DNA of 64,000 nt from a virus. The notes below the pieces were generated by a model. It made no database searches and had not been told where the DNA came from. It saw only the letters and a program-made list of their open reading frames with translations. A program made the translations under genes and the position numbers. Below are positions 1 through 64,000 of this stretch, one piece after another. How positions within the stretch are numbered: position 1 is the stretch's first letter; every line of letters starts with the position of its first letter. The stretch lies in IMG/VR virus record IMGVR_UViG_3300030329_005540, positions 21,676 through 85,675 of that record. The stretch is one strand, 5' to 3'.

Positions 1-1
1 T

Positions 2-2851
2 CAGCTAGCTACAACCAGAGACGTGAGAGCGTATGCTGGATATAAACAAAGCGGTACGCATTGGGATTCTAACGACCACAGGCCACCAGATTATACATTC
101 GCCGGGACAGGCAGAGTGTATGGAATATGCACTGGCTTTGATGCAAACGATACTACTAACAAGATAGCCCAGCATCAAGGATACGCCAACGCTTCTAAAT
201 ACATGTTTCTTGATCGCATGCCTGATTATTTAATGAACCATCATTATAGAGCATCTTGGGGTTACGGAAACGCTGACAGTATTTTAGATGCTAATAGATG
301 GAACGCATTTGTTTGGAGCGATTCTTTTTATACAAACAATGATCATTATATAGAAAGAGGATACGGCGCATGGAGAAAGAAGTATGACATCCCACAAACA
401 TGGCAAAGAACTTGGCCCGGATACTTAGGATATGGAGCAAGCTTAGATAAAAATTTTAGTTATATAGATATATTAACGGGATGCAGTGACGCCGCTGGCT
501 TAAGTTGCGTGGATGATAATCATAGCAAAAATCATGCTTGGAAAAATATTTTATTTGGTTGGCAGGTAGGATACAACACTGGAGAGGTTTACGATAAAAG
601 TATCTTGCGAGCAAGACATTTAATGATCAATAAGAGGCAAAGTGAAAGATACAGCTTCGCCACTTATAAAGACGTTATGGCGTTAACTAGCGATAGCGAA
701 GTCGAAAAAAGATTTTCAGAAATTCAAGATCATACTGAGACCTACGATTTTCTTCCTTATCCAGCGCAAAAAAATACTTCTTATGGCGTAGTGAATCCAA
801 CAGGAGGAGGTAGTTTAAAAGTCGATCCGAACTATTTAAATGACCCATTTAATAGAATTACGTCTACCGATTGGGTTTCCGTAGAAGACGTTAAGGCCAA
901 GGCTGAAGAGCTTGGGTTTTTATTCGAGTTTAGAAGATTGGCAGTTCCATTTAAATTACAACAATTTGATTTTACAGTTGGAGCCGCGAAGGGTCTTATA
1001 CGACCAAGTGGAATTGTCAACTATCAAAAAGATGACGGTGATGGTCGCATGCCTCTCAGCGGTCATCCTGACATCGCTACAACTCAAGGCAATGCAGGAC
1101 TAGACAACTCCTACTATTTTTATAGCGGCGTAAAAACCCCTGCTCATGCTGAAAGTACAGTTACAAAAAGAATTACCAAGCTATACCAACAATGGCCAGT
1201 GCCTAATGATTCAGCAAACACTTACAGAAACCCTTGGCCAATAGTTAATGGAGATTCAAAAGACACAGCCTTTGCCACGGCTAAACAGCATATAAACAAT
1301 ATCCGCAATGGTATTTATTGGGATAATTATTCAACATCTAATCCAGTTTATTGGATCGGAGGTTCAAATACATCTCACTTAGGAGGAGGAGGTCTGAGTA
1401 ATGATGACGACGGAACAAACGCTCAATCTATTTGGCCAGATTCAGAAACTTTTTGGTGTAGAGGCGCTGATTGTAATGCGTGTGTAGATTATCGAAATGT
1501 GTTTGGAGGAGATAATTACCAAGGAGGTGGTTGCGCTGACGGCGATAGCGATGACCTCGGAGATTGTTTCGAATGTACCGCAGCAGAAAAATTGGATGGC
1601 ACATGTATTGAATGTCCTAGATTTAGCGGGAAGTTATCTACTGACGACTACAAGCTATTAAAATTAGAAGGAGACGCTAATGATGGAGAATTTAGTTTCA
1701 CAACCACGGGCTATACTCCATTTGTTAGTTCTATGAAAACATTCATCTGGGCAGATAACAAAAGCGAAACAAATTGGGTTAAACCTGTAGGCTTGGGCAC
1801 TCGCCATATTTACAGATATAGAACAGATGATTTTTACGAACTATATAAAACTGATAGGGTGAAAGAACAGTTCGTACACCCAAATTCGAGCAATCCTTAC
1901 CGCGCCGAAACAGTAAGCTCTTGGCTTGGCAACTACATACATTTCCGCGATGAAAAACCGTGGCAAGGCAATAACACGATTAGTTCACCAATGAGCGGAT
2001 CAAGCTATGGAACTTCTTGGGGCAGCGGATTCGGAAGCGTTGTGATGCCGAATGCTCAAGCTATCGTAAATAGAGCCAAGCGTTCTGTATATCCTTGGGG
2101 GGCAAGCGACGGCTACAATGTAGACCATTATAAAATAGTTTGGCATTTGGGCTTATTGAATTATAGTACTCAACCATTGTTGCCCATTACAGTTGACAGC
2201 AATTCAGTTGAATATAAAGCGTGGATGTTGAACATTCAAGAAAGACTTTTCCCCAAGCATTATATTTTCCAAGACGCTTCTCATACAGGATGGGCTGGTA
2301 ACGGATCGCTACAATCAGGTCATGCTTCATTCGCTTATATAGAACCAGATGTTCAATACGGAGATTTTAATGTGTCTACGTTTACAGCCGAAAATGCGCC
2401 TACTTCCACTGGACAGTTCGTTTTCGAAAGCGGAATGATGACAAGCTCTCTTGACCTTTTTGATGGAACGGATGGAAATGAAACTGACGAAAGTTGGTTG
2501 GGGGTCAACAATTACCAAATAAGTGATGCGGATGGAGCCAGCAAATCTCCATTGTTATGGCAAGTTGGTCAAGGGATTTACGCTAGCGAACAGCAGACTT
2601 TTGTCAAAGACAACTCTGTGCCATCTATCTATACCGACTTTATGCCCAAGCAAGAACAGCATGTCAGCGGTGGTTGCTGGGGCAAAATAACAAATCAACA
2701 ATTCCTTGATTACCAAGGAACGCTTCAGGGCTACGACCCGCCGCGTGGAACAAAAATTGCATTACAATTTTATGTAAATAACACGCTTGATCGAACAGCA
2801 GGAGAGTTACGAGAAGCTGGTCCAGACACGCTAACTTGTTGGCAGCACTAG
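2..2851 (+). CDS. Large Gly/Asn/Asp/Tyr/Trp-rich protein, probably virion structural or tail-associated; 5'-truncated by the window
   Basis: Frame is open from base 2 (CAG CTA GCT ACA ACC AGA GAC GTG), so the true start lies upstream. Composition is typical of large phage tail/baseplate proteins. Contains an internal Cys cluster (WCRGADCNAC...GGCADG...DCFEC...TCIECP). Confidence 0.5.
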   Translation, partial: QLATTRDVRAYAGYKQSGTHWDSNDHRPPDYTFAGTGRVYGICTGFDANDTTNKIAQHQGYANASKYMFLDRMPDYLMNHHYRASWGYGNADSILDANRWNAFVWSDSFYTNNDHYIERGYGAWRKKYDIPQTWQRTWPGYLGYGASLDKNFSYIDILTGCSDAAGLSCVDDNHSKNHAWKNILFGWQVGYNTGEVYDKSILRARHLMINKRQSERYSFATYKDVMALTSDSEVEKRFSEIQDHTETYDFLPYPAQKNTSYGVVNPTGGGSLKVDPNYLNDPFNRITSTDWVSVEDVKAKAEELGFLFEFRRLAVPFKLQQFDFTVGAAKGLIRPSGIVNYQKDDGDGRMPLSGHPDIATTQGNAGLDNSYYFYSGVKTPAHAESTVTKRITKLYQQWPVPNDSANTYRNPWPIVNGDSKDTAFATAKQHINNIRNGIYWDNYSTSNPVYWIGGSNTSHLGGGGLSNDDDGTNAQSIWPDSETFWCRGADCNACVDYRNVFGGDNYQGGGCADGDSDDLGDCFECTAAEKLDGTCIECPRFSGKLSTDDYKLLKLEGDANDGEFSFTTTGYTPFVSSMKTFIWADNKSETNWVKPVGLGTRHIYRYRTDDFYELYKTDRVKEQFVHPNSSNPYRAETVSSWLGNYIHFRDEKPWQGNNTISSPMSGSSYGTSWGSGFGSVVMPNAQAIVNRAKRSVYPWGASDGYNVDHYKIVWHLGLLNYSTQPLLPITVDSNSVEYKAWMLNIQERLFPKHYIFQDASHTGWAGNGSLQSGHASFAYIEPDVQYGDFNVSTFTAENAPTSTGQFVFESGMMTSSLDLFDGTDGNETDESWLGVNNYQISDADGASKSPLLWQVGQGIYASEQQTFVKDNSVPSIYTDFMPKQEQHVSGGCWGKITNQQFLDYQGTLQGYDPPRGTKIALQFYVNNTLDRTAGELREAGPDTLTCWQH

Positions 2852-3555
2852 GCGCTTTTGATCCTGCCTATAAGCTCCAGCATCTTGGGCTTTGGAATAT
2901 CGTTAATGGATTCAAACGAATCGGCTTCTGGGAATTTTTCAGATATTAATTTATTTTTAATTCTGTCGAAAGAGAAACCTTTCTCTCTCATAACCGTTTG
3001 AAGCGTAGAGACAGGGCTAGCCGCGCTTGTCTCGACGGGTGCTTCAGCCAGTTTAGAGTTACCCATTTCTTCTTTAGAAACGATATTAATTTTAAGAAAA
3101 TTACGAACACAACGAACAAAAGCTCTATTCTCAGCAATTGGCCCAAGAAAATGTTTGGCAAAATTGTGAGTATTGTGTGGCGCTGCGTCTCCGATTGCAG
3201 AGAAGGTGACTTCTCGACCTTCGGTTTCGAAATTAGGTATCCATTTTATACTGCAAGTTGCGACGACGTATTCTGGGTGAGGAGACACGACGTTATAAGT
3301 TACGTCAGTATAACCACGGATTTGAGCGAGTTCTTTAATACCTCCGAGTAAAATCAAAAGATCATAATCGGACAATTTAGTTACGTCTGTTTCGCTTGTG
3401 CGGTCTTTATTCGGCACAAGATATTCTGTTTTGACCATTTTTCTCCAATCAACAAATCCATCTTCATTGAAGATATAATTTACATTGGAATCAACGATCA
3501 GTCCGTGTGTGTCTCGTTTAACAGTGCGGACTTTAGTGGTAGCTTTCCTAGGCAT
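2848..3555 (-). CDS. Putative Rad52-superfamily ssDNA annealing protein
   Basis: Pattern LGGIKELA..RG...VVATCSI...FSAIGDA...IAENRAFVRCVRNFLKI resembles Rad52/Sak-like folds; has its own promoter and lies at the end of the replication arm. Confidence 0.5.
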   Translation of the reverse strand: MPRKATTKVRTVKRDTHGLIVDSNVNYIFNEDGFVDWRKMVKTEYLVPNKDRTSETDVTKLSDYDLLILLGGIKELAQIRGYTDVTYNVVSPHPEYVVATCSIKWIPNFETEGREVTFSAIGDAAPHNTHNFAKHFLGPIAENRAFVRCVRNFLKINIVSKEEMGNSKLAEAPVETSAASPVSTLQTVMREKGFSFDRIKNKLISEKFPEADSFESINDIPKPKMLELIGRIKSA

Positions 3556-3561
3556 ATGAAT

Positions 3562-3590
3562 ATACTAACACGAGCTTTAAGGATTGTCAA
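3562..3590 (-). promoter_or_regulatory. Class 1 promoter TTGACA-atcctTAAAGCtcgtgt-TAGTAT
   Basis: 17 bp spacer with TAAAGC at spacer positions 6-11; ATG 6 nt after the -10. Confidence 0.8.
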
Positions 3591-4774
3591 CCCTCTTTTT
3601 TGGTTAAGATGCAGTAATTATCAAAATCATCCCAAAAGTCGTCACAATCCAGAACAGGCGCTACTTTTTTCTCAAAAGAATTCACGGGCAAGTCCCTCTT
3701 CCAAGAAGCTTTATCGTGAAAGACTTTACCCTGACTCAAAATAAACTTATTTGATTTAAAAAATAACTTTTTATCTTTTAATTTATTATCTTTATCTATC
3801 TTGTCTTTGGTAATCTGCTCTCTATGTACAATTACCCCGTAATCCATATAATTTCTTTTGTGCTTTGCGATTTGGTCTTCGGGTAATTCGCTGACAAGCG
3901 TGTACTGAATCGCGCTGCTCATTAAAAATTTAATAAAATTAGGTTCATTATCTTCTTTAATTAGATATACTATTTGATTAATATTCTGTTTAAGCTGAGA
4001 TAATATATTAGGATTAATTGGCTTGTCAGTAACGACATTAGATTTCATTACAGATAAATTTTCTGCCATACCTTGTTCATTAAAAAGGTAATCCATTCTA
4101 ATTGAAATATTATTCGGCGGCTGGATTCCATAATGTTGAATTGAAACATCAGGTACGATGTTCATCATTCCAAATGGATATGCCGCGCCAATATACTCAT
4201 AATTATACGGAGAGGTGAAATCGATACCCAACTGCTTACACACTGCCTCGGCCACTTTATCAGGCATGATAGTGTTTATTGTTTTAGGGTTTTCGTTTCT
4301 AGAATAAGAAGGCTTGTTCCCCTTTAGGTCAGCCATTAAATTAACACATTTGGAGTCCTCGCTCCAGTACGGGCCAGATTGGTTCGGGAGCGAGTTAGAG
4401 AACAGAGCCACGGTTGGAGTACCGTTTTTCGACGCAATATCCATTGTCATATCATCCACAGACAAATGGAGCTTGCTTTGCGATAATATGTAAGCTATTT
4501 GATTGGCTGATGTTTGTCCCAGAGTTAGATAGCAGCCGCGCAAAGGCGCATCGTCTTTATGGCCGACCTGCAAGATGCCGATCCCGTGAGAAGACAATAT
4601 CGGCACGAGCAAATCAACAACCTCTTGCCAATAATCATATTTTTTAGATTCGGGAGAATTGACCGCTAATAAAGTAATATAATTATCAATAGCTATCGGA
4701 AAGAACTTTTCGTAAATGAAAGGTTCTGATATTTTTGCTCCACAGCTTGTGGCGTATGATTCTACGATATGCAT
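3587..4774 (-). CDS. GT9/heptosyltransferase-like glycosyltransferase
   Basis: KKYDYWQEVV...ILQVG...LGQTSANQIAYILSQSKLHLSVDD...GTPTVALFS matches the GT9 C-terminal domain pattern. Confidence 0.6.
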   Translation of the reverse strand: MHIVESYATSCGAKISEPFIYEKFFPIAIDNYITLLAVNSPESKKYDYWQEVVDLLVPILSSHGIGILQVGHKDDAPLRGCYLTLGQTSANQIAYILSQSKLHLSVDDMTMDIASKNGTPTVALFSNSLPNQSGPYWSEDSKCVNLMADLKGNKPSYSRNENPKTINTIMPDKVAEAVCKQLGIDFTSPYNYEYIGAAYPFGMMNIVPDVSIQHYGIQPPNNISIRMDYLFNEQGMAENLSVMKSNVVTDKPINPNILSQLKQNINQIVYLIKEDNEPNFIKFLMSSAIQYTLVSELPEDQIAKHKRNYMDYGVIVHREQITKDKIDKDNKLKDKKLFFKSNKFILSQGKVFHDKASWKRDLPVNSFEKKVAPVLDCDDFWDDFDNYCILTKKEG

Positions 4775-6684
4775 TACAAATTAAGTTCGTAAGTTATGTT
4801 GTCTTTCCCGTTATGTAGATAGTCGATAAATCTTTGCGTTCTACCGAAAGGCAGTAGAGCTATCTCGAAAAAGCCTTTGTGCTCTGCGTTGCCTTCTAGC
4901 CAAGCCCAATCCTCCATTTGGGGAACGTAAGGAACTACTTTATGTATATGTTCATTACCATCTAAAATCTCCGCATTCTCCTGTTTGGTAGACACGTATA
5001 AATTATAATCAGGGTATTGATTTTTAAGTGATTTAAATATACTTGTAGATAAAAAGACATCACGCGGGCCATCTGGCATAACGTAGATCATTCTTTTACC
5101 TTCGTCATCTTCATCTAGAAACTTTGTAAATTCTACTTTTTCGTTTTCTGCATTTTCTTTTTGCGCGACCTGCCTGAAATATTTTTCGATGTCAGGGCGG
5201 CTCATGCCTCTGGCGATTTCATGCATCCAATACCTGTGACCGTCATCCTTTTCGTCAACTTCTGGACGCATTAAAATATTATGATAAAGAGCTTTGATCC
5301 ATTCTGAGTCATCTTCGATTTCCGGGATTTCCGCTTGGGGATTTTTCTTAACTTCCTCAAGAGAAAAGTCGTATTCGGTAAATGGAGCTTCGTCAATAAA
5401 CTTTTCTATGAATCCGCCGACATGCGCTGGGGAGAAATTGTCTATCGCCCATTTACGAGCTTGCTTGCCCATCTTTTGCCTCTTGTCGGGCTTCATCTTA
5501 AACACTTTGCCCAACTGCTTGCTAATCGATAACGGACTCGTGGAAGCTTTAATAAACTCTGTACCGTGCTCGCGATATTCAGACCAAGCCAACGGCAAAG
5601 ACTCTGCTCCGTCCTGACACATTTCTTCACCGCAGCTATAATCAGTCACAAGAGTAATCAACTCTGTAAGCTTCGCTTCTTGAATGGGGATTTCTTGACC
5701 GCCAGAGGTGAACGGGTGGCAGTAGACATCCATTAAATTATATACTTCATTAAGCTGCTCTTCAGAAACGCCCTCAGAAACGTTTGTAGTGGTGCAGGAA
5801 TCCTTCGCTCCGCAGTGTCCACATTGAGTATTCAATCCGTGAAAATGCTGAACAGCATAGTTCCAACACTTTCTGCAAACGTATGTAGTGATGATGTCCT
5901 GATGAGAGACTTTATACTCATCAGCCAACTTCATGATGTTCCAGCCTTCGCCAAAATGCGTATGAAGAAGAAGCTTGGAATTAGAATTGGGATTATTGTT
6001 TTGAAATTTTTTAAAGCCCTCTATTAAATTGGGTACGGATTTCCTGAGTTGGTTTCTGAAAACGAATCCTACAATAAAAGTGTCTTCCGTTATTCCAAAC
6101 TTTTGTCTAAGTTGCTTTTTAATCTGGGACGGTAATTTGTAAAAGTTCTCCCCGTCAACTGCTCCGTGCAAAGTCTTGATATGCTCGTGACCCATTTCGT
6201 TAAGAGCCTTTGTGGCGAAATCAGACCATATCCAATAATTATCTACCTTGGGTGCGACTTGCACTGCCGCTGGCAAGATAGGCAAAGAATCAAGCGTTGT
6301 CCACAGAGCCGAGGCGACATGTTTAAACCACTTTTTTTCAACTGCAAAGTCAATCCCCCAAATGTCTTGCACCGCAATGTAAACATCAGGTTTGACCTCT
6401 TGAATAACCTTGTCTAAATTATGCGCTCCATAACTAGCTAATCGACCAACGTGGGGATCGCGGCCAAGCTCTTTTTGTTCTTGCTCGCTGTCAGGGAGAG
6501 TGCCATAGCCCTTCCAAGGCGTCCTCTGAAGCTGCGGGCTTGACCAAGGGATACCGCAGCAATAATGCACAATATCGTATTTTCCAGTATCGTATAAATA
6601 ACTCAAAACGGCTTTGGCATTTCGACCAAAGCCTGTCTTGGCTAAAGCGTAATCGCTTTGAAAAAGAAGTTTCTTTTTTCTCAT
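4774..6684 (-). CDS. GT4 (GT-B) glycosyltransferase with Zn-ribbon insert and C-terminal GT9-N-like domain
   Basis: TGFGR N-terminus, FVFRNQLRK, YNLMDVYCHPFTSGGQEIPIQEA; CxxC..CxxC insert; tail PDGPRDVFLSTSIFKSLK.QYPD. Confidence 0.7.
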   Translation of the reverse strand: MRKKKLLFQSDYALAKTGFGRNAKAVLSYLYDTGKYDIVHYCCGIPWSSPQLQRTPWKGYGTLPDSEQEQKELGRDPHVGRLASYGAHNLDKVIQEVKPDVYIAVQDIWGIDFAVEKKWFKHVASALWTTLDSLPILPAAVQVAPKVDNYWIWSDFATKALNEMGHEHIKTLHGAVDGENFYKLPSQIKKQLRQKFGITEDTFIVGFVFRNQLRKSVPNLIEGFKKFQNNNPNSNSKLLLHTHFGEGWNIMKLADEYKVSHQDIITTYVCRKCWNYAVQHFHGLNTQCGHCGAKDSCTTTNVSEGVSEEQLNEVYNLMDVYCHPFTSGGQEIPIQEAKLTELITLVTDYSCGEEMCQDGAESLPLAWSEYREHGTEFIKASTSPLSISKQLGKVFKMKPDKRQKMGKQARKWAIDNFSPAHVGGFIEKFIDEAPFTEYDFSLEEVKKNPQAEIPEIEDDSEWIKALYHNILMRPEVDEKDDGHRYWMHEIARGMSRPDIEKYFRQVAQKENAENEKVEFTKFLDEDDEGKRMIYVMPDGPRDVFLSTSIFKSLKNQYPDYNLYVSTKQENAEILDGNEHIHKVVPYVPQMEDWAWLEGNAEHKGFFEIALLPFGRTQRFIDYLHNGKDNITYELNL

Positions 6685-7245
6685 TTACCAGACATCCTCA
6701 TCTGAAAATTCTTCACTTTCAGTTTGAGGAGCCAGCATACTTTCTTGGGTTTCCTCAACTCTATTATATTGTACTCCTTGAGCAGACCCCTTCTCAAAAG
6801 TTTTTTGCATTACTCCGCAAAGAAATTCTTTAAGGAGTCTACCGGCGGCATAATCCAGCCCGATATAAAAATTAATTTTATTAACCGAGTCATCTAAGAA
6901 CTCTTTTTGGATACCGTAAGAGTACCCCATGCGTTTTTCGCCCATTACCCACGGCTCGAATTTCATGCGGGTAATCTGTTTAGAGCTTTTGTGGTATCCG
7001 TCCCATCTAGCGCTTCGCTCCATAGCATCCACGATGCCAGCGGCCTCCTCGGCGCTTAGTTTGATTGTGACAGAGCCCTTGGGGTTTCCTTTATTGGCTT
7101 TAAACGCGCCTTTACCCGAAGGGCCAGACTGCTTGATGATGGTAGACATCAAGAAAAAGTCGCCAGTGTCCTTGTCGTATTGCCCGTAAAACGAGCAAGC
7201 GGAGCCAGTTTGTTTATTATTTGGCTTGTAGAATTGTAAGTTCAT
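6685..7245 (-). CDS. Hypothetical protein, possibly ssDNA-binding (Whirly/PC4-like) with acidic tail
   Basis: Two beta-rich repeats each followed by a helix; SSB-like acidic tail ESEEFSDEDVW; adjacent to dnaE. Confidence 0.35.
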   Translation of the reverse strand: MNLQFYKPNNKQTGSACSFYGQYDKDTGDFFLMSTIIKQSGPSGKGAFKANKGNPKGSVTIKLSAEEAAGIVDAMERSARWDGYHKSSKQITRMKFEPWVMGEKRMGYSYGIQKEFLDDSVNKINFYIGLDYAAGRLLKEFLCGVMQKTFEKGSAQGVQYNRVEETQESMLAPQTESEEFSDEDVW

Positions 7246-7251
7246 GATCTA

Positions 7252-7280
7252 ATGATAATATAAGCTTTATAATTTGTCAA
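7252..7280 (-). promoter_or_regulatory. Class 1 promoter TTGACA-aattaTAAAGCttatat-TATCAT
   Basis: 17 bp spacer with fixed TAAAGC; ATG 6 nt after the -10. Confidence 0.8.
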
Positions 7281-7283
7281 GTG

Positions 7284-9863
7284 TTAATTAGAGGTTTTTT
7301 CGCTCTTCGTTAGGTCTGCGAGACGGGTATATACGGTATTATCTTGTATGCCTATTGCGTCTGCAAAAACAACGTCATCCATTTTTCTACCTCTGACGAT
7401 AACGATTTGCCCTTCCTTTGGGAAGCCGTTATTCATTTCTCTGCACTCTTCCATCTTTCCGGAGAAAATCATCACTTTAATTGATTGGGTTTCATCTCCC
7501 ACAAAGAGTTTTAGATATGGTGTTTTCTTGGGCGGTCTGGATACGCCTTGGTAGGGCTTATCCTCGACTTGGCCAATAAATGTGACGTTACTGCCTTCTG
7601 GAGTTTCTACTACATCTCGCACATTAGTCAAGTCTCTGCCCTGTCTAGAAAAAATGTCAATTAAAGACACATTATAAGTATATCCTAACAAATGTTTTTC
7701 ATAATACCAATTTGCAAATCGTTCAGACTTCTTATTAATATCATAAATTTCTTTGTATCTCTGACACTTTTTACGGATAGTCGCTACGCGAGTATCTTTG
7801 ATTAGCGGTTTACCCTTGGAGTCGCTGGATTCCTTGAGGTTTTTAACTACTCTAACCAAATCATATTCATGCTCATGTGCAATTGGAATCGCCATCTTCT
7901 TTTCGCGGGGCGTCAAGATGCTCCAAAGCTGTGCTTCGTAAACTACCTTGGTACGAGACTGCTTGAATCCTTCCAACGCGCCAGCTTGAATCAGTGGGCA
8001 TAGCGTGGACAATCCAATACCCGCTTCCTCGGCAGCTTGAAAGATTTCAAATTTATTTTCGTATTCCTTTTTGAACGAATTTAACTTACTCATTGACTTG
8101 TCAGAAATTCCTTTAATGGACAACAAGCCAAATCGAATGTTATTACCTTCAATTGAAAAATCCATTTTAGATTTGATCAAGTGAGGCTGCAATAATTTAA
8201 TATCAAAATATTGAAGCTCTTTATGAATTTTGGAAATTTCATTAATCGGATCAGGCTCGTGCCTCGTCATCTTGAGAAGACTCAAAAAGAATTCCTTGGG
8301 ATGTTTGAACTTGAGATAAATCGTGGTCGCGGCTAAAGCTGCGTATGCGATGGAGTGAGATTTATTGAACGAATAGTTAGCTGAATCTTCCAAGACTTTC
8401 CATAGAATGTCTGAGATTTCGGGTTCGAGTTTACTCTCCTTAACCTTTTCGCTGATTTTCTTTTTCCATTTCCTAACTTCGGAAACTTTTTTCTTGCCGA
8501 CGATCCGCCTGAGAATCTCTGCTTCGTCAAGAGTAAACCCGATCTTATGAGCCATCTGCATCATTTGCTCTTGATACAAGGCTACTCCTCCTGTCGAAGA
8601 CAAAATATCATCGAAGAAGGGGTGAATTGACTGCTGGGTTCCAGTATTCGCATAGTTAGCGTACTGGTCAACGAAGGCCAACGCTCCGGGTCTCGCCAAT
8701 GCAAGAACCGCACTCAACTCTTCTAAATTTTTAGGTTTAACCTTTTGACAAACGTGGAAATTGGTATCTGCTTCAATTTGAAACAACCCGTGTGGAGTTC
8801 TTAAATTCTGAAGCTCCCTGTAAATGAAGGGGTCATTGAGGTCAATATCATCGATATTAATCCCAATGGTTTTACATGCGTCATCAACCACCGAAACGCT
8901 TCTCAAACCGAGGATATCGAGCTTGACATTAAACTCGGAAATCCAGTTCATGTCGTAAGATGCTACGCTGCCTTTTTTGTCAGAGGTAAGCTCTGTTGGG
9001 CAGCTATCCTTCATCATGTCATACGAAATAGACACTGCGGATGGGTGAACCCCTTTGTTTTTAATCAGCCCTCTGAGCTTTAGCGCGATATTGTAAACGT
9101 CACTGTTGTCATCACACCACTCTCTAAACTCATCTACTTCTTCGTATGAGGATTCAAGACTTTTAACTTGACCAAAGACTTTGGGAATCAGCGCAGATAC
9201 ATTGTTCATATCTGCATCGCTGTGGTCTGCTACGATTTTACCGCACTCTTTCATCAAGAGCTTGGTACTCAAGGTGTTGAAGGTTAAAATCTTGCTGGTC
9301 TTGCCGTCGAATTTGCTTTCAAGATATTCGATTACCTTTTGTCGGTTATAGTAACAAATATCTAAATCAACGTCACACATAAGCGAGCCGTCAAGATATG
9401 TTACGCCATCGACAACCTTTTTCTTGGCGCGAATCTTCGAAACGAACCTTTCAAAATACAGCCCATATTTCACTGGATCGATTCTAGTAACGCCGACGAA
9501 ATACAAAACCAAACTACCTGCGGCAGAGCCACGCCCAAGACCCGTGGGAATATCATTCTTCTTACAGTAGTTGACGACATCCCATACAAGAAGCACGTAA
9601 TCAATGAAGCCTAACTCTTTTAGAGTATCTAGCTCGTACTTGACTCGCGAAACGTACTCGTCATACTCTTCAGTACCTTTTTTGAGATTGATTTTTTTAA
9701 ACCCATTAAGACAAAGGGCTCTGAGGAAATCGTAGTTGTTTATATCTTCGCTGACTTTAGCGCGATGCTTTTCTTCAGCGGGGATTTCAAACGAGGGCAA
9801 GCGAACACCGTGTAGGTCTAGCTTGACTCCTTTAAAATTATCTTGAAAGTTGGCTGCGCTCAA
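7284..9863 (-). CDS. dnaE: DNA polymerase III alpha catalytic core lacking the PHP domain
   Basis: GLGRGSAAGSLV, LYFERFV, DVDLD, KLDILGL, LFQIE, ALARPG, YQEQMM, YSFNKSH, C-terminal OB fold. Probable TTG start at 9863, just after the upstream stop. Confidence 0.95.
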   Translation of the reverse strand: MSAANFQDNFKGVKLDLHGVRLPSFEIPAEEKHRAKVSEDINNYDFLRALCLNGFKKINLKKGTEEYDEYVSRVKYELDTLKELGFIDYVLLVWDVVNYCKKNDIPTGLGRGSAAGSLVLYFVGVTRIDPVKYGLYFERFVSKIRAKKKVVDGVTYLDGSLMCDVDLDICYYNRQKVIEYLESKFDGKTSKILTFNTLSTKLLMKECGKIVADHSDADMNNVSALIPKVFGQVKSLESSYEEVDEFREWCDDNSDVYNIALKLRGLIKNKGVHPSAVSISYDMMKDSCPTELTSDKKGSVASYDMNWISEFNVKLDILGLRSVSVVDDACKTIGINIDDIDLNDPFIYRELQNLRTPHGLFQIEADTNFHVCQKVKPKNLEELSAVLALARPGALAFVDQYANYANTGTQQSIHPFFDDILSSTGGVALYQEQMMQMAHKIGFTLDEAEILRRIVGKKKVSEVRKWKKKISEKVKESKLEPEISDILWKVLEDSANYSFNKSHSIAYAALAATTIYLKFKHPKEFFLSLLKMTRHEPDPINEISKIHKELQYFDIKLLQPHLIKSKMDFSIEGNNIRFGLLSIKGISDKSMSKLNSFKKEYENKFEIFQAAEEAGIGLSTLCPLIQAGALEGFKQSRTKVVYEAQLWSILTPREKKMAIPIAHEHEYDLVRVVKNLKESSDSKGKPLIKDTRVATIRKKCQRYKEIYDINKKSERFANWYYEKHLLGYTYNVSLIDIFSRQGRDLTNVRDVVETPEGSNVTFIGQVEDKPYQGVSRPPKKTPYLKLFVGDETQSIKVMIFSGKMEECREMNNGFPKEGQIVIVRGRKMDDVVFADAIGIQDNTVYTRLADLTKSEKTSN

Positions 9864-9864
9864 A

Positions 9865-10107
9865 TTACCGACGACGTTTTTTGTTTTTCGACGTGGACTT
9901 TTTCGCGGGTTGGATACTTTTAAACTCATTATCATCCATTTCAGTTAAGGCTTCATTTACATACTCTATAGAATCTTCATCTTGAAATTTATAAAAGATA
10001 TCAGCCTTTTTTTCACTTCTATCGTGTCGTAAAGTAATCAGAAAATAGTCAACTTCCTTCTCTTCCAATTCTTTAATTAAATCTAAAATTTTATCTAATC
10101 TTTCCAC
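9865..10107 (-). CDS. Small hypothetical protein
   Basis: 80 aa ORF directly downstream of a class 1 promoter and coupled to dnaE. Confidence 0.6.
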   Translation of the reverse strand: MERLDKILDLIKELEEKEVDYFLITLRHDRSEKKADIFYKFQDEDSIEYVNEALTEMDDNEFKSIQPAKKSTSKNKKRRR

Positions 10108-10113
10108 GGTTTT

Positions 10114-10142
10114 AATTTAGCATGCGCTTTGATTGTTGTCAA
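10114..10142 (-). promoter_or_regulatory. Class 1 promoter TTGACA-acaatCAAAGCgcatgc-TAAATT
   Basis: 17 bp spacer with AAAGC at positions 7-11; GTG 6 nt after the -10. Confidence 0.75.
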
Positions 10143-10144
10143 GA

Positions 10145-10783
10145 CTATACATCTACCATCCATTTTAACTTGTTCCAGATTTTTAAATTTAATTTTAAAT
10201 CTACAAGAGCATTATGAAGATTGTCGTAATCATGATCAATTTCGAACTCTTTGCCCAAGGCCGTCATATTCGTTCTGATGCCCTTTTTGCGCGTGTGGTA
10301 GACCTTGTACTGGTAAGTGATCAAATCGTCGTCAGAACGCAATTCTAGGCCCATTTTGACCCCTCTGGCGAGGCAGTTGGTGTCGATGAACTTGCTTGTT
10401 AAATGAGTATAATCTTTACCCATGTATTCGTAATATCCCTTAATTAAATAAATATCAAAACCAAGCACATTATGCCCGACGATATAATCAGCATTGTCTA
10501 ACCAATCTTCAATTGTGGGGAACGCTTCTTCGGGAGGAATGCCCAGCTTGTCCATTGTGGCCTGACTGTATCTGGTGATACGCGCCGCACCCTCGCTGAT
10601 CTTGAGGTGCGTTTTCCATTTAACGTAGAAGTCTTTTTCCGCAATACTCTTGTCGCCCTGAACCTTCAGCATTGAAACCTGCCACGGCAAATTGTTGCAG
10701 GGGTTGAGGCAGAGGTTAAGAGTTTCGCAGTCGATAAAGACTAGCGTTTTCTCTTTGTCAAATCTGAGTAAGTGTTCGTCCAT
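10145..10783 (-). CDS. DEDDh 3'-5' exonuclease (DnaQ/epsilon-like)
   Basis: ExoI FIDCET, ExoII VGHNVLGFD, ExoIII LHNALVD. Confidence 0.9.
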   Translation of the reverse strand: MDEHLLRFDKEKTLVFIDCETLNLCLNPCNNLPWQVSMLKVQGDKSIAEKDFYVKWKTHLKISEGAARITRYSQATMDKLGIPPEEAFPTIEDWLDNADYIVGHNVLGFDIYLIKGYYEYMGKDYTHLTSKFIDTNCLARGVKMGLELRSDDDLITYQYKVYHTRKKGIRTNMTALGKEFEIDHDYDNLHNALVDLKLNLKIWNKLKWMVDV

Positions 10784-10786
10784 TAT

Positions 10787-12253
10787 TTATCCTACAAATG
10801 AGTTTCTTTTATTGAGGTTTCCAATTTTATCAAATACGCCATGAGTCTCTGCTATAGCTGTAGTCGCCCAACGAGGCTTTAAATTAGTATAATGATTTAA
10901 CTTTACGACTTCTTTTATTGTTTTCGCGTAATCTATAGGAACAATATGATCTACATGCCATATCTCTCCGCGATTTTCAAGCGTCCAATGATCGTGGTCG
11001 AATTCTGGATGGTCAAATAAATATTCGATGAATTTGTCAAAGCGCAGCCCTATTATTTCTTCGGTTTTAAAGCATTTTTTAAAATCTTTCGCTCTGAAAG
11101 AGTTCCCAATCGTTATCCTCGTTTGGCGTATAAATTTAAAAACTGGGTCTTTCATCATTTTATCTATATATTTTTTATTAGAGATTCTTACCCTTTCCTT
11201 AGCTTCTTCGGCTGGAATCCAAGATTTTCTCCCAGTTATGTCTGTTGCTCTCAGTTCCAACTCAGCCCGCTTTGACTTTATAGCTACAACTGTTCTATGA
11301 GGTAAATATTTTTCATGAAGTTCTCGATTAGATATGAGTTTGTTCAAATGCTGTATTTCCCAATCTTCCCACGGCTGTATATCGCTGCATATCGGACACC
11401 CGTACTTCGAAGAGAAAAATTTTATATAAATATTATCCGCGCCTTCTTGTTCTTTGTTGTATTCTGTTATTTCGTCACAATTCTTGCATTTGATCTTAAG
11501 GTATTTCTCCCAACCTAAAAAATCGGTAAGCACTTCAAGGTGCGGCAGTTCTGTTATTCTTGTGTTAAAGGTCTCTACTTCCTTCTCTAACCCACGTTTT
11601 TCTTTTCCCTCTTTTCTACATTCGGGGCAGCATTCTATTCCTCTCCTCCCGTGGTCATGTAATGTCTGAAAAAAGTAACTATTATGTTTTTTGCAAAGAA
11701 TTTTTACTTTGTCTTTTACGTTGCCAGTAAATTCAATTTCGTCGTATCCGAAAGCATTATCGTGTATTTTTTCTAATTTGGTTTTTATCTCTTTGAGTCT
11801 TTTATCTTTAGAGCTATCCCATTTTGCATTCCTCGCGTCATGCATCTTTTCCATCTTCGGGTGACACGTCGGGCACTCGTCGCCTCTATTTAAGATATAA
11901 TCGTTACCACTTGTAAAATGTTCAGTATGCCCACACTCCTTAAATAAAATTGTTACTGAAGGCTTTGTTTTGTGCGTTCCGTGAGTGTAGTCTACTACTT
12001 TTAAATTTGGATACTTTCCCTCAAATTCTTCAATAAATTCTTGTTTGATTTTTTCTTTACGGACTTCTTCTCTACATATTGAACAAGGGACTTTGGCTTT
12101 AAGATGTTGTTTTCCGTGCTGAATGAATACATGGTCATGCTTTACACAACGGATTTTTAATTTTTGATATTGGTTTTCGTATTTGGTTAAATATTCATAA
12201 TCATCACCAAATTTTTTTTTGGCATCATTAATAAATTTTTTATTTCTATCCAT
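10787..12253 (-). CDS. Free-standing HNH homing endonuclease with tandem Zn-ribbon repeats
   Basis: Four CxxH/CxxC...CPxC modules, then WHVDHIVP...HYTNLKPRW nuclease motif. Confidence 0.75.
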   Translation of the reverse strand: MDRNKKFINDAKKKFGDDYEYLTKYENQYQKLKIRCVKHDHVFIQHGKQHLKAKVPCSICREEVRKEKIKQEFIEEFEGKYPNLKVVDYTHGTHKTKPSVTILFKECGHTEHFTSGNDYILNRGDECPTCHPKMEKMHDARNAKWDSSKDKRLKEIKTKLEKIHDNAFGYDEIEFTGNVKDKVKILCKKHNSYFFQTLHDHGRRGIECCPECRKEGKEKRGLEKEVETFNTRITELPHLEVLTDFLGWEKYLKIKCKNCDEITEYNKEQEGADNIYIKFFSSKYGCPICSDIQPWEDWEIQHLNKLISNRELHEKYLPHRTVVAIKSKRAELELRATDITGRKSWIPAEEAKERVRISNKKYIDKMMKDPVFKFIRQTRITIGNSFRAKDFKKCFKTEEIIGLRFDKFIEYLFDHPEFDHDHWTLENRGEIWHVDHIVPIDYAKTIKEVVKLNHYTNLKPRWATTAIAETHGVFDKIGNLNKRNSFVG

Positions 12254-12257
12254 TGTT

Positions 12258-12416
12258 TTATTTCACCAAATACCCACCAATGTTTTGAGAAAGAATTTTA
12301 AGAGTATCTAATTCTTTTTTTCTCTCTTTTTCATCTTTAATTTTTTTAATTCTATCATATTCATCACAAATATAATCTACTGTAATTTTTTCTTTTACTT
12401 GTACTTTCTTAGGCAT
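12258..12416 (-). CDS. Small basic hypothetical protein
   Basis: MPKKVQVKEK... ORF overlapping the PHP gene stop. Confidence 0.5.
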   Translation of the reverse strand: MPKKVQVKEKITVDYICDEYDRIKKIKDEKERKKELDTLKILSQNIGGYLVK

Positions 12417-13173
12417 TTTTCTCGCTCCAGCTTTCCATGCAGAATTGGTCACTGCACATATGTTCTAGTTCGGGTTTACTCAGAGTGCTTCGGTTATTAA
12501 TGCATCTGAAAGTCAAATAAGCTTTAAAATCTTTTTTATCCTTATAATAAATACTCTTAGTTTTAATTGTATTGTAATCGTTCTTCTCGCAGTAACTCTT
12601 CACCTTCTCTTCGACCAAGTAATCGAATGGCAAATCATTACTCTCCAAGAAAAACGTTGGCTCGGTAAAATCAAAGTTAGGAACACAAATAGAAGATGTT
12701 AATAGGTTCTTATAAATAAAAGAATCATAAAAAGGAATACATAATTGTAAATCATTATTATCCCAATATTTTTCTAGAATTTGAAAGTCTACTCGCGGTA
12801 CGTAATAAAAGCCTAACTTGTGGGAATCTGAGGCGATTTTGATGAGCCGTTGATATCCTTCAGTATTCTTGCACAGAATGACATATTTAGAAGACTTGCT
12901 CACGGCGTCTTCCGATTTCTCTTCTACCGTTGGGCAAACTGTAACTCTGAGGCCGAAAACCAGATCGATTTTCTTTTCGGATAGACTGTCGTATGCCTGT
13001 AAGAATCCAGACATAGAATCTTCCACCATAAAAATCTTACTTAAATTATTTTCTACGGCGATATCTACAATCGAATCGGGGCCAGACTCTTCTGAAGAGC
13101 CAGCTTTTTCTAAAGTTAAGATACTTCTGCCAAGAGAGTACTGAGACTTGAACAATGGTAAAATGTCATCCAT
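12409..13173 (-). CDS. Stand-alone PHP domain of DNA polymerase III alpha
   Basis: PLFKSQYSLGRSI (cf. HLHxHSxYS), DSMSG, ILCKNTEGYQRLIKIAS, GFYYVPRVD. ATG at 13173 follows the promoter. Confidence 0.85.
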   Translation of the reverse strand: MDDILPLFKSQYSLGRSILTLEKAGSSEESGPDSIVDIAVENNLSKIFMVEDSMSGFLQAYDSLSEKKIDLVFGLRVTVCPTVEEKSEDAVSKSSKYVILCKNTEGYQRLIKIASDSHKLGFYYVPRVDFQILEKYWDNNDLQLCIPFYDSFIYKNLLTSSICVPNFDFTEPTFFLESNDLPFDYLVEEKVKSYCEKNDYNTIKTKSIYYKDKKDFKAYLTFRCINNRSTLSKPELEHMCSDQFCMESWSEKNA

Positions 13174-13181
13174 TAAAAACG

Positions 13182-13210
13182 ATTTTAGCAAGAGCTTTAC
13201 GTTGTGTCAA
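13182..13210 (-). promoter_or_regulatory. Class 1 promoter TTGACA-caacgTAAAGCtcttgc-TAAAAT
   Basis: 17 bp spacer with fixed TAAAGC. Confidence 0.8.
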
Positions 13211-14236
13211 TCAAAAATCGAAAGGATCATCTTGTTTTTGTGAAACTTGACAATGAGCGGGACATCCCCCGTAATGACGGAGTTCTATCTTTTGGCCGCT
13301 CTTAGGTTTTCCTAGCTCTGATTTTTCTTTGGATATTTTCAACTGCTTCCCGTTTTCATCTAAAAGCACGTGATAATCAAATGGGAATTTAAAAGAGCAG
13401 TGCCACATCACAGACCCGTCTTTTTTTAGTTGTCCGGGCTGCTTCGCAAATCCGCAGCTTAACGGCCCTCCAAAAACCTTGTCTGGCGGGTACGGTTGAT
13501 GAGCCGCATAGTTGGCCTTGGCATCCTCCTCCGTAAAATTATTAATAATCTTATACAAATCCGCGAGGTAATACTCGAAGCCCGCGATTTGATCTTTCGA
13601 GATTTCTATTTCTTGCACAGGCTGTTTGGGAAACTTTAAGAATAAGAACTCTGCGATGATCTTCTTTGATTTAGGCCACAATTTTTTCGAAGCCAAAGTA
13701 TATGTCATGGCTTGTAGATTAGCGGTTATCTCCTGCCCTTTGAATTTGCTTTTGCTGGTTTTGTAATCGACGAGTTTGATTTCTTTTCCGTCTTTGTAGA
13801 CTATTGGCTTGTCGATAAAGCCCAACACCTTATACTTCGGGTCTTCGCTTTCCAACAGGAATTCAACTTCGCCTGATTCCACAACGCCTCCACTATCTTC
13901 ACCGAAAAAATCTTGATTTAACCCCACGAGGATCATGGCGTCACACATTTCATAGTTCTCGTCGGTTAAGAACTGTTCTCCCTCTCTCTTAAGAGCTTTA
14001 CGGACTAGCCTACATATTGCTGGGCTAGCCTCGATAGTGCTTTGCTTCACTATGGCGTCATAATGAGGCTTGTGGCGAGGGTTTAAAAGAACTTCAAATA
14101 TTAAATGGCAAGCAGTTCCTCTTACCGCTCCATCATTTTTGGGCTCCGGTAAACGAAGAATATATTTGCACCAATATTTCCAAGAGCAGTCTTCTAGAAG
14201 CTTGGCTCTTGAAGCTGATAGTATTTTTTCTTCCAT
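13211..14236 (-). CDS. PD-(D/E)XK RecB/Cas4-like exonuclease
   Basis: LSASR..LLEDC, RGTACH, GFID, LVDYKT, QAMTY motifs and C-terminal cysteines. Confidence 0.85.
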   Translation of the reverse strand: MEEKILSASRAKLLEDCSWKYWCKYILRLPEPKNDGAVRGTACHLIFEVLLNPRHKPHYDAIVKQSTIEASPAICRLVRKALKREGEQFLTDENYEMCDAMILVGLNQDFFGEDSGGVVESGEVEFLLESEDPKYKVLGFIDKPIVYKDGKEIKLVDYKTSKSKFKGQEITANLQAMTYTLASKKLWPKSKKIIAEFLFLKFPKQPVQEIEISKDQIAGFEYYLADLYKIINNFTEEDAKANYAAHQPYPPDKVFGGPLSCGFAKQPGQLKKDGSVMWHCSFKFPFDYHVLLDENGKQLKISKEKSELGKPKSGQKIELRHYGGCPAHCQVSQKQDDPFDF

Positions 14237-15117
14237 GATAAAATTTCCTCCTTAGTCATTTCTCCAAAGTCGCAAGACCCTTCTGGGATAGCGACATGGA
14301 TTTGCTCGGGATCGAAGTGTCTGGCTAATTTAGCGCAAGCTTTTTCAGCAGCTTGATTACCAGCCGAGCTTTTTTGTTCATCATTATTAAAAGCAATAAA
14401 TATATGATCTATGTCAATTCTGAGAAGGTAGCTGATCACAGCTACGCTCACTTCGAGTCCGAAAGTAACCATCGTATTTTTAATTCCGCAGTCCCACAAG
14501 GCGAGCATATCTCCTATGCTTTCAACTAGGATAACCTGTTTCTCGCTTCGTAAAATCTTATTGTTAATTTGAAGCGGGTATTTCCACTCACTTTTTACGC
14601 CTATGTGTTTCCACTTTGGGTTACGATCTACTATCGATCTCCCAGAAACGCCAACCAATTCTTTTTTGTAATTATAAATTGGAAAAATGTACCTGTCTTT
14701 CATCTTGCCTACGCCCACAACCCCGCCTTCAAAAACAGAAACAGTATCTTCCGACACGCCTCTGTTTATCCAATAAGAATGATCTTTGCTTAATTTTAAA
14801 AGGCATTCTTTATTGAACGTTTTGATTTGTTTGAGCGTGGGTTTGACTACGGCCTCTTTTCTTTCAGAAGAATAAGATGTATTGGACAACCATTTTTCGG
14901 CATCATTTACAGATTCGAGTTTAAGAGATAGTTGAACCAAATCTTGTAAAGAGCCTTTGATGTTACGGCTAAAGTCGATAAAGTAGCCCGTGTCCTTTCG
15001 CACACTAAGAACAGTATTACTGCTTGAGTCTCGATAAAGAGGCTTCATGCGGTAATTTCTACTGTCTTCGGTAATATTGCTATAACCGAGGCTTAATAAT
15101 ATTTCTTTAACGTCCAT
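14194..15117 (-). CDS. dnaG: DNA primase (DnaG-type Toprim)
   Basis: RYIFPIYN..GVSGR, ILVESIGDMLAL, FNND, DFGE; adjacent to dnaB. Confidence 0.85.
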   Translation of the reverse strand: MDVKEILLSLGYSNITEDSRNYRMKPLYRDSSSNTVLSVRKDTGYFIDFSRNIKGSLQDLVQLSLKLESVNDAEKWLSNTSYSSERKEAVVKPTLKQIKTFNKECLLKLSKDHSYWINRGVSEDTVSVFEGGVVGVGKMKDRYIFPIYNYKKELVGVSGRSIVDRNPKWKHIGVKSEWKYPLQINNKILRSEKQVILVESIGDMLALWDCGIKNTMVTFGLEVSVAVISYLLRIDIDHIFIAFNNDEQKSSAGNQAAEKACAKLARHFDPEQIHVAIPEGSCDFGEMTKEEILSWKKKYYQLQEPSF

Positions 15118-16610
15118 TAGAATTCTGTGGGGCCATCGTTTTCGCTATGGTCTACATCTTGACCGCGCTCACTTTGTTCTTCCACGATATCCCGTAAAGA
15201 ACCTCTTTCTTCAACTCCGAAATTCTCACAGTTGAAGTTCAGATAATTGCTGTACCATCTTATCGTGCCGTTTTCAGAAGCTCTACGAACCAAGTCGTGA
15301 TGCCCTGCGGCTTGCTGGCCCTGAAAGCGTGTTTTGAGAGGTATCAATTTGTGCGAGCCTCTGGCTTCTCCATCTTCACCAATTTCATCTAACGTCTTTC
15401 TTCTAAAGATGCCTACAAAACTGGCAAACCATTGAAGTCTATCAGACAACGAAATCGCAGATGAATCATCCACCATCGCGCCGCTAGAACCCGCTTCGCC
15501 GCTTCTGTTCATTTGCATCGCTGTAATAAGAGGGGCGTTGATTTCTTCGGCTACCTTTTTCAGCTTGTCAACCTTGTCACCTATAGCTTGGTATTCTCCC
15601 CAGTTTTGAGCTACTCTTTCACCCGTTAGTTTCACATAATCGTATGCAATGATGCATGGATTACCTCTACCAACATGAGTTAAGTACCATCGGCGTATCA
15701 AGGACACGATTTGGTCTACGTTTTTATTTCCTACGAAAGCGTGATAACACTGATACCCTTTTTCTTTTATAGCTTTCAATCCGCTCCGAGTTCTAGCTGT
15801 AAGCTCCTCGCTTTTGCGGAAGTTACCCGTTTCTAAATACCAAGGGGAAACATTTGTAAACGCCGACGCCATTCTAAATTGAATGTCCATCGTAGCCATC
15901 TCTGTGTCCAGCAAAAGAACTGGAACATTATTGAGATGTCCTGTTCTGATACATAAATTATTAATCCATGTAGTCTTGCCTTGTCCGGGTCTCGATACAA
16001 TCGCGTATACGTTTCCGGGTCTTAGTCCTCCGTACAAATTGTTAAACTCTTGCCAAGGCGTTTTAAATCCAAAGTCCGTTTGGGGGTTATTGCCTCTCTC
16101 TTCAACTAATTCTTCAATTCCGTCGAACAAATCGACGGGTTCATCATCTAATGCGTATTTTCTCATATTTTCGTTATACATTTCATCGCAAGATGCGATT
16201 ATTTCATCTACTCCGACATTGCCGCATTTGCGTACAAACTCGGAAACATTACTCACTGATTCTAAAATCTCTCTTCTTATCTTATATTTTTTAAGTTCTT
16301 TAGCCGCCTCTACGGTAGCTTCTTTTGTGATATAAGTGAAAGAAATCTCATCAATGTACCTATAAATTTCAATATCGTCTTTGAAAGTAATTCCTAAATT
16401 TTGAATCTTCTCCGAAAGAAGTACCTTATCCAGTTTTTGACCTGCTGCTAGAATGCTACGAATAACACAAAATATTGTATTATGAACATCAAAGTAAAAA
16501 TCTTTTTCAGTAATAAACTTCTCAAGATCGGGGAAGATAGACTCGTTGTTAATTAAACCTCCTAAAACATGCTTCTCAATCCGCTGCGAATAAATTTGTC
16601 CTTTTTCCAT
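15117..16610 (-). CDS. dnaB: Replicative DNA helicase
   Basis: N-terminal DnaB domain (EKHVLGGL, DFY..H..IF), Walker A SRPGQGKT, DTEM, YDYVKL, AMQMNR. Confidence 0.95.
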   Translation of the reverse strand: MEKGQIYSQRIEKHVLGGLINNESIFPDLEKFITEKDFYFDVHNTIFCVIRSILAAGQKLDKVLLSEKIQNLGITFKDDIEIYRYIDEISFTYITKEATVEAAKELKKYKIRREILESVSNVSEFVRKCGNVGVDEIIASCDEMYNENMRKYALDDEPVDLFDGIEELVEERGNNPQTDFGFKTPWQEFNNLYGGLRPGNVYAIVSRPGQGKTTWINNLCIRTGHLNNVPVLLLDTEMATMDIQFRMASAFTNVSPWYLETGNFRKSEELTARTRSGLKAIKEKGYQCYHAFVGNKNVDQIVSLIRRWYLTHVGRGNPCIIAYDYVKLTGERVAQNWGEYQAIGDKVDKLKKVAEEINAPLITAMQMNRSGEAGSSGAMVDDSSAISLSDRLQWFASFVGIFRRKTLDEIGEDGEARGSHKLIPLKTRFQGQQAAGHHDLVRRASENGTIRWYSNYLNFNCENFGVEERGSLRDIVEEQSERGQDVDHSENDGPTEF

Positions 16611-16619
16611 ACAACGGAT

Positions 16620-16648
16620 ATGATAACACCTGCTTTAGCTGGCGTCAA
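16620..16648 (-). promoter_or_regulatory. Class 1 promoter TTGACG-ccagcTAAAGCaggtgt-TATCAT
   Basis: 17 bp spacer with fixed TAAAGC; upstream of dnaB. Confidence 0.8.
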
Positions 16649-16661
16649 GAGAAATTTTGAA

Positions 16662-16916
16662 TTATTCTGCTTCTTCTTCGCCTTCTTCGGGCTCGATGAA
16701 AGACGCTACTAGGGACTCCACGTTGACTTCTTCCATAGTTTTGGACCAAGTACCTACATAGTTTTGTAGTGCGAGAAGCTCTGTCACAGTATCGCATTGC
16801 GAATGAGCAACAGGCGTACCGTCAGCATCAATAGTAAACAAAATAAATCCGCCGTTAGAACATTCATTAATTTGATCTAACGTCTTTTGTGGGAATGTAA
16901 AATTTTTATCACTCAC
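16662..16916 (-). CDS. Small acidic hypothetical protein
   Basis: 84 aa ORF preceded by a GTGTAA motif. Confidence 0.6.
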   Translation of the reverse strand: MSDKNFTFPQKTLDQINECSNGGFILFTIDADGTPVAHSQCDTVTELLALQNYVGTWSKTMEEVNVESLVASFIEPEEGEEEAE

Positions 16917-16924
16917 AATAGTAT

Positions 16925-16930
16925 TTACAC
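16925..16930 (-). promoter_or_regulatory. Class 2 motif GTGTAA
   Basis: 8 nt before the GTG start at 16916. Confidence 0.65.
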
Positions 16931-16932
16931 TA

Positions 16933-17349
16933 TTATAGTGTCACATCAAAATGCTTTTCAAAGAATTCTTTGTTTAGTTTATTAAGTTCACCCTCGTTTA
17001 TTTCAATTAATTTAAATCCATTTTTATCAAGCCAAGAAGCTTTTTCAAAGTCTCGTTTTATTGCTTTCAAATACTCTAATCTAGAATTATTATGAAAGAA
17101 TTTATTGAACTCTGTATGCTGACGACCCTGAACTTCTACCGCGATTTTCTTAGTGGCGTTGAGTATATCTACCGTCATGCGTGAGCCATAAACAGGAAAC
17201 TCTTCGTAAACGATATGGTTCTTCCAAAATTGTTTAAGAAATTGTTTTACTTGAAATTGTATTTTAGAACGAGATTTAGCATCCCATTTTATGAGATACT
17301 TAGTAACCTTTCGGCTTTGGGGTCTACCGTGTATATTGATTAATCTCAT
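16933..17349 (-). CDS. DUF559/Vsr-like endonuclease
   Basis: EEFPV..RMTVDIL...IAVEVQGRQH...KRDFEKASWL...GFKLIEI. Confidence 0.75.
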   Translation of the reverse strand: MRLINIHGRPQSRKVTKYLIKWDAKSRSKIQFQVKQFLKQFWKNHIVYEEFPVYGSRMTVDILNATKKIAVEVQGRQHTEFNKFFHNNSRLEYLKAIKRDFEKASWLDKNGFKLIEINEGELNKLNKEFFEKHFDVTL

Positions 17350-18041
17350 TATTTACCCGTGAAGAAAGCTGGAGCTAAAACTTTTTCAGCTAAGTATATA
17401 GAGAAATCATTATCGCTTGGGAAATGGACTCCTTCATAGATTCTGGAATCCGCCACCATTTTAGCGGCTTGCAAGAATTGATTCTTAAAAGCTGGATACA
17501 TATTAGAGCAAATAAAAGCTGCAAAATATGCAGATAATGTGTGTCCGCTTGGATAGGACGGAGTGCTTGCTGTGCCTTTTTGGATGGCGTCGTTATATTT
17601 TATATCGATGCCGTGATGAGGGGCTAGTTGATACGGTCTAGGTCTGTTATAATATAGTTTTAACTTCATCGCCAATGTATCAGAATCCTGCATAACTAGC
17701 CTTCTGATATCGTCATCCGGAATCTTTTCTCCAATTAGCTTTTCGTGCAGATCGTATACGAATCCAGCAGGGGCAGCATCCATCTTTTCAAGACTAGAAG
17801 TAAAATCCTTAGAATGTTTTTTTTGTTCTATGAATTTTTTAATATATAAAAGCTCCTGCTTGGTTTGCTCACTTGAATTCGAAGGTGGCGGCATTTTCAG
17901 CAGATTTTCGATGCTTATGTCTAAGTGGACGAGCTTTCTCTCGGAATAGTCTTTGCGAGGATTTTTACCATCATAAACTAACTCGTCTAGTTTTTTAGCC
18001 TTAATATCCTCAGAAAAATCTATTTCGAAATTTTGCTTCAT
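17349..18041 (-). CDS. PAP2/vanadium haloperoxidase-superfamily phosphatase
   Basis: KLYYNRPRP, PSYPSGH, SRIYEGVHFPSD motifs. Confidence 0.85.
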   Translation of the reverse strand: MKQNFEIDFSEDIKAKKLDELVYDGKNPRKDYSERKLVHLDISIENLLKMPPPSNSSEQTKQELLYIKKFIEQKKHSKDFTSSLEKMDAAPAGFVYDLHEKLIGEKIPDDDIRRLVMQDSDTLAMKLKLYYNRPRPYQLAPHHGIDIKYNDAIQKGTASTPSYPSGHTLSAYFAAFICSNMYPAFKNQFLQAAKMVADSRIYEGVHFPSDNDFSIYLAEKVLAPAFFTGK

Positions 18042-18060
18042 TTTTAATCCTTTTATAGAT

Positions 18061-18066
18061 TTACAC
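18061..18066 (-). promoter_or_regulatory. Class 2 motif GTGTAA
   Basis: Upstream of the PAP2 gene, followed by an AAGGA Shine-Dalgarno. Confidence 0.6.
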
Positions 18067-18073
18067 TTAAAAT

Positions 18074-18481
18074 TGGTGGAGGCGGCGGGAATCGAACCCG
18101 CGTCTTTAGAACCATCGGCCTAAATATGCTACAAGCTTATCCGGTTTAATACGATACGTGTCTGAAACCGGCAACTTCACGTAAAGTTTGGTCTATCTTT
18201 TTTTAAACTACTGGAGACTCAACCAGACTCAACCAGTGTTTTGCTCGTTATCGACGCCCTAGCTCCTTAACGAGCATCCAGAGTAGGACGGGTAGCTACG
18301 CAGCTACAGCAGCCTCTTCAGCCCAACCAAACTGAGCGAGAATCGCATCAGCTTCGTCAAGCGAAGGAGCCATATCAACATTATTGGCAGTTGAATACCT
18401 TGATAGATGATTTAAGAGGCCGACTATCATCCTCTGCTTGCAATTCGGCGTAAGACCCCAAATCGAATCCAGTACGCCCCC
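18074..18481 (-). ncRNA. ssrA: tmRNA (408 nt), tag (A)ANNVDMAPSLDEADAILAQFGWAEEAAVAA
   Basis: 5' GGGGGCGUACUGGAUUCGA; 3' GACGCGGGUUCGAUUCCCGCCGCCUCCACCA; acceptor stem with G3:U; tag ORF 18388-18296 begins GCC after UUCAACU and ends AA-stop. Confidence 0.95.
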
Positions 18482-18491
18482 ATATAAAATT

Positions 18492-18497
18492 CTACAC
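18492..18497 (-). promoter_or_regulatory. Class 2 motif variant GTGTAG upstream of tmRNA
   Basis: 10 nt before the tmRNA 5' end. Confidence 0.5.
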
Positions 18498-18501
18498 TTA
18501 T

Positions 18502-19176
18502 TTATTTAATTTTCAATTCTTTTTTCGTTTTACGCGCAAGATCATTGTTGGCCCAAACACCATTTAATTGCTCTGGCCATTTTTCAGGATCATAGTCGTG
18601 TCTTTTTACTGAGTTTTTATGGTTGCTTATAACTTGTAAATTATCTTGATGATGCGCCCCTCCTTTGGCTAAAGGTATTATATGATCCACTACATATTTT
18701 CTACCTGCTTTAGAAGATCGGCGGCGAGCATCCTCGTAAAAGGCTTTCATTTTTTCTTCGTCTGAATCAGGCAGTATGGCGTTGATTTTTATAGCCGCTC
18801 TCTTTTTTGCCAAAGCGTTCATTAATGGCCTATTGTTTTTTTTATAATTAGAATTATACTCGGCAACGTGATCAGCATTTTTTCCGCGCCATTTTTTCAT
18901 GGACTTAGCTCGTTCTTTACTGTTCTTTTTCCTATATTCTTTTACCCTCTCTTTGTTTTTTTCACACCAAATTCGACAATATTCTCTATTTTTTTTTCTA
19001 TTTTCAGGCCTTGCGTTGTACGCCCTTCTGCGGGCACGTACTTTTTCTTTTTTCTCTTCTGGTAAACTATGAAACCTTTCACGATCCTGTTTTGCTCGGC
19101 ATGAGCCACAGGTCGCTCTGTGTTTTCCGAATTTCGAAGTAGGCTTTTCTTCTTTGCATCTACGACAAATCTTCAT
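18502..19176 (-). CDS. HNH homing endonuclease
   Basis: N-terminal KICRRC...CGSC Zn finger, basic helical linker, VVDHIIPLAKGGAHHQDNLQ...N. Confidence 0.85.
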   Translation of the reverse strand: MKICRRCKEEKPTSKFGKHRATCGSCRAKQDRERFHSLPEEKKEKVRARRRAYNARPENRKKNREYCRIWCEKNKERVKEYRKKNSKERAKSMKKWRGKNADHVAEYNSNYKKNNRPLMNALAKKRAAIKINAILPDSDEEKMKAFYEDARRRSSKAGRKYVVDHIIPLAKGGAHHQDNLQVISNHKNSVKRHDYDPEKWPEQLNGVWANNDLARKTKKELKIK

Positions 19177-19177
19177 A

Positions 19178-20272
19178 TCAAGATTTCTTTAAAGTGTCTC
19201 TAAATTTATTAAACAAATACTTGCCAATTTCTTTATTCTCTTCGAAGTATTTTCTAAGGTTATCAATACCTTGGTGCTGTTGTTTAAACTCTAAGCCGGT
19301 TTCTTGTTTGACCTCTTCGATAAGTTCTTCTGAAACAGTCACCCAAGCACCAGCCTTTTTAGCCATGTCCCAAGCGAGCATCATATCAACTACCTCGTAC
19401 TCCACCCAAATACTTTTACCGCCGACGCGGCCATAGCGAATAGGGTATCTTACTTCTATCCCCGTTTTTTCATTTGCGCTTTTACGGAAAACTACTTTAC
19501 AATAATGACCAAGGTGATCGCCCTTACCATTCGGCTGAGTAGTGATTAAATCTTTTACGTAGCGAGGCTGAAACTCTAAAATCCAATCACTGTAATGTAA
19601 TATTGCGTTGCCTCCAGAAGCATTGGTCAATCTTGGGTCAGTTTTTTCATACGGGTTAATACTAACTTTGCTTCTAACTTGAGAAATCATATAACAAATA
19701 TGTCCTCGGGTAGCTAAACCCAACGCCATTCTTTTTAGGAAGTCCGATGTCAAAAGAGAACCGCCAGCTACTTTAACTGCTTCGTCAGACCCTTTTTCTA
19801 AATCACCTCTGGGAACCAAAGCATCCATAGAGTCAATGATAAACATGTATCTTGTATCAGAAGGATTATCTTTGACCATCTGCCGAATAAAATCAATAAC
19901 GGTTTCGTAAACATTGCATTTGAACACGAACCACTTATTTTCATCTGTATCTACTCCCGATCTCTCTACCATATCTGTAGACAGTCTTCCTTCGGACTTG
20001 ATGTAGACGACCATAGAGTTATCCATTTTTTGAAAGTTGCGGGCAAAGGATAACGAGCACGAAGTCTTTCCTCCTTCTGCTACTCCTGAAGCTCTAATTA
20101 TTCCGGGTTTAATACCGCCGCCCATTTCAATGTCCATTAAAAGGCTGCCGCTGGATATAGTATATTCTCTCTCTTCTTCGAAATTATAATGATCCCCTTT
20201 ATGTTCTTTGAGGTACGCTTGAATTTGCTCTAGGGGAGAGGTCGATACGGTCTCTGTTTTCTTTTTTCTCAT
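19178..20272 (-). CDS. recA: RecA/UvsX recombinase
   Basis: SSGSLLMDIEMGGG, Walker A GVAEGGKTS, IIDSMDAL, ISQVR, SGGNAILHYS. Confidence 0.92.
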   Translation of the reverse strand: MRKKKTETVSTSPLEQIQAYLKEHKGDHYNFEEEREYTISSGSLLMDIEMGGGIKPGIIRASGVAEGGKTSCSLSFARNFQKMDNSMVVYIKSEGRLSTDMVERSGVDTDENKWFVFKCNVYETVIDFIRQMVKDNPSDTRYMFIIDSMDALVPRGDLEKGSDEAVKVAGGSLLTSDFLKRMALGLATRGHICYMISQVRSKVSINPYEKTDPRLTNASGGNAILHYSDWILEFQPRYVKDLITTQPNGKGDHLGHYCKVVFRKSANEKTGIEVRYPIRYGRVGGKSIWVEYEVVDMMLAWDMAKKAGAWVTVSEELIEEVKQETGLEFKQQHQGIDNLRKYFEENKEIGKYLFNKFRDTLKKS

Positions 20273-20625
20273 TTTAAAAAGTCTAATAGATTTTTGGGTT
20301 TGGATTCTATCTGTTTATCTTCTCCTACTTTTTCGTCGCCTAACTGAAAAACGACGGGATCAAACCCTTTTAGGTCAATATTTTTTTTGTATTTAATTAA
20401 ATACGTCTTACCTTCGTCGCTTAAAAACCAAGCAAGACTATTCAACTTAAAGGGAAGATACAGTTTTGTCCAGAACTTTTCTTCAGAAATATACTCAAAC
20501 AACTTTTTAGCGATTGCCATCTCGCGTTTAACAACGCCGCGATTATTCCACACCTTTTCCGGCTCTTTGCAGAACTTGGAAATTAATCTTTGATATTTAT
20601 TGGGCCTCCGCTTGGATTTTCGCAT
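20269..20625 (-). CDS. Hypothetical protein
   Basis: 118 aa ORF translationally coupled to recA. Confidence 0.6.
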   Translation of the reverse strand: MRKSKRRPNKYQRLISKFCKEPEKVWNNRGVVKREMAIAKKLFEYISEEKFWTKLYLPFKLNSLAWFLSDEGKTYLIKYKKNIDLKGFDPVVFQLGDEKVGEDKQIESKPKNLLDFLK

Positions 20626-21686
20626 TGTAAATCATATTTTACCATACGCTTTACAAGATCGTCAAATGAAATTTTCGGCCTCCACCCTAATTCAGACATG
20701 GCTTCGCTTGGGTCTCCCCATAATAAATCAACTTCAGCGGGTCGATAAAACTCAGAATTAACCTTGACCAAGGTATATTTATGTGGCCCCGCCAATCTGA
20801 CATATTTTTCCTCTAAGCCTTCTCCCTCCCAATCACATGGCCCGAATCCGGCGGCAGCAAAAGCTTTTTCTACAAATTCTCTGATAGAATGAGTCTCTCC
20901 GCTAGCTAAAAGATAATCTTTAGGATCGTCTTGATTGAGCATCAACCAAATACCCTTTACGAAATCTTCGCTGTCGCTCCAATCTCTTTTCGCGTCTAAA
21001 TTGCCTAATTCAATTGTGCTATGTTTTTTACACTGACCTTTTCTATCGCTCCAAGTTCTGCTAAAGTTGTTAATTTGAAAAAATAATTTAGCCACGCCTT
21101 TGGAAATTTTTCTAGTAACGAACTCTTCGCCACGCTTTGTGCCTTCGTGGTTGAACAAAAGGCCATGAACTGCGTACATATCATAAGACTCTCGGTATAC
21201 TTTAACAAGGTGAGCCGCCGCGCATTTAGATGCCCCATAAGGACTGCGAGGTTTCATTGGGTGCTTCATGTCTTGGGGGGAATAGTCTACGTCGCCAAAT
21301 TGTTCACTGCTCCCTGCGCTATAAAATCTACAATCTGGTTTATACTTGCGGATTGCTTCTAAGCAGCGTATGACTCCTCCGGTATTAGTGTCCAATACGT
21401 GAAGAGGCATATCCCAGCTACATCCAACAAAAGAATTTGCTGCGAAATTGATAAAATAATCAGGTTGAATTTCTTGAACTAATTTGTCTATACTAATTTC
21501 ATCGGTTAGGTCTCCATAAACTAACTGAAAATTTTCATCATCTAAGAAACTCTTACAGTTGACGAAGTTCGGGTTAGAGCTTCTTCTAATCATGCCGAAT
21601 ACCTTATGACCCCTATCTCTAAGGAGGTACTCGCACATATTCGCCCCGTCTTGGCCCGTTATACCTGTAACTAAAACTTTTCTCAT
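20583..21686 (-). CDS. gmd: GDP-mannose 4,6-dehydratase
   Basis: TGITGQDG, SPYGASK, LFNHEG, FVTRKI, LGNLDAKRDW, YRPAEVDLL. Confidence 0.95.
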   Translation of the reverse strand: MRKVLVTGITGQDGANMCEYLLRDRGHKVFGMIRRSSNPNFVNCKSFLDDENFQLVYGDLTDEISIDKLVQEIQPDYFINFAANSFVGCSWDMPLHVLDTNTGGVIRCLEAIRKYKPDCRFYSAGSSEQFGDVDYSPQDMKHPMKPRSPYGASKCAAAHLVKVYRESYDMYAVHGLLFNHEGTKRGEEFVTRKISKGVAKLFFQINNFSRTWSDRKGQCKKHSTIELGNLDAKRDWSDSEDFVKGIWLMLNQDDPKDYLLASGETHSIREFVEKAFAAAGFGPCDWEGEGLEEKYVRLAGPHKYTLVKVNSEFYRPAEVDLLWGDPSEAMSELGWRPKISFDDLVKRMVKYDLQCENPSGGPINIKD

Positions 21687-22648
21687 ACGCTTCTTATTTT
21701 ATTAATGTTATCTTTATACCAATTATAAGTGCTGACAAGTCCATCTTCTAAAGAGATTTTATGCTTCCAACCTAATTTATTTATCCTTTGATTATCTAGT
21801 ACTCTTTTAAGGGTTCCGTCAGGTTTCGATAAATCGAATGTAATTTCGCCCTCGTATCCAACTGTCTTTGCTATTAGATGGGATAGGTTTTTGATAGAAA
21901 TTTCTTCTCCCGTTCCGATGTTAAGTTGAGAAATACCCTGAGAATAGATATCTTTAGCTGATACATTTTCGAGAGCGTAAACACACGCATCAGCTAAATC
22001 GTCTACATGCATAAACTCTCTCATGGCTTCGCCAGTGCCCCAAACCTCGACGCTGGGAGCGCCTGATTCTTTCGCCTCGTGAAATCTTCTGATGAGAGCC
22101 GGGAGAACGTGTGAGTTTTCCGGGTGGAAATTATCGTTCTCGCCATATAAATTCGCGGGCATAACAGAAAAGAAGTCTTTTTCGTACTGTTTGTAATAGC
22201 TCTCGCACATCTTTATACCAGCGATCTTAGCGATGGCGTAAGGCTCGTTGGTTGGTTCGAGAGGAGACCTAAGTAAATACTCTTCTCTAATAGGCTGATC
22301 TGTAAATTTTGGATAAATACAAACGCTACCCAAAAAGAGTAGCTTTTTAACCCCTAGCTCATAACTAGAATTAATTAAATTATTTTGTATTTGTAAATTT
22401 TCATAAATAAAATCTGCGCGGTATACGTTATTGGCGTGAATGCCACCGACTTTCGCAGCAGCGTCAATCACGATATCAGGCTGGCAACTCCAAAGATAAC
22501 GATAGACTCCTTCTTGATCAAGGAGGTTAAGCTCTCCTCTAGTTTGAGTCATGACATTATTGTATCCCTTGGACTTAAGCCGTCTAAGGATAGCAGACCC
22601 CACCATCCCACGATGGCCCGCTACAAATATTTTATCTTCTTTATTCAT
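21683..22648 (-). CDS. fcl: GDP-L-fucose synthase
   Basis: AGHRGMVGSA, AAAKVGGI.AN, LEPTNEPYAIAK, MPANLYG.NDNF, SHVLPAL. Confidence 0.95.
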   Translation of the reverse strand: MNKEDKIFVAGHRGMVGSAILRRLKSKGYNNVMTQTRGELNLLDQEGVYRYLWSCQPDIVIDAAAKVGGIHANNVYRADFIYENLQIQNNLINSSYELGVKKLLFLGSVCIYPKFTDQPIREEYLLRSPLEPTNEPYAIAKIAGIKMCESYYKQYEKDFFSVMPANLYGENDNFHPENSHVLPALIRRFHEAKESGAPSVEVWGTGEAMREFMHVDDLADACVYALENVSAKDIYSQGISQLNIGTGEEISIKNLSHLIAKTVGYEGEITFDLSKPDGTLKRVLDNQRINKLGWKHKISLEDGLVSTYNWYKDNINKIRSV

Positions 22649-22649
22649 A

Positions 22650-23603
22650 TCAACGAGACAATATTCCTTCTATTGTTTTAACATAATTAGGTACAATTAC
22701 TTCCCAACTAAAATTATCTTCTGCATATTTTCTAATATCTTTTCTCATAGAAATAGATTTTTGTCTATTTAATGCTATTGTTTTTCGTATAAAGTCTTCG
22801 TCTTGGATTTTATCTTCTGGAATTACATCAATAAATGGTAAATTAGTATCTAAGTTAGCCGTTGTGTATTCCGATATAACCAAACCCAACCCCGCCATCA
22901 ATCCTTCTAGACATGACAATGAATGAGCTTCCCCATCGCTTAATAAAATCATGTTTGCATAATTAGTTAAATTATTATATAAATATTCTTTATCCCATTC
23001 ACCTAAATATTCTGGGCTATTAATATCAAATCTATCATCTGCATGATTTCCGGCGAAATCAATATTCATCGCCTTACCTTGGAATAAATGCTGCCTTTTT
23101 CTGTAGTCTATTTTAGCGAGGTATATTGACGTATTTGGTTTAGAGCAGTTTTCGTCAAATCTAAACAGATCGTTTCTGGCTCCGTTGGGCGTGACAAAAA
23201 CATTTTCCTCTGGTATGCCTTTGAGCAGCATAAAGGTTTTTTTAATGCCTTCTGAAAGAGCAAAAACGTAACAAGGAACTCGGTTATAATAGTTAAAGAC
23301 CTGAGAATAAGCGCCGTGCTTCGCGGGCTGCTCTAGATATGCGTAATGACATGTCGCCGCTTTATGTGGACACTTCAGGTAGTCTAACAGCGGAAGATAA
23401 TCATCGTATTGTAAATGTACAAAATGAGGGTTGAAAGAATTAACATCCTTGATGACCTCGGTTAAATCAGGCTTGTTAAAGATCGCTACCTCATGCCCTA
23501 GATCGAGAAGTCCCTCTGAATAATCCCAGATTAAAGACTCAATTGCGCCCCAGCCTTTCGGCGGGATAGGCATCAGACCCGGCCCTATTATACCTATCTT
23601 CAT
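22650..23603 (-). CDS. GT4 glycosyltransferase (tandem paralogue B)
   Basis: PIPPKGWGAIE, YLAKIDYRKRQ, EAHSLSCLEGL. Confidence 0.8.
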   Translation of the reverse strand: MKIGIIGPGLMPIPPKGWGAIESLIWDYSEGLLDLGHEVAIFNKPDLTEVIKDVNSFNPHFVHLQYDDYLPLLDYLKCPHKAATCHYAYLEQPAKHGAYSQVFNYYNRVPCYVFALSEGIKKTFMLLKGIPEENVFVTPNGARNDLFRFDENCSKPNTSIYLAKIDYRKRQHLFQGKAMNIDFAGNHADDRFDINSPEYLGEWDKEYLYNNLTNYANMILLSDGEAHSLSCLEGLMAGLGLVISEYTTANLDTNLPFIDVIPEDKIQDEDFIRKTIALNRQKSISMRKDIRKYAEDNFSWEVIVPNYVKTIEGILSR

Positions 23604-24535
23604 TTACCTAAAATCCCTTCGTATTTCTTCATGATATTAGACCAATCAAAATTATCTATTGCGTATTGTCTAATTTCTGAGCGCATTGCTAAAGAGGTCA
23701 CTCTATTTTCTTCTATGGCGCTTCTCAAGTAATCAACGTCATTTACTTTTTCTTCTGGAATTACTGTGATAAATGGTAGATCGGTGTCTAAATTAGCGTG
23801 AGCAAATTCTGAAAGAACCAGACCCAAGCCCGATGCTAACGCCTCTATTCCTACTACCGGATGAGCTTCAGCAGTACTTAGCAGCACCATATTCGCGTAT
23901 TCAGTAAGCCCTTCGTATATCTGTTTTTTTGTAAGCTCGCCAATATATTCACCCTCGGCGGGATTAAAGCTTTGGTCGTGTACTCCTCCTGCAAAATGGA
24001 TACCCAAGCCCTTGTCCTGTACTAAGGTTTGTCGTTTGCGTGGTTCAATTTTAGCTAAATAAATTGATTTACAAGGATATTTTATATTATCTTCTTTGAA
24101 GTTGTACAGCTTCGAGTCAACCCCATTAGGTAATACAATTACTTGATCTGAATCACACCCCCTTTCAATAAAAGCATTCTTAATCCCCTCTGAAAGCGCT
24201 ACAATTTTACACCCGCTGTCCTTGCAATCAGTATAAATCCAAGTATATTGGGGCTCTGGATTTTCTAAAAAAGGATAATGGCTAGTAACAAATTTGTTTG
24301 GGCATTCAATATGATTCATCAGATGCGCGTAGGCGTCGTAATGAAGGTGAACGGCGTCGTAGTCTTTCGAATTAGCTTGTTTTACGATCTCGTTTAAGTC
24401 TTTTGTGTTGATTATGTCAACATCGTGGCCGTTCTCAACTAGCTTGTTTCTATAATCCCATATTAATATCTCTACCGCGCCCCATGAAGTCGGGGGAATA
24501 GGCATCATTCCGGGGCCAATCAGCGCAATTTTCAT
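23600..24535 (-). CDS. GT4 glycosyltransferase (tandem paralogue A)
   Basis: PIPPTSWGAVE, YLAKIEPRKRQ, EAHPVVGIEAL. Confidence 0.8.
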   Translation of the reverse strand: MKIALIGPGMMPIPPTSWGAVEILIWDYRNKLVENGHDVDIINTKDLNEIVKQANSKDYDAVHLHYDAYAHLMNHIECPNKFVTSHYPFLENPEPQYTWIYTDCKDSGCKIVALSEGIKNAFIERGCDSDQVIVLPNGVDSKLYNFKEDNIKYPCKSIYLAKIEPRKRQTLVQDKGLGIHFAGGVHDQSFNPAEGEYIGELTKKQIYEGLTEYANMVLLSTAEAHPVVGIEALASGLGLVLSEFAHANLDTDLPFITVIPEEKVNDVDYLRSAIEENRVTSLAMRSEIRQYAIDNFDWSNIMKKYEGILGK

Positions 24536-24536
24536 T

Positions 24537-25502
24537 TTATAAAGTTATTTTAAGCCATTCTTTTAAAATGGCTAGTTCTTTCTTTTGTACGATGTCGTGT
24601 AAGTATAAATTGTTATAAAGTCCTAATAAATCTTCAGGTTTTTGAGGATGAAAATCTTTTAAAATTTTAATAACCTTCGGGGTGTGAAGATATACGGGGA
24701 TTTCGTCAATAAAATCATCGAAAAATTCATGAGCATTTCGTTCCTGATACACCGTAGCGTGGTTATGACCTATTCTGCCTCCGTGCATCCAAATCATTTT
24801 TTGAGCTACGTAAGAACGTAAAATGTCGCAGTATCTAAATGCGACGGTGCATGGTACATATAAATTATAGAACGTCTCTGGGCTTATCCAGATAGTATTC
24901 TGAGTATTAAACGGCGCGTAAACTTCTTCACCTAAAACAATTTGCTTTCTTGTTTTAAATTTTACTTTATTGTTTCTAGTTAGTCTATAAATTGCATCTA
25001 CATCAGGCTCAATGTCCGCTAACCCCTGCCAAACATGAACGGGTGCGTCATTCTCTTCATAGACATGTCGCTGTCTCTTATTAACTAAACTTAAGTCGTA
25101 CCCACGCGGCCATATTTTTTTGCTTGTAAATTCTTTTAAAGTATTTGGCCTTTCGGGTGACACCAGCACCTTGCTAGTAGAATATTTTTCATAGTTACCC
25201 CAGCTTTTATAAGGTATGTTGTCGTCATCAGTCTCCGCTATGATTTTGTATCCATTTTGAATCGCGTATAAATACCCTAAATTTTTGCGGCAATAATGAT
25301 TGTTGGGTATTAACTTAGATAACTTTGAAGAGACTTCTTCTTGCTCCTCCAAGCCTAGAAAAGTTAAGTCGTTTCTTTGACGGTAGCTGCTCTCGCTTGT
25401 TTTTAAGTCTCCGACAACAATTAAATCATATTCGCTTTTAGCGAAAGCCTCTATACATTTATTGGGCTCATTTATTGTTGTGATTATAATGCACTTTTTC
25501 AT
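24537..25502 (-). CDS. STELLO/DUF288-like GT-A glycosyltransferase
   Basis: IIITTIN.P, VVGDLKT, YCRKNLGYLYAI, ETDDDN, WPRG, QGLADIEPDVDAIYRL, PFNTQNT, FRYCDILRSY. Confidence 0.85.
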   Translation of the reverse strand: MKKCIIITTINEPNKCIEAFAKSEYDLIVVGDLKTSESSYRQRNDLTFLGLEEQEEVSSKLSKLIPNNHYCRKNLGYLYAIQNGYKIIAETDDDNIPYKSWGNYEKYSTSKVLVSPERPNTLKEFTSKKIWPRGYDLSLVNKRQRHVYEENDAPVHVWQGLADIEPDVDAIYRLTRNNKVKFKTRKQIVLGEEVYAPFNTQNTIWISPETFYNLYVPCTVAFRYCDILRSYVAQKMIWMHGGRIGHNHATVYQERNAHEFFDDFIDEIPVYLHTPKVIKILKDFHPQKPEDLLGLYNNLYLHDIVQKKELAILKEWLKITL

Positions 25503-26530
25503 TTAAAGTTTATCATATGTTTCAGAACAGCTTGAGGATTTTCCACGCAGGATTCAAAAGAAGATTGTATGTCCTCTAATTCTGAATTGTTTGTGACTAA
25601 ATTGATAATAGACCTATCCTCCGAAAACAGTGCAACGCATTGAGGCAGCGTCAAGTTGTTTCTCCTGACATTGATAATATCCAACTCTTTAATTCTCATT
25701 TTGTGAGGATTCAAAGACACGTAATCTTCCGAGGGGATTCCCATTATTGCGACCTTACCCCCAAGAGAAGCGGCGGAAAAACAATTGTTAATTGTGATAG
25801 CTTTACCGGCGGCGTCGATACATATACTCGTACCTTCGCCATTCGTTAAGTCTTTAATCACGTCTAAACATTTTTCATCTGCGATCACTGTTTCAGTAGC
25901 TCCATAATTTTTAGCCATCTCAAGCCTACTATTTAAGGGGTCTACCATTATAACTTTTTTGATACCTACCTTCTTAGCGACGAGGAGTGCTGAGATGCCA
26001 ATCATTCCTGCTCCAAAGATGGTTATAGAATCTCCAATTTGAGGATTGACTCTATTCATGCAATGCACGGCGATGCCTATTGGCTCCATAAGGGAGGCTT
26101 CTTCAAAAGACATTGCGTCAGGAATTTTTTCAAGCTGCCTATCGCTTAGTATCGCGTAATCTCTAAACGCGCCTAAATCTGTCGCGCCCATGAATTTTAC
26201 GCTGGAGCATAAATTATGCCTTCCTTTCTCACAGCACTTGCATTTGTTGCCGCAGGACAGTCCCGGCTCTATAGCTACTCTGTCGCCCTCTTTAAATCTT
26301 TTGCTCTTACTTTCTACCACGATTCCCGCTGGCTCATGACCCATTTCCATTGGCATCTTTTGCTTAAAGCTACCTAATCCGCCATGTAGATAATAATTAA
26401 GGTCTGACCCGCATATACCAACGGCCTCCATTTTTACCAAGCAGGTCGAGTCTTGTAGAGATGTCGTAAGCGTTTGCTCAGAAAGCTCCATTCTCCCTAT
26501 ATCAACTAATTTCGCTACTCTAATCTTCAC
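25499..26530 (-). CDS. Zn-dependent (MDR) sugar/polyol dehydrogenase
   Basis: GICGSD, GHE, structural Zn Cys cluster, GAGMIG. GTG start at 26530 overlaps the upstream TGA. Confidence 0.9.
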   Translation of the reverse strand: MKIRVAKLVDIGRMELSEQTLTTSLQDSTCLVKMEAVGICGSDLNYYLHGGLGSFKQKMPMEMGHEPAGIVVESKSKRFKEGDRVAIEPGLSCGNKCKCCEKGRHNLCSSVKFMGATDLGAFRDYAILSDRQLEKIPDAMSFEEASLMEPIGIAVHCMNRVNPQIGDSITIFGAGMIGISALLVAKKVGIKKVIMVDPLNSRLEMAKNYGATETVIADEKCLDVIKDLTNGEGTSICIDAAGKAITINNCFSAASLGGKVAIMGIPSEDYVSLNPHKMRIKELDIINVRRNNLTLPQCVALFSEDRSIINLVTNNSELEDIQSSFESCVENPQAVLKHMINFK

Positions 26531-27657
26531 TGTGAATCTAGTTCCTTTAGCACCTCGCACACATAATCCGCCTCGGAATCAGTTAATTCCGGGTAAAGCG
26601 GAGGACAAATGTGCATGTCGCTTATATATTCTGTGTTCGGGAAGGATTCTTTTGCAAATATTTTTTCATATTTCGGTTGTTTATGCACTGGAATTTCATA
26701 AACTTGCCCTGTTAAGGATATTCCGCGTTCTTTACAGTGGTTTTTTAACCTCTTGCTTTCTTTGCTGCTGGCGTGGCCCCATTTACCGACTTTTAAAATT
26801 AATTTATAATAAGAACAAAAACCTGTTTCTTGTTTTACTACTTCATAATTAGTCTTTTTTAAATTCCTTTCATATATTCTGACTAAATGGTTTCTTCTGC
26901 GTATTCTTTTCTTTACTCGTTGTAATTCTAAGTGGCCCATGAGTCCTGTGAACTCGCTAACCTTGTAATTGTTTCCGTCTGGATTTACGCATAAGATGGA
27001 GCCATCACTGGGTCTGCCGAAGTTTTTAATCGACCTCATCTTTTCGTAAAGCTCGGAGTCGTTAGTCGTGATCATGCCGCCTTCCCCGGTAGTCATTACC
27101 TTGGTCGGGAACATGCTAAAGCATCCAACTGACCCGATGGAGCCCGCCGTATAGCCGTCTATGTTAGAACCGTGGGCGTGGGCTGCATCTTCAACCAGCG
27201 GGACATTATTCTTCTTGCATATCTCTACGATTCTTTTAATGTACGGCGAGATTATGCCTCCTATATGCACTAGGACAACCGCTCCAGTTTGCTCGGTTAT
27301 CTTTTCTTCTAGCGAGCTTGGAGACATGCAGAACGAATCTAGCTCGGCGTCAACCAGAACTAATTCGCCGCCAGCATTTTCTACGGCTAAAGCAGTGGCG
27401 AAAAAAGTATTGGATGGAATTATTACTTCTTTACCTTTAACACCGATGGCTTTGAGGGCGACTTCAATGGCCGTGGTTCCTGAAGATATAGCTAGAGCGT
27501 GTTCGGCGTTGCTTAATTTAGCAAAACCCTTCTCGAACTCTCTAACGTATTTGCCTTCGCTTAATAAATTATTACCTGATAAAATTTCAGTGCTTAATTT
27601 ATTCCAATCGTAAATAAATTCATCTTCGAACTCAAGTTTGAAAATTGGTATATTCAT
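26527..27657 (-). CDS. DegT/DnrJ/EryC1/StrS PLP aminotransferase
   Basis: SSGTTA, VEDAAHAHG, SMFPTKVMTTGEGG. Confidence 0.92.
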   Translation of the reverse strand: MNIPIFKLEFEDEFIYDWNKLSTEILSGNNLLSEGKYVREFEKGFAKLSNAEHALAISSGTTAIEVALKAIGVKGKEVIIPSNTFFATALAVENAGGELVLVDAELDSFCMSPSSLEEKITEQTGAVVLVHIGGIISPYIKRIVEICKKNNVPLVEDAAHAHGSNIDGYTAGSIGSVGCFSMFPTKVMTTGEGGMITTNDSELYEKMRSIKNFGRPSDGSILCVNPDGNNYKVSEFTGLMGHLELQRVKKRIRRRNHLVRIYERNLKKTNYEVVKQETGFCSYYKLILKVGKWGHASSKESKRLKNHCKERGISLTGQVYEIPVHKQPKYEKIFAKESFPNTEYISDMHICPPLYPELTDSEADYVCEVLKELDSQ

Positions 27658-28544
27658 TTAAGAATCTTGCTATATTTGCTGAGTATTATATTTATCTGTT
27701 CTTTAATAACTCCTGAGTATTTTTCAGATGGGTCTCTCCTGCTGGTGTCACAATGCAAGAGCATCACTTTGGAGAATTGTTTTTCGTATGAATTCTTGCC
27801 CCAGAAATTTCCATCTTGAAAAATTAAAGGCATATGCTCATCACCCATAAAGCAGTGGTTTATTGCCCCACTTAATAAAATGGCTTTATCTTTGTTTTGA
27901 ACAACATGACTAAAGAAAACCTCATCGGTTAAGCCTTGAATATATTCGTCATCAGAAGAATAAACATCGTCGTAAATTTCTAAAACTTCTCTAAAAATTT
28001 CCTTGTTGTCTTCAGTGGTTTCAAATACGAAGCATCCCCCCGTAAGTAAAAAGTGCTTTTCATTTAACCCTATTCTTTCTTTTACCTCTTGAAACGCCGC
28101 CTTGTTTCCCGCAGGGACAGCCATCGCTTCAAAATGGCGAAGCGTAGGAACCCAAAAGTGGGGAGACGCGCCGACTTTACCGTTTAAATCTTTTACTATT
28201 AGAGGCAGCGTATTGTTTATGAATAAAGTATCCGTATCTACATACGCGCCAAACTTGGTTTCAATCTCTAACGCAGCTTTGTATTTTTGCTTCCAGAATA
28301 AATAGCCTTTCTTTCCGGGTTTTTCAAAGTCTATTTCATTCGGCTTGTGATGCACCGTTATTTTGTTGGAGATTTGATACTTCGATTGTATCTCGTCTGA
28401 ACTTAGAGTTTCCCCTATCTCCCAAATCAAAAACTCTCCACTGAACCCTACGTCTGTAAGACTAGTCATGCTAGCTAGCATGTTTTTGTAGTGCTGCTGG
28501 TCTCCCCCAACCACGTAATAAACTGTCGTATTAGAGTTTCTCAT
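27654..28544 (-). CDS. GT-A fold glycosyltransferase (GT8-like)
   Basis: YVDTDT DxD motif, GGCFVF, TDEVFF. Confidence 0.6.
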   Translation of the reverse strand: MRNSNTTVYYVVGGDQQHYKNMLASMTSLTDVGFSGEFLIWEIGETLSSDEIQSKYQISNKITVHHKPNEIDFEKPGKKGYLFWKQKYKAALEIETKFGAYVDTDTLFINNTLPLIVKDLNGKVGASPHFWVPTLRHFEAMAVPAGNKAAFQEVKERIGLNEKHFLLTGGCFVFETTEDNKEIFREVLEIYDDVYSSDDEYIQGLTDEVFFSHVVQNKDKAILLSGAINHCFMGDEHMPLIFQDGNFWGKNSYEKQFSKVMLLHCDTSRRDPSEKYSGVIKEQINIILSKYSKILK

Positions 28545-29307
28545 ATTTTACATCAGCCTTTTTCATTAAGTTGTCGAATTCTTCTTTATCTAAGCGCTTT
28601 AACCCAGCCCATTCCATAGTAGAATTAAAGGCGTCTACATCCTTGAGTAAAAGTTCGATTCCGATGTTATGCGTGTCATCGTCTTCCTCTAAAAATGGTG
28701 GACAATAATAATAGTCTCTCAGCTTGCCCGTAAATTCCTCACAAAACCATCTACCTGAAGGAGAGTTATGTTTCCTACCGCTTTTTTCTTCTCTTTCTAA
28801 AAATAAAAATTTAGGTTTTTTAAATGCTAGTTTCCACAAGGGGATCGCCGCAGAATTTCTTGGGTCTTTCCACCCCCAAGGCTTAGAGTAGTCTGGTTCT
28901 CCTCCCCAGAATTCGCTTAAGCATTTTTCTAATTGTACATTTCCCCACGCTGGGTTAACGCCGCCCATAAGTTGACTAGCGTTAAGACCATCACCTGACA
29001 ATCTCTCAAATACTATCTTGATCGCATCAGAGTTCTCTAAAACAGATAAATAAAAATTCCATGTGCTGAGATGCATCATCTCGGTGTCGTTTGTATAAGG
29101 CAGGAAATTTTTTAGCGCAGTACAATTAATTTTAACCATTGCGTCTGACTCGTGCAATACTCGCTTGCCTTGCTCGTCGTCTCTTTTGCCTAGCGCATCC
29201 CCCGCGTCAACCCCGGCAAATAAACCATTCAAGCGTAAAACTTTAGTTGCAAGAGAAGTTCCTCCCCCGTGTGCTCCGCATACGATAATTGGATTTTCAA
29301 ATTTCAT
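28531..29307 (-). CDS. Sulfotransferase-like protein
   Basis: 5'-PSB loop GAHGGGTS and WGWKDPR. Confidence 0.75.
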   Translation of the reverse strand: MKFENPIIVCGAHGGGTSLATKVLRLNGLFAGVDAGDALGKRDDEQGKRVLHESDAMVKINCTALKNFLPYTNDTEMMHLSTWNFYLSVLENSDAIKIVFERLSGDGLNASQLMGGVNPAWGNVQLEKCLSEFWGGEPDYSKPWGWKDPRNSAAIPLWKLAFKKPKFLFLEREEKSGRKHNSPSGRWFCEEFTGKLRDYYYCPPFLEEDDDTHNIGIELLLKDVDAFNSTMEWAGLKRLDKEEFDNLMKKADVKYEKL

Positions 29308-29887
29308 AATTAAAAATCTTATAATCTTTTTTGTAAATTCTTTTGATTATATTTTCTGCTTCTTTACTAGCTTTATATTCTTTCACCCCCTTGTTTTCAT
29401 GTCTTAAGTTGTTATCTACTCCAAGTTTATCCGTAATAAATTTGTAATCTTCTTCAATTGTTTCTAATTTACCAAGATAATCGACTATAACTTTCTCTTC
29501 TTCATCACATAAGAAATAATACTGGGGAGCTAAATGATCTATCAACTGCAATGGATCAGACTTGTTTAAAAAATTAATACAAAACTCATCAAAATTATCA
29601 GAGTTATCTACAGCAGAAAACACATCCTCATCAACAGACTGTCTTTGAAATGTTTTAGAATTTTTAAAATAATTATACGCCGAAATAGCGCGAGCCAAAG
29701 GGTTTCTACAGAACCCAAAAACAAAATATTCTTCGTATATTTTTGGATACGCAGACTTTAAGAAAAGAGCGGGGAAGTGCCCTCCGTAAGTGAGTCGATC
29801 CCATCCTAGGGATTCAGCTACGCTGCGACCAGCAACCTTGGGTACGTGTACGAAAATGCATTTTTTATTGTGACAAATATGTTCCAT
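29297..29887 (-). CDS. Sulfotransferase family 2 (carbohydrate sulfotransferase-like)
   Basis: FVHVPKVAGRS, FCRNPLARAISAY, HLAPQ, IYKKDYKIFNY. Confidence 0.88.
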   Translation of the reverse strand: MEHICHNKKCIFVHVPKVAGRSVAESLGWDRLTYGGHFPALFLKSAYPKIYEEYFVFGFCRNPLARAISAYNYFKNSKTFQRQSVDEDVFSAVDNSDNFDEFCINFLNKSDPLQLIDHLAPQYYFLCDEEEKVIVDYLGKLETIEEDYKFITDKLGVDNNLRHENKGVKEYKASKEAENIIKRIYKKDYKIFNYEI

Positions 29888-30714
29888 TACTTAGCTAACG
29901 TCGGTTTTCTATTCTTGAAATCTTCGTTATTAATATCGTAAATTTTAGCTAAATCATCGATAGTAAAATCAATTTGAGTTTTATCAGGGTCAAGAGAAGC
30001 GAGGTTCGCGTTTAGTGTTTTGACATGGCTTTTGTCGTAATCATTCCACTGGATATAGTTACCTTTAATGAGAAGGTCTTTTTCGAATTTAGAAATAACG
30101 TTCTCCACGGGTACAAAATTTTTATACACGGGGTCTCCTTGCTCCGATCTAACCTTGTCTTCAGCAGGGCCAGTGCGACTGTTTCTAGTGGCGATATTTT
30201 GAAAGATTAATTGTTTCCTAGGGAATAATTTGTAACAAGCGTACATGGCGTACCACATTGATTTACCGGAGCTATGAAATATAGCGGGGAACATTACCTC
30301 TGCGAAGCTCCTAGAAAATATATGAACGCATAAATCGTAGCACGCGATAGGGTGAACAGGCTTATCTGTTTGAACTTTTGATAAATGCCATCCGGGTCCG
30401 CCTAAAGTTCCAGAGACAGGTTTGTATTCGTCGAAATTATCCGCAATAGTTTGAGCTATGTTTTCCCCGTAGAATAAAACATCGTCATCTATAAAAATGT
30501 AATATTCGTACTCGTCCATTATGTGATCGTATAAGATGCTTCTACCCTCGGTCCAACAAGCGTCAGGATGACAAACTTGAGCATTTGGGTCATCAAGTTC
30601 TTTCCAATTCAATCTATAGAAATCACTAACCTCGGTATTAAACTGAGACTTATGCTGAAGGGTGAAATCATCGTTGATGGTTTTGCCTTGTTCTAGAACA
30701 CAGAACTTTTTCAT
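29887..30714 (-). CDS. Putative GT-A glycosyltransferase
   Basis: WTEGRSIL...YEYYIFIDDD. Confidence 0.55.
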   Translation of the reverse strand: MKKFCVLEQGKTINDDFTLQHKSQFNTEVSDFYRLNWKELDDPNAQVCHPDACWTEGRSILYDHIMDEYEYYIFIDDDVLFYGENIAQTIADNFDEYKPVSGTLGGPGWHLSKVQTDKPVHPIACYDLCVHIFSRSFAEVMFPAIFHSSGKSMWYAMYACYKLFPRKQLIFQNIATRNSRTGPAEDKVRSEQGDPVYKNFVPVENVISKFEKDLLIKGNYIQWNDYDKSHVKTLNANLASLDPDKTQIDFTIDDLAKIYDINNEDFKNRKPTLAK

Positions 30715-31442
30715 TTTTCACCTCCTCTAAATCTTGGGAATTGCTCCATGTTCTTATCGAGATGGACTATCGTTTTTTCAACAGGCATAGTCCAATTTTG
30801 AGGGTATGCAAATCCTGCATGTAAGGTAGAAACTAATTCGTCGTTCTCAGAAAAGTATCTGTTTAGATGTGACTCATCATGCCACGCGGCGATAACTCCA
30901 TTTTCCAAATCCTTTTTCACGCAAACGTGAAGCTCTTTTATCATTTGACTTATGTGAGGGTTTTTACCTCCCCAAAAACATCCCTGCCTGTATTTAACAC
31001 CATGCTCTTCTGTTTTGGGAGTATAAGCCGTAGACTGCTTGTTACTTTCGTACTCGCATATTCCAGAGCCGTACATAAATTGCCCCGGATGATGAACCCC
31101 GAAGAAGTGATCATACCTATTCAAAAACGAACTAGGAATAAGCTTACTCACTACCATGTCCGCATCTAAGAAAATGACATCGCTAAATTTCTCAAGCTCA
31201 TCAATGACTCCGTACATGTACTTGAATCGCTTAAGAGTGATATACGGCCAAGGCTCATGCTCTATTTTTCGAACCGCTACGTTGTCTTTTTTAAAGACTT
31301 CGTTCTCTACGTCGTCTGTAAACGCATATATAACCTTCTCTTCATCCGGAAGAAAAAGGCTCATAACTCCGTCGTAGTAGTCGTCGAAAAAATCTACGTA
31401 CTTGTTAGTTCCAATAAATATAAATGCTATCTTCTTTTCCAT
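30711..31442 (-). CDS. GT6 (ABO/alpha-1,3-Gal/GalNAc-transferase family)
   Basis: IGTNKY, YAFTD, WPYITLKRF, FLDADM, QGCFWGG, AWHDESHLN. Confidence 0.92.
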   Translation of the reverse strand: MEKKIAFIFIGTNKYVDFFDDYYDGVMSLFLPDEEKVIYAFTDDVENEVFKKDNVAVRKIEHEPWPYITLKRFKYMYGVIDELEKFSDVIFLDADMVVSKLIPSSFLNRYDHFFGVHHPGQFMYGSGICEYESNKQSTAYTPKTEEHGVKYRQGCFWGGKNPHISQMIKELHVCVKKDLENGVIAAWHDESHLNRYFSENDELVSTLHAGFAYPQNWTMPVEKTIVHLDKNMEQFPRFRGGEK

Positions 31443-32281
31443 GACTCTGGGATTATATCATCTAAATAATTTTCTCTGTATTCTTTAGGACAAATAAGCT
31501 CTAAGTGTTGTGGCGTGAACCACTTATCAGGAGCAAAGACCTGTTTATCATCATTGCTGTTTAGCCATGCCGCCCACCAACTATATGTAGAATTAGATAT
31601 AATGTTTGTGCGACATCTACTCATTAAAAATAACTCGATTAAATCTTCTTTAAAATATTTAGGCGCATCTACTTCTGCGGTTTTAGTATCGCTAATTAAA
31701 CTTAAATCATGTGCTCTTTCAGAAATAAAAAAAGAATTTTCAACTTCATTGGAAAAAATATTTTTACAGTGATTTATATCATCCGAAAAGAAGAGGACTT
31801 TCGACGCGCCGCTCTCTTTAATGCACGATAGAAAGTAATCTTCGTTTAATGGGTGATATACAGTAGATAAAAGTCTATAATCGCCGCATCTAATATGAAC
31901 CGATACGGTATCCTCTTCGAAGACGAATCCGTATTTTTCTTCTATGATTTTAGATATCTCGTCGCTGGGAGTGAGATAGTTCCGAATCTCTTCCTCGCTG
32001 TCTTTGAAATACTTTTCTGATTGAAAATACCCAGATAAATCTATAGACACTTCTCCAGAGCATTCTAAATCAAATCCTTCATAAGTGCAGCCACTCTCTT
32101 TTATTTGCAAATCCGCATGTTGAAATCCTGTGGGAATTTTATTTTTTAGATGTTTGTTAACCGCCCACTCTGGGAAGCTATAACTGTGACCGTTTTTATT
32201 GGCTATACCTATGGTGGAGGCGACTTGAAAAAACTGGTTTCCAAGTCTGCCCATGTTTCCTAATCGAGAAAATGTAATCAT
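31427..32281 (-). CDS. GT11 alpha-1,2-fucosyltransferase-like
   Basis: GRLGNQFFQ, GYFQSEKYF, HIRCGDY, FSDD, SNSTYSWWAAWL. Confidence 0.92.
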   Translation of the reverse strand: MITFSRLGNMGRLGNQFFQVASTIGIANKNGHSYSFPEWAVNKHLKNKIPTGFQHADLQIKESGCTYEGFDLECSGEVSIDLSGYFQSEKYFKDSEEEIRNYLTPSDEISKIIEEKYGFVFEEDTVSVHIRCGDYRLLSTVYHPLNEDYFLSCIKESGASKVLFFSDDINHCKNIFSNEVENSFFISERAHDLSLISDTKTAEVDAPKYFKEDLIELFLMSRCRTNIISNSTYSWWAAWLNSNDDKQVFAPDKWFTPQHLELICPKEYRENYLDDIIPESWKRR

Positions 32282-32282
32282 T

Positions 32283-33242
32283 TTATTTTGGGGAATTTAT
32301 TGCGATCCACCTAAATAGTTCGTGCTCGGGCTCCCAGCCTAGCTCTTTTTTTGCTTTCGTAATATCCGCGCATGTAGTTTTAGGCTCAAAGCGCGGCTCG
32401 ATGTGTTTGATTTCGTTGTGTATATATTGCGCTATTTTTTTAATAGAGTGTTTTTCTCCAGAGCCAATATTGTAAATGTGGTGTCCGTCTGGCAAATCTG
32501 TTTCGGCAGCCTTTACGTTGGCTCTCGCTACATCTTTGACGTTTACAAAGTCTCTTTCTTGCAGCCCGTCACCAGTGAGAGATAAAGACTGGCCGCTTAA
32601 CAACTGTCGAAAAAATATTCCCATTACTGGAACGTATGATCCTTGAGTCGGCTGTCCTTCTCCGTAAACGTTAAAATACCGAAGCGATACGCTATTTAAT
32701 CCGTAAAGTTTTGAAAACAATTCTAAGTACTGTTCTCCTACCAGCTTGTGCAATGCATATGGACTCATAGGGTCTAGCCTTCCATTTTCGTCAGTAGGTG
32801 TGAATTCAGGATCGCCGTAAACTGATGACGACGAACTGAATATAATCTTTTTTACGCCAGCGTTTTTACACGCCCAAAACAAATTCAAACTTCCATTAAT
32901 GTTTTCCTCATGATATTTGATGGGGTCTTTGATAGAGGGGTCAACCCTCGGATGCGCGGCTAAATGAAAAACATATTCAACATCCTTTAAAACTTCGACT
33001 AGCTGATGAGAAAAAATAACGTTCTTTCTAATAAATTCGACACTAGGTAAATTTTTATTTCCGCGTACCTCGTTACCGAATCTAAAATTAAACGGTAAAG
33101 TGGAATCGCCGGGGGAAGCCGCTCTTTCCGTAGTTGAGCAGTCGTCAACAACCGTTACGTCATAACCGCTCTTTAAAAGAGCTTCTACAACGCTACTCCC
33201 GATAAACCCTAGTCCTCCCGTAACTAATACTTTAGTTTTCAT
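32283..33242 (-). CDS. NAD-dependent nucleotide-sugar 4-epimerase
   Basis: TGGLGFIGS, SSSSVYG, SPYALHK, LRYFNVYG, QERDF. Confidence 0.9.
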   Translation of the reverse strand: MKTKVLVTGGLGFIGSSVVEALLKSGYDVTVVDDCSTTERAASPGDSTLPFNFRFGNEVRGNKNLPSVEFIRKNVIFSHQLVEVLKDVEYVFHLAAHPRVDPSIKDPIKYHEENINGSLNLFWACKNAGVKKIIFSSSSSVYGDPEFTPTDENGRLDPMSPYALHKLVGEQYLELFSKLYGLNSVSLRYFNVYGEGQPTQGSYVPVMGIFFRQLLSGQSLSLTGDGLQERDFVNVKDVARANVKAAETDLPDGHHIYNIGSGEKHSIKKIAQYIHNEIKHIEPRFEPKTTCADITKAKKELGWEPEHELFRWIAINSPK

Positions 33243-33969
33243 TTTTTTCTTTTTCCTTTTCGTATATCCTTTTTCTCAAATTGCTGGAAGAATAAGAATG
33301 CGTACTCCTGTCGTGAAAATATTCTTCTTTAGCTATTCCTTTACCCGTGTATTCCTTGCCTTCCCAATCGGTTCCCAATACTCTTATATCGGGTTTGACA
33401 GTTAGTAGTAATTCAATTAAAGATTTCTCGGTATCGTATAATCTAATTTCATCAACATACTTGCACGCCGACAAAGACTCTCTTCTTTCTTCTAGAGATT
33501 GAATAGGTTTATTTTTTTCTGGCCTGTCAATAGTCGGGTCTGTTTGAAGCCCCGCAATAAGCTTGTCACATTTTGACCTTGCGTCTTTGAGCATTATAAA
33601 GTGCCCAGCGTGTAAAAGATCAAAGCAGCTACAAACGAAGCCCGTCCTTTGTTCGGGAGGCGGTTGGGGAACCAACTCATTACGCAAAGCTTGAGTGTTT
33701 TGAGCATTGGTGCTTATAAGTCTATCGCAGTCAGGTATTCCTTCGTTGATTAATTCGTGATATTTAACCTCCCAATCTTTCAACCATATCTTGTTATAGT
33801 TACTCCAATCCTTTCCTCCAGCTTTTGAGCGAGTGCTGTAAATTTTAATTACATGCCCTTGCTCGTATAATTTATTAATATGATCAATCATGTAAAGATA
33901 AGGCTTTGCGTCGGGGAAAAATTCTTCCTCTGTGCAAATAGTCCCATCTAATTGAAAGCAGTAAGTCAT
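33232..33969 (-). CDS. Degenerate HAD domain fused to TagD-like cytidylyltransferase
   Basis: N-terminal YCFQLDGTIC; C-terminal FDLLHAGH, GLQTDP, SSSNLRKRI. ATG at 33969. Confidence 0.8.
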   Translation of the reverse strand: MTYCFQLDGTICTEEEFFPDAKPYLYMIDHINKLYEQGHVIKIYSTRSKAGGKDWSNYNKIWLKDWEVKYHELINEGIPDCDRLISTNAQNTQALRNELVPQPPPEQRTGFVCSCFDLLHAGHFIMLKDARSKCDKLIAGLQTDPTIDRPEKNKPIQSLEERRESLSACKYVDEIRLYDTEKSLIELLLTVKPDIRVLGTDWEGKEYTGKGIAKEEYFHDRSTHSYSSSNLRKRIYEKEKEKNEN

Positions 33970-34922
33970 AACTCCGTTGCGCTTGCGCCGTACCAATCAC
34001 AGGCAATTTTAAAAGTGATTTTATTCAAGTCTTCCTCCTGCTTTAGATCATAATTTTTATCAGTAAATACTAAAAAGTATCCTCCACCACCAGCGCCGCA
34101 TAGCTTGTGAGCTTTAACTTGGCTAAGTTTATCCAATTTCTCATCTATTTCAAGTATTTTTTGATTTGATGCAATAGAATTTGACGTTTCCTTCTTTCTC
34201 GCCCAGCCTTCGTTGATAATTTCGAAAAAATCGTCAGGCTTATTTCTAGTAATTGACTTTTCCATTTTTTGTACCAGAGGTAAAAGCGCTTCGACTTTTT
34301 TAAGATCGAGGGTTTTTAGTATATCTGTAGACTTCCTGCTGACTCCGGTATAAACGAGATACTTATTGTAATCTTCGATAAAACTCTTACCGAAAATCTT
34401 ACATCTGATTTTATTATTTGGGTAAAAATCTAATTTTTTAAACCCGCCAATCCCGCAGCCATAAGAATCTTGGTATCCGGTTAATGGGTTAAAATTTCTC
34501 TCTAGCTCTAGCGCGATTTCACATATTTGCCCTTGGCTTAGATTCAATTGATTCTGCAAACTGGCAGCTTTTATCAGAGCTATTAAATAAGCCGAGGAGG
34601 ACGCTAAACCTGAACCGTGTGAGAAGATATCAGAAAAGAATGAAATGCTCGTAGGAGGCAATTTGAAGCGATCTAGACACTCTCTAGCGATGTCATTATG
34701 AATCTCTGAAACAGAAGAGACTTCCTCTTTTTGGGAATATTTTATAATATATTTATCATCAACTGCATTATAGCCATTTTTATCAGTAAATAGAGTTACG
34801 TATGAATATAAATTACAAGGAAAACTAATTACTGATCCGCGCCCTTTATAATCTATAAACTCCTGTAAGTCGGTTGAGCCTCCAGCAATAGAGACTCTTA
34901 ATGGACATCTGGAAATTATCAT
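33966..34922 (-). CDS. GHMP sugar kinase (HddA-like heptose-7-P kinase)
   Basis: PLRVSIAGGSTD, GSGLASS, GYQD, KLCGAGGGG. Confidence 0.88.
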   Translation of the reverse strand: MIISRCPLRVSIAGGSTDLQEFIDYKGRGSVISFPCNLYSYVTLFTDKNGYNAVDDKYIIKYSQKEEVSSVSEIHNDIARECLDRFKLPPTSISFFSDIFSHGSGLASSSAYLIALIKAASLQNQLNLSQGQICEIALELERNFNPLTGYQDSYGCGIGGFKKLDFYPNNKIRCKIFGKSFIEDYNKYLVYTGVSRKSTDILKTLDLKKVEALLPLVQKMEKSITRNKPDDFFEIINEGWARKKETSNSIASNQKILEIDEKLDKLSQVKAHKLCGAGGGGYFLVFTDKNYDLKQEEDLNKITFKIACDWYGASATEL

Positions 34923-35890
34923 ACAAAATTTAATCTTACTTTATTTAAAAAGTCCATCGTAGCTAAATATCTTTCGTCTCCCTCTAATCTCCAATTATCA
35001 TCAGTCAACTCTCCTCCGTTTTTGTCCACCATGAATTTCCATATTTGATTAAGGTGGAAGTTTTGAAAGTGGAACTGGAGACCGTATCTAATCACGTCGG
35101 CGGCGTCAGCCTGATTACCTTCGTTCCAGAGGTGTTTGGCGTATTCGCCTATCTCTTCGGCGGGGCGATAGAAATTTAATTTGTTAACCCAAAATCTAGA
35201 CTTCTCTTGCTGCCTTATTCTCACGAGCCTTCCAACGCAAGTGTATTGGTCATCGTTGTGGAAAGCTAGCATTTGATGGTTGTGCGAAATCTTAAACCCT
35301 GAGTCGCGACACTTCTGAGAAAAGTCGGTATCTTCATTATGCTTACCTTCTTCATAATCTTTTAGAGATTTCATGTTGGCGCGTTGTAAGCCTGTCGAAT
35401 ACTCAGTGTTCCACTTGCATTTTTCAAAAACGTACCTTTTCATTATCCAAGCTTGACCACCTGACATATAAAGATAAGGATCATCTTCATTCTCGTTTAG
35501 AACGCAGTGGCCGTATTTAGGACTTTGATAGCATACGTGATCCCAGAAGCGAGTACCGTCAGGGAGCCTGACTTGGGAAGTTAGGATATCGTAATCTGAT
35601 TTATAATTTAATAAATTTTTATACCAATCTGGTGATAAAATCATATCATCGTCTAAAATTACGATCTTTTCCCCTTCAGAAGCTTCGCAAGCCCGATTTC
35701 TCATCTCTCCGAGAAGACCTTTTTTGGCTGCTGATTTAGCTGAGACTAATGTATATCCCTCTCCTTTGGGGTAATCTCCAGCGATTAGAATTTCATAACT
35801 GTCAATTTGTTGGCAATGTATTGATTTTAAAACAAGGTCAGTTATTTCTTGTTTTTTGCCATTTGATACTATTACAAAAGAAAAATCCAT
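34919..35890 (-). CDS. GT2-like glycosyltransferase
   Basis: FSFVIV, RNRACE, ILDDD, EDTDFS. Confidence 0.75.
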   Translation of the reverse strand: MDFSFVIVSNGKKQEITDLVLKSIHCQQIDSYEILIAGDYPKGEGYTLVSAKSAAKKGLLGEMRNRACEASEGEKIVILDDDMILSPDWYKNLLNYKSDYDILTSQVRLPDGTRFWDHVCYQSPKYGHCVLNENEDDPYLYMSGGQAWIMKRYVFEKCKWNTEYSTGLQRANMKSLKDYEEGKHNEDTDFSQKCRDSGFKISHNHQMLAFHNDDQYTCVGRLVRIRQQEKSRFWVNKLNFYRPAEEIGEYAKHLWNEGNQADAADVIRYGLQFHFQNFHLNQIWKFMVDKNGGELTDDNWRLEGDERYLATMDFLNKVRLNFV

Positions 35891-35932
35891 ATACAGTCAT
35901 AAATTATAGACCATATATGGATATGATTCAAC

Positions 35933-36217
35933 TTAATTTTTAAGAGCGTCTAATTTTTCCTCCAAACGATCAAATCTATCGTTCATTCTCTCGGAGAACA
36001 TCTTGAAATCTTCTCTGCTAACGTATTTTTCGGGAAGCGAGACGACCAGATCGGTATACTTTTCTTTAATTTTGTCCACATCTTCATGGTGTTTAACCAT
36101 TAAGCCGTGGTGTTCCTCTTTAATCTCATTGATGTGGCCAATGATCATCTTAAAGACCCAACCGCCCATCAGTGTAACAACACCGACTGCAATATTGACA
36201 AGTATTTGGTAGTCCAT
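35933..36217 (-). CDS. Small membrane-anchored coiled-coil protein (holin-like)
   Basis: N-terminal TM helix, then YVSREDF...RFDRLEEKLD. Confidence 0.5.
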   Translation of the reverse strand: MDYQILVNIAVGVVTLMGGWVFKMIIGHINEIKEEHHGLMVKHHEDVDKIKEKYTDLVVSLPEKYVSREDFKMFSERMNDRFDRLEEKLDALKN

Positions 36218-36225
36218 GTCATATA

Positions 36226-36270
36226 TTACACATAAACTATCTGTACTTTTTTAAAAAAATAAAAGTGTAA
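36226..36270. promoter_or_regulatory. Divergent pair of class 2 GTGTAA motifs
   Basis: TTACAC 36226-36231 and GTGTAA 36265-36270, each exactly 8 nt before an ATG (36217 on -, 36279 on +). Confidence 0.75.
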
Positions 36271-36278
36271 TTAATTAC

Positions 36279-36521
36279 ATGCATTTTTACGCATGTCCAT
36301 ATTGCTGGCCGAAGCAACGCGGTAGAGAAGGTAAGCTGATTGTGGTAAAATCAGCAGGGGTTCCTTGCGACCATAAGGGGGGCTTTTTTGATAAGGAAAA
36401 AGATTGCAGGGCTGAAAACTACAAGTGTAAAGAGGTAATGCACTGCACTTACTGCTCTACCGAGTTCAAAATAACTGAGGAGTTTCTATCTCAGCAAAAA
36501 AGAAAAATTAAAGACGGCTAA
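36279..36521 (+). CDS. Small Zn-finger protein
   Basis: CPYC...CTYC pairs plus three more Cys. Confidence 0.6.
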   Translation: MHFYACPYCWPKQRGREGKLIVVKSAGVPCDHKGGFFDKEKDCRAENYKCKEVMHCTYCSTEFKITEEFLSQQKRKIKDG

Positions 36522-37540
36522 AAATCTTCTTCTAACACTCCAGAATTCTGATAGTCTTTCACCTTCCTTTCAAAGAAATTGGTCATCGCTCCCGTATCAA
36601 CAACTTCGGAAAGCCAAGGAAATGGATTCTGATCACTGTCAAAACGGAAGTCGATGCCAATTCCTTCAAGGCGTCTATTGCCGATGTATTGCATATAGTC
36701 TACAAACATTTCGGCGTTCAGTCCCAAGATACCCCTTGGAAGAACATCTGAAGCGTACTGAACTTCAAGTTCTACTGCTTTTTTGATGTGCTCTACTGTT
36801 TCAGCCTCGAATTTTTTTGTCCACACCGATGGATACTGTTCTTTAATTGTGTTGATTAAATACGTGCCAAACTGAATATGGAGGCTTTCATCTCTCAATG
36901 TGTATCTAATTTGATCTGAAAGTCCGGGGAGTTTGTTTTGACGACCTAACGCAAGCAGCATCGCAAACCCACTAAAGAAAAACGTTCCTTCGCAGACAAT
37001 ATAGTATGTGATTAAGTTCCTTAAGAATTCTCTTTTACCCTCGATTGTTTTAGTTGAGAATCCTTGCCTATTTACATCAGAGGTAATTTCCATCAGGAAA
37101 TCATCCTTCGCCTTGATAGAAGGAATATTTATATACGCCTCATATACTTCTCCGACTTTCAAAGAGTAAGAATCGCAGCAAGTTACCACTGTCCAGTTAT
37201 GAAGAGACTCCTCGTAAGCTTGGCGTAAAATGTATTGGCGACATTCTGGATCAGTCACCCATTTAGCAACAGTGAGTAAAAGGTTGTTACCTACTAAGGA
37301 TTCGCTACCCGCGAAAAAACCGAGACACCTTTTAACTAAAAGTTTTTCGTCTACGGACAGCGTGTCTCCTTTCCATTGGTCTATGTCATCGGTCATGTTT
37401 ATCTCTGAAGGGCTCCAGTTATTAGCTACGCCCTTTAGAAACAAATCCCAAACGAATTCGTGTTTGTGTGGCAGGATTTGATTCACTCCTGCGATTTCTT
37501 CTCCTAAGATTAATCCTTCTTTATTCATAGTTCCCTCCAC
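36518..37540 (-). CDS. nrdB: Ribonucleotide reductase beta subunit, class Ic-like
   Basis: FFAGSESLVGNN, EESLH, CEGTFFFSGF, RDESLH, NFFERKVKDY. Confidence 0.93.
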   Translation of the reverse strand: MEGTMNKEGLILGEEIAGVNQILPHKHEFVWDLFLKGVANNWSPSEINMTDDIDQWKGDTLSVDEKLLVKRCLGFFAGSESLVGNNLLLTVAKWVTDPECRQYILRQAYEESLHNWTVVTCCDSYSLKVGEVYEAYINIPSIKAKDDFLMEITSDVNRQGFSTKTIEGKREFLRNLITYYIVCEGTFFFSGFAMLLALGRQNKLPGLSDQIRYTLRDESLHIQFGTYLINTIKEQYPSVWTKKFEAETVEHIKKAVELEVQYASDVLPRGILGLNAEMFVDYMQYIGNRRLEGIGIDFRFDSDQNPFPWLSEVVDTGAMTNFFERKVKDYQNSGVLEEDF

Positions 37541-37543
37541 CCA

Positions 37544-40018
37544 TTATTGGCAACTTTCACATGTTGGGTCTAAGATACTGCAAGCTGTTGAAGCAGAAAG
37601 AGTATCATTAGAATCACTTGAGTTAATATCACCACTGTCACTAGCAGCTTCAGTTTGTGTAGATTTTTCGATTTCACTCGCGCTCTTATTTCTGAGGTAA
37701 TACGTGCTCTTTAGCCCTCTGTCTCTAGCATGCATGTAAAGATCGTTTAAATATTTTAAGGAACTTTTATTATTAAAAAGATTTAAAGATTGCCCCATGT
37801 CGATCCATTTTTGTCGTGCAGCAGCGCAGTCGATAAGTAGGAACTGGTCATGGTCAAACGCGGTTTTATACCTATTTTTAATTTCTGGTGGCAAATCACC
37901 GTTTAACCGCAGGACATCTCCATTGACGGCTTTGATCATGTCTACTAGTCGTTGATCCCAAATACCCATCTCCTTGCACTCTTTGACAAACCATTCGTTT
38001 GTGATCATGAGGTTTCCGGATTTATTTTCATATACGAATAGAACTGAAAAATCTGGCTCCACGCTTGGACTACATCCTTGAATATAAGAAATTGTGGCGG
38101 TGGGAGCAATAGCCATAGTATTGCTATTTCTCATGCCGTGAGACTTGATATGACTCCTCAACTCTTTCCAATCAACTTCTTTGCAATACTTTTTACCTCT
38201 GTGGATAATTGGTTTTTGCCCTAAGTATTCCATCAGATTTTTGTAAGTGTCTATTGGCAGTACGCCCTTATCCCATAGAGAATCCTCGAAGGAAGAGTAA
38301 CTGCCTCTCTCTTTAGAAAGCTTGGAGGAATTAAGCAAACAGTGGTAAGAAATGAACTCGTATAATTCATCTGAAAATTTAACTGTTTCCTCATCGGAAA
38401 AGCCGAGCTTGTAGCTGTGAAACACGTCAGCGAGCCCCATAACTCCTGCACCCACGGGCCGATGAGTTAAGTTGGCTTGGCGAGCTTCTTGAGTTGGATA
38501 AAAATTAAGGTCAATAACATTATCCAGCATTCTCATTTGCGTGGCGATTGTTTTAGCTAGAAGTTTAAAATCGAGCTTTCCATTTACTTTCAAATGTTCT
38601 TTGAGATTAACTGAGCTTAAATTACATACTGCGGTTTCTCCAACCTCAGTTTTTTGACCATGCTCGTATTTCGATGAGCGAGTGTGCAGGAAAATTTCCG
38701 TGCATAGATTAGAGCTATTGATTATCCCTACGTGAGAATTAGAATACCTCAAGTTGGCATTATCTTTAAAAGTCATCCAAGGATGCCCTGTTTCAAATAA
38801 CACTCGAAGCATCTTCTTCCATAGTTCTTTGGCTTTTATGATTTTGAAATTAGTGATTTCTCCCTTATCCGCCATCTTGCAATAAGCGGAATACCTCTTG
38901 TCGAACTCGTCACCCCAATGATTATGGAGATCAACATCGCTTGGGGAAAATAAATACCAATCTTGATCATCTCTCACTTTCCGTAGGAAAAGATCGGGTA
39001 GCCAGTTTGCTGTGTTTATATCGTGACAGCGACGACGTTCATCGCCAGTGTTTTTCTTTAAGTCTAAAAAATCTTCAATGTCAAGATGCCAAGGTTCGAG
39101 GTAAGCGCATCCTGCTCCGGGGCGCTTGCCGCCTTGGTTTACAGCTACTAATAAATCGTTAAAAATTTTCAACCAAGGCACGAGGCCGCTTGAAGTACCA
39201 TTCGTGCCTTTGATATGTGAGCCAGCCGATCTAAAGTTCGTAACATCAAAACCTAAACCTCCTGCATATTTCGACTTGCGAGCCTCTTGCCAAGCTCCTT
39301 CAAAAATTCCATCAATGGAATCCTCAAATGTATTTAAGTAACATGAACTAAGTTGACTCCTAACGCTGCCACTGTTGAACAGCGTTGGCGTGGAGCAGCA
39401 CATTCTGAAAGAGGAAAGAACTTCGTAAAATTCAATCGCTTTTTGTTCTCTGTTCTCTTCATTCAGGGCTAGCCCCATTGCTACGCGCATCCAAAAAGAT
39501 TGAGGAGATTCTAATCTACGCCCATCGCTATGATGAAAGTAACGATCATATAGAATTTGTAATCCAAGATATTTGAATTTAAAATCTCTTTCTAGTTTGA
39601 GCGCTTCGGATAATTTTTTGAGATCGTACTTTAAAAGGTCTTCGTTTAAAATGTTTTTATCTACAAGAAGTTTTACGTTCTTGATAAAAGACAATCTGTA
39701 TTGATGATCGAATGCGTCTTTGTCTACGCTGCTTCCAAAAACCTCTTTGTGAATATTTCCTAAAAGTAATTTCGCCGCGACGTGAGAGTAATTTGGTTCT
39801 TTGTCGATCTTGGTTCGCGCCGACATGATCAGAGCTTTGTCGATTTCCACGGTGGTAATCTTTTCGTAAAGCTGAACGTTGGCATCCAGAACCACTTCAC
39901 TAGCGGAGACATCTTCTAGGTCAGCACATGCTCGCTCAACACATAAATTAATTTTGTTGATATCGAGTTTTTGAAGCCTACCATTCCTTTTCTTAACGTG
40001 TGCGACCTTAGTATTCAT
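37544..40018 (-). CDS. nrdA: Ribonucleotide reductase alpha subunit with ATP cone
   Basis: VKKRNG, STPTLFN, QLSSC, NQGGKRPG, SNLCTEI, AIAPTA, C-terminal CxxC. Confidence 0.96.
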   Translation of the reverse strand: MNTKVAHVKKRNGRLQKLDINKINLCVERACADLEDVSASEVVLDANVQLYEKITTVEIDKALIMSARTKIDKEPNYSHVAAKLLLGNIHKEVFGSSVDKDAFDHQYRLSFIKNVKLLVDKNILNEDLLKYDLKKLSEALKLERDFKFKYLGLQILYDRYFHHSDGRRLESPQSFWMRVAMGLALNEENREQKAIEFYEVLSSFRMCCSTPTLFNSGSVRSQLSSCYLNTFEDSIDGIFEGAWQEARKSKYAGGLGFDVTNFRSAGSHIKGTNGTSSGLVPWLKIFNDLLVAVNQGGKRPGAGCAYLEPWHLDIEDFLDLKKNTGDERRRCHDINTANWLPDLFLRKVRDDQDWYLFSPSDVDLHNHWGDEFDKRYSAYCKMADKGEITNFKIIKAKELWKKMLRVLFETGHPWMTFKDNANLRYSNSHVGIINSSNLCTEIFLHTRSSKYEHGQKTEVGETAVCNLSSVNLKEHLKVNGKLDFKLLAKTIATQMRMLDNVIDLNFYPTQEARQANLTHRPVGAGVMGLADVFHSYKLGFSDEETVKFSDELYEFISYHCLLNSSKLSKERGSYSSFEDSLWDKGVLPIDTYKNLMEYLGQKPIIHRGKKYCKEVDWKELRSHIKSHGMRNSNTMAIAPTATISYIQGCSPSVEPDFSVLFVYENKSGNLMITNEWFVKECKEMGIWDQRLVDMIKAVNGDVLRLNGDLPPEIKNRYKTAFDHDQFLLIDCAAARQKWIDMGQSLNLFNNKSSLKYLNDLYMHARDRGLKSTYYLRNKSASEIEKSTQTEAASDSGDINSSDSNDTLSASTACSILDPTCESCQ

Positions 40019-40033
40019 TGACTTTGTAAGACA

Positions 40034-40062
40034 ATATTACATCAAACTTTGGCCTACGGAAA
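40034..40062 (-). promoter_or_regulatory. Class 1 promoter variant TTTCCG-taggcCAAAGTttgatg-TAATAT
   Basis: 17 bp spacer with AAAG at positions 7-10; upstream of nrdA. Confidence 0.55.
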
Positions 40063-40087
40063 GAAAAAAATGTTATAAACGAAAAAA

Positions 40088-40435
40088 TTATCGTTTCGGA
40101 TCGTCTTGATGCTTCATACCGTTTCTTTTTTCGCTATATTTTTTGAAAAAGTCTTTTTTAAGTGGATCGTGACCCATTTCTTTTTTTCTTTTTTCACTCG
40201 CAGCGGCAGACTCATCCCATAGCTGACCCATCGTCATACCCTTGTCTCTAGTTTTTTCAACAAAGTCTCTTGGTGAAAAAGCGTCCATCTTACCGTCAAC
40301 CACGGCGGCGGGGGAAGTAAAAATTCTATTCCATTTAACTCCGCAGTCATCGACGTAAACGTGTTCGTCGGTCATTCTCTGAAGAACTTCTTGAACCTCT
40401 TGGGTTTCTGGGTGTTGATATAAATAAAAAGGCAT
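40088..40435 (-). CDS. FmdB-like small regulatory protein
   Basis: MPFYLYQHPET...E..QRM...W.RIFTSP pattern. Confidence 0.55.
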   Translation of the reverse strand: MPFYLYQHPETQEVQEVLQRMTDEHVYVDDCGVKWNRIFTSPAAVVDGKMDAFSPRDFVEKTRDKGMTMGQLWDESAAASEKRKKEMGHDPLKKDFFKKYSEKRNGMKHQDDPKR

Positions 40436-41466
40436 TATAAAAAATAAGTTTTATATTCTATTGTCTCGAATGATAGTTCTCTAACTCTATCTATGGCGGA
40501 GGCTTGATCAAAAAAGCAATACTCTTCCATATACCAATACAAAAATTTTCTGTTAGATTCTCTGTTATACCATGATAAGTCTACGGCTCGATTAATTTCA
40601 ACTAATTTTCTTAAATCGTAAGTTACCCAATGGTACTCTGGGTGGCAAAATGAAATAATCGGCTTGTCATACATCATCGCCTCGAAGCCCGCGCCAGAAT
40701 TGCCGACAACCACACATTTACAATGAGGTAGGAAAGCATGAATAGAAGTAAAATCATCATAGACAATAACATTATTTGATATAGATTGTATTCTTTGTTT
40801 TAGCGGAGTTTTAATATCTGGGTTGTTCTTCTTGTGCATTGGCCCATTTGTATATGGGTGTAGTTTAACAATTATTTTATCCGTGGTAACTTTGGATAAC
40901 TCTTCGACCACCGCACACAGCTTGTCGAAATATCCACCAAAGTCTTGCCTTGTAACTACTGAATCTCCACTACATTGCCCAACAACTAAGTAAAAATTAC
41001 GATGAGGGATATCTCCCTCGTGAAAATGTTTAGCTCCCCACTTGGAAGAAAGGTTCTCCTTCCAGTGCTTTACTTTAGTGTTAAAAAAATGATCCACGTT
41101 TACAGCAGGAACGTTTTCGTAGTCTGGTCGGTCATAAGTTATCGAAGAAAACGAACCGTATCCTAACTCATCCAAAGTAGATTGGTTTAAGTCGGGTACT
41201 GTAGGCTTGAAGAACCATCGAGTTTCAACTTCGGGAGAGAAATCTTCTCTTAAAGATTCATAATAATCACAATGATTATAGATAGCTACATCGTATTTTA
41301 TTTCCGTGGAGTGAAGGCGTGTCCCATCGAAGTGGTTTTTGAAGTCTGAGTGCTTATAGGTTTCATAACCAACCTCTTCGAGAGCGTTGGCGATCCATTG
41401 CATCCTTACTAGCCAATCCGTATCGAAATCATCATATCGGTAAGGGCATATTAATGCACGTTTCAT
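40435..41466 (-). CDS. KpsS/KpsC-like capsule polysaccharide glycosyltransferase
   Basis: VVGQCSGDS, IVKLHP, VGNSGAGFEAMMYDKP. Confidence 0.75.
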   Translation of the reverse strand: MKRALICPYRYDDFDTDWLVRMQWIANALEEVGYETYKHSDFKNHFDGTRLHSTEIKYDVAIYNHCDYYESLREDFSPEVETRWFFKPTVPDLNQSTLDELGYGSFSSITYDRPDYENVPAVNVDHFFNTKVKHWKENLSSKWGAKHFHEGDIPHRNFYLVVGQCSGDSVVTRQDFGGYFDKLCAVVEELSKVTTDKIIVKLHPYTNGPMHKKNNPDIKTPLKQRIQSISNNVIVYDDFTSIHAFLPHCKCVVVGNSGAGFEAMMYDKPIISFCHPEYHWVTYDLRKLVEINRAVDLSWYNRESNRKFLYWYMEEYCFFDQASAIDRVRELSFETIEYKTYFL

Positions 41467-42551
41467 TTAAGGCTTTCTAAGTGCTCTAGAATTTTATCGA
41501 GTGTCTTAGAGTAGCTGAATTCATTACCTGTTTCGATTCCTTTTTGATTTACTGGATCATCCTTGACTCGTTGAATCGCTTTTTCGCAAGCCTCTAAGAA
41601 GTCTTCGTCTTTAAAGTCGAAAATATTCCCTTGATTAAACGGCGCTCCTTGTTGAAAAAATCTTCCATCAACAGCAGGAATTTTGCCGTTTGGTTTAACT
41701 AACACGGAGTTGTCCGCGTTTGCCCAAGACTTATAACCGTTGCAATCTAAAATAACCGAGTGCTTACCCAAGCAAACGGATTGGAACTCTGGGAGACCCC
41801 ATCCTTCGCCGCCAGACATTCCTATTACAATGTTTCCAGCGTTTAGATAATCATTGTACAACTCGTTTTGAGGCATGTAGCTCAATAAATTAATATTAAA
41901 ATACCGGCGACCATCTAGGGCTTGGTTGATTATAGAGGAGTTTTCCTCGGGGCTTAGGAAGTGGTTGTAAAGAGAGCAGTTTAAAAAGTATTCTTTCTTG
42001 TCTCCGTATTTTTCAGCCCAAAGTTTTAAAATTCTATGATGATGCTTTCTCTTCTCGAATTTACCAACTAAATTAAATGTAATTCTTCCGTCGTTAAAAT
42101 ATTTTTTATTAGTGGGGTAAAAGTTGTGAGTGTCAAACCCTACGGGAAGATATTCTGTTTCAGCACCGTTTTGATTAAAAACGTCACAAGCATATTGAGA
42201 CGAGAATAATGTTTTGGCGTTATTCTTTGCGATGTTTACTTCGTAAGGAGTAGGAGAATCTAGCTCATAGTAAGTTAAGAGAACCTGCTTTTCGCTGTAT
42301 GATTCAAGAGAACCGTTTAGATGCCACAGTTTAAAGATGGGGTTTTTTCTATTGTGATCTTTGGCGGCTTTCTCTAAGCAGCCTTTGAGCCATTTTTCGA
42401 ATTCGGGATCAGACTTTTGAGCCGATGGATCGACATCCCCTACGGGGAAAAGACAGGGCTCCAATCCCCTTCGGTATGCCTCTCGCAAAATCGCGAGAGA
42501 CAATTGACCGAAGGAGACGGAGTTGACAGGTAAGTGAAAAGCTAATTGCAT
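41463..42551 (-). CDS. GT4 glycosyltransferase
   Basis: VGKFEKRK, SGGEGWGLPEFQS. Confidence 0.85.
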   Translation of the reverse strand: MQLAFHLPVNSVSFGQLSLAILREAYRRGLEPCLFPVGDVDPSAQKSDPEFEKWLKGCLEKAAKDHNRKNPIFKLWHLNGSLESYSEKQVLLTYYELDSPTPYEVNIAKNNAKTLFSSQYACDVFNQNGAETEYLPVGFDTHNFYPTNKKYFNDGRITFNLVGKFEKRKHHHRILKLWAEKYGDKKEYFLNCSLYNHFLSPEENSSIINQALDGRRYFNINLLSYMPQNELYNDYLNAGNIVIGMSGGEGWGLPEFQSVCLGKHSVILDCNGYKSWANADNSVLVKPNGKIPAVDGRFFQQGAPFNQGNIFDFKDEDFLEACEKAIQRVKDDPVNQKGIETGNEFSYSKTLDKILEHLESLK

Positions 42552-42555
42552 GTTA

Positions 42556-42843
42556 TTACATTAGCTCTTCAGATACCTCACTAGGGCTAGGATCGGCGTT
42601 GGAGACCGCTGCTTTCGCGGTATCCGCATTAAGAGGCTTGGATTTATACACCCTGTAATCGGGGTGATTATCAGACGTTTTACTCTTATTGGTAAAAACG
42701 ACTACTTTTCCTAGTCCCTCAACGTGGCCAGCCAAATAGGTCTGACCACCGTTCTGAGCCTTCCGCTTCCAGAATGCGCCAACTTCTTCGTTGTCGAATT
42801 TCTTTTGCGGATTACTTGTGGTTTTCGTTTCGGTATCACTCAT
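42556..42843 (-). CDS. DUF736-like putative ssDNA-binding protein
   Basis: EVGAFWKR...TYLAG...HPDYRVY; acidic tail. Confidence 0.6.
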   Translation of the reverse strand: MSDTETKTTSNPQKKFDNEEVGAFWKRKAQNGGQTYLAGHVEGLGKVVVFTNKSKTSDNHPDYRVYKSKPLNADTAKAAVSNADPSPSEVSEELM

Positions 42844-42853
42844 AACAATAACT

Positions 42854-42882
42854 ACTATAAACTACGCTTTAAGGTTTGTCAA
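42854..42882 (-). promoter_or_regulatory. Class 1 promoter TTGACA-aacctTAAAGCgtagtt-TATAGT
   Basis: 17 bp spacer with fixed TAAAGC. Confidence 0.8.
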
Positions 42883-43482
42883 CTAAATTAATTCAGAAAA
42901 TTGTTTTGATTTAAATTTTGTTTCTAGCATTCTGCGACCCTTTTCGTGTAGGTTGATTGCTGTCTGCGTGCTAACCTTAATTTCTTTTCCTATCTTTTGC
43001 CAAGTCTTTTTTTGCTTAGAGTCAGCAAAATATCGCAGCATAAAAACTTTCTTTATTCTTACGTCTTTCATTTGATCGAGCAGGTTGATAACGTACTCTC
43101 TAAGCTCGTCATTTTTACCGCTCTCGTCTTCTTCGGCTTCGGCCTCTCTATGATAATTAAGCTTGTCGTCTTCCATGCACACATACTTCTTCTCGCCGTT
43201 GATTAAATTAAGGCAGTAGTATCTTGTGAAATTGCCAAGCCAAGTAGAAAATTTAACCTTCTTATCTGGATCAAATTTTAAAATGGATTTATAAATAATG
43301 AAGTCTTTTTCGTTTTTTATATCGTCGTAGGAAATACCATTTGCTGCTAAAGAGGAATGGTATCTTTTGTAGATAGTAAAGCAGAGAGGGGTATGCCTTT
43401 CGATTAGCGCTTTAAGGCTTTCTTCGCAGGATTTTTTCTTTACTTTCTTTATTAAATCTATGTCGTCTTGTTTCCCAACCAC
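42883..43482 (-). CDS. Phage sigma70-family factor
   Basis: Region 2 FDPDKKVKFSTW; region 4 HTH TWQKIGKEIKVSTQTA. Confidence 0.85.
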   Translation of the reverse strand: MVGKQDDIDLIKKVKKKSCEESLKALIERHTPLCFTIYKRYHSSLAANGISYDDIKNEKDFIIYKSILKFDPDKKVKFSTWLGNFTRYYCLNLINGEKKYVCMEDDKLNYHREAEAEEDESGKNDELREYVINLLDQMKDVRIKKVFMLRYFADSKQKKTWQKIGKEIKVSTQTAINLHEKGRRMLETKFKSKQFSELI

Positions 43483-43943
43483 TTATATATGATGTTTTTA
43501 CTATCGAAATATTTTAATTTTTTTTTATTTTGTATAGATAATACATCAAAATCCCTACAATTAAGTAGTTTTTGGGGCATGGACAATATTTTGAGCCCGT
43601 TTTCTATGTCTATTTTTTTAGGGGAGGAATAATGAGAATATTTGAAAGGTAATTTTTCATTTATTTTCTTGGGGTTCCTGAAGCTATCCATTTCTTTTAA
43701 ATCTAATATAAAATTACACAAGTAAAAAGAATCTCCGAGTTTATCATCAACTCTTAAAAATGATGTAATAAAAGAAAATTCCCGATGAATAAGCTCTTCG
43801 GGAAATTTATAGATATTATTACTTTTATACCGGCAAGGATTGGTGTTTGTGGCCATAAACAGGGGCTTAACTTCGAATCCGTTAGCCAGCATGTGCTGTG
43901 GAACCAAATACTTATATGTGAAATCTATCGACTCTTCATCCAT
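43458..43943 (-). CDS. Hypothetical protein
   Basis: 161 aa ORF overlapping both neighbours. Confidence 0.55.
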   Translation of the reverse strand: MDEESIDFTYKYLVPQHMLANGFEVKPLFMATNTNPCRYKSNNIYKFPEELIHREFSFITSFLRVDDKLGDSFYLCNFILDLKEMDSFRNPKKINEKLPFKYSHYSSPKKIDIENGLKILSMPQKLLNCRDFDVLSIQNKKKLKYFDSKNIIYKWLGNKTT

Positions 43944-44554
43944 TCTAGGAAGTCTTCTACGTAATTATTTAGATTTTTACGTAACTCTTCCTCGGGGCAA
44001 TCTATCATCGGCCATTCCACTGTATAATCGGCAGCATCTTTTAATCGAGGATCATTCCTAGCCTCTTCACTATTTGCAGGAGGCGTAAAAACCTTATCTA
44101 TTTTAAAATCCCGCTGCTCTTTTTCTAATAAAACGAAGGGTTGGTCATAAAGAGAGACATGAACCAAAGAACCTTTAAGCTCATTTTTTAACCAGTAAAG
44201 TTCATCTTTTTCGAAATCACAATATCTTATGTCAGTAACTACCAAGTAATCGATTTCTGGCCCAACCATATTGAGTAAAGAGATTTTTTTATGAGCTTTT
44301 TCAATCCAGTATCGGCCTTGAGTTTGTTGACGTTTCTGTGTTCCGTGAAAAACTAAGAAAGGTCTAATTATTTCTTTTTCCTCGCGAGTACAAGAAACGG
44401 GATCAATACCGTAGTGTTCGATGCACCATGACCGGACATCATTTTTTAATTCGTCGGCCAAAGAAAGTCGTTTGCACTTAATTTTTTCTTTTAGAATAGA
44501 GAAAAACGTATCTTTTCCACATCCTGCTACTCCAGTTAGTCCGATTATCTTCAT
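43925..44554 (-). CDS. Deoxynucleoside monophosphate kinase
   Basis: IIGLTGVAGCGKDT, LADELK, R..L..HGT, VTDIRY. Confidence 0.85.
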   Translation of the reverse strand: MKIIGLTGVAGCGKDTFFSILKEKIKCKRLSLADELKNDVRSWCIEHYGIDPVSCTREEKEIIRPFLVFHGTQKRQQTQGRYWIEKAHKKISLLNMVGPEIDYLVVTDIRYCDFEKDELYWLKNELKGSLVHVSLYDQPFVLLEKEQRDFKIDKVFTPPANSEEARNDPRLKDAADYTVEWPMIDCPEEELRKNLNNYVEDFLEWMKSR

Positions 44555-44599
44555 ACTTTAGTTCTACGTATATAATTTTAATTAAATTTCAATAAATTG

Positions 44600-44993
44600 C
44601 AACTGCGTAATCTGTTTACGTGAAACTTTCCTTTAGGAAATAAGACACAAAACCCCCGTTAGGGGGCTTCGTGCTTTACGTTACAAACTTTCCTTTTAGG
44701 GCCAATTTGTTTTATGCTGGAGGCAACCAGCGGACATTACACGACTAACAAATCCGTTAGAACTACCTACCATATAGGGAGAGGAACTGTGCTTAAAACC
44801 TCTGTTACGGTAGTCAACCACAACACGCCGGGGCGATGCGATGAGAGTTACTCATCAGTTTTTTTAAAACTTTCCGTGTAAGAAAGTGCCTGTCTTTCGA
44901 GCAGAGGTGATGGCGCACCTTCCGCGATGGCTGCTCTTAGATAAACCGTTCCGCTGTTAGCTCGGTGGATAAAGGGGTCGAACCTTTTTCTAT
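44600..44993 (-). ncRNA. Unidentified long structured RNA (or RNA-primed origin region)
   Basis: No ORF of 60 aa or more; dedicated class 1 promoter; multiple hairpins, one closing with G:U pairs only on the minus strand. Confidence 0.55.
44615..44700. repeat. Imperfect direct repeats TTTACG(TG/TTAC)AAACTTTCCTTT(T)AGG flanking a 12 bp hairpin
   Basis: Copies at 44615-44637 and 44675-44700; a third AAACTTTCC core at 44867-44875. Confidence 0.75.
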
Positions 44994-44999
44994 GAGCCA

Positions 45000-45028
45000 A
45001 CAATAAGGGAGGCTTTAGATGTTGTCAA
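45000..45028 (-). promoter_or_regulatory. Class 1 promoter TTGACA-acatcTAAAGCctccct-TATTGT
   Basis: 17 bp spacer with fixed TAAAGC; no ORF for about 440 nt downstream. Confidence 0.75.
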
Positions 45029-45483
45029 TCTTTTTTTTCGTCGGGGCCAAGATTGAACCATGACTCCATATTATCTTTATCTGCCTCTGGCGTCGGTTTT
45101 ACGGATTTGTAGAGCATCACAAGATTTCCGATATCTGTATCTCGAATTGATGTTGGGTCGCACCTGTCCGTATCATCTTTGATGATGTCGCAAAAAGAAT
45201 TGATTTCTTCAGCAATGGCTTGAGCCAGCGGGGCGTGGAGGGTTATCGTTTGCTCAAACGAGGAGTAAGGTCTTTTGAGAATCCAAAATTCTTTATCGCC
45301 ATGCTCCTTTTTCACAATCATCTCATGCTTTTCTAGCTCCTCCAAGGCAGCCTCTAAACAAGCTTTATCGACATCAATATCTTCAGACAAGGGAATAATC
45401 TTCTTAAAGTCTTTTTCCGCTAAAAAAACGTCATTTTCAGCGTACCATCCATATAATTTCTCCGAAACTTCTAAAACTGTCAT
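45025..45483 (-). CDS. Hypothetical acidic protein (possible wHTH-like N-terminus)
   Basis: 152 aa ORF; AALEELEKHEMIVK...FWIL wing-like segment. Confidence 0.5.
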   Translation of the reverse strand: MTVLEVSEKLYGWYAENDVFLAEKDFKKIIPLSEDIDVDKACLEAALEELEKHEMIVKKEHGDKEFWILKRPYSSFEQTITLHAPLAQAIAEEINSFCDIIKDDTDRCDPTSIRDTDIGNLVMLYKSVKPTPEADKDNMESWFNLGPDEKKD

Positions 45484-45528
45484 ATCAGTTATAATATGAT
45501 ATTTTTTAAGATAACTCTATTTTTTTTA

Positions 45529-45556
45529 TTGCAATGGCGGCAATTAAACGTATAAT
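45529..45556 (+). promoter_or_regulatory. Sigma70-type promoter TTGCAA-N16-TATAAT at the strand switch
   Basis: Perfect -10 located 8 nt before the ATG at 45565. Confidence 0.6.
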
Positions 45557-45564
45557 AATTAAGT

Positions 45565-45807
45565 ATGAATGAAGAAAAAGAGAAGCTGGGGAGAGGTAGA
45601 CCGGGATATGACTTATCTTGGCCCGAAGAAACATTTACGGCACAGCAAATTTACACAGCTTTAGAGGGTAAGCTCTCAAGAGTTTCAGTACACGCCAAGA
45701 TTAACAAGGCTCTAGAAAGAGGAGAGCTTCAGCTAGTCGGTAAAGTTAAGCCGAAAACAGGAAGACCTTGTATCGTCTACAAAAAGACGCCTGAAACAAA
45801 TGGCTAG
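45565..45807 (+). CDS. Winged-helix DNA-binding protein
   Basis: FTAQQIY...LSRVSVHAKINK..ERGEL...GRPCIVY. Confidence 0.7.
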   Translation: MNEEKEKLGRGRPGYDLSWPEETFTAQQIYTALEGKLSRVSVHAKINKALERGELQLVGKVKPKTGRPCIVYKKTPETNG

Positions 45808-46210
45808 AATTTCTTGGAAGGAATATGCATTGCGTTTAGCGGAGACCGCTGCGCTCAGAAGTGAAGACCCCTATCGCAAAGTCGGGGCTTGCGCTTTAGA
45901 CTCTAATCGTAGAGTTTTAGCTCTAGGATATAATGGTTTAGCTTCTGGAAAAAATGCTCCAGCTTTTTCATTTTGGAATGACAGGGATGCAAGACGGCCA
46001 TTCATGATTCACGCAGAGGTGAATTGCTTGTCAATGGTAAACGTTGGTGAATGCAGACTTTTAGCGGTTAACCTTTTACCCTGCTCATCTTGCGCTCAGA
46101 TGATCGCCGCTTACAAAATACCCGAGATAGTTTATAGAGAAGAGTACGAAAGAGATACAACGGCTCATGAAATTTTTAAATTCTACGACATTATACTAAC
46201 CAAAAAATAA
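45800..46210 (+). CDS. dCMP deaminase
   Basis: RSEDP..KVGA, GYNG, IHAE.N, PCSSC. Confidence 0.92.
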   Translation: MARISWKEYALRLAETAALRSEDPYRKVGACALDSNRRVLALGYNGLASGKNAPAFSFWNDRDARRPFMIHAEVNCLSMVNVGECRLLAVNLLPCSSCAQMIAAYKIPEIVYREEYERDTTAHEIFKFYDIILTKK

Positions 46211-46213
46211 CCG

Positions 46214-46564
46214 ATGATTGATTTACTTTACGTTTTTGTTCCCGCCGCAATTTTATTAGTTTGGTTTGAATCAAACGCCTTTGTAGAGTATTGCAAATTA
46301 TTGCAAGTAGGATTAAAATTTTTTGGGATTGACGAGTACAAAAGCTGGCAAGATAAAGGCTTGTCTTATCCAGAATTTTTAGTTGTAAAAGATAATACAT
46401 TTTTTAACAGGTTGATTTCTTGTCCTATTTGTTTAAATTTTTGGTTGAATGTAGCTTTTATCCCCGTTTATAAAAATTTATATATATTTTGCGCGGGTTA
46501 CTGTCTATCATTATTGGTGTACTTTTTAGTGAAATTAGTAATGATTAAAGGGAGCGAGGAATGA
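46214..46564 (+). CDS. DUF1360-like membrane protein
   Basis: TM helices with LISCPICLNFW. Confidence 0.55.
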   Translation: MIDLLYVFVPAAILLVWFESNAFVEYCKLLQVGLKFFGIDEYKSWQDKGLSYPEFLVVKDNTFFNRLISCPICLNFWLNVAFIPVYKNLYIFCAGYCLSLLVYFLVKLVMIKGSEE

Positions 46565-46845
46565 CAATCGATGGGCCAGAGAAATTTGTAGAAATTTTAA
46601 GGAAGAACAACAAGCTTGTTGAAGTGATTCCGTGGGCGCAGCAAATCATCAATCTTCACGAGAATGTCAACGTCGGATGCAAATGCAATAAAAATAAAAG
46701 GATAAGAATAAGAGATGAATCCTATAAAGAAGTAGTAAAATTAGTATTAGAAAATAACAGCAACCTTTCATCGTTCATTAAAAAAGAGTTATCAGCAGAT
46801 GAAGTAATTTTTATGATCGACGAAAAAGAACTTTTAAAAATCTGA
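46561..46845 (+). CDS. Hypothetical protein
   Basis: 94 aa ORF with GCKC.K.KR. Confidence 0.55.
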   Translation: MTIDGPEKFVEILRKNNKLVEVIPWAQQIINLHENVNVGCKCNKNKRIRIRDESYKEVVKLVLENNSNLSSFIKKELSADEVIFMIDEKELLKI

Positions 46846-46847
46846 CC

Positions 46848-47033
46848 ATGCAAAAAGAGCTTTCCAAAAAAATGAATAGTCTTAGGAAAATGATAGGAAA
46901 GAAAGTCCACGTTACTTGCGGTAGCGGTTGGGTCGGTTATGTCTCGGATGTCGTAGACGAGCATACTCTCAATGTCACCAAAGTTACTGGTAAAGTGGAA
47001 GAAGTAAGCATTTTCGACATTAGATCAGTTTAG
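46848..47033 (+). CDS. Small Sm/SH3-fold-like protein
   Basis: LRKMIGKKVHV...GYVSDV.D...L...VSIFDIRSV pattern. Confidence 0.45.
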   Translation: MQKELSKKMNSLRKMIGKKVHVTCGSGWVGYVSDVVDEHTLNVTKVTGKVEEVSIFDIRSV

Positions 47034-47035
47034 TC

Positions 47036-47064
47036 TTGACTCGGGTTAAAGCGTTTGATAGCAT
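47036..47064 (+). promoter_or_regulatory. Class 1 promoter TTGACT-cgggtTAAAGCgtttga-TAGCAT
   Basis: 17 bp spacer with fixed TAAAGC. Confidence 0.8.
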
Positions 47065-47081
47065 TGTTTCAAGGACAAGCT

Positions 47082-47936
47082 ATGAAACGATACATTATAT
47101 TCGCTCTGATTACGACAGCCGCAGCCTTTGCTCAAAACATTACCACAGAATACGATAAGTACATGTATCGTGGGCATGTTTGGGTTTGGTGGAATCAAGT
47201 TTCTGAAGGGACTGCAATTCCGTTGGCGGAGGATTCCGAACAAGAGAACGCGCATGCCGGTGGTGCTTCTGAATTGTTTGATTTCAGTGTTAATGAAATT
47301 CCACTTCCATATTTTTTCGACAAACTCTGGAAAAGAAATTGGAACGCTAGTCACAAGTCTAAGATTATCCCAATGATTGAACACTTCTCCCCATCTCGTT
47401 TAACTGACGAGTTAGGCAAGCCTACTACTATCTCCTTTTCAAAAACCGATTGGGGTTACGGTAAAATTGGTCATAATATGGAGTATCACTGGCTCAATAA
47501 AACCACAGATAAAAAACAGTATGTTGTATTAAACGGTGTGCCTAGAGAAGTCGTCGGAGTCCATGCTTTTTTAAAAAAAGTGAATGGAGATTGGAGTAAA
47601 AACAACATGATAACCGCCAAGCGGAGTAGCTGGGTCGTGAACATCGCTACTCTTAATTTGGCAAAGCCAATGCATTGCAGTTTAAATATTTGCAACCCAG
47701 CATTCAAATGCCCCGGACATGATATTTCTCCAGCCGCTAAGAATAAAATTCGTGCCGCGCAAAGCGTGGAAGAGGAAGAGCTTCTTAAGATGGGGTATAA
47801 AAATTTGATGGATAGTAGATTCGCCAAAGCGAAATCTCTGCGAGAAAGACATCTCGGAGAGTCAAAATGGTATCTGGAAAGAGCGTCTCAGGTGAGACAC
47901 CAAGACCCTATTATCAAAGTAGTTTCGAAAAAATAA
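47082..47936 (+). CDS. Secreted hypothetical protein
   Basis: Signal peptide MKRYIIFALITTAAAFA-Q; AAGGA Shine-Dalgarno. Confidence 0.65.
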   Translation: MKRYIIFALITTAAAFAQNITTEYDKYMYRGHVWVWWNQVSEGTAIPLAEDSEQENAHAGGASELFDFSVNEIPLPYFFDKLWKRNWNASHKSKIIPMIEHFSPSRLTDELGKPTTISFSKTDWGYGKIGHNMEYHWLNKTTDKKQYVVLNGVPREVVGVHAFLKKVNGDWSKNNMITAKRSSWVVNIATLNLAKPMHCSLNICNPAFKCPGHDISPAAKNKIRAAQSVEEEELLKMGYKNLMDSRFAKAKSLRERHLGESKWYLERASQVRHQDPIIKVVSKK

Positions 47937-47957
47937 CCAAAAAATTGGAATTTATCT

Positions 47958-47972
47958 TGGCATGATATATGC
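47958..47972 (+). promoter_or_regulatory. Sigma54-like -24/-12 promoter TGGCATGATATATGC
   Basis: GG-N10-GC spacing, 15 nt before the hsp20 ATG. Confidence 0.5.
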
Positions 47973-47987
47973 TTTTAATATGTAGTT

Positions 47988-48341
47988 ATGACTACATTAA
48001 GATTATACAACTCATTATTCAATGGCCTTTTTGATGACTATGATCGTTTTTATAGTTTTAGAAAAAGCCCAAACATCATGATCGAAAATAGAGAATTGGA
48101 AAATTCATATGAATACTACGTACCTCTAGCGGGGTTCAAGAAGGAAAGCATCAAAGCCACCGTGCAAAATAATGGAGCCCGTGTCATCGCTAAACAAGGA
48201 GACAAAAACGCAATGTTTTCGTTTGAACTGCCTAAAGACGTGGATTTAGCCTCTTTGAGCGCGAAGCATGAGAATGGTATGCTAACGGTCACAGCAGAAA
48301 AGAAAAAATCTGCAAAAAATATTGAATTAGATATCCGATAA
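47988..48341 (+). CDS. Small heat shock protein (Hsp20)
   Basis: PLAGFKKESI, FELPKDVD, AKHENGMLTV. Confidence 0.9.
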   Translation: MTTLRLYNSLFNGLFDDYDRFYSFRKSPNIMIENRELENSYEYYVPLAGFKKESIKATVQNNGARVIAKQGDKNAMFSFELPKDVDLASLSAKHENGMLTVTAEKKKSAKNIELDIR

Positions 48342-48356
48342 AGCATCTAATCAACA

Positions 48357-48543
48357 CGCTGATATGGCTCCTGCCCATGTCAGCGCGGCGAAGCACTCTT
48401 GATGAGTATAATTTTACTCGTTAACGCTGATCCGAGGGCATGTACTGAAATTAACCTTTAGTTCAGGCCCAGCGCCACGCTGGCGGCTGTGTTTTTGACC
48501 TTTTTGGGCATTGGCACAGAATTACCGCTGCGTGGCGTTTTTT
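48357..48543 (+). ncRNA. Unidentified structured RNA with four hairpins ending in a U-tract
   Basis: Stems 48357-67/48375-85, 48399-408/48415-24, 48436-39/48467-70 and 48472-80/48530-38; G:U wobbles favour the + strand. Confidence 0.55.
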
Positions 48544-48546
48544 ATT

Positions 48547-48552
48547 GTGTAA
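48547..48552 (+). promoter_or_regulatory. Class 2 motif GTGTAA
   Basis: 8 nt before the ATG at 48561. Confidence 0.7.
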
Positions 48553-48560
48553 TTATTTAC

Positions 48561-48689
48561 ATGCATAGAACTTTTTGGCAAAGAGTAAAACACTGGTTTT
48601 GTAAAGTCGGGCTATGTAATTTAGACAAATGTAAATGTCCTTGCCACAATGATAAATGTTGTGGAAACCCCAATTGCAGTTGCGCGTAA
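48561..48689 (+). CDS. Cys-rich metallothionein-like peptide (42 aa)
   Basis: MHRTFWQRVKHWFCKVGLCNLDKCKCPCHNDKCCGNPNCSCA; 9 Cys; start inferred from the class 2 motif. Confidence 0.55.
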   Translation: MHRTFWQRVKHWFCKVGLCNLDKCKCPCHNDKCCGNPNCSCA

Positions 48690-48698
48690 ATTATAGCT

Positions 48699-48887
48699 AT
48701 GCCTTTACCAAATAGAAATCCCAAGGAAGGGAAGCAAGATTTTGTTTCCCGCTGTATGAGCGACTCTAAAATGAATTCTGAATTTCCAGATTCAAAGCAG
48801 AGGTACGCCGTGTGTTTGAGTCAGTATTCCAAGGGCGAGGTTTTAGAGATAGACCTAACGGAGCATAAAGCTCCGCCAAATAAATAA
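48699..48887 (+). CDS. Small phage protein
   Basis: MPLP...E.KQDFVSRCM...EFPD.KQRYAVC, a motif seen in phage head-region proteins. Confidence 0.6.
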   Translation: MPLPNRNPKEGKQDFVSRCMSDSKMNSEFPDSKQRYAVCLSQYSKGEVLEIDLTEHKAPPNK

Positions 48888-48890
48888 TCT

Positions 48891-49355
48891 TTAAAAAATA
48901 ACTCTTCCGACAATTTCGTTTAGATCACATATACCGAAAACAGTTTCTTTTCTGTTATCTCCTGCGAAAAAGTAAGAGTTTTTTCTGATTGTAATCGGTT
49001 CCACGACTTCTCCAGCTAGCACCGAAGAGTAAGGGTCGCTTATTTTTTTTCCATTTATGTAGAAAAATCCTTCTCGGGTTTCTACTGTTTCATTAGGCAA
49101 GGCAATAATCCTTTTAAATAACAGTTCTTCATTTTGCAGGATTATAACTGCATCAAACCTCGCAAACGAGCAGTCTTTAGTTCGTATTTTATAAATAACG
49201 ATTTCTTTATCTTTATAGGTAGGCTCCATGCTACTGCCAGAGGTTTTAGAAAAGCGGTATTTAGAACCGAAAGTTAAAAATATAGCAGCAAGCAAAGCTA
49301 CAGCAACCCATAGAGCCCTGAGAACACTTTCTTTATTAAAGGAAAAAAATGACAT
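48891..49355 (-). CDS. lepB: Signal peptidase I (S26)
   Basis: TM helix, GSSMEPT, KRIIALP.ETV, GDNR. Confidence 0.88.
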   Translation of the reverse strand: MSFFSFNKESVLRALWVAVALLAAIFLTFGSKYRFSKTSGSSMEPTYKDKEIVIYKIRTKDCSFARFDAVIILQNEELLFKRIIALPNETVETREGFFYINGKKISDPYSSVLAGEVVEPITIRKNSYFFAGDNRKETVFGICDLNEIVGRVIF

Positions 49356-49603
49356 TATTCTTCTTCAATTATTTCATACGGGGTTCTTCTATCTAGTATA
49401 AATCCCTCGTTGTAAAGATACTCCATGATTGCTGCGACCTGCTTATCTTTGATACGAATATTAGTTTGATTAAAATAAGGGTTAAAGATGCTTACTTTGT
49501 CGCTTCTCCAAAACCTGCCAGCCTCGTTTCCTTGAACGCCACAAAAGGGGCCATAAGAAACAGACACGGGGTATTCTCCTATTATCATATGAGTAGTTCG
49601 CAT
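49355..49603 (-). CDS. Small hypothetical protein (YLYNEGF family, copy 1)
   Basis: IMEYLYNEGFI; preceded by GTGTAA (49613-49618). Confidence 0.6.
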   Translation of the reverse strand: MRTTHMIIGEYPVSVSYGPFCGVQGNEAGRFWRSDKVSIFNPYFNQTNIRIKDKQVAAIMEYLYNEGFILDRRTPYEIIEEE

Positions 49604-49631
49604 CTATTTCTATTACACTTGAAAAAAAACG

Positions 49632-49660
49632 TTGACTTATCCTAAAGACCCTGATAAATT
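49632..49660 (+). promoter_or_regulatory. Class 1 promoter TTGACT-tatccTAAAGAccctga-TAAATT
   Basis: 17 bp spacer with TAAAG at the fixed position. Confidence 0.7.
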
Positions 49661-49671
49661 AGGTTAAATAA

Positions 49672-50145
49672 ATGCAGAAAAAATATTTAGATGACCCTAA
49701 TTTTTGGAAAATAATGAACAAATTGATGGAAATAGAGCTAGTAACAGTAGCGGCGAGTGGGTATTTTGACCCATTGCATGTGGGGCATATCGAGTACTTA
49801 GAACAAGCAAAGTCCTTGGGGGATAAGCTGATAGTCATTGTAAATTCTGATGATCAAGCCAAATTAAAAAAAGGAAAATCTTTTATGAGGCAAGAAGACA
49901 GGCTTAAAATCGTTAGATCGTTGAAGTGCGTGGATGAAGCCTTTATTTCTATCGACACGGATTCTAGCGTGTGTCGGTCTTTGGAGCTATGCGTTCCGCA
50001 TATTTTTGCTAATGGTGGAGATCGTAAGGAAGAAGAAATACCGGAGGCTAAGATATGCAAACAGCTTAATATAAAAATAGTAGATGGGCTTGGAGATAAA
50101 ATCAGATCATCTTCCGAGTTAGTCGAGAAATCAAAAAATGAGTAA
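49672..50145 (+). CDS. Cytidylyltransferase-like nucleotidyltransferase
   Basis: SGYFDPLHVGH, VNSD, ANGGDR, KIRSSS. Confidence 0.88.
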   Translation: MQKKYLDDPNFWKIMNKLMEIELVTVAASGYFDPLHVGHIEYLEQAKSLGDKLIVIVNSDDQAKLKKGKSFMRQEDRLKIVRSLKCVDEAFISIDTDSSVCRSLELCVPHIFANGGDRKEEEIPEAKICKQLNIKIVDGLGDKIRSSSELVEKSKNE

Positions 50146-50848
50146 AGAGTATTATATGTTTGATGTTGACGGGACGTTGACTGCTCCGCGTCGTAAAATG
50201 TCCACCGATTTTCTTATGAAGTTTTTATCTTGGTCGCAAAATAAACATATCTTTTTAGTTGCTGGTAGCGATCTCGATAAAGTAAAAGATCAGTTGCCTC
50301 AAAGCGTATTATCTAGATGTGATGGAGTTTTTTGTTCAATGGCAAATGAGTTTTGGGTAAAAGGCGAATTAATTTACAAAAATAAATGGGAGCCTGACAT
50401 AGAATTGATAACTGCTCTAACAGATATAAGAACTTTGTCTAAATACGACAACAAGAAAGAGATTTGGCTTGAGATTAGAACGGGCATGGTTAACTTTTCC
50501 GTAGCGGGGAGAGATTCCAGCTTGGCGGAAAGGGAGCGATATAATACATGGGACAATAAGAATAAAGAAAGAGAAAATATTGTCAAAGAACTAAGCGAAA
50601 AATTTCATAATTTAGATTTTAGAATTGGCGGGCAAATTAGCATCGACATTTGCCCCAAAGGGAATAATAAATCTCAAGCGAGCCAGTGGGTTAGAAAAAA
50701 TCTTGGCAATCAAATAATTTTTCTAGGAGATAGCTGCCACGAAGGGGGTAATGACCGCGATATCTTTTTAGATGTACGTGAAAACGAAGGTGGCGTGGCT
50801 CACGAGGTAAAGTCTCCAGATGATACACTGGAGATTCTCGATGCTTAA
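50138..50848 (+). CDS. HAD-IIB phosphomannomutase (PMM-type)
   Basis: FDVDGTLTAPR, GSDLDKV.DQL, EIRTGMVN.S..GR, IGGQISID, GD...GGND. Confidence 0.88.
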   Translation: MSKEYYMFDVDGTLTAPRRKMSTDFLMKFLSWSQNKHIFLVAGSDLDKVKDQLPQSVLSRCDGVFCSMANEFWVKGELIYKNKWEPDIELITALTDIRTLSKYDNKKEIWLEIRTGMVNFSVAGRDSSLAERERYNTWDNKNKERENIVKELSEKFHNLDFRIGGQISIDICPKGNNKSQASQWVRKNLGNQIIFLGDSCHEGGNDRDIFLDVRENEGGVAHEVKSPDDTLEILDA

Positions 50849-50855
50849 AGAGTTG

Positions 50856-50944
50856 GGCGAAGTGGTGGAATTGGTAGACACCACGGACTTAAAATCCGTT
50901 GGCCTTCAAAAGCCGTGAGGGTTCGAGTCCCTCCTTCGCTACCA
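50856..50944 (+). tRNA. tRNA-Leu(UAA)
   Basis: Cloverleaf with long variable arm; anticodon loop CT TAA AA; GGTTCGAGTCC; encoded CCA. Confidence 0.95.
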
Positions 50945-50946
50945 AC

Positions 50947-51022
50947 GCGAGTGTAGCTCAATTGGTAGAGCATCTGCTTGCCATGCAGAAGGTTGTGGGT
51001 TCGATCCCCATCACTCGCTCCA
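50947..51022 (+). tRNA. tRNA-Gly(GCC)
   Basis: GCGAGTG/CACTCGC acceptor; loop TT GCC AT; encoded CCA. Confidence 0.95.
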
Positions 51023-51066
51023 ATTTTAATTTGTTTTTTTCTGTGTAATCTTCTAATATTTTTTAT

Positions 51067-51142
51067 GCGGACATAGCTCAGTTGGGAGAGCAATTGGTTT
51101 ACACCCAATAGGTCGTAGGTTCGAGCCCTGCTGTCCGTACCA
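51067..51142 (+). tRNA. tRNA-Val(UAC)
   Basis: GCGGACA/TGTCCGT acceptor; loop TT TAC AC; encoded CCA; GTGTAA motif at 51043-51048. Confidence 0.95.
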
Positions 51143-51150
51143 TTTAAAAG

Positions 51151-51501
51151 ATGAGTGCTAAAGTTGTAAATAAAGAATGGGGTTATGAGATTTGGCTTGC
51201 CAACAATCTTGATGAGAACTATTGCGGTAAAATCTTATACATAAAACCCGGCCACTCTAGCTCACTGCATTATCACGCGGAAAAACATGAGACTTTCTAT
51301 ATTTTAGAAGGTGGTTTAAGAGTGGAAACAATTAATACCGAAACAACAGAAAAAAATATGACCGTCTTAAAAGAAGGTGATACAATGGAAATTCCCAGAT
51401 TTCTCCCACACAGATTAATCCCCGCTGGACAAAAACCAGTTAAATTTGTAGAAATAAGCACTTTCCATAGAGATAGCGACTCTTATAGAATAGAAAAATG
51501 A
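51151..51501 (+). CDS. Cupin (mannose-6-P isomerase/sugar isomerase-like)
   Basis: KEWGYE, SLHYH..KHETFYIL.G, PH, EIST. Confidence 0.8.
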   Translation: MSAKVVNKEWGYEIWLANNLDENYCGKILYIKPGHSSSLHYHAEKHETFYILEGGLRVETINTETTEKNMTVLKEGDTMEIPRFLPHRLIPAGQKPVKFVEISTFHRDSDSYRIEK

Positions 51502-51554
51502 AATAAATTAGTTTTTTATATTGTCTATTTTTAAGATTTATTAAATACTTTATT

Positions 51555-52514
51555 ATGAAAACTATGATCCCCCTACTCCTTGGTTTCTTCATCGTTAGTA
51601 ATTCTTTCGCTGAAGATAAAGCGCGTCCCGTAGCAGAGCATCTACAAGATGTTTCCGTAACGATTAGAGCCGAGGGTAATTTCTCTGCGGGTGAAGGTTC
51701 CGGAGTAATTTTCACCCGAAAGGACAAAGATGGAAATTTAGTAAATCTAGTTTGGACTGCTGCCCATGTGATAGATAATTTAAGATCAACCAGAGAAGTT
51801 CTGGTAAATGGAACCAAGAAAACTATCGTAGAATTTAAAGACCCGATGATTGTTAAAGAGATTCGGCAAAACGGTAGAATCGTGGGCCGCTTACAAATGG
51901 ATGCAGAAGTTTTAAAGTATTCCGAAAGCGAAAACGGACATGACTTGGCCCTATTAAGAATTAGAAAATTAAATTTTGTTACGACTAGCGTGACGTTCTA
52001 TTTAGACAAAAAGATTCCCGCGCTAGGAACAGACCTTTTGCACGTTGGTTCACTGCTCGGCCAGATGGGCGCGAATAGCATGACTGACGGAATTTATTCC
52101 CAGCACGGCAGACTAATTAAGTCGCTAAACAAGCACGAATTCGATCAAACAACCTGCACAGCTTTCCCCGGATCGTCTGGAGGTGGTGTGTTTTTGAAGC
52201 ATGATGCCAAAGCTAAATACGTGGGAATGCTTGTTAGAGGTGCTGGAGAGGGCTTCAATCTTATCGTACCAGTTCGTAGAATGGTTGACTACTGCGAAAA
52301 GCATAAGATTATGTGGGCCTTGGATAAAAATGTGCCTATGCCCGCTGAAAAAGAATTAGAAGATTTACCGATTGAGCATGAGCCCAAGACGGATAAAGAA
52401 GAAAAAACAGATAAGGAAGAGAAGAGTATTATGGAAAAAGAATTTCCGTTTATGATTCGTAGATATAAACTCGCGCCAGTTACCGTGTCCGGTGAGAGGC
52501 TTCCTTTGAATTAA
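51555..52514 (+). CDS. Secreted trypsin-like serine protease
   Basis: Signal peptide; GSG, TAAHV, DLALL, PGSSGGG catalytic triad motifs. Confidence 0.88.
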   Translation: MKTMIPLLLGFFIVSNSFAEDKARPVAEHLQDVSVTIRAEGNFSAGEGSGVIFTRKDKDGNLVNLVWTAAHVIDNLRSTREVLVNGTKKTIVEFKDPMIVKEIRQNGRIVGRLQMDAEVLKYSESENGHDLALLRIRKLNFVTTSVTFYLDKKIPALGTDLLHVGSLLGQMGANSMTDGIYSQHGRLIKSLNKHEFDQTTCTAFPGSSGGGVFLKHDAKAKYVGMLVRGAGEGFNLIVPVRRMVDYCEKHKIMWALDKNVPMPAEKELEDLPIEHEPKTDKEEKTDKEEKSIMEKEFPFMIRRYKLAPVTVSGERLPLN

Positions 52515-52565
52515 AATTAATTAAAATTATTAACCACTCAATAACGGGATGTTGGGGGGTGGAGT

Positions 52566-52600
52566 AAACGCGGTGGATCGTAAGGTTCGCCGCGTTTTTT
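52566..52600 (+). terminator. Intrinsic terminator
   Basis: AAACGCGGTGGATC-GTAA-GGTTCGCCGCGTTTTTT. Confidence 0.8.
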
Positions 52601-52620
52601 AAGTGTAATAACAAATAGAA

Positions 52621-52830
52621 GTGAAAACGATAATAACAGTAAACGGCTTAGATGTTAAGGTTATTTCTAAGAAAGTCTTAGGAAATATCCTTGCGGAAAA
52701 GGTCGTAATTATAGATGAGTTTAATGATGTCGATACAATCGAAGCAGAGCTTATCGTCAAGTACCTCTATAACGAAGGCTTCTTGAAGAAAGAAGGAGTG
52801 TCTTTAGAGGTGGTCAAAGTGAAGTATTAA
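52621..52830 (+). CDS. Small hypothetical protein (YLYNEGF family, copy 2)
   Basis: IVKYLYNEGFL; preceded by GTGTAA (52603-52608). Confidence 0.6.
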   Translation: MKTIITVNGLDVKVISKKVLGNILAEKVVIIDEFNDVDTIEAELIVKYLYNEGFLKKEGVSLEVVKVKY

Positions 52831-52832
52831 GC

Positions 52833-52861
52833 TTGCCCTTTGTTAAAGCTTTTGTTATACT
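52833..52861 (+). promoter_or_regulatory. Class 1 promoter TTGCCC-tttgtTAAAGCttttgt-TATACT
   Basis: 17 bp spacer with fixed TAAAGC; drives the operon containing the ECF sigma factor. Confidence 0.75.
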
Positions 52862-52868
52862 ATTATGT

Positions 52869-53132
52869 ATGACAGCACAGCGTCTTCAAGAAAAGATTGA
52901 CCTAATCAATGCCTCAATCACCTTTTGGGAAGAGCAAGGTCAAAAAATTATAAACAAGATGGATAAGAATAATGATTATTCTGAGAGTAATCATCAACAG
53001 CTTTACTTATGCTTTCATAAAATAGAATTAGAAGAACAGCAATTGGATAAAGTCGAATCTGAATATAATTTATATTTGCAAAAACTCAAAAAAATTCGAC
53101 GAGGACACCACCAGAAGAGTTTTTTAATTTAA
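52869..53132 (+). CDS. Small coiled-coil protein
   Basis: ATG at 52869, 7 nt after the -10. Confidence 0.55.
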   Translation: MTAQRLQEKIDLINASITFWEEQGQKIINKMDKNNDYSESNHQQLYLCFHKIELEEQQLDKVESEYNLYLQKLKKIRRGHHQKSFLI

Positions 53133-53133
53133 T

Positions 53134-53292
53134 ATGACTGATAAGAAAAAATATTACGTTATAGTTTCTAGCGACAAAAAATATACCCACGGAGCCTTCG
53201 AGTATTCCCCAGAAGGCTTGCAAAAAGCAAAAGACTACATAAAAGTTATTTCAATTAGATCAGATGAAAAATTCAAAATCATCGAAAAATAA
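53134..53292 (+). CDS. 52 aa hypothetical protein (below ORF-track cutoff)
   Basis: MTDKKKYYVIVSSDKKYTHGAFEYSPEGLQKAKDYIK...; fills the gap in the operon. Confidence 0.55.
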   Translation: MTDKKKYYVIVSSDKKYTHGAFEYSPEGLQKAKDYIKVISIRSDEKFKIIEK

Positions 53293-53995
53293 AGAAGCCG
53301 AAGAAGCTAAAAAATTAGAGAAGGAACTAGTCAATCGTTGTAAACTAGGCGACCCTCTAGCCTTTGATCAATTAATGAAAATTAATGGAGCCAAAATAAA
53401 AGGTTGGTGCATGAAATATTGTGCAGAAAATCAGTCTCAGGTCGATGAGGTTTATCAATTGACCATGATTAAATGTTGGAATAAAATTTCTCAATTCAAA
53501 GGTACTTCAAGCTTTTTAACTTGGGCTAACGCCATAGCAAGAAATAATTTTTACGATATAAAACGCGCTGAAGCACGTCGCATTTTTCTTTCTATGGATG
53601 CTTCATACCCATCAGCCTACGCCACTGGCTTCCGCACCGACAGCGACATGAGCGGCAGCAGCAGCATCGGCGGCAACGCTGGCCTCGCGCTCTCTGCTAC
53701 CAATCAGCTTAAATATTGTGGATACGACGTAGAAGAGTCTTCTGTCGCGAATACCATAGATGACCCCCGTGGCGAAACCCTTGGAAAAGAAAGCAAGAAA
53801 ACAAATGAAGAAGCCGCCGAAAGGATTCTTAGTAAATTATCTGTAGACCACAGCAGAGTTTTGAGGATGTTCGAGTACGACGAATTAACTTATAGCCAGA
53901 TCGCTGAAAAGCTGGGAGTATCAGAAGGCACGGTGATGTCTAGGATATATTATGCCAGAAAGAACGGTAAAAAATATTTACCTATTAAGAAATAG
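53264..53995 (+). CDS. ECF-like sigma factor with anomalous linker insert
   Basis: GDPLAFDQL, FKGTSSFLTW..AIARN (region 2); LTYSQIAEKLGVSEGTVMSRIYYARK (region 4). Confidence 0.9.
   Translation: MKNSKSSKNKEAEEAKKLEKELVNRCKLGDPLAFDQLMKINGAKIKGWCMKYCAENQSQVDEVYQLTMIKCWNKISQFKGTSSFLTWANAIARNNFYDIKRAEARRIFLSMDASYPSAYATGFRTDSDMSGSSSIGGNAGLALSATNQLKYCGYDVEESSVANTIDDPRGETLGKESKKTNEEAAERILSKLSVDHSRVLRMFEYDELTYSQIAEKLGVSEGTVMSRIYYARKNGKKYLPIKK
53615..53692 (+). other. DGR variable-repeat-like segment
   Basis: 22 of 26 consecutive codons end in C; 60/90 G+C over 53611-53700. Confidence 0.45.
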
Positions 53996-54008
53996 TGTAA
54001 ATATAAGA

Positions 54009-54329
54009 GTGGATGACGACGACTTAATAGCAGAAATAACCAAGATAGTAAAAAATGCCGAGAAAAACGGCGCAAAAATTGCGGTTAGTGAGACACCTGA
54101 TAAATTTACTTATATTATCGCCACTAAAGACTTAAAAAAGGCGGTTATCATAGGAAAAGTAGATATTAATAAAATTGAAATAGTCGTTGGTTATATAATT
54201 GATTTAAATAAGTGGAAATGGGCCACAGCCGAAGGTTTTACCAGAGATCAAATAGTTGACGACATGAGCGGAGAAGTTTTTAAGCACGTAGATTTAAAAG
54301 ACATCCCGCAATATTTTTCATCATGCTAA
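54009..54329 (+). CDS. Hypothetical protein
   Basis: GTG at 54009 lies 8 nt after GTGTAA (53995-54000). Confidence 0.6.
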   Translation: MDDDDLIAEITKIVKNAEKNGAKIAVSETPDKFTYIIATKDLKKAVIIGKVDINKIEIVVGYIIDLNKWKWATAEGFTRDQIVDDMSGEVFKHVDLKDIPQYFSSC

Positions 54330-54505
54330 CAAACGAAAAACACGAATTGGCCCGCGAATTAGTTTCGCAGATGCTCGACAAAGCAGTTGAAGAGGATCGC
54401 TTGCACAAGATTAACGCTATTGAAAATCATAAAGCATCCCAAGCTATAGGAGATAGCTGGTGGGTACATCACCTAAAGGCTCTTGACCAACTACTCTCGC
54501 AATGA
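54323..54505 (+). CDS. Small hypothetical protein
   Basis: 60 aa coupled ORF. Confidence 0.55.
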   Translation: MLTNEKHELARELVSQMLDKAVEEDRLHKINAIENHKASQAIGDSWWVHHLKALDQLLSQ

Positions 54506-55086
54506 TGTCAGATGTAGTCATTTGCGAATACCCACTCGATTTCGACAAGATCGAGCCTGAAATGTTCTTGCCACCGATTTGGTCAAAGTTCGAATTTCAG
54601 ACTTCCTCTTTTAAAAACGATCTGTTTTGGGTTGACGAATACAATATTGAAGATGATGGAACAATATATAAAAAAGACGTAGAAAGAGAAATGGTTAAAA
54701 CCGAAGAGGGGTTTTCAGAAATAAAAGAATCTGACAAAGGCATTGAAAGGGTTGATTATACCGGCGAATTAAATTTATTTGGACTCCATTTAGAAAAAGA
54801 AAGCGACTTTGAGATAGAAATAAAATTACTTTATTATAAAGGAGAACTAAAAGAGGTTGTCTCTATTGACTCTAAAAAGGTCTGTAATAAACAGCGTAAA
54901 AAAGAAATCAAAAAATATAAAGAGTTTGCAGAGAGGGAAAAGTTCAAAAAAGAAAGCTGGTGGTATTCTTACGCCGAAATTTACAATCTCATAGTTAGCA
55001 TTCCGTTTTATATTATTAGATATTTATTTGGGCTGGCGGTAAAAATTTGTTGGAAGATAGAGAACTTAATAAGATTTAAATTATAA
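54502..55086 (+). CDS. Hypothetical phage protein with C-terminal hydrophobic segment
   Basis: CEYPL...FQT.S...Y.IE.DG...YTGE pattern. Confidence 0.55.
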   Translation: MMSDVVICEYPLDFDKIEPEMFLPPIWSKFEFQTSSFKNDLFWVDEYNIEDDGTIYKKDVEREMVKTEEGFSEIKESDKGIERVDYTGELNLFGLHLEKESDFEIEIKLLYYKGELKEVVSIDSKKVCNKQRKKEIKKYKEFAEREKFKKESWWYSYAEIYNLIVSIPFYIIRYLFGLAVKICWKIENLIRFKL

Positions 55087-55408
55087 TATTTCTCATTGAT
55101 TTAAGTTGTCCCAACAATAGTGGAGTATTTTCACAGCGTATGTAGTCAGTTTTAATTGTCAGCGGATAGTTCATTTCGGTATCGAGCCGAACACCTTCTA
55201 TTTTCCACCGTGGTTCCACAAAATCAACCACGAAGTCTGCCCAACCACGTTTTTTAAGAAATTTGTAGTAAATATCAATAGCTTCTTTTTCAGCCTCGAT
55301 CAAAGGCGTGTAATCCAACTCCTCTTTAGCCATCATAGTAATATATCTAAAAAATAGCCCCTCTGAAGGAGGATCAGAACTTAACTCCGACACTATTATC
55401 AGATTCAT
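55076..55408 (-). CDS. Hypothetical protein
   Basis: Preceded by GTGTAA (55418-55423), 9 nt before the ATG. Confidence 0.6.
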   Translation of the reverse strand: MNLIIVSELSSDPPSEGLFFRYITMMAKEELDYTPLIEAEKEAIDIYYKFLKKRGWADFVVDFVEPRWKIEGVRLDTEMNYPLTIKTDYIRCENTPLLLGQLKSMRNIII

Positions 55409-55448
55409 ACTTAATTATTACACTATTGGTTAAAAAATAAAATATTCT

Positions 55449-55477
55449 TTGCTCTTTTTAAAAAAAATCGGTATAAT
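55449..55477 (+). promoter_or_regulatory. Sigma70-type promoter TTGCTC-N17-TATAAT
   Basis: Heads the amino-acid metabolism cluster; ATG at 55485. Confidence 0.65.
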
Positions 55478-55484
55478 AAATTGT

Positions 55485-56057
55485 ATGAGGCTGGATCACA
55501 TTGCATATCGAGCAAAAGATAGATACAAGACAGCAAAGTTTTTTCAAGATTGTCTAGGGTATTCTATTGGTGTAGAATTTGATTTAAAATTCGATGATGG
55601 CAGCACAACAGATTGCCTCGCTTTAGTACCGCCTGAAACCCGCCATCCTGAAACTCATATGTGGAAATATAATATTTTAATGGGTGTTAATTATGCGGGG
55701 CCGGGAGACGAGTTAGACAATGTAAAATGCGAGTATCATGCCGCGCCAGAAATTTTTGTTAGCGATGGCGAGAAAGGTTCTATTGTAGGAGATTGGGTAG
55801 ATGAACGGGGAGGCGTAGGCGGAGTTCATCACATCGCTTATCAAGTAGATGATGTTGAGGCGGTTATGCATTCGTGGAAACAAATGGGCTACGCTGAGTT
55901 TTATTCTGACAAACCGTTAGAATGTCCCGGCCTTGTTCAAGTTTTTACCAAACCTTCGGAACTAACAGGGGTTATTTATGAACTTATTAAAAGAGATGGT
56001 AAAGGATTTTGTGAAGATAATGTCAAAGGACTTATGGAAAGCACGAGGAAACTATAA
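55485..56057 (+). CDS. VOC/HPPD-like 2-oxoacid dioxygenase
   Basis: RLDHIAYR, GGVHHIAYQVDDV, LVQVFT, YELIKR.GKGF...N.KGLMES (His/His/Glu triad). Confidence 0.7.
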   Translation: MRLDHIAYRAKDRYKTAKFFQDCLGYSIGVEFDLKFDDGSTTDCLALVPPETRHPETHMWKYNILMGVNYAGPGDELDNVKCEYHAAPEIFVSDGEKGSIVGDWVDERGGVGGVHHIAYQVDDVEAVMHSWKQMGYAEFYSDKPLECPGLVQVFTKPSELTGVIYELIKRDGKGFCEDNVKGLMESTRKL

Positions 56058-56058
56058 T

Positions 56059-57594
56059 ATGAGAGATTTTGAAGGAAGAAATTATATCGACGGTAAATGG
56101 GAGTGCCCAGCCGAAATGTACACCAAAATAAATCCTGCCACCGGCAAGGCGCAGGGAGCATTTCCGTCTTCGGATAAAGCTGTGGTTCGTAAGGCTCTTT
56201 TATGTGCAAGAAAAGCTTTTAAGAAATGGAGAAAAGTGAGTCGTTTTGTTCGCTCTGACTACATGAACAAAGTGGCTCAATTAATTGAGAGAGACAGGGA
56301 GAAACTAGCCACGGTTATTTCTTTAGAAACAGGCAAAACTTATAATGAAAGCATCGCAGAAGTCAACGAGGCTCTTCATATGGCCCAGTTTGCCTTCGGG
56401 TCGGGACGTTATTCTCATGGTGAAGCGGTTGCGTCTGAAATTCAAGATAAAGATTCTTACATGCTTCGTAAGCCTAAAGGTGTAATAGCTATTGTAACGC
56501 CTTTTAATTTCCCGTTGGCTATTGGCATGTTTTGGAATGCTGCGCCAGCGTTGGTAGAGGGAAACACAATTGTAATAAAACCAAGTGAAGACGCTCCGAT
56601 GTCAACTCAAATGGCTGTACAGCTTTATGCAGAAGCTGGCATCCCACGTGGCGTCATTAATTTGGTTCATGGCGATGGTGTCGCTGGTGACGCTTTGGTT
56701 CGTGGCGATTGTGATCATATTTGCTTCACTGGTAGTGCCGATGTCGGACAGCATATTCGTAAAGTGGCTGCTGAGTCTTGGCATAAAACTACCTCTTGTG
56801 AGTTAGGAAGTAAATCTGCTTGCATTATTTTCAATGACGTTGAAATGGATTTAGCGGTTGAAGCCGCTGTCGCCAGCGCATTCAAACTCTCCGGCCAGAG
56901 ATGTGTTTCTTCGGGGCGCATGATTGTGCAGAGAAGCATTGTTGACGAATTTGCTAGGCGATTCACGCAAGAAGCCGTTAAGCTCAAAACGGGTAATCCA
57001 TTTAAAAAAATTCCCTGCACTACTGGAATGCCCGAAGCTATCTGCTGGGATGAAATGGTTCCAGACGAGAGTGTTTACTATGGCCCAATTATTAACCAGC
57101 AAGGTTTTGCTAAAATAAGGAAATACAATAAGAACGTTTTTGATGATCCTCAAGCAGAGGTTCTTTTATCACCCGTGTACACAGGTGAGGGGAACAGCTA
57201 TTATAGCACTCCAATGGTTTACAAAACAGAGTGGAGAGGTGTCGAAGCGCCCTACCTCAGAGATGAGGTCTTTGGCCCCCATGTAGCAATTATTCCATTC
57301 GACACATTGGAAGATGCCATTCGTATCTATAACGATACTGAATACGGGCTTGCCGTTGGTGTTTTAACTAACGACTTCAGAAAAGCCAGAGTGCTGCGAG
57401 ACGAATGCGATGCCGGTATGATTTATTGGAATGGTGGTTCTATCGCTGCTGAATCACATCTCGCGTTTGGAGGAGTAAAGAAATCGGGCAACGGATTCCC
57501 TAGCGCCGCTAGGACATTCCGAGCCGTAACACACGAAATAAGTTGGACTGTAAATCATGCAGACAGACTGACTTTCCCACAGGGTATGAAATAA
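56059..57594 (+). CDS. Aldehyde dehydrogenase
   Basis: TPFNFP, KPSE, FTGS, ELGSK, SGQRC, EVFGP, FGGVKKSG. Confidence 0.95.
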   Translation: MRDFEGRNYIDGKWECPAEMYTKINPATGKAQGAFPSSDKAVVRKALLCARKAFKKWRKVSRFVRSDYMNKVAQLIERDREKLATVISLETGKTYNESIAEVNEALHMAQFAFGSGRYSHGEAVASEIQDKDSYMLRKPKGVIAIVTPFNFPLAIGMFWNAAPALVEGNTIVIKPSEDAPMSTQMAVQLYAEAGIPRGVINLVHGDGVAGDALVRGDCDHICFTGSADVGQHIRKVAAESWHKTTSCELGSKSACIIFNDVEMDLAVEAAVASAFKLSGQRCVSSGRMIVQRSIVDEFARRFTQEAVKLKTGNPFKKIPCTTGMPEAICWDEMVPDESVYYGPIINQQGFAKIRKYNKNVFDDPQAEVLLSPVYTGEGNSYYSTPMVYKTEWRGVEAPYLRDEVFGPHVAIIPFDTLEDAIRIYNDTEYGLAVGVLTNDFRKARVLRDECDAGMIYWNGGSIAAESHLAFGGVKKSGNGFPSAARTFRAVTHEISWTVNHADRLTFPQGMK

Positions 57595-57779
57595 TGAAAT
57601 ATTACTATACAGTAGAACAGCGAACTATGATGGGCTGGACGGAAGTGGCCGCTTTTACAGAAGAGTTCAACGCTCAGAAGCATGAAGCGGAGTTCAATGT
57701 CGGGTCGATGGTTAACCCTACTAGAATTCAGAAAAAAGAATTTTTAGATTACATGTATGAAGACGATTATAATGAATAA
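57594..57779 (+). CDS. Small hypothetical protein
   Basis: TAATG-coupled ORF MKYYYTVEQR... Confidence 0.5.
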   Translation: MKYYYTVEQRTMMGWTEVAAFTEEFNAQKHEAEFNVGSMVNPTRIQKKEFLDYMYEDDYNE

Positions 57780-58532
57780 ATGAATGATCATCCAGAAGCA
57801 TCACAGAATCAGGAATTTCATGAGTCGAAACAATTTGCAGCGGATAACCAGTTCGTTGTATTAGTTGACATAGATGAAACTGTTTGTTTTTACGGAGAAA
57901 AACGCCGTTACGATTTAGCCGAGCCAAATCATGAAAATATAGCTAAAATAAATAAGCTCTATGACGAAGGCTGGTATGTTATATATTGGACAGCGAGAGG
58001 AGGCTCAGAAAAGTCCAAGGCGGCGGGTAGATGTTATTATGATTTTACATGGAATCAATTAATATCATGGGGCTGTAAATTTCACGATTTGTCCACGGGT
58101 TCTAAAGGAAAATATATAAAGCCCGCTTGCGATCTAGTTATTGACGACAAGTCCAAAAGGATCGAGGAGGTGGGAGAAGCGGGCTGGCAAGATTTGGCTC
58201 CAGAAATCTGTCGTCAGAGAATGGTAGTCGAAGGCACTCTCCACAACGCTTTTGCTCCTGAAGATCAAATTAGATACTGCAAAGAAATCTCTAAAGTATT
58301 AGACATGACTCCGGTTTCAGAGCCTACAACGGATTTCGCTAAAGACTACGGGTGGTGTTGCTTCATGCATTGGAAAGAGTCAGGTATGCATATCTATAGC
58401 TGGGATCATAGAAGCCCCAAGTTTTTTTCAATTGATATTTATACTTGTAAATCATTTAAAGAAGAAGACGTAATTAGATATACGCGAGAATTTTTCAAAG
58501 AGAATTTAATAGAAGTGACTTGGAAGGACTAG
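57780..58532 (+). CDS. HAD phosphatase fused to AdoMet-decarboxylase-like domain
   Basis: VDIDET, WTARG, KP..DLVIDDK; then LDMT...WKESGMHIYSW...SIDIYTCK.F. Confidence 0.75.
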   Translation: MNDHPEASQNQEFHESKQFAADNQFVVLVDIDETVCFYGEKRRYDLAEPNHENIAKINKLYDEGWYVIYWTARGGSEKSKAAGRCYYDFTWNQLISWGCKFHDLSTGSKGKYIKPACDLVIDDKSKRIEEVGEAGWQDLAPEICRQRMVVEGTLHNAFAPEDQIRYCKEISKVLDMTPVSEPTTDFAKDYGWCCFMHWKESGMHIYSWDHRSPKFFSIDIYTCKSFKEEDVIRYTREFFKENLIEVTWKD

Positions 58533-58533
58533 A

Positions 58534-58704
58534 ATGAGAGACGCTAGAGATAATCAGATACAAGATTTATATGTTTTAATAAATACCATGCAGACGAATA
58601 TGCAGACTCTTTATTCTTATTTGCCTGAAGAGAAAAAGAAAGAAGTAGAAACCCCTAGTTATAAATGGTGCATGAATTGGAAACCCGGAGACGAAAGCAA
58701 ATAA
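58534..58704 (+). CDS. 56 aa hypothetical protein (below ORF-track cutoff)
   Basis: MRDARDNQIQDLY...WKPGDESK fills the gap. Confidence 0.45.
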   Translation: MRDARDNQIQDLYVLINTMQTNMQTLYSYLPEEKKKEVETPSYKWCMNWKPGDESK

Positions 58705-58711
58705 AGTTAGC

Positions 58712-59365
58712 ATGAAGTTGCTACAGTTACATAAAATAGACGAAAAATTTATGGAAGACGTAAAAGATTCGTTTAACAGACTGCCTGAAACAGATCATAA
58801 AGACGGCAAATATAGACTGCGTAGATATTCGGTTGTCGAATACAATCCTAACCTCGCGGTATTTAATTGTTTAACTGAAAACGATGTTAAAGTTCTTCCC
58901 CATAGAGATTTTTTACAAAGCGAGGATTTAAATGAACACCAAGGCGGGTTTACTCGATCTTTTGAAGATATAGAGCCTTCAGTTCTACAGAGTATAGGAA
59001 TGAAAGAAATTTTCTGGACGTTTTACAATGAAAATAATTTAAAAGAGTCGCAAGAGATAGAGATTCATCAGATGAGAGTAGTTACTCAAGAGGACGGCAC
59101 GGCGCAAGTGGCTCCCGAAGGAGTTCACCAAGACGGGTTCGATCACATAGCCATGATTGGAGTGAATAGGCATAATATAAGCGGTGGAGAATTGATGGTT
59201 TATAAAAATAAAGACGAGAAACAGTTCGTCTCTTATGCTCTCAAATCTGGAGAGATTATAATGTTAAAAGACAACGTGGTTTGGCATAACGCTAAATCAA
59301 TATCAAATATTAATAAAAACGAAATAGGATGGGGGGATTGGTTCGTTCTGTGCGCCAATGAATAA
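58712..59365 (+). CDS. 2OG-Fe(II) dioxygenase (2OG-Fe_Oxy_2/BsmA/IDO-like)
   Basis: YRLRRYS, GG..R.F, IHQMRV, PEGVHQDG, RHNISGG, WH. Confidence 0.85.
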   Translation: MKLLQLHKIDEKFMEDVKDSFNRLPETDHKDGKYRLRRYSVVEYNPNLAVFNCLTENDVKVLPHRDFLQSEDLNEHQGGFTRSFEDIEPSVLQSIGMKEIFWTFYNENNLKESQEIEIHQMRVVTQEDGTAQVAPEGVHQDGFDHIAMIGVNRHNISGGELMVYKNKDEKQFVSYALKSGEIIMLKDNVVWHNAKSISNINKNEIGWGDWFVLCANE

Positions 59366-59368
59366 ATT

Positions 59369-60475
59369 ATGAAAGCATTAGTTTTAGGAGTAGGTAGGAT
59401 GGGAACTGCTATCGCTTATGCGATGGATCAATTTGGGTTTGAAGTCACTGGCATGGACGCTAATCCAGACGCGGCAAATAATATGCCATCTGGAGGTAAA
59501 TTTTTTGTTGTAGATGATGATCTGAGAGTGTCAATGGTAACACAGGTACAAGCAAAGCCTGATATTGTTATCAGCAGTTTGCCTTATCACCAAACACAGG
59601 TTGTCGGAAAGTGGTGTGCTGATAATGAGGTGCGCTATTGCGATTTAGGTGGTCGAGTTGATGTCTCACAAAATATAAATACTCACGCAAAAGAGAAAGC
59701 TAAGAAACCTATATTCACAGATTTGGGTTTAGCCCCCGGTTGGGTTAATATATTAGCTGAAGAAGGATGTAGGCAGCTACATCATAAAATCGAAAACGTA
59801 AAGATGATGGTGGGAGGTCTGCCAGCTATACCTAGCAACCCGCCCCTGAACTACGCAATAACATGGTCTGTTGATGGTCTTATTAATGAGTATAGAGACG
59901 ATTGCTTGACTCTAGAGAATGGGGAAGTGAAAACAGTTAAAGGAATGGATGGTCTTGAGAAGGTTGACTTTAGCTTTTTAGAGGGAGAAGAGTTAGAAGC
60001 GTTTTATACAAGCGGTGGCGCATCTCATACAATAGAAGCCATGAAGGCGCGAGGGGTTGAAAATTGTAGTTATAAGACTATTCGTTATAAAGGACACAGA
60101 GATGTTATTAGATTTTTAATTCGTAATGCAAATTTAGAAGAGGAGTGCTTGAGAAGCATTTTCGAGACAGGGTGTACTATTGAAGACCCTCGCTTGCAGG
60201 GGGATATAGTTTTAATAAAGGCCATAGTCAAGGGCGAAAATACCACTTGGGAAAAAGATGTTATCGTTGGTTTCGATCAACAATTTAGTGCGATGCAGAA
60301 AGCAACGGCCTTTTCTATCTCCAGCGTAGCTAAAATGATGGCCGAAGGATTTTTTGACGATAGAGTAGAGCAAAACAGGGGCGGGGATGTTAGACTTCCA
60401 GTGGTTCTCAATTATAGAGATGTTCCTTATGACGAGTTTACTAAAAATCTTGGATTATTAGGAATTAGTGCTTGA
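59369..60475 (+). CDS. Saccharopine dehydrogenase/lysine 6-dehydrogenase-like oxidoreductase
   Basis: LGVGRMG, YCDLGG, GLAPG, VGGLP, YAITWSVDGLINEY, EAFYTSGG, YKTIRY.GH. Confidence 0.85.
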   Translation: MKALVLGVGRMGTAIAYAMDQFGFEVTGMDANPDAANNMPSGGKFFVVDDDLRVSMVTQVQAKPDIVISSLPYHQTQVVGKWCADNEVRYCDLGGRVDVSQNINTHAKEKAKKPIFTDLGLAPGWVNILAEEGCRQLHHKIENVKMMVGGLPAIPSNPPLNYAITWSVDGLINEYRDDCLTLENGEVKTVKGMDGLEKVDFSFLEGEELEAFYTSGGASHTIEAMKARGVENCSYKTIRYKGHRDVIRFLIRNANLEEECLRSIFETGCTIEDPRLQGDIVLIKAIVKGENTTWEKDVIVGFDQQFSAMQKATAFSISSVAKMMAEGFFDDRVEQNRGGDVRLPVVLNYRDVPYDEFTKNLGLLGISA

Positions 60476-60500
60476 CAAATAATAAAGCGTTTGTAATAAT
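60472..60500 (+). promoter_or_regulatory. Class 1 promoter TTGACA-aataaTAAAGCgtttgt-AATAAT
   Basis: Fixed TAAAGC; upstream of guaC. Confidence 0.7.
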
Positions 60501-60508
60501 TAATTCAA

Positions 60509-61627
60509 ATGCGAATAGAGTCAGAAATTAAACTCGATTACAAAGATGTTTTATTTCGCCCCAAACGATCTACGCTGACTTCTCGAAGCGAAGTAGGCTT
60601 AATGCGTGAGTTTACGTTCCCAAACGTAGAGACAGCTACTTGGAAAGGGGTTCCAATCGCTGCCGCAAACATGGACACGGTTGGGACTTTTGAAATGGCA
60701 AAAGCTCTTGCCCAACATCATATGCTTACTTGCATGAGTAAACATTTTGATTTAAAAAAGTGGCTTCATAAAATGAATGGTTATGGAGTTTATAAGTCTC
60801 CAGAGCAAAGAGAAGGCGGGGTTTGGGAACACAACCCAGATTCAAGATGTTCACACAATAGAATTTATGAACACATGGCTGTATCTTGCGGCATAAAAGA
60901 TGAAGATTTGGATTATTTAGATATGATATTACGCCAGTTTTACTGGCTTAAATTTATTTGTATTGACGCAGCTAACGGCTATACTGCTAAGTTTTGCGAT
61001 TTTGTAAAAAGAGTTAGAGGCCAATACCCCAATCATATTATAATAGCTGGTAATGTTGTTTCGGGAGAAATGACCGAGGAGATTATATTGAGTGGAGCAG
61101 ATATTGTCAAAGTTGGTATTGGTGGCGGGAGCGTCTGCACTACTCGCATACAAACTGGTGTCGGCTACCCCCAACTCTCAGCAGTTATCGAGTGTGCGGA
61201 TGCGGCTCACGGTCTTAACGGTCATATTATGGCTGACGGCGGTTGTGTCTGCGCTGGTGATATTGCCAAAGCTTTTGGCGGCGGGGCTGATTTTGTTATG
61301 CTCGGCGGTATGCTGGCGGGACATACTGAATCTGCTGGACAAGAAGAAGAAGTAGAAGGCGTTAAATATAAGACTTTTTACGGCATGAGTTCTGATACGG
61401 CTATGAAGAAGCACCACGGTGGCGTGGCAAGCTATCGTTCTTCAGAGGGAAAGACGATAAGAGTAAAACATCGTGGACTTGTTAAAAATACCGTAGAAGA
61501 CATTTTAGGAGGAGTGCGCTCTACCTGTACTTATATCGGTGCGAGGCAAATAAAAGACATGCCGAAGTGCGCCACATTCGTCAGAGTTACGCAGCAATCA
61601 AATGAGATTTTTGGCAAAAATGTCTAA
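60509..61627 (+). CDS. guaC: GMP reductase
   Basis: [55 protein letters not shown]. Confidence 0.95.
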
Positions 61628-61850
61628 AATACAAAAGATAATCATTGAAAATCATGTAGAAGATATTTCAATTTGCGAAGCACTTGATTACTGTCAAGCG
61701 GTATTGGCCGAGGGCAAGACTGTTAAAGGCAAAAACGGAGAATTGAAATACCCTGACGCAGAATTTCGTTTAGACGGAATATCCCTTGATGTAAAAAAAG
61801 ACGAAAATGTAGATAAATTAGTGGTTTATCGTAGCGTTAAATATAATTAA
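61620..61850 (+). CDS. Small hypothetical protein
   Basis: ATG at 61620 overlapping the guaC end. Confidence 0.5.
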
Positions 61851-61853
61851 AAT

Positions 61854-62366
61854 ATGATATACACACTATATGGTCAGCCAGCGTCAGGAAAGACCACTTT
61901 AGGGCGCATATTAGCGGATTACCTTAATACCCCTTTCGTTATTGATGGAGATGAATTCCGAGAGATGTTTACTAATAAAAATTATGGTAGACAGGGCCGA
62001 GAAGAAAATATTAGAAACGCCAACGCAGTAGCGACTTATTTAAATAAAAAAGGAGAACGCGACGATTGGGCGGCGATTTATTGCAAAGATAAAAGCGGTA
62101 ACAGTATTCAAGGTCGCCCAGTTGGGAGTGGCACAGATGTGGTGATGTGCTTAGTAAATCCTTACGAGCATTTAAGAAAAGAACTCAAAAATAACAATCA
62201 AGATAAAGTCATGGAAATATATTTAAAGTCTACTAGAGAGTTGAGAAAAGATTATCATGTAGAAGATTTTGAAATAGGAAGCCCTGACCACATGATTTTA
62301 ACGGATGGAGAATTGGATAATACTTGGGCAGAGCTATGGGCTTGCGTAGAGAAAGAAGAATTATGA
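61854..62366 (+). CDS. cysC: Adenylylsulfate kinase-like
   Basis: GQPASGKTT, IDGDEFR, Y...GREENI, LVNPY..LR. Confidence 0.75.
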   Translation: MIYTLYGQPASGKTTLGRILADYLNTPFVIDGDEFREMFTNKNYGRQGREENIRNANAVATYLNKKGERDDWAAIYCKDKSGNSIQGRPVGSGTDVVMCLVNPYEHLRKELKNNNQDKVMEIYLKSTRELRKDYHVEDFEIGSPDHMILTDGELDNTWAELWACVEKEEL

Positions 62367-62845
62367 CAACTTTTACAAAATGGTTTCTATTAAACGCCGT
62401 AATGTTTACTGCGATTTATTTCGCTGAAACCAAAGGGGCAATTTCATTAATGGTTAAAAATGACGTTAGCTATTTGACTATAGTTATTATGACTTTATAT
62501 GTAGTCATTTCGGTAATGGTCGGAAGGCTATGTTATTTATGTGATAAAATTTCAAAGGACTCAAAAAAAGCAAAAAAAGAAAAAACATATTTATCGAAAC
62601 GCGCCGAAGTAGGCTGGTTCGCTGCCGAACATTTTTTCTCTTTGGGCCTTTTGGGTACAGTTTTTGGACTATGCGTTGCCACGGCTACTAATTTAAACGC
62701 CGAAGCACAAGTTAGCGACATCGTGTCTGGCCTGAAAGAAGGTTTACACACAGCGTTCTATACGACTATTTGCGGTATTGTATTTAGTTTGCCTTTACAG
62801 GCTCAATTGATGATTTTGAGATTTAAAGTAGAGGATAATCAATAA
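62363..62845 (+). CDS. MotA/TolQ/ExbB proton-channel family protein
   Basis: LGLLGTVFGL and GLHTAFYTTICGI TM helices. Confidence 0.85.
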   Translation: MTTFTKWFLLNAVMFTAIYFAETKGAISLMVKNDVSYLTIVIMTLYVVISVMVGRLCYLCDKISKDSKKAKKEKTYLSKRAEVGWFAAEHFFSLGLLGTVFGLCVATATNLNAEAQVSDIVSGLKEGLHTAFYTTICGIVFSLPLQAQLMILRFKVEDNQ

Positions 62846-62862
62846 AAAAGAAGTAACTGCGA

Positions 62863-63471
62863 GTGAATATTAATAGAGGCTATAAAAAGTTTTTTTCTTT
62901 TAGACCATTCATCGACGTACTGTTTTGCTGTTTGTTGATGTTGGTTGCTATTTTATTTCTTTTAAAAAGCTCCGAAGAAAAAACAAAGATGCGTCCCCCC
63001 AATGTTTTGTATGAGGTTATATTGACTTGGGACGGAAACAGTGAAGATGATTTAGACATCTACGTTCAATCAGCGTCAGGACACGTTGTAAGTTTCAATA
63101 ATAGAGAAGGCGGCGAAGGAAGCTTGGTCAGCTTAAATCATGATGCGCTTGGCAAATCTCGAAATAATAGTTTAAATGTGGACGCTGAAGGAAAGGTGGT
63201 TGGATTTAACGAGGAGATAGTGGCCTTTCGAGGAGTCGTAGAGGGGGAGAACATTGTTAATGTCCATGTCTATTCCAAAAAAGATCAAGAGCCTATCGAG
63301 GCGACAATTATTCTCATAAAAGTTAAGCCTTACAAAGAAATAGTTTCAAAGAAAAGAGTTTTCGCGGCCACGGGTGAAGAAAAGACCGCATTTCGCTTTA
63401 AGACGGATAAAAATGGAGAAGTCGTAGAAGTTAATGAACTTCCAGCGAGTTTACTTAATCCTCTTGAATAG
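62863..63471 (+). CDS. ExbD/MotB-like partner with periplasmic beta domain
   Basis: PFIDVLF TM with conserved Asp; VILTWD....DLDIYV (YfaP/DUF2135-like). Confidence 0.65.
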   Translation: MNINRGYKKFFSFRPFIDVLFCCLLMLVAILFLLKSSEEKTKMRPPNVLYEVILTWDGNSEDDLDIYVQSASGHVVSFNNREGGEGSLVSLNHDALGKSRNNSLNVDAEGKVVGFNEEIVAFRGVVEGENIVNVHVYSKKDQEPIEATIILIKVKPYKEIVSKKRVFAATGEEKTAFRFKTDKNGEVVEVNELPASLLNPLE

Positions 63472-63473
63472 TT

Positions 63474-63731
63474 ATGAAAAAAATAATCTTAATATTGTTA
63501 GCGGGCTTGATGCTCGGCTGTAAAATTCACAACGCCCCCAACGGTAGATATTTCCCATTGGGATGGGGAGAACCACCCCAGATTCAAACTAAAGACTATG
63601 TTCTTTTACCAAATGGATACGGACATGGCAGCAGCACTCTCAAGCATTGGATTGAACTGAATATAGAAAGAGATAAAATAAACATGAAACTCAAAAAATT
63701 TCAAATCCCCTTGAGCCAAATTGCTGATTAA
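63474..63731 (+). CDS. Putative lipoprotein
   Basis: MKKIILILLAGLMLG-C lipobox. Confidence 0.6.
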   Translation: MKKIILILLAGLMLGCKIHNAPNGRYFPLGWGEPPQIQTKDYVLLPNGYGHGSSTLKHWIELNIERDKINMKLKKFQIPLSQIAD

Positions 63732-63735
63732 ACAA

Positions 63736-63921
63736 ATGAATAAAATTATTTTAATTACGGCTATCGTTTTAGTCGGCTGTAAAAGTGTGCCCGAGCCTCA
63801 ACCTTTGCCGAAAAATTTAAAAATTAAAAATTATAAAGGCCATCATACAGACCGATACAATCACCAAATAGATAGTTTTCACCGAGAATATTATCAAAAA
63901 AATAAAATCTCGCCGCATTAA
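63736..63921 (+). CDS. Putative lipoprotein
   Basis: MNKIILITAIVLVG-C lipobox. Confidence 0.55.
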   Translation: MNKIILITAIVLVGCKSVPEPQPLPKNLKIKNYKGHHTDRYNHQIDSFHREYYQKNKISPH

Positions 63922-64000
63922 TGAAAGCCAAATTTCCAGAAGGCTACGGAAAGTATAACGAATACGATTTCGATAACAGAATTAGTTATGACGAAGAAGC

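What the first reader, a model, noticed from the sequence alone, without database searches (positions are those of the whole stretch)
44560..45028. Promoter-driven ~440 nt ORF-free structured region at the transcription strand switch
Seen: a full class 1 promoter (45028-45000) fires leftward into the largest non-coding gap apart from the tmRNA locus. The minus-strand transcript contains a T-arm mimic (AAAGG-UUCGACC-CCUUU), a GAGCAG/CUGCUC stem enclosing AGGUG/CACCU, CUUUC/GAAAG, GAUGAG/CUCAUC, GCUGG/CCAGC, and a 12 bp hairpin CACGAAGCCCCC-UAAC-GGGGGUUUUGUG that closes with G:U pairs only on this strand. By eye it lacks RNase P, SRP and group I/II hallmark motifs. Inference: a novel large phage ncRNA, or a very long regulatory leader for the dNMP kinase-sigma operon.
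Basis: partly seen in the sequence, partly recalled or inferred. Interest (0 to 1): 0.8.

Follow-up and report, generated by a model that had tools for sequence, protein, structure and literature searches.

The report
Knotted RNA gene of marine phages
The gene-free stretch is a real gene, with its own promoter and terminator, for a folded and knotted RNA of about 350 bases that makes no protein, matches no catalogued RNA family, recurs in about fifty uncultured marine phage contigs, and has no known function.

Summary
Window 44640-44993 (minus strand) is a discrete non-coding RNA gene of about 350 nt. A sigma-70-type promoter (45028-45000) precedes it, and its TTGAC box is kept in 36 of 39 relatives. 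A G+C-rich hairpin with a U-rich tail ends it (44673-44638).

nhmmer and a covariance model find homologues in about 50 viral contigs, at 60-70% nucleotide identity where neighbouring proteins are only 35-50% identical. On 39 sequences the core helices, including a pseudoknot, are 92.7% paired against 72.5% in shuffles, with 211 doubly changed cells against 64.5. There is no conserved ORF. Rfam 15 and ARAGORN give nothing, and the "T-arm" loop is not conserved.

The RNA moves between contexts: after a winged-helix ORF, after dUTPase, or inverted. This favours an independent gene over a kinase leader.

Two new points:
- A 23-26-nt purine-rich box inside the RNA is repeated just after the terminator, 12 nt before the next promoter, and the two copies change together between phages.
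- Relatives lacking this RNA carry a different ~425-nt element with its own twin boxes in the same slot.

Function is unknown. My best guess is a trans-acting scaffold or decoy read by a phage-specific factor.

This scan has met the same family before on other DNA (e1-6047264, e1-6050389, e1-5900081).

The parts
45000..45028 (-). Promoter P1: TTGACA, 17-nt spacer, TATTGT. The transcription start is inferred at about 44993.
   Evidence: Consensus scan, 10 of 12 matches. TTGAC sits at a fixed distance (median 57 nt before helix Ha) in 36 of 39 relatives, whatever the upstream ORF frame. Full -35/-10 geometry is found in 20 of 39. The start site is not shown by any data.
44640..44993 (-). The RNA gene itself, about 350 nt (312-408 nt in relatives)
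   Evidence: nhmmer homology starts at the predicted start site and ends just past the terminator. Fold z = -4.09. No conserved ORF and no 3-base periodicity.
44971..44987 (-).
   Evidence: The stem is kept through compensatory changes, for example AACGG/CCGUU, GAGGG/CCCUC and AAGUG/CACUU. The loop is not conserved.
44946..44968 (-). Helix Ha (CCACCG ... CGG..GG)
   Evidence: RNAalifold pairs at columns 43-49/60-68, with UA to CG double changes in 7 sequences.
44870..44936 (-). Variable 5' domain: the nested stems GAGCAG/CUGCUC and AGGUG/CACCU, then the hairpin CUUUC/GAAAG
   Evidence: Present in the window. Relatives carry stems of differing size here, in two architectural types. This part was not tested for covariation.
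44858..44861 (-). Pseudoknot X, 5' strand (AAAC of the A-run)
   Evidence: Pairs with 44784-44787. 95.5% of cells are paired; AU to GC double changes occur in 14 and 6 sequences at two pairs.
44840..44856 (-). Hairpin Hb, GAUGAG-UAACU-CUCAUC
   Evidence: All 6 pairs show double changes (up to 20 of 39 sequences); 96.2% paired.
44818..44833 (-). Highly conserved segment CCCCGGCGUGUUGUGG, containing invariant CC and G positions
   Evidence: Invariant columns. Some relatives insert a GNRA-capped hairpin here. Its pairing partner was not resolved.
44761..44815 (-). Long-range helix Hc (GACUACC 44815-44809 with GGUAGUU 44767-44761), enclosing Hd (44803-44780), the 3' strand of pseudoknot X (GUUC 44787-44784) and He (44778-44770)
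   Evidence: Hc: 6 of 7 pairs show double changes (up to 24 of 39 sequences); 97.1% paired. Hd: 95.6% paired. U.G/C-G alternation at Hc pair 81-143 fits this strand only.
44745..44760 (-). Hairpin Hf, CUAAC-GGAUUU-GUUAG
   Evidence: The first element in the minimum-energy fold of this segment in most of the 39 relatives. Not counted formally.
44716..44731 (-). Hairpin Hg, GCUGG-UUGCCU-CCAGC. Its loop (GCC, 44724-44722) pairs with GGC at 44703-44701 to form pseudoknot PK2.
   Evidence: Hg: 12 double changes at each of two pairs. PK2: a 3-bp core paired in 31-35 of 39 sequences, with few double changes in the count. By eye it is kept in variants: CUC/GAG, GACUU/AAGUC, GCUU/AAGC.
44675..44700 (-). 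Box copy 1, CCUAAAAGGAAAGUUUGUAACGUAAA, inside the RNA between PK2 and the terminator
   Evidence: Direct repeat with copy 2: z = 7.1 in the window and present in nearly all relatives. Within-genome similarity scores 27.4 against 16.4 +/- 4.3 between genomes; the cognate copy is the best match in 21 of 39.
44638..44673 (-). Intrinsic terminator: stem CACGAAGCCCCC / GGGGGUUUUGUG with loop UAAC, then tail UCUUAUUU
   Evidence: Terminator scan. The G-run is invariant in relatives. A median of 8 T in the 12 nt after the G-run. GCACGA (44674-44669) can alternatively pair with UCGUGU (44744-44739), a predicted closing helix Hh.
44615..44637 (-). Box copy 2, CCUAAAGGAAAGUUUCACGUAAA, just after the terminator
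   Evidence: It shows no genome-specific pairing with the rest of the RNA.
44575..44602 (-). Promoter-like site P2 (TTGCAA, 16-nt spacer, TAAAAT) for the downstream gene. It starts 12 nt after box copy 2.
   Evidence: A comparable site lies 34-67 nt after the terminator in most of the 18 (of 39) relatives that have a site.
45025..45483 (-). Upstream gene of 152 aa with no family match and a predicted winged-helix fold. It is the usual left neighbour of the RNA.
   Evidence: No Pfam or PHROG match. AlphaFold2 pLDDT 89.3. Only weak Foldseek matches (E >= 0.014) to MarR/MecI/PadR-type and kleisin winged helices. A homologue lies within 3 kb of the kinase in 34 of the 36 loci that hold the RNA, in most of them directly upstream of it.
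43925..44554 (-). Downstream gene: dNMP-kinase-like P-loop protein
   Evidence: Sub-threshold Pfam hits to P-mevalo_kinase and DNMK. 147 relatives. tblastn hits lie under genes annotated dNMP kinase in Thermus phages.

Best explanation
This is a self-contained gene for a non-coding RNA of about 350 nt. The RNA has a conserved, multi-helix fold with at least one and probably two pseudoknots. It belongs to an uncatalogued family of uncultured marine phages with genomes of roughly 150-180 kb.

Shown here: a conserved promoter, a conserved terminator, helices that covary, no coding potential, and a position in the genome that changes between relatives.

Inferred: the host RNA polymerase makes the RNA early, from the sigma-70-type promoter P1, and stops at the hairpin plus U-tail. 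The RNA then acts in trans as a folded scaffold.

My most likely mechanism (inference, weak): the 3' domain displays an unpaired purine-rich box. The same box, with phage-specific sequence, is repeated right after the terminator, next to the promoter of the following gene. One phage-specific factor, possibly the winged-helix protein encoded next door, would read both copies. The abundant RNA would then titrate or deliver that factor and so feed back on the downstream nucleotide-metabolism genes.
For: - **Homologues:** found in 36 of 80 kinase-anchored viral loci, in 12 further contigs, and in one complete 178-kb genome.
- **Conservation:** 60-70% nucleotide identity, where the flanking proteins are 35-50% identical.
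- **Covariation of the core:** 92.7% paired against 72.5% in shuffles, 211 doubly changed cells against 64.5, 0 of 500 shuffles as high, and slid controls at 38-52%. Pseudoknot X covaries AU to GC. Hairpin Hg covaries and the PK2 core is kept.
- **Strand:** fold z = -4.09 against -1.66 for the other strand.
- **Not coding:** no conserved ORF and no codon periodicity.
- **Own transcription signals:** P1 TTGAC in 36 of 39 at a fixed distance, and a U-rich tail after an invariant G-run.
- **Independence from the kinase:**
  - the RNA follows a dUTPase gene in 4 loci;
  - it is inverted or relocated in 7 loci;
  - it lies 4.5 kb from the kinase in the complete genome;
  - a second promoter follows the terminator in 18 of 39.
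- **Twin boxes:** within-genome similarity 27.4 against 16.4 +/- 4.3 between genomes. They have no co-varying RNA partner, which points to a trans factor. Copy 2 lies 12 nt before the P2 -35 box.
- **A second twin-box element:** an unrelated ~425-nt element in the same slot has the same twin-box layout.
- **Neighbour:** a winged-helix fold with pLDDT 89.
Against: - No transcript data of any kind exist. The start site, the 3' end, the abundance and the timing are all inferred.
- The function is unknown, and the scaffold/decoy step rests only on the twin boxes.
- Box copy 2 lies upstream of P2, so it is not in the P2 transcript. A DNA-level role (operator, UP-like element, iteron) is equally possible.
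- The neighbouring protein gave only weak fold matches, and its homologues also occur next to the other element, so a specific partnership is not shown.
- Downstream genes always run in the same direction as the RNA, and most are nucleotide-metabolism genes. This also fits a cis-acting leader.
- At least one 90%-complete relative lacks both the core model hit and, by implication, any need for the RNA.
Confidence: 0.55

Rival explanations
1. A cis-acting regulatory leader (a riboswitch-like or protein-dependent attenuator). The large fold would sense a ligand or factor and set read-through of the terminator into the downstream nucleotide-metabolism genes (dNMP kinase, sigma factor, glycosyltransferases, ribonucleotide reductase).
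For: - The order promoter, structured RNA, terminator, co-directional genes holds in every locus seen.
- The neighbours are nucleotide-metabolism genes: dUTPase upstream, dCMP deaminase, dNMP kinase and ribonucleotide reductase nearby.
- The segment GCACGA at the base of the terminator can pair either with an upstream strand (helix Hh) or with the U-tail. Both pairings score better for cognate than for non-cognate sequences (-10.7 against -8.3, and -8.4 against -5.9), as in an expression platform.
- The terminator sequence is unusually invariant.
Against: - The gene immediately downstream differs between loci: the kinase, a 116-aa membrane-like ORF, or unrelated inserts of 0.7-1.7 kb.
- A separate promoter follows the terminator in about half of the relatives.
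- Both alternative pairings leave a G+C-rich hairpin followed by U-rich sequence, so no clear on/off switch is visible (sequence).
- No riboswitch family matches.
Confidence: 0.22
2. Part of a transcription-activated or RNA-primed replication origin. The two direct repeats would be iterons for the adjacent winged-helix protein, the A+T-rich tract at 44560-44620 would be the unwinding element, and the P1 transcript would be the activator or primer.
For: - Genome-specific direct repeats that change together next to a winged-helix protein gene.
- The boxes are purine-rich, and purine-rich RNA is known to form stable hybrids with DNA (established knowledge, for example ColE1 RNA II and polypurine tracts).
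- The cumulative GC skew of the window has its minimum at 44-46 kb.
- The phage encodes DnaB-like and DnaE-like proteins but no recognised initiator.
Against: - There are only two repeats.
- The GC-skew minimum coincides with the switch in gene direction, so it is not independent evidence.
- In the dUTPase-context loci the RNA lies inside one-directional gene blocks with no strand switch.
- The elaborate covarying fold with pseudoknots far exceeds what a primer needs.
- The A+T-rich tract is also simply promoter P2 and the ribosome-binding region.
Confidence: 0.08
3. A member or remnant of a known RNA class: a tRNA-like or tmRNA piece (the 'T-arm'), RNase P RNA, a group I intron, 6S RNA, SRP RNA, GOLLD, ROOL or HEARO.
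For: - GGUUCGACC resembles a T-loop.
- The order X5'-Hb-Hc5'-X3'-He-Hc3' loosely recalls the P3-P7 pseudoknot of group I introns. This comparison is from my own knowledge and was not tested.
Against: - No Rfam 15 match at E<=10 on the window, nor at E<=1 on ten homologous loci.
- ARAGORN finds the real tmRNA and three tRNAs elsewhere in the window, and nothing here.
- The T-like loop is not conserved.
- The flanks are not halves of a split gene.
Confidence: 0.03

Closest known systems
GOLLD and ROOL RNAs (large ornate RNAs often carried by phages and prophages; Rfam; cryo-EM in bioRxiv 10.1101/2024.12.08.627333 / PMC12286853)
   Same: A large, intricately folded, phage-borne non-coding RNA with pseudoknots. 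It was found by comparative genomics and has no known function.
   Different: There is no sequence or covariance-model similarity. This RNA is smaller, at about 350 nt. It is not next to tRNAs; it sits in an early nucleotide-metabolism region. It carries a box that is repeated after its terminator.
Transcription-terminating riboswitch and T-box leaders
   Same: A promoter, then a large structured RNA, then an intrinsic terminator, then co-directional genes. A closing helix shares nucleotides with the terminator base.
   Different: The downstream gene is not constant. A second promoter often follows. No switch logic is evident, and no family matches.
Lambdoid nut sites and other phage-specific paired recognition sites
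   Same: Two copies of one short element are alike within a phage but differ between related phages. This is the pattern expected when a co-evolving phage factor reads both (the comparison is from established knowledge of nutL/nutR with N proteins).
   Different: No boxA/boxB hairpin is present. Copy 2 lies after the terminator and before the next promoter. No N-like or Q-like protein was identified.
ColE1 RNA II and phage T4 oriF/oriG R-loop origins
   Same: A promoter-driven structured transcript lies next to an A+T-rich tract, with purine-rich stretches that could form hybrids with DNA.
   Different: There is no evidence of hybrid formation or of replication starting here. The fold is much more elaborate, and the RNA moves between genomic contexts.
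Family B: the ~425-nt twin-box element found here in the same slot of sister phages. It is probably the 'twin-box' RNA of earlier notes e1-5367344 and e1-5834986, but I could not check this.
   Same: The same slot between the winged-helix ORF and the kinase. The same layout: promoter, conserved ORF-free element with an internal purine-rich box, hairpin, second copy of the box, second promoter. The two elements are mutually exclusive (36 against 33 of 80 loci).
   Different: There is no detectable sequence similarity to this RNA. The long-range helices differ. The boxes lie 185-214 nt apart instead of 62 nt.

Membership tests
tRNA / tRNA-like element (T-arm) | Conserved T-loop (GTTCRANNC) with a cloverleaf or acceptor context | tested here: not met
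   ARAGORN finds nothing here. The loop of the 5' hairpin varies freely among 30 relatives.
tmRNA (standard or permuted) | tRNA-like domain plus a tag reading frame; match to Rfam RF00023 or to ARAGORN | tested here: not met
   The real tmRNA lies at 18074-18481. There is no hit at this locus.
RNase P RNA, SRP RNA, 6S RNA, group I/II introns, GOLLD, ROOL, HEARO, known riboswitches (all Rfam 15 families) | Covariance-model match | tested here: not met
   No match at E<=10 on window 44300-45300. None at E<=1 on ten homologous loci.
Independent bacterial-type RNA gene | Own promoter, conserved in relatives | tested here: met
   TTGACA-17-TATTGT. TTGAC in 36 of 39 relatives at a fixed distance.
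Independent bacterial-type RNA gene | Own intrinsic terminator, conserved in relatives | tested here: met
   Terminator scan, invariant G-run, U-rich tail with a median of 8 T in 12 nt.
Independent bacterial-type RNA gene | A discrete transcript is observed | not testable with these tools
   No RNA run holds the stretch.
Structured functional RNA | Base pairs kept through compensatory changes, above controls | tested here: met
   20 of 24 pairs show double changes, covariation score 0.622 against 0.233 in shuffles, 0 of 500 shuffles as high, slid controls 0.11-0.17.
Cis-regulatory leader / riboswitch | Constant association with one downstream gene or pathway | tested here: inconclusive
   The kinase follows directly in about a third of loci and other genes follow elsewhere. 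The neighbourhood is nonetheless nucleotide metabolism throughout.
Cis-regulatory leader / riboswitch | Mutually exclusive terminator and antiterminator folds | tested here: inconclusive
   There is alternative pairing at the terminator base, but the G+C-rich upper stem and the U-rich tail persist in both forms.
Iteron-type replication origin | Several direct repeats bound by an initiator, next to an unwinding element | tested here: inconclusive
   Two concerted repeats, an A+T-rich tract, and a GC-skew minimum. But there are only two repeats, and protein binding cannot be tested here.
CRISPR mini-array | Identical repeats flanking a variable spacer | tested here: not met
   The repeats differ by small insertions or deletions. 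The 'spacer' is the conserved terminator hairpin.

The most novel reading that the evidence does not exclude
The RNA and the unrelated family B element would be interchangeable modules of a so-far undescribed control device. In it, a large folded phage RNA carries a copy of the sequence that lies just in front of the next promoter. The RNA would then mimic, guide to, or hybridise with that DNA site. Two possible outcomes are RNA-directed promoter control and RNA priming of replication, with specificity that evolves phage by phage.
Probability: 0.18. Interest if true: 0.9.

Novelty: new variant of a known kind. Interest (0 to 1): 0.72.

Why it matters
Large, elaborately folded RNAs with conserved pseudoknots are rare, and those understood so far perform central tasks (ribosome, RNase P, tmRNA, riboswitches, ribozymes). 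This is an uncatalogued family carried by an abundant group of uncultured marine phages, placed among their early nucleotide-metabolism and replication genes.

Sister phages put a different RNA-like element, with the same twin-box layout, in the same slot. That argues for a selected function tied to the boxes, not a structural accident, and gives a concrete handle for experiments: the boxes, the neighbouring winged-helix protein and the downstream promoter.

The RNA is also compact and well defined enough to be a candidate for RNA structure determination.

Tried and rejected
Relatives were fetched through the search for related loci and pattern scans instead.
- **Cultured relatives:** blastn of the locus against the phage collection gave no match. 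tblastn of the kinase hit only Thermus phages over a third of its length. No cultured relative or host could be named.
- **First viral scans:** a single-protein scan and an exact 21-mer of the 5' hairpin found nothing.
- **Expression:** no RNA holder is listed. The one run laid (X1, contigs, RNA only guessed) covered part of the kinase gene only. This gives no evidence either way.
- **Bacterial genomes:** All hits but one (a phage contig binned into a Pseudomonadales MAG, L231) failed the profile check. The core model was not found in 150 other genomes sampled from that MAG's order. This sample does not exclude a cellular homologue.
- **A third copy of the box:** a third GGAAAGUUU in the window (44876-44868) is not genome-specific in relatives. 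The box motif is not a repeated promoter element elsewhere in the window.
- **An RNA partner for the boxes:** none is consistent across genomes.
- **Pairing of copy 2** with the Hh strand or the U-tail shows no cognate advantage.
- **A hairpin or pseudoknot for CCCCGGCGUGUUGUGG:** several registers were tried by eye and none holds across subfamilies.
- **Winged-helix protein:** the Foldseek search of the PDB gave no hit at E<=0.001.
- **Fremin et al. 2023 (PMC10690425):** their candidates are 29-151 nt long and the supplementary files are not held, so any overlap with fragments of this RNA could not be checked.
- **Literature:** the searches found no description of this family.
- **Family B** has no Rfam match above chance.

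Full report
**What is in the window.** The window is part of an 85.7-kb IMG/VR virus contig judged about 54% complete. It encodes a DnaE-type polymerase, a DnaB-like helicase, class I ribonucleotide reductase, glycosyltransferases, a tmRNA and three tRNAs.

On the minus strand, a 152-aa ORF (45025-45483) is followed by 470 bases without a sizeable ORF. Then comes a dNMP-kinase-like gene (43925-44554), a 161-aa ORF and a sigma-70-region-2 protein.

The minus strand folds much better than its shuffles (z = -4.09), and the plus strand does not (z = -1.66). G+C rises to 45-50% against about 35% around it.

**It is conserved as nucleic acid.** An alignment of kinase relatives retrieved 80 viral loci. 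nhmmer with the gap as query, iterated, found a homologous element of 316-410 nt in 36 of them.

Homology starts at query position 40-44, a few bases after the inferred start site at position 38. It ends shortly after the hairpin. A degenerate 18-mer from the core found 27 more matching stretches, 12 of them on new contigs. The covariance model found the RNA in a complete 178-kb genome, 4.5 kb from its kinase.

With the window and one phage contig binned into a Pseudomonadales MAG, the family stands at about 50 contigs. Nucleotide identity is 60-70%, while the flanking proteins are only 35-50% identical.

No reading frame spans more than about half of the element in any member. Conservation shows no 3-base periodicity.

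**It is a structured RNA.** RNAalifold on 30 sequences gave six helices, 18 of whose 30 pairs have compensatory changes. A search for stacked covarying column pairs added a pseudoknot: the A-run before hairpin Hb pairs with GUUU inside the loop of helix Hd.

On a separate 39-sequence alignment of the core (window 44756-44867), the five helices gave these figures:

| Measure | Observed | Control |
|---|---|---|
| Cells paired | 92.7% | 72.5% in shuffles; 38-52% with the partner slid |
| Doubly changed cells | 211 | 64.5 in shuffles |
| Shuffles reaching the observed value | 0 of 500 | |

Pseudoknot X shows AU to GC exchanges in 14 and 6 sequences. The long-range helix Hc shows up to 24 double changes per pair. 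U.G/C-G alternation fits the minus strand only.

In the 3' domain, hairpin Hg covaries. Its loop keeps a 3-bp pairing (CCC/GGG in most members) with a site about 20 nt downstream. Variant lineages keep complementarity: CUC/GAG, GACUU/AAGUC, GCUU/AAGC, and GCC/GGC in the window. I call this second pseudoknot likely, not proven.

A helix closing the 3' domain (UCGUGU with GCACGA in the window) appears in most single-sequence folds. It has a modest cognate advantage.

**It has its own signals and moves about.** TTGAC lies at a fixed distance upstream in 36 of 39 members, whether it falls inside or after the upstream ORF. The full -35/-10 geometry is recognisable in 20 of 39. The terminator G-run is invariant and is followed by U-rich sequence.

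The RNA usually follows the homologue of the 152-aa ORF, but not always:
- in seven loci it is inverted or displaced;
- in four loci it follows a dUTPase gene inside a one-directional block;
- it may be followed by the kinase, by a 116-aa membrane-like ORF, or by 0.7-1.7 kb of other genes.

A second promoter-like site follows the terminator in 18 of 39 members. One 90%-complete relative gives no match to the core model. Together these favour an autonomous, accessory RNA gene over a dedicated kinase leader. The leader reading is not excluded.

**It is not a known family.** Rfam 15 gives nothing at E<=10 on the locus, and nothing at E<=1 on ten homologous loci. ARAGORN finds nothing here. The 'T-arm' is a covarying hairpin whose loop is not conserved.

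The literature held here has no description of it. The large phage screen of Fremin et al. reports only candidates of 29-151 nt, and its tables are not held.

This scan has met the family before. Note e1-6047264 shares words with this stretch. It and notes e1-6050389 and e1-5900081 describe a ~330-365-nt pseudoknotted RNA after a phage dUTPase gene. I confirmed independently that four members of my set sit after a dUTPase.

**Twin boxes.** A 23-26-nt purine-rich stretch between the second pseudoknot and the terminator (44700-44675) is repeated directly after the terminator (44637-44615). In most relatives, as in the window, copy 1 carries one extra base after the first three.

The repeat exists in nearly every member, and its sequence differs from phage to phage. 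Within-genome similarity scores 27.4, against 16.4 +/- 4.3 between genomes. That is even higher than copy 1 compared between genomes (18.8).

Neither copy has a genome-specific complementary partner in the RNA. The motif is not a general promoter element of the window. Copy 2 ends 12 nt before the -35 box of P2.

Concerted change without an RNA partner is what one expects of two sites read by one co-evolving factor. Phage operators, iterons and nut sites behave this way (established knowledge). It would also fit if sequence identity between the RNA and the DNA site itself matters.

The adjacent 152-aa protein is confidently predicted as a winged helix (pLDDT 89.3). It has only weak matches to MarR/MecI/PadR-type regulators. 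It is a candidate reader, but nothing here shows binding.

**A second element in the same slot.** Of the 44 kinase loci without this RNA, 32 still have the 152-aa homologue. Most of these have a gap of 350-500 nt without a long ORF before the kinase.

These gaps form one similarity cluster unrelated to this RNA. A profile built from it finds a ~425-nt element in 33 of the 80 loci, never together with this RNA. It has different long-range helices and no Rfam match above chance.

It too carries an internal purine-rich box that is repeated near its 3' end, just before a second TTGAC promoter. Both copies change together between phages: AAAGGATAAGCAGT, AAAAGACTAGTGGTC, AAAAGGCTGGCAGACA. Two unrelated elements with the same layout in the same slot argue that the layout, and the boxes in particular, are the functional point.

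**Mechanism and odds.** Shown: a conserved, independently signalled, pseudoknotted non-coding RNA gene. Everything else is inferred. My odds are:

| Reading | Probability |
|---|---|
| Early, trans-acting scaffold whose displayed box and the post-terminator copy are read by one phage-specific factor (decoy or delivery feeding back on the downstream promoter) | 0.55 |
| Cis-acting attenuator for nucleotide-metabolism genes | 0.22 |
| Component of an RNA-activated replication origin | 0.08 |
| Disguised known RNA class | 0.03 |
| Something else | the remainder |

For the origin reading, the GC-skew minimum at 44-46 kb coincides with the switch in gene direction and so adds little.

Noticed in passing
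L004:2545-2972 and 32 other loci (for example L002, L012, L020, L027, L056, L054): A different conserved element of about 425 nt, free of long ORFs ('family B'), fills the same slot between the winged-helix ORF and the kinase in 33 of 80 related loci. It never occurs together with the RNA studied here. It has its own twin boxes and flanking TTGAC promoters, and no Rfam match above chance.
   Followed up: partly
window 44899-44936, and the same place in L050, L057, L072, L049, L077: One subfamily, which includes the window, has a 5' domain with the conserved motif CCAUCGCGG. Most of these sequences also carry a second CCAUC in the enclosed hairpin loop. Other members have a different, larger two-hairpin domain there.
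   Followed up: no
window 45000-45028: The spacer of promoter P1 contains TAAAGC. Relatives often have GGAG-like words at the same spacer position.
   Followed up: no
window 44000-46000: The cumulative GC skew of the 64-kb window reaches its minimum here, at the point where gene direction switches.
   Followed up: partly
window 18074-18481: A phage tmRNA with an unusually long predicted tag of 30 residues (ARAGORN).
   Followed up: no
window 46214-46564 (+), and homologues directly downstream of the RNA in L044 and L067 (ORFs of like size, 115-119 aa, stand there in L108, L118, L133, L100): A 116-aa hydrophobic ORF with a CPICLNFW motif is the gene that follows the RNA in L044 and L067. In the four dUTPase-context loci an ORF of like size (115-119 aa) stands there, but its homology was not checked. 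No Pfam or PHROG match.
   Followed up: no
L231 / L260 (CAZYHH010000001.1, 44-kb contig): A contig carrying this RNA, nearly identical to two IMG/VR phage contigs, is binned into a 'Pseudomonadales' MAG. This may hint at the host or may be a binning artefact. 150 other genomes sampled from the same order gave no match to the RNA core.
   Followed up: partly
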